From contig JAEOUE010000037.1 of the NCBI GenBank assembly GCA_016839515.1, forward strand, positions 1 through 10,340: DNA of 10,340 bases, written 5' to 3'. A program made the translations under genes and the position numbers. The first letter of the stretch is position 1. Each line of letters opens with the position of its first letter. The stretch is from Candidatus Hodarchaeum mangrovi. GTDB taxonomy: Archaea; Asgardarchaeota; Heimdallarchaeia; Hodarchaeales; Hodarchaeaceae. The notes beneath the pieces are model-generated. The model did no database searches and was not told the DNA's origin. It saw nothing but the letters and a program-made list of their open reading frames with translations. Shown here piece after piece: positions 1-10,340 of this stretch.

Positions 1-1052
1 CCTATCAACCCTAAATTAGCTACTGGATGCCAAACTTCAATATCACAAACCATATTAGCTTGGAAGGGAGATTCTAATTTATGAATAGCAGAGAAGATAT
101 GAGTCTCTTCAACTTCTAATCCAATACTATGACATGTGGGATGAATTCGTGCGAATTTCGATAAAGTTTTGGAAAAATTTCGGGCTGCTTTAAATACTGA
201 GCCTGGGTCCACACCTGGTTTAATTTCGTTAACACAAAATTCTTGAACCTTAATAACACGGTCTAAAATCTCTTCTATGCCATCAGGTACACTACCAATT
301 ACCATATGTCGGCTTATATCACTTACATAGCCTTTCCAGACAGCTCCAAAATCAAATCGTGTTACATCTCCAGGTTTAACTTGTATTCCAATTCCTGGTG
401 CTTCAGGGTCAGACGAACCAATGCCTAAAGTTAAATGATCCCATCCTTCGGCTCCTGAAGATATAATAGTACTTCTAGCTAATTTTAACAAATCATTATC
501 GGTAATTCCATTATATGATGCCTCAATACATGCTAGAATAGCCTTTTCAGAAATTTCAGTTGATTTCTTAATTCTTTGAATTTCTTCTGTAGACTTTATA
601 AGTCGCATTTCAAGAAAAACAGGGTCTGCTTCAACAAACTTACTATTAGGAAATTTTTTTTGTAAATATTCGGATTGATAACGTGGCATGGTTGATTCAA
701 GAGCAATGGTTTTTCCAGATAATTGCCAACTAGTGATTAACTGCTCTACCTCCTTTAATGCATGAATAGGAGATAACACACCGTGAGCATTACTTGATTT
801 AATCCAAGAATAATGATCCAAGCTAGCAAAAACCATCCAATAAATTAAATCTACTTCCCCTGTTTCTTGAATCAACGAAAGGAAAGGATATTGGTTCCTT
901 AAAGCCCAAAGGATGGGATTATTAGCTACATGAAGGGTTGGGAGTCCAGTTGTATAAAAAACATTTTCTCCTGAAGAACCGATAAGAAGGTCAATTTCAT
1001 GTTTTTTCAGTATTTTTGCTGTTCTTTCTCTATTATAACCAATTGGATCCAT
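1..1052 (-). CDS. M24 family (Xaa-Pro aminopeptidase/prolidase/creatinase fold) metallohydrolase, atypical active site; 3' end runs off the window
   Basis: Manual translation from ATG at 1052: MDPIGYNRERTAKILKKHEIDLLIGSSGENVFYTTG (creatinase-N-like start) ... FLEMRLIKSTEEIQRIKKS (linker motif) ... GDVTRFDFGAVWKGYVSDISR ... CHSIGLEVEE ... NMVCDIEVW. Open for 350 codons to the window edge. Metal ligands D234, D245, H308 and E339 are present. GAAGGAG RBS lies just upstream on the minus strand. Missing from the ORF track because there is no stop codon in the window. Confidence 0.92.
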   Translation of the reverse strand, partial: MDPIGYNRERTAKILKKHEIDLLIGSSGENVFYTTGLPTLHVANNPILWALRNQYPFLSLIQETGEVDLIYWMVFASLDHYSWIKSSNAHGVLSPIHALKEVEQLITSWQLSGKTIALESTMPRYQSEYLQKKFPNSKFVEADPVFLEMRLIKSTEEIQRIKKSTEISEKAILACIEASYNGITDNDLLKLARSTIISSGAEGWDHLTLGIGSSDPEAPGIGIQVKPGDVTRFDFGAVWKGYVSDISRHMVIGSVPDGIEEILDRVIKVQEFCVNEIKPGVDPGSVFKAARNFSKTLSKFARIHPTCHSIGLEVEETHIFSAIHKLESPFQANMVCDIEVWHPVANLGLI

Positions 1053-1084
1053 TATTTGTCTCCTTCATTAATTAAAAGAGGATT

Positions 1085-1438
1085 TCATTCCTCATCCTCA
1101 TAATCCATAAAAATTTCCAATCTTTGTAGATCAGCTGGGCTTCCTTTTGGTTGAAGTTCCCCTTCCATAAACGATTCCATAGGATCAATTTCTCCTGTAA
1201 GAATCCCATAAAATATATCTGAATTTACTGTTAGACTCATATCAGGATTGTCAATTTTATGTTCTTCTAATCTAGCTTTTTTGTTTTCAAATATCATTAC
1301 AACCGAGTAATTTATATCAGGAAATTCAAATAAAAAGGTCTTATTGAAGTCTTCAAACTCATCTGCGACTTCTGGATCTTTTTCTAAAAGATCAGTCCAT
1401 TTTTTTAGATGTTTAAACATTTGTTCTTTTGATGCCAT
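1085..1438 (-). CDS. Stand-alone SCP2 (sterol carrier protein 2) lipid-binding domain protein
   Basis: 117 aa with the SCP2 C-terminal pattern PDMSLTVNSDIFYGILTGEIDPMESFMEGELQPKGS (compare pDxtltxxxxdfxxlxxGxldpxxAfmxGklkvxG). GGTGA RBS upstream (TCACC at 1446-1450 on +). Very acidic, with 29 D/E of 117 residues. Confidence 0.88.
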   Translation of the reverse strand: MASKEQMFKHLKKWTDLLEKDPEVADEFEDFNKTFLFEFPDINYSVVMIFENKKARLEEHKIDNPDMSLTVNSDIFYGILTGEIDPMESFMEGELQPKGSPADLQRLEIFMDYEDEE

Positions 1439-1501
1439 TTTTATCTCACCATTTAATTATAATTTTTCAGATTAGTCTATAAACAGCGTTTATTCAAAAT
1501 T

Positions 1502-2404
1502 TTATCCTATTTCTTCAAGTTGTACTTGTCTTTTTGCAAGAAGAAAAGAGCTAATTATGATCAATAGTATTGAGGTCAAAAACAAGAGGAGTTCAATCAT
1601 ACCAGGAGGGCTAAGAAAAAAAACGAATAAATATACAAGAGCTGGGGTGACTTGGATTGGAATTTGTTGAATGGGAACTAAAATTGATGCACGTCCCACT
1701 TTAAAAGCATTTTGTAAGTATCCAAGGCCATAAATGTTTGCCAAAGTTAATAGAATAGCTGCGAATACAAAGATTATGACTTCTCCAAAAACTGCAACCA
1801 TTTCGAATACATGAACAATCGTAGCCATCAGTGGGAATACCCAAAAGTTAGCTAAAGCAAAACAAAACCCAGAGAAGACAGCTAAGTATAAACCTTTGTT
1901 TGCATTACTTTTTGTTTTCCGCTGACCAATATCACAGCCTATCATACAAATAAAGCATCCTAGAGTGAAAGCTGCTACACGACCAAGAAAGCTTGTATTT
2001 AAAATATTATAATCTTCTATTTCAATTACTAAACCACTAAATCCAAGTAGAGTTATGGCAACCATCATTAAGATGATTCCAAGGATTTCAGGTAATTCCA
2101 ATGCCTCTCCTACGATTTTTAGTGAGCCTAATGCTAAAACAATAAGGCCTGCTGCCATCAAGCCAGGTATTAAGGCAGGACCTACATACAATTGAGCCCA
2201 CATAAAAAAAATTGCTCCAATAACATTTTGCAGTATTAAACCAAACAACCACATACGATTTTTGAGCAAGGTTCGAAAGAATTTTTTTCCTTTAAGCTCT
2301 TGGGGAACCTCATTAACTACTTTCTTTTGAAGTACCGTTCCTAAATTATTAGTAATACCTGAGGTGATTGCTAAACTTACTCCAAACCAGTATAATGGTT
2401 CCAT
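1502..2404 (-). CDS. DMT-superfamily membrane transporter, NIPA (Mg_trans_NIPA)-like
   Basis: About 9 hydrophobic segments. N-terminal GVSLAITSG..NNLG.VLQKK, then LLKNRMWLFGL, then GPALIPGL...VGE.L...EILG match the layout of NIPA/DMT proteins (GLxLA...xxKK...WWxG...APAxLVxPL...LxE). Confidence 0.75.
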   Translation of the reverse strand: MEPLYWFGVSLAITSGITNNLGTVLQKKVVNEVPQELKGKKFFRTLLKNRMWLFGLILQNVIGAIFFMWAQLYVGPALIPGLMAAGLIVLALGSLKIVGEALELPEILGIILMMVAITLLGFSGLVIEIEDYNILNTSFLGRVAAFTLGCFICMIGCDIGQRKTKSNANKGLYLAVFSGFCFALANFWVFPLMATIVHVFEMVAVFGEVIIFVFAAILLTLANIYGLGYLQNAFKVGRASILVPIQQIPIQVTPALVYLFVFFLSPPGMIELLLFLTSILLIIISSFLLAKRQVQLEEIG

Positions 2405-2506
2405 TGAAAACTACCTAGCCAAATAAAAGATACTTACATGAAAACGACAAAAAACTTCAAATACTTTTCGTATGTAGCTAGGTGATAATTTCATAAAAAG
2501 CAAATA
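2405..2506. promoter_or_regulatory. Short divergent (bidirectional) promoter region
   Basis: Only 102 bp separate the head-to-head starts at 2404 (-) and 2507 (+). It contains a 7-bp inverted pair, ACCTAGC (2413-2419) and GCTAGGT (2477-2483). Exact TATA/BRE elements cannot be assigned confidently. Confidence 0.55.
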
Positions 2507-4438
2507 ATGGTGCAAATTGTGTTAAAAATAGAAGATGATTGGTTTGTTGATGAATATGGGAGAAAAATACTTCTCCGTGGTGTGAATCTAAGTGGAAGTG
2601 CAAAAATACCTGCGACTCCAAATGGAGCAACTCATCTAAAAACCAATTTTCATGATCATAGAGAAGTATCCTTTGTAGGACGCCCTCTCTTGATTAACGA
2701 AGCAGCAGAACATTTTCAACGTATTAAACATTGGGGCTTTAATACAATTCGGTTTGTTATACCGTGGGAGGCCATTGAGCATGCAAATCCGAAAAAATAT
2801 GATACTGAATATTTATCTTATTTCCAAGATTTACTTACAATTGCTGGTGAAGAATTTAAACTAAATCTGATTATTGATCCTCATCAGGATGCATGGAGTC
2901 GGTTATCTGGAGGAGATGGTGCTCCTGGATGGACATTTGAAAAAGTAGGTCTTAATTATTCCAAGTTTAATCTATCAGAAGCTGCATTGGTAATGCAATA
3001 TCGGTATAGTCCTGAAGACCCAAAAGCTTATGAACCAATGTCTTGGGCAAATAATCATCTTCGATTATCTAATGGTACAATGTGGACTCTATTTTTCGGA
3101 GGAAAAGACTTCGTCCCAAATTTTGCTATTGATGGTATAAATATCCAAGATTACCTTCAGGATCATTTTATTAATTCTTTTAAGGAATTAGCAAAATATG
3201 TGAAAGATAATCCATATGTAATTGGATTTTCAACTCTTAATGAACCAAGTCCAGGTTGGATAGGCCAATTAGTTGATGGTTCAACCATGGATGTCTCCGA
3301 AATCTTAGGTTATGCCTTCACACCATTTGATGCAATGCTAACTGGATCAGGATATACACGAACGATCCCATTTCGAGCTATTAAAAGATTAGGGATTAAA
3401 GAAATCCGAAGAGATCAATTAAACCCCGACAAAATCTCTTGTTGGATTGATGAAAAAAGAGATGTTTGGAAAAATGAGGGAATTTGGGAAATAGATACTG
3501 ACGGAAATCCTGTCATATTGAAAAATGATCATTTTAACATGAAAAATGGACAAAAAATCAACTTTTTAAAGGATTATCTAGCATTATTTATTTCTAAATA
3601 TGCGAATGCTATACGAGAGATAATCCCTGATACTCCAATCTTTTGTGGTCTTCCTTTAGATCTAATAGTCAAAGGAAAAAAAATAGATATTGAATTACCG
3701 CCAAATATATACTTGGAGGGGCACTGGTATGATGTTGCCTCAATGGGTACAAAAAGGTTCATGAAAAAAGCAAATTTTGATCTAAGGAGTGGAAGACCTG
3801 TCATAGGAGAGGGAAATGTTCAGAAAATGTTTATTGAACAGTTAGCTGCGATAAAAGAAACTGCAAGAAAAACATTCAACAAACAATTAGTGCTTCTTGG
3901 AGAAATAGGTATGTGTTTCGATCTTGAAAAGAAAAAAGCGTTTGAAATTTGGAAAACAAATCCTACAGAAGCTTGGCAAACACATATCACTGCTTTTTCC
4001 ATGTATTATCGTGCAATAGATGCAAATTTATTGCATTCAATGCATTGGAATTATACTCCAGATAATGATAATACTTTTGGAGATCAATGGAATTTAGAGG
4101 ATTTCTCAATATATAGTAATGATCAACGAGTTGATCCAGTAGATCTCAATAGCGGAGGAAGGGCTATTGAAGGATTCTGTCGTCCTTATTTAGAGAAAAT
4201 AGCAGGAATTCCTTTGAAAATGAGCTTTGATAATCAAAAAAAGATATTTGAGGTTGAATTCAATGCAGAATTATCTCTCAATGCTCCAACTATCGTATAT
4301 ATCCCTAAAATTCATTACTTAGCTGGTTACAGAGTTGATACAGATGGAGAATGGAGAAAATCGGAAAAAGATGAGCAATTAATATTGTATAAACCAAAGA
4401 AGGCAGGCTATCAAAAAATTATTATTTCCCCTAAATAA
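2507..4438 (+). CDS. Glycoside hydrolase family 5, endoglycoceramidase-related (GH5_12-like; glucosylceramidase/steryl-beta-glucosidase type), cytoplasmic
   Basis: Motifs LLRGVNLSGSAK, VSFVGRP, WGFNTIRF..PWEAIEH, IDPHQDAWSRLSGGDGAPGWT, acid/base NEP (E246), GHWYD, nucleophile GEIG (E466), WNYTPDN...GDQWNLEDFSI and GGRA...F.RPY, plus a C-terminal beta domain. These resemble fungal EGCrP1/EGCrP2 (Sgl1, Egh1). No signal peptide. Confidence 0.88.
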   Translation: MVQIVLKIEDDWFVDEYGRKILLRGVNLSGSAKIPATPNGATHLKTNFHDHREVSFVGRPLLINEAAEHFQRIKHWGFNTIRFVIPWEAIEHANPKKYDTEYLSYFQDLLTIAGEEFKLNLIIDPHQDAWSRLSGGDGAPGWTFEKVGLNYSKFNLSEAALVMQYRYSPEDPKAYEPMSWANNHLRLSNGTMWTLFFGGKDFVPNFAIDGINIQDYLQDHFINSFKELAKYVKDNPYVIGFSTLNEPSPGWIGQLVDGSTMDVSEILGYAFTPFDAMLTGSGYTRTIPFRAIKRLGIKEIRRDQLNPDKISCWIDEKRDVWKNEGIWEIDTDGNPVILKNDHFNMKNGQKINFLKDYLALFISKYANAIREIIPDTPIFCGLPLDLIVKGKKIDIELPPNIYLEGHWYDVASMGTKRFMKKANFDLRSGRPVIGEGNVQKMFIEQLAAIKETARKTFNKQLVLLGEIGMCFDLEKKKAFEIWKTNPTEAWQTHITAFSMYYRAIDANLLHSMHWNYTPDNDNTFGDQWNLEDFSIYSNDQRVDPVDLNSGGRAIEGFCRPYLEKIAGIPLKMSFDNQKKIFEVEFNAELSLNAPTIVYIPKIHYLAGYRVDTDGEWRKSEKDEQLILYKPKKAGYQKIIISPK

Positions 4439-4453
4439 TATGAGTGTTTTTCA

Positions 4454-5242
4454 ATGGCTAAGATTATTTTTTTTCAACCTCATCCAGATGATTTAGAATT
4501 AAATTGCGCTTATTTATTAAATTATTTGTCTTTAAAAAGCAAAAAAAGCCATGATATCAGAATTGCTTCTATTACAAAGGGGGAATTTGGCTTACCAGGT
4601 TTTGAATATGATAAATATAAAGGAGATTACTTGGCACAAATACGAGTAAAAGAATTGGAGAATGCTGCTGCAATTCATGGAATTCCAGCTAATAAAATTG
4701 ATTGGTTTGGGTATGTGGATGGTTTTGTTGAATTTGAAAAACGATTTATTGACCATATCTTTACATATCTACAGAAACATCGACCTGACATAATTATTGC
4801 ACCTGAAGCTCTATATACTTGGTATTACCATAAAGATCATGTTAATACTGGTAGAGCTATCTATTATGTAATATCTAGTAATTTACTTGATTACATACCC
4901 AAGCTATATTTTTATTCGTCATTAAGTCCAAATTATTATTTCCCGATTGATCAAAATAGTATTTCTTTAACAGAAAGGCTTATAAAATGTCATAAAACTC
5001 AAATCTGGTTATTGAAATCAATGAAAAGGATAAATAAACCAATTTGGATGATTTCTGGGTTTCATACTCAAGGATATAAATATGCAGAACCTTATCGGCG
5101 AGTTTATTTTGAGAAAAGCTTAAAAAGGGAAGATCGTCCTAATTGGATCATTCGAGGATTAGTAAGATTAATTGCCTCACATGCACAACTTTTTGATGCT
5201 CAATATCCAGAAGAAGTTTTAAAAGAATTAGAGAAAGCATAA
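4454..5242 (+). CDS. PIG-L/LmbE family Zn-dependent N-acetylglucosaminyl de-N-acetylase
   Basis: PHPDDLE (HxDD) near the N-terminus, ITKGEFG, IRVKELENAA, PDIII, HKDH (HxDH) and CHKTQ motifs. Starts 15 bp after the GH5 stop, so likely co-transcribed. Confidence 0.9.
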   Translation: MAKIIFFQPHPDDLELNCAYLLNYLSLKSKKSHDIRIASITKGEFGLPGFEYDKYKGDYLAQIRVKELENAAAIHGIPANKIDWFGYVDGFVEFEKRFIDHIFTYLQKHRPDIIIAPEALYTWYYHKDHVNTGRAIYYVISSNLLDYIPKLYFYSSLSPNYYFPIDQNSISLTERLIKCHKTQIWLLKSMKRINKPIWMISGFHTQGYKYAEPYRRVYFEKSLKREDRPNWIIRGLVRLIASHAQLFDAQYPEEVLKELEKA

Positions 5243-5256
5243 ATATTATTCTTAAA

Positions 5257-5266
5257 TTCTTTTTTG
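5257..5266 (+). terminator. Possible archaeal-type oligo-T terminator after the GH5/PIG-L pair
   Basis: TTCTTTTTTG about 15 nt after the stop at 5242, followed by a ~280-bp intergenic region. Weak evidence given the AT-rich background. Confidence 0.35.
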
Positions 5267-5461
5267 TACTTCTAACCATCTTATTTTCTAGAAATAAATG
5301 AATTATAGATATAATACTAATAGATAAAGGGAATTTAATTCTTTTGTAATCGCCATCTATTAAGAACCAGCTTGTGAAATTTATATCAATTTGCTGTTTA
5401 TAGCTGCAGGTTTTAGAAAAAAGATTCTAGAATTACGGTTTTGGTGCATGCTTCCATAATA

Positions 5462-5485
5462 TTATAAAGACTAGATTATTCTAGT
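5462..5485 (+). promoter_or_regulatory. Candidate TATA box with adjacent palindromic operator
   Basis: TTATAAA (5462-5468) is followed after one base by ACTAGA-TTAT-TCTAGT (5470-5485), 35 bp upstream of ATG 5521. Confidence 0.4.
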
Positions 5486-5520
5486 GATTTAATGAAGCAT
5501 TCCAAATAGGAAGCTTAACT

Positions 5521-6255
5521 ATGAATAAAAATCTGTTATATCTCATTGGCGGATTCTCTTTAATTTTGATATTTTTTTTCTCATATTTGCTACTTTCCAA
5601 TTTAAATCTTTTTAATCAAACACCTGAAGAAAATGAACCTCCTGTACTTGAAGACTTAACAATTGGTGCCCGGATAGCAAGATATATAGACACTCGTCGT
5701 GGACAGGTATCCTTTACTTGGTGTTATAACAATTCGATAATTAATTCAAATCTTACTGATTTAATTGGGGATTATTGTGATGGAGTGCTAACCTATGGTG
5801 ATTTATCAAATGAAACCCAGAGTGATAGAAATATATCAGTAGTTGGGATTTTTGGTCAGAAAACAGGATATATTGACAATATTGAACTTTCATCAGTGGT
5901 TGGAGGTTTTATTTCAGTTTTACAAATTACAGATAAGAATTCTTCTTCAGTTACTGATTGGAATGAAATTTCTCCTTGGCCTCCTACTTTTTGGTGGGAT
6001 ATAGCTTTTGATGATAATACTTCCATTAGTATTCTCTATTCCAAAGAACAAAAAATGATCACTGCCATCAATGGAACATGGGAGATGTCGAGCTTTGGTT
6101 TAAATGAGACTACTTTTATTGATTTTCCTAATTTTGAATATAATTGGGATGATTATGTCTATCAAGCTTTTTTAGAACTAGATACTGCAATGCAAGCAAC
6201 GATTAACGATGTTATCGATTTATATTTGACTATACTTAAAGATGCCCTTATCTAG
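5521..6255 (+). CDS. Hypothetical membrane-anchored extracellular protein, likely N-glycosylated
   Basis: N-terminal signal anchor (LLYLIGGFSLILIFFFSYLLL), an acidic N/S/T-rich ectodomain, nine N-x-S/T sequons and two Cys. No family recognised. Confidence 0.8.
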   Translation: MNKNLLYLIGGFSLILIFFFSYLLLSNLNLFNQTPEENEPPVLEDLTIGARIARYIDTRRGQVSFTWCYNNSIINSNLTDLIGDYCDGVLTYGDLSNETQSDRNISVVGIFGQKTGYIDNIELSSVVGGFISVLQITDKNSSSVTDWNEISPWPPTFWWDIAFDDNTSISILYSKEQKMITAINGTWEMSSFGLNETTFIDFPNFEYNWDDYVYQAFLELDTAMQATINDVIDLYLTILKDALI

Positions 6256-6367
6256 CAGGAAATAGCTAGAAAAGCACCCGATTAATAAGTTGAAAAAGAG
6301 TATATAAGGTAAAACAACGAAAATCTTGGAAAAAAAGATATGAATAGTTCACTTCAAAGTGGGATAT

Positions 6368-6934
6368 ATGGTATTTAATATACTAAATCGAAGACCATCT
6401 CAAAAAAAGACGATATTACTACTAATAGGTGGAATAATAGGCACAATACTCTCCTTATTAATTATGAATCTCTTTTTTGAGCTTTCAAATTATCCTGTTT
6501 CCTTTTTTGAAAGTCAATTATCCTTTTCAGGTCAAATTATCAAATCTCATTTTGCTACGATGTCTTTTCAAGAGTTGAACTACTATGCAATGGGGCAACT
6601 GTTTGATTATGGTTTTATTATCTCAAATGCGGCAGTAAAATTTAGTTTAGCTATTTTACTAGCTAGGATATTTAGTACTGATTCAACCCTTAGGAATTCA
6701 GGATTCATAGTAGCATTTTTAGGTATTTTAGGTAGTCTGTTTGATGCAATAGAAAATATCTTCATTTTTTTTATGATTGGTGATCCAATTGGTTTTAATG
6801 ATTGGTTAGCAGTCATTCATTCTGTTTTTGCCTTAGCAAAGTATATTTTAACCTTTATTGTATATATCTGGCTTTTGATTGCCCTTATTCTTGTAATTAA
6901 AATTCAACTAAGCTCCCAAGCAGAGAAAATATAG
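6368..6934 (+). CDS. Hypothetical integral membrane protein (~4 TM) with D..F and FDAIEN motifs
   Basis: Four hydrophobic helices with intramembrane acidic residues (LFDYGF, LFDAIEN). ATG 6368 is preferred over the ORF-track GTG at 6359, but the start is uncertain. Confidence 0.78.
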   Translation: MVFNILNRRPSQKKTILLLIGGIIGTILSLLIMNLFFELSNYPVSFFESQLSFSGQIIKSHFATMSFQELNYYAMGQLFDYGFIISNAAVKFSLAILLARIFSTDSTLRNSGFIVAFLGILGSLFDAIENIFIFFMIGDPIGFNDWLAVIHSVFALAKYILTFIVYIWLLIALILVIKIQLSSQAEKI

Positions 6935-6996
6935 ACCAATTAATCTGAAGGTAAATTTAAAAATAAAGATTATCAAGAGTTTATTTGAGACCACGA

Positions 6997-7161
6997 ATGT
7001 TTAATAAAAAAAATTCGCTTAATCGTAAATTAAAAAAAGCAAACATAAATAAAGAAGTAATAGAGCATATTAAAGATACTAAACGCAAAATGAAAGAAAA
7101 AATTCCTCAAGTATCCAAGAAAGAAGAACGGAAAGAGTCCCAGCATAAGGAAAAAACTTGA
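6997..7161 (+). CDS. Possible small Lys-rich protein (54 aa)
   Basis: ATG 6997 to TGA 7161: MFNKKNSLNRKLKKANINKEVIEHIKDTKRKMKEKIPQVSKKEERKESQHKEKT. Strong purine bias typical of coding DNA, and it fills an otherwise long gap. Below the ORF-track size cut-off, with no clear RBS. Confidence 0.4.
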   Translation: MFNKKNSLNRKLKKANINKEVIEHIKDTKRKMKEKIPQVSKKEERKESQHKEKT

Positions 7162-7387
7162 AAACCTAAGATAACTCTATACTGTACTCAGTTACCTCTG
7201 ATTAAAAGTTTATTTTTACAAGAAATTAACCTGTTCTATTTGTATATGTTTCCGACCTCTATCTAAAACAAATGGAGTCATTATTACCCTCAGAAGTCTG
7301 CAATGTAAGATCCTTCGATTTTTGGATGACAATCATGCAGGTAATTTATAAGTGCGAATCTCTTAGTGAAATTTTACATTCAACAAT

Positions 7388-7837
7388 GTGACTTCTCAAT
7401 GGTTAAATTCCTTAAAAATTAAACAATTAAGCTTAGCAGTAGCTCCTGCAAATAATCCTGAAATCCTTTTAGCTGATGAACCCAAGGAAGAATTAGATAG
7501 CGTAACAACTTTAAAAATCATTGAGTATTTAAAAGAGCTAAATTCTGATTTAGGAATAACAATTATTGTTCTAACACATGATCATCGATTTGCTCGAATA
7601 ATTAATAAAGTATTAAAGATTCAAGACGGAAGGTTTTCAGGATTTTTTACATCAAAGAAGGAATTATCATTTTCTGATTCAGAAAAACTTACGTATATTG
7701 ACAAGTTCGGTACTTTAATAATACCAGAATATTTTCGAAAAGCTGCTCATATTAACAATTACGTTCGATTTGAGATTGTTGATGGAAAGCTTGTTGTTCT
7801 ACCTGCTAATTCTGACAATCGGGAAGGAATTAATTAG
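7388..7837 (+). pseudogene. Degenerate LolD/MacB-type ABC ATPase C-terminal half fused to an AbrB-like beta domain
   Basis: Retains Walker B/D-loop (NNPEILLADEPKEELDS) and H-loop (TIIVLTHD), then YIDKFGTLIIPEYFRKAAHI..VRFEIVDGKLVVLP (AbrB/MazE-like). No Walker A, Q-loop or LSGGQ. An in-frame TGA lies at 7367 just upstream. Consensus ALAN has become APAN and EPTG has become EPKE. No permease nearby. Confidence 0.7.
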
Positions 7838-7908
7838 AGGAAAAAAGCTAAAAAGAGAGTTTTTATTCCCTCCATCAAAACATGATTTTGAACATAGGAT
7901 GGAATAAT

Positions 7909-9654
7909 ATGGAAGATCAAATATGGCATAAATATCACTGGCCTAAAAATGTTAAAAAAACCCTTCAATATCCAAATGAACCACTCTATAAAATATTAGA
8001 AAATACTGCAGAGAAAAGTGGGGAATTAATCTATACTGTCTTTAGCGGAACCACCACTACTTATGCGGAGGCGAATACTGCAGCAAATAGGGTAGCGAAT
8101 TTCTTGATACAAAATGGAGTGAAAAAGGGTGATAAAGTAGCAATATTTTTACCCAATACCCCTCATTATCCGATTATTTTCTTTGGGATTCTCAAAGCTG
8201 GAGCAGTCGCTGTAACCTGTAATCCAACATATACTAAAGACGAATTGAATTACCAATTAAAAGATTCAGAAGCAATATTCATCTTTGTTTTTGATCATGA
8301 GAGATTTACTCCTTCTGCTTATGAGGCAATGAAGGGAACAAAGGTTAAGAAAGTCATAATTTGTAGTGCGAAAGATTTTCTCTCAAAGATCAAAGGATTC
8401 ATAGGCGGTCTTATTGGAAAAGTCCCAAAAAGTCCATATTATGAAACTGAAAAAACATTATTTTTCAAAGATGTCATGCAGTCAAGTGCGACCAAACCAG
8501 AAGGAATTAAAATAGATCCTAAGGAAGATTTGGCAGTACTTATCTACACTGGTGGTACGACTGGTACCCCAAAAGGTGTAATGTTAACTCATTATAACCT
8601 GTATTCTAATGTTCTTCAATTAGACGAATTTGTTTGGGTTCACCCTGATGATGGAAGTGAACCTTTTAAGCTCCGTTATGGGAAAGAAGTATATATTGGT
8701 GCCCTCCCATGGTATCATTCCTATGGATTAACATTAACAATGATTGGAGGAGTATATAAAGCAGCAACAGTGATTCCTATCCCTGATCCTCGTGCAGGTA
8801 AACCCCCCTTATCGGTTGTTCTGGAAGAGATTACTAAGCATAAAGTCACGATTCTACATGCAGTTCCAACCATTTATGCTGCTATAGTAAATATTTATTC
8901 ACAAAACCCAGAGAAATATGATTTGACTTCTGTTATAGGCTGTGGTTCTGGAGCTGCTCCATTAGCTCCAGAGTTAGCAAAGAATTTTGAACGGATAACA
9001 GGTGGTACTGTATTCGAAGCTTATGGTCTGTCAGAAACATCTCCTGTTGCTACACTTAATCCTACAAACAAAATCCAAAGGAAATTTGGTTCAGTTGGAT
9101 TCCCAATCTCAGATACTTTTGTGAAAATTGTTGATCTGGAGACTGGTAAAAAAGAATTACCAATTGGTGAGGATGGTGAAATCGCTTTAGCTGGACCACA
9201 AATTATGAAAGGCTATTGGAACAAGCCAAAAGCCACTGCTGAAGTATTTCGCGAGTTTGAAGGCATGAAATTTTTCCTGACTGGAGATATAGGTCATCTA
9301 GATGAAGAGGGTTATACAATAATTACTGACCGTAAGAAAGATATGGTTATCGTTGGTGGTTTGAAAGCTTATCCCCGAGAAATTGAGGATATTCTATATG
9401 GACATCCAAAAATTAAACTAGCAGCTGTTATTGGGCTCCCTCGTGAAGATGATCCCACTAATGAATATGTAGCAGCTTATTTAGTGCTTAAAGATGGTGA
9501 GACTGCAACTGAAGAGGAAATCATTGAGTGGTGTAAAGATAAAATGGCTGGATACAAACGTCCTCGAAAGGTTGAATTTCGTGATGAACTTCCTCTCTCA
9601 ACTATTGGTAAAGTACTTCGTAGAGTTATTAAAGAAGAAGAGTTGAAGAAATAG
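7909..9654 (+). CDS. fadD: Long-chain-fatty-acid--CoA ligase (ANL superfamily, FadD/LcfA-like)
   Basis: YTGGTTGTPKG P-loop, LPWYHSYG, AYGLSETSP, GPQIMKGYW, TGDIG, DRKKDMV, YPREIE and catalytic Lys in STIGKVLRR. Start placed at ATG 7909 (AGGA upstream); ATG 7882 is the alternative. Confidence 0.9.
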   Translation: MEDQIWHKYHWPKNVKKTLQYPNEPLYKILENTAEKSGELIYTVFSGTTTTYAEANTAANRVANFLIQNGVKKGDKVAIFLPNTPHYPIIFFGILKAGAVAVTCNPTYTKDELNYQLKDSEAIFIFVFDHERFTPSAYEAMKGTKVKKVIICSAKDFLSKIKGFIGGLIGKVPKSPYYETEKTLFFKDVMQSSATKPEGIKIDPKEDLAVLIYTGGTTGTPKGVMLTHYNLYSNVLQLDEFVWVHPDDGSEPFKLRYGKEVYIGALPWYHSYGLTLTMIGGVYKAATVIPIPDPRAGKPPLSVVLEEITKHKVTILHAVPTIYAAIVNIYSQNPEKYDLTSVIGCGSGAAPLAPELAKNFERITGGTVFEAYGLSETSPVATLNPTNKIQRKFGSVGFPISDTFVKIVDLETGKKELPIGEDGEIALAGPQIMKGYWNKPKATAEVFREFEGMKFFLTGDIGHLDEEGYTIITDRKKDMVIVGGLKAYPREIEDILYGHPKIKLAAVIGLPREDDPTNEYVAAYLVLKDGETATEEEIIEWCKDKMAGYKRPRKVEFRDELPLSTIGKVLRRVIKEEELKK

Positions 9655-9681
9655 AGAGTTATTATTAACTCTCTTTCTTTT
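9653..9681 (+). terminator. Stem-loop plus T-tract terminator after the acyl-CoA ligase
   Basis: Perfect 9-bp stem AGAGAGTTA (9653-9661) / TAACTCTCT (9666-9674) with a TTAT loop, overlapping the stop codon and followed by TTCTTTT. It lies between convergent genes. Confidence 0.65.
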
Positions 9682-9880
9682 AATTCCAGTTTAATTAATT
9701 TTATTTATCTTATTTCTTTATATTATCCTTAGCATTTCTTATTTGGCATTATTTTATAACTAAATATTGTCATTCCAATTAAAACAAATAAATTTTGGTT
9801 CAAGTAAAAATTTTAAGATTTATTATCATGAATATATTGTAAATCTTGTATTTGAAAAAACTATAACAAATTTCCCTATA

Positions 9881-10340
9881 CTATAATGCCTTAAACATTG
9901 CTATGGTAGTATTTCGTATTCTCTTATGATCTACAATAGGTTTGGGATAATTTACTAAGCTAGAAGGTCTTTTCTTTTCTAGATTATGAATTTCTTTTGC
10001 TGTAAGATGAACTAGTTCTGGGATATATCTCTTAATATAGGTACAATCCTTATCGAATTTCTTCTGTTGAAGCCATGGATTAAAGATACGAAAATAGGGT
10101 TGAGCATCAGTTCCAGTTGATGAGGCCCATTGCCAATTTCCATTATTAATAGAAATATCAAAATCAATTAATTTTCTAGCGAAGTACTTTTCCCCCCACT
10201 TCCAATCAATCAATAAATCTTTTGTCAAGAAAGAGGCAACAATCATTCTAATCCGATTATGCATGTAACCAGTTTGATTCAACTCTCTCATTCCTGCATC
10301 AACGATTGGGAAACCAGTATTTCCTTCACACCATGAAATA
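9881..10340 (-). CDS. phrB: Deoxyribodipyrimidine photolyase (class I CPD photolyase), FAD-binding C-terminal part; 5' end outside the window
   Basis: The frame is open to the edge: ..WCEGNTGFPIVDAGMRELNQTGYMHNRIRMIVASFLTKDLLIDW...DFDISINNGNWQWASSTGTDAQPYFRIFNP. This closely matches the E. coli PhrB motifs. The Met at 10291 in the ORF track is internal. Confidence 0.95.
   Translation of the reverse strand, partial: ISWCEGNTGFPIVDAGMRELNQTGYMHNRIRMIVASFLTKDLLIDWKWGEKYFARKLIDFDISINNGNWQWASSTGTDAQPYFRIFNPWLQQKKFDKDCTYIKRYIPELVHLTAKEIHNLEKKRPSSLVNYPKPIVDHKRIRNTTIAMFKAL

Follow-up and report, generated by a model that had tools for sequence, protein, structure and literature searches.

A five-gene locus in Candidatus Hodarchaeum mangrovi, a putative compact copy of a conserved Asgard cluster that probably breaks down a hydrophobic glucoside

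The window, i.e., the whole 10,340-nucleotide stretch of DNA that was analysed, is one entire contig of Candidatus Hodarchaeum mangrovi. Five tightly packed ORFs, described in the first-pass annotation as two units around one spacer, were confirmed in this arrangement, all within positions 3-5242 (Table 1), and the gaps between successive ORFs are 32, 63, 102 and 15 bp. The M24 ORF is truncated by the start of the contig. The same divergent junction, with the membrane-protein gene on one side and the PIG-L and GH5 genes on the other, is also present in the congeneric genome G007 and at loci L015, L032 and L063. By eye, TATA-like A+T-rich stretches are seen in the spacer about 20-30 nt ahead of each ATG. 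Neither signal peptides nor transmembrane segments were found in the M24, SCP2, GH5 and PIG-L proteins, and these four soluble proteins are predicted to be cytoplasmic. Sequencing runs that match this DNA number 20 and come from seven studies of sediment, soil and marine-sediment metagenomes, with no RNA run listed among them.

Table 1. Genes and spacer of the five-gene locus
Feature	Position	Strand	Basis
M24 (M24B metallohydrolase)	3..1052	-	Pfam PF00557, PF01321
SCP2, stand-alone, 117 aa	1085..1438	-	Pfam PF02036
NIPA-like DMT polytopic membrane protein, presumed permease	1502..2404	-	Family matches, AF2 model
Divergent spacer, 102 bp, A+T-rich	2405..2506		Separates the two units
GH5_12 Sgl1/SglA-type glycosidase	2507..4438	+	Pfam Cellulase/GH5 and Glyco_hydro_5_C, PDB matches
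PIG-L/LmbE-family zinc de-N-acetylase	4454..5242	+	Pfam PF02585

The glycosidase had been described as GH5_12-like, and its PDB matches, fold and conserved residues support an enzyme of the Sgl1/EGCrP2 type of this CAZy subfamily. By phmmer, it matches SglA of Aspergillus (8EXD, E 2.4e-91) and Sgl1/EGCrP2 of Cryptococcus (7LPO, E 4.2e-85), and its AF2 model, whose pLDDT is under 50 for residues 31-48 and 519-533, is aligned by Foldseek over the whole length with both fungal enzymes at a TMq of 0.87-0.89, vs. 0.55 with endoglycoceramidase II. The eight catalytic, glucose-binding and single-sugar-cap residues of Sgl1 listed within PMC8497620, i.e., K47, H142, N269, E270, E520, W570, W584 and E587, correspond in a mapping made by hand from the phmmer alignment to K33, H126, N245, E246, E466, W514, W528 and E531 of the archaeal GH5, and all eight are invariant among 23 Asgard GH5 homologues. 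They include the catalytic pair, consisting of the acid/base Glu in the NEP motif (N245-E246-P247) and the nucleophile Glu E466, the glucose-binding K33, H126, W514 and E531, and the cap Trp W528, whose Sgl1 counterpart Trp584 excludes a second sugar. Residues L290, L431, L458 and A470, which surround ergosterol in Sgl1, were hand-mapped to L267, L386, M413 and A422, and the C-terminal beta-sandwich is also kept. The archaeal GH5 is thereby predicted to be a cytoplasmic, capped exo-beta-glucosidase with a C-terminal beta-sandwich. It differs from the fungal enzymes in that it is only 29-32% identical to them, has 643 aa compared with chains of 779-797 aa, and belongs to an operon-like gene cluster that also encodes a deacetylase, an SCP2 and an M24, a kind of cluster not mentioned in the consulted portions of the Sgl1 and GH5 literature.

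Archaea are not known to make sterols, so the natural aglycone of this GH5 probably differs from that of the fungal enzymes. Since GH5_12 includes a yeast flavonoid beta-glucosidase, as stated within PMC3526467, a hydrophobic aglycone is not necessarily a membrane lipid either. A special link between Asgard archaea and eukaryotes, raised earlier as a possibility, is not evident: identity is 38-44% to bacterial homologues (mostly of Chloroflexota) vs. 29-32% to the fungal structures. The neighbourhoods of the bacterial-type GH5 genes (52 ORFs at 14 loci, of which 12 are bacterial and 2 euryarchaeal) are heterogeneous, with no recurring partner.

The PIG-L protein matches its Pfam family with an E-value of 6.6e-19 (69.1 bits vs. 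a cut-off of 28.2 bits), and 16 orthologues all share its zinc motifs, HPDD (H10-D13) and HxDH (H126, D128 and H129). Its only PDB matches are the diacetylchitobiose deacetylases of Thermococcales, at an E-value of 4e-10 with the single sequence and of 3.6e-14 to 1.2e-12 with the profile, the best of which covers positions 2-216. These nearest solved relatives act on soluble chitobiose or GlcNAc, and the scores with the NCBIfam models BshB1, BshB2 and Mca are far under their cut-offs. The SCP2 protein matches PF02036 (E 5.8e-10; 39.9 bits vs. a cut-off of 21.3 bits), and its family profile matches mammalian SCP2 (1qnd, 2c0l and 1c44), AF_1534 of Archaeoglobus (3cnu) and the SCP2 domains of MFE-2, with E-values of 9e-08 to 7e-07 for 1qnd, 2c0l, 1c44, 3cnu and 3bn8. 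It is presumed from its family to be a carrier of a hydrophobic ligand. No fused, i.e., longer, SCP2 homologue was found in the homologue search at E ≤ 1e-5, which is weak evidence.

The M24 protein matches Peptidase_M24 (PF00557; E 3.9e-24, 86 bits) and Creatinase_N (PF01321; E 1.8e-09), and in comparison with homologues of 374-376 aa it lacks some 26 residues at its C-terminus, where the contig cuts it off. Four metal ligands, D234, D245, H308 and E339 in the numbering of the G007 copy, show no variation across 16 members of the family. The fifth, E353, is conserved there at a level of at least 90% and belongs to the stretch missing from the window's copy. The motif reads HSIGLE[VC]EE, with Glu where the prolidase motif H..G.G...HE has its second His, and E315 and E316 are invariant. 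The epithet atypical given to this M24 is therefore apt for the replaced His and not for the metal site, which is typical. The nearest PDB entries are prolidases of Pyrococcus (1wy2 and 1pv9), and the best NCBIfam match is archaeal PepQ, with 84 bits vs. a cut-off of 630 bits. Because of this score and the Glu in place of the second His, we assign the protein to the M24B fold without calling it a prolidase; it is predicted to be a binuclear metallohydrolase of the M24B family with a Creatinase_N and a pita-bread domain. Its orthologues, with 54-74% identity, adjoin SCP2 genes in other Asgard loci, and a prediction of an M24-SCP2 complex, run without controls, scored 0.28 vs. a mark of 0.32, which speaks neither for nor against an interaction.

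The membrane protein had been labelled NIPA. The window's protein by itself gives no ground for this label, with no Pfam match even at E ≤ 10; among 27 members of its family, 8 match Mg_trans_NIPA (PF05653; best E 2.3e-11) and 10 match EamA (best E 4.4e-05). The best VIA-align rows of its AF2 model (pLDDT 88.3) are Gdx-Clo (Z 9.7), LicB (9.2), Vrg4 (9.1) and YddG (9.1), followed by PfCRT (8.5) and a CMP-sialate transporter (8.5), with 102-181 residues aligned and a Z below about 13 being weak for helical bundles. Foldseek found no PDB match for the model at E ≤ 0.001, the top rows being ABC exporters with a meaningless TM of about 0.2. We presume that the protein is a NIPA-like permease of the DMT superfamily. 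The family is multi-copy per genome and often lies beside Gfo/Idh/MocA genes; neighbours of its paralogues are GFO, class-V aminotransferase, MFS_2 and GlcN-6-P isomerase-like genes.

Recurring linkage of the genes, which had been set beforehand as the test of the module, was found in a neighbourhood survey across Asgard genomes. When 400 genomes of the phylum were scanned, the GH5 was found in 109, the membrane-protein family in 118 and both in at least 66; the two genes share a contig and are no more than 15 kb apart in 42 of the 400 and no more than 5 kb apart in 34. At many Asgard loci, the genes for the membrane protein, PIG-L, SCP2 and M24 form, in this order, a block on one strand, with SCP2 placed between PIG-L and M24, 1-8 kb from the GH5 gene. 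All 23 block-linked rows of an 81-row GH5 tree, which contains no eukaryotic sequence, fall inside one 44-row clade (SH-aLRT 100), and the remaining 37 rows include no block-linked one. At the 41 loci of this clade, all four block genes are found 14 times and at least two of them 20 times, and SCP2 lies inside the operon at 18. Where the locus spans at least 12 kb (n = 28), GFO is present in 20, M24 in 17, PIG-L in 17, SCP2 in 16 and the membrane-protein gene in 15. Fifteen of the 41 loci are without any block gene, 8 of which span less than 12 kb, and one GH5 sub-clade carries fucose-isomerase-like and ketohexokinase neighbours instead. The gaps within the block are operon-like, measuring -14 to 80 bp between the membrane-protein and PIG-L genes (15 pairs; -14 to 25 bp in 11 of them) and 17 to 179 bp between SCP2 and M24 (14 pairs).

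The linkage is seen in three GTDB-coded families and at least 10 genera, plus one non-Asgard archaeal MAG (L060), and the gene order is shuffled among lineages, with GH5 before or after PIG-L. Within the genus, the five genes are gained and lost jointly. G007 carries orthologues of all five with 66-81% identity; G009, which is one contig and 96% complete, carries only a GH5 without residues 1-122 and has no PIG-L, SCP2 or membrane-protein orthologue; and none of the five genes is found in G011. Among the 22 genomes of the genus, this one included, GH5 is present in 5 and the membrane-protein gene in 2. The recurrence across genomes places the five-gene arrangement far beyond chance and, together with the joint presence and absence, supports the functional linkage proposed in the first-pass annotation. 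That these genes are chance neighbours forming no functional unit is accordingly very improbable: the shuffled order, the distance of 1-8 kb between block and GH5 and the 15 clade loci without a block gene would fit such a reading, but the breadth of the linkage, L060 included, and the joint loss within the genus argue against it.

Other conserved neighbours of the cluster encode Gfo/Idh/MocA proteins (including IolG-like ones), PfkB, a DHDPS-family aldolase or BKACE, SDRs, Amidohydro_2, an amino-acid racemase and often GH20, which adjoins GH5 at 11 of the 41 clade loci. The best names for the PfkB are KdgK or KDG/KDGal kinase, and the aldolase matches the archaeal KD(P)G-aldolase model with 182 bits, all NCBIfam matches of the neighbours except that of the amino-acid racemase subfamily being under the curated cut-offs. 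These genes resemble archaeal semi-phosphorylative Entner-Doudoroff modules in combining a Gfo/Idh/MocA protein, a KdgK-like PfkB and a DHDPS-family aldolase, a combination found in relatives and partly on a short separate contig of this genome, C140; they differ in these scores under the cut-offs, in that no dehydratase was identified and in that BKACE replaces the aldolase at many loci. On C140, a DHDPS-family ORF comes after a GFO orthologue (65% identity); this contig shows no sequence overlap with the left end of the window and has no M24 C-terminus. In this genome, which is 91% complete, no cluster-type GH20 or PfkB match was found at E ≤ 1e-10. No lipase, esterase, beta-oxidation gene or glycosyltransferase is conserved within the cluster. 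Its core is predicted to consist of six genes, i.e., those encoding the NIPA-like DMT permease, PIG-L, SCP2, M24B, Gfo/Idh/MocA and the Sgl1-like GH5_12.

The acyl-CoA ligase further along the window had been suggested to join the module. We exclude it, since of the 88 other distinct loci just two (L013 and L057) have a homologue within 10 kb of GH5; in the window, two unconserved ORFs and an ABC-ATPase remnant stand between it and the module. ORF244 and ORF191 are likewise excluded, as neither has a homologue at any compared locus.

Two known systems offer further comparison. In the chitin pathway of Thermococcales, the diacetylchitobiose deacetylase Dac, a PIG-L/LmbE protein, works with an exo-beta-glucosaminidase. 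Like the Dac system (3WL4, 3WE7 and 8BGN), the Asgard cluster is sugar-catabolic and has a glycosidase gene next to that of a cytoplasmic archaeal deacetylase of the PIG-L family. Unlike it, the PIG-L relationship is remote (the single-sequence E-value given above), the partner is an Sgl1-type GH5 and not the GH35 GlmA, and SCP2, M24B, DMT permease and Gfo/Idh/MocA are additional. In the lysosomal degradation of glycosphingolipids by eukaryotes, glucocerebrosidase acts with saposin or GM2-activator, hexosaminidase and ceramidase. By analogy, the Asgard cluster also pairs a glycolipid-type glucosidase with a small lipid-binding helper, an amide hydrolase and, in many relatives, a GH20; yet the helper and the amidase are non-homologous (SCP2 vs. 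saposin; M24B/PIG-L vs. ceramidases), the cluster is cytoplasmic, and its lipid substrate is putative.

The sugar and sugar-acid neighbours, the chitobiose-deacetylase-like PIG-L and the sugar contexts of the membrane-protein paralogues together mark a catabolic locus for glycosides or amino sugars. With somewhat better than even confidence, we propose that these genes represent, in compact and rearranged form, a cluster conserved among Asgard archaea, which catabolises, in the cytoplasm, a glucoside or a conjugate of an amino sugar whose aglycone is hydrophobic; the cluster probably breaks down a glucoside with a greasy, possibly lipid, tail. Observed at this locus are the enzyme families, the intact catalytic residues, the cytoplasmic location and the conserved linkage with joint gain and loss. 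We infer the substrate, the sequence of reactions and what SCP2, M24 and the membrane protein do as follows. The substrate would be a glycoconjugate with a single beta-glucose on a hydrophobic aglycone and with an N-acetylated amino sugar or another amide. It would enter through the permease or be drawn out of the membrane, and its processing would be cytoplasmic. The capped GH5 would take off the single glucose, PIG-L would take off the N-acetyl group, the M24B enzyme may cut a further amide or peptide-type bond, and SCP2 may hold the hydrophobic substrate or product in solution. The freed sugar may be oxidised by Gfo/Idh/MocA and enter a route of the KDG-kinase/aldolase type, which is encoded next door in relatives. 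The earlier interpretation as glycolipid salvage is partly supported: a lipid aglycone is suggested by SCP2 and the Sgl1-type pocket and by no other feature, and the steryl glucoside and glucosylceramide named earlier are candidate substrates.

A catabolism of soluble amino sugars or glycosides without any lipid, such as GlcNAc- or GlcN-oligosaccharides or soluble aryl or alkyl beta-glucosides, is somewhat unlikely in our judgement. In such a reading PIG-L, whose profile has diacetylchitobiose deacetylases as its only solved matches, would act like those enzymes; GH20, beside GH5 at those 11 clade loci, would free monosaccharides together with GH5; the DMT protein, with paralogues beside GFO, MFS_2, aminotransferase and GlcN-6-P-isomerase-like genes, would import sugar; and Gfo/Idh/MocA, lactonase, KDG kinase and aldolase would consume the monosaccharides, in keeping with the KdgK-like kinase, DHDPS-type aldolase, Amidohydro_2, SDRs and IolG-like dehydrogenases conserved around the cluster. 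The flavonoid beta-glucosidase reported for yeast GH5_12 within PMC3526467 also speaks for this reading. SCP2 and M24 would then be accessory or serve the use of peptides or amino acids, which leaves SCP2 unexplained although it lies within the operon at 18 of the 41 clade loci and 16 of the 28 long ones. Moreover, GH5 retains the single-sugar cap W528, hydrophobic residues at the four ergosterol-surrounding positions and a whole-length fold equal to that of Sgl1, cap included, and this genome is without the cluster-type GH20 and PfkB at the threshold given above.

Processing of the cell's own membrane glycolipids appears still less probable. The cluster would not serve feeding on external material but would trim the head groups of beta-glucosyl archaeol or GDGT or process a GlcNAc-lipid, e.g., GlcNAc-archaetidylinositol, with PIG-L at the cytoplasmic face, the DMT protein as flippase and SCP2 as lipid chaperone. 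The cytoplasmic location of all the soluble enzymes agrees with this, as do the tightness of the membrane-protein and PIG-L pair (11 of its 15 gaps measure -14 to 25 bp), the naming of the Pfam deacetylase family after GlcNAc-PI de-N-acetylase and a paralogous GH5 of the same genus that adjoins a UbiA prenyltransferase. ArnE/F, which are small DMT/SMR proteins, flip an amino-sugar lipid and so provide a precedent for such a flippase. The distribution is, however, too patchy for housekeeping (in the genus, GH5 in 5 and the membrane-protein gene in 2 of 22 genomes; phylum-wide, GH5 in 109 of 400), and the cluster is set among sugar-catabolic genes without a conserved glycosyltransferase. A bolder form of the preferred catabolic reading, which we consider unlikely, is that the cluster encodes an Asgard pathway for dismantling glycolipids in the cytoplasm, with an Sgl1-type lipid glucosidase, SCP2 as presenter of the lipid in the role of lysosomal saposins, PIG-L and M24B as lipid-directed deacylases and the DMT protein as importer or flippase. 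Such a pathway would share ancestry with the eukaryotic GH5_12 hydrolases of steryl glucosides and glucosylceramide and would reuse glycosyl-archaeol or glycosyl-GDGT, bacterial or algal glucolipids or glucosylceramide-like lipids.

No account of the cluster was found in the literature searched, in agreement with the first-pass annotation, which knew of no such combination. Within PMC12139934, one SCP-2 homologue of a cultured Lokiarchaeon is mentioned and SCP-2 is then set aside; the consulted texts of bioRxiv 10.64898/2026.10.28.762692 and PMC10307638 contain zero occurrences of the terms looked up. The cluster offers six clear targets for expression and assay and puts both a large NIPA-like DMT family and a distinct M24B subfamily in a functional context for a first time. 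Even under the ordinary reading, it would be an undescribed, widely conserved carbohydrate-utilisation locus of Lokiarchaeia-type Asgard archaea. If the substrate is a glycolipid, the cluster would be the first genetic handle on the breakdown and recycling of membrane glycolipids in Asgard archaea and would bear on lipid recycling in sediments and on the question of whether lipid handlers of eukaryotic type, i.e., SCP2 and Sgl1-like hydrolases, cooperated before eukaryotes. Should the glycolipid-dismantling pathway be true, sediment-dwelling Asgard archaea would strip and reuse glycolipids.

In the first-pass annotation, five open reading frames (ORFs) were laid out in the first half of the window, and this layout is borne out by the ORF coordinates and by the gaps between them, which are 32, 63, 102 and 15 bp across positions 1-5242. 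The G000 assembly of Candidatus Hodarchaeum mangrovi comprises 4.0 Mb in 348 contigs and is 91% complete; the window is its entire contig C145 (10,340 bp), which is A+T-rich, with a G+C content of 29-39%. That the host is an Asgard archaeon, which had been raised conditionally, is confirmed, because the records of the closest GH5 homologues are labeled Promethearchaeota, Lokiarchaeota, Thorarchaeota, Hermodarchaeota and Heimdallarchaeota and because G000 contains dozens of Ras-like genes.

Features of the window and of three related loci
Feature	Position	Strand	Basis and remarks
M24	3-1052	-	Pfam Peptidase_M24 and Creatinase_N, above gathering score; ORF passes contig end
SCP2	1085-1438	-	Pfam SCP2, above gathering score
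Membrane protein, 300 aa	1502-2404	-	No Pfam match of its own with threshold relaxed to E<=10
GH5	2507-4438	+	Pfam Cellulase and Glyco_hydro_5_C, above gathering scores
PIG-L	4454-5242	+	Pfam PIG-L, above gathering score
244-aa ORF	5521-6255	+	N-terminal transmembrane anchor; no Pfam match even at E<=10
191-aa ORF	6359-6934	+	Multiple transmembrane segments; no credible Pfam match
Probable ABC-transporter ATPase remnant	7388-7837	+	LolD-type models, C-terminal third only (profile positions 151-219, E 1.2e-15)
Deoxyribodipyrimidine photolyase, C-terminal FAD-binding part	9881-10339	-	PF03441, E 1.8e-69; cut by contig end
GH5 copy, locus L091	G009:C1, about 1515239-1516804		Residues 1-122 missing
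Ceramidase-like ORF, locus L109	G281:C57, 2873-4324	-	Neutral/alkaline ceramidase N-terminal domain, PF04734, E 1.4e-08, 34.3 bits vs cut-off of 32.1 bits
TnpB/Cas12f-like ORF of the IS605 family, locus L090	G007:C13, 9404-10708	+	Adjoins GH5

Downstream of PIG-L, the 244-aa and 191-aa ORFs are without homologues in any fetched GH5 locus and lie outside the conserved module. The Walker A motif is absent from every plus-strand frame of positions 6901-7900, and the ATPase piece is probably a truncated pseudogene.

Species-representative genomes were searched by alignment with the GH5; 579 of 599 candidate stretches encode a relative, and the best 80 of the 579 were used, to which wider stretches from relatives were added. 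The ten proteins of the window were then compared by phmmer with every ORF of the fetched loci, in which a one-strand block of the membrane gene, PIG-L, SCP2 and M24 recurs 1-8 kb from GH5. In several Thorarchaeota-labeled loci and in G007, the closest relative and a genome of the same genus, the membrane gene and PIG-L/GH5 point away from each other, as in the window. A maximum-likelihood GH5 tree of 81 rows was calculated, from which ORFs of <560 aa, three duplicate loci and the short loci L001-L009 were excluded, and a row was counted as linked if its locus contains at least two of the four block genes. All 23 linked rows fall inside one 44-row clade (SH-aLRT 100), and none of the 37 rows outside it (25 bacterial, mostly of Chloroflexota, and 12 other archaeal) is linked. 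With the window left out, the clade comprises 41 loci, where all four block genes are found in 14, at least two in 20 and none in 15, eight of which span <12 kb. Among the 28 clade loci of at least 12 kb, M24 and PIG-L are each found in 17, SCP2 in 16 and the membrane gene in 15, and a Gfo/Idh/MocA dehydrogenase (GFO) accompanies GH5 in 20. Gaps within the block are operon-like in the clade loci. The GH5s of two metagenome-assembled genomes labeled Methanobacteriota (L060) and Thermoplasmatota (L056) also lie inside this Asgard clade, and SCP2, M24, GFO, a PfkB kinase, a KDPG-type aldolase and an MFS sugar transporter are found near that of L060; these cases suggest either lateral transfer of a partial cluster or mis-binning.

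Of 400 scanned genomes of the phylum, 109 carry GH5 and 118 carry the membrane family. Among the 150 of 179 membrane matches listed, both occur together in at least 66 of the 400 genomes, and they are no more than 15 kb apart on the same contig in at least 42 and no more than 5 kb apart in at least 34. Within the genus, G007 encodes orthologues of all five genes with 66-81% identity; its TnpB-like ORF may be connected with the different order of GH5 and PIG-L in the window and in G007. The single-contig genome G009 (4.9 Mb, 96% complete) retains only the shortened GH5, whose N-terminal piece is absent in all frames upstream, and a search for its PIG-L, SCP2 and membrane orthologues found none. 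This GH5 resembles a decaying leftover of a module whose other genes have been lost. None of the five genes was found in G011, and G016 and G001 possess only distant paralogues on separate contigs. In the latter two genomes (L092, G016:C3; L093/L047, G001:C5), paralogous GH5s of 46-48% identity are directly beside genes for a UbiA-family prenyltransferase and two Rce1-like CAAX proteases, possibly an independent tie of this GH5 type to isoprenoid-lipid metabolism. The module had been proposed with a lack of recurring linkage in relatives as its refutation; linkage was found to recur in the loci, the tree, the 400 genomes and the genus. Gain, retention and loss are shared by the module genes, which establishes their linkage.

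When the ORFs of all loci were clustered and scanned against Pfam and NCBIfam, the five genes emerged as the compact core of a more extensive conserved locus. GFO is the commonest companion of GH5, followed by SDRs and a PfkB kinase, for which KdgK or KDG/KDGal kinase is the best-scoring name; further companions are BKACE or a DHDPS-family aldolase, a GH20 hexosaminidase, an amino-acid racemase, Amidohydro_2, pirin and a Pab87-like beta-lactamase-fold protein. Except for the racemase subfamily, all of these names come from matches below the curated cut-offs. In G007, genes for the beta-lactamase-fold protein, GFO, DHDPS, PfkB, BKACE and SDR are followed by SDR, M24, SCP2 and the membrane gene, which point leftward, and then by PIG-L and GH5, which point rightward. 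In G000, a GFO orthologue (65% identity) and then a DHDPS-family ORF are found on a separate 2-kb contig, C140, and cluster-type PfkB, GH20 and Amidohydro_2 have no match at E<=1e-10 in this 91% complete genome. The downstream acyl-CoA ligase, to which the first-pass annotation had assigned a part in the module, is excluded from it because phmmer placed a homologue near GH5 in only two other fetched loci.

Among all PDB sequences, the GH5 best matches the fungal steryl-beta-glucosidases SglA of Aspergillus (8exd, E 2.4e-91) and Sgl1 of Cryptococcus (7lpo, E 4.2e-85), while endoglycoceramidases match at just about E 1e-10. Its AlphaFold2 (AF2) model (pLDDT 83) superposes over the whole length on Sgl1/SglA (TMq 0.87-0.89, 29-32% identity) and on endoglycoceramidase II with a TMq of only 0.55. 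The reported catalytic pair E270/E520 of Sgl1, its glucose ligands K47, H142, N269, W570 and E587 and the cap W584, which keeps out a second sugar (PMC8497620), correspond in the PDB sequence alignment to E246/E466, K33, H126, N245, W514, E531 and W528, respectively, and all eight are invariant across 23 aligned Asgard homologues. Residues surrounding ergosterol in Sgl1 (L290, L431, L458 and A470) were mapped by hand to L267, L386, M413 and A422. Given these catalytic, glucose-binding, cap and pocket residues and the whole-length fold match, the GH5 is very probably an exo-beta-glucosidase that removes a single glucose from a hydrophobic aglycone. By every sequence and fold test applied, it is a candidate enzyme of the Sgl1/EGCrP2 type, as first annotated. 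Reported GH5_12 activities include glucosylceramidase and flavonoid beta-glucosidase, and the subfamily includes a largely bacterial, uncharacterized clade (PMC3526467). Bacterial homologues, with 38-44% identity, are closer to the GH5 than the fungal structures, with 29-32%. The comparison of Asgard with eukaryotic proteins consists of the identities to these fungal structures, and it gives no support for a specific tie between the Asgard GH5 and eukaryotes.

The zinc motifs HPDD and HxDH of PIG-L are intact, and its only solved relatives are the diacetylchitobiose deacetylases (Dac) of Thermococcales. The M24 protein is of the prolidase/aminopeptidase-P type, with all five metal ligands conserved across the family; because Glu replaces the second His of the prolidase H..G.G...HE motif in this family, it is assigned to the fold only, and prolidase activity is not attributed to it. 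The SCP2 family profile matches mammalian SCP2 and Archaeoglobus AF_1534. Neither signal peptides nor transmembrane segments were found in the four soluble proteins (M24, SCP2, GH5 and PIG-L). The membrane family is a probable NIPA-like DMT family, with matches to Mg_trans_NIPA in eight and to EamA in 10 of its 27 members, and the AF2 model of the window protein (pLDDT 88) matches Gdx, LicB, Vrg4, YddG, PfCRT and the CMP-sialate transporter with moderate scores (Z 8.5-9.7). Its paralogues are numerous and occur in other contexts, and because they frequently adjoin genes for GFO, MFS_2, an aminotransferase or a GlcN-6-P-isomerase-like protein, the protein fits a candidate solute permease. In a single case, L109, the ceramidase-like ORF points away from a gene for a PIG-L-like protein (25% identity), which is followed by a membrane-protein paralogue; this neighbor bears on the lipid question.

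The module consists of conserved, co-inherited cytoplasmic hydrolases whose active sites are intact, a small presumed carrier of hydrophobic ligands and a putative DMT membrane protein, and is embedded among sugar-oxidation and KDG-type genes. We propose that a glycoconjugate would enter the cytoplasm or be drawn from the membrane, that GH5 would cut off a single beta-glucose, PIG-L an N-acetyl group and M24B a further amide-type bond, and that SCP2 would hold the hydrophobic moiety, while the freed sugar would pass to the dehydrogenase/kinase/aldolase branch. On balance, a catabolic module for a substrate with a hydrophobic aglycone appears probable, and within this reading perhaps a third to a half of the probability falls to a true membrane glycolipid.

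A pathway for amino sugars or beta-glucosides that are purely soluble would agree with the Dac-like PIG-L, the GH20 of the cluster and the contexts of the permease paralogues, but it leaves both SCP2 and the Sgl1-type capped pocket of GH5 without explanation and is rather unlikely. Remodeling of the cell's own glycolipids is improbable in view of the patchy distribution of the module and its catabolic neighbors, and a neighborhood arisen by chance is hardly credible.

In Thermococcales, Dac works together with a glucosaminidase, and the logic of the cluster resembles that system; its resemblance to lysosomal glycosphingolipid degradation is by analogy only. No described operon of such make-up was known to the first-pass annotation, and full-text literature searches and term look-ups in Asgard papers likewise found no published description of the cluster. 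We rate the cluster, with hydrophobic-aglycone catabolism as the preferred reading, as a catabolic glycoside-utilization locus of unusual and undescribed composition.
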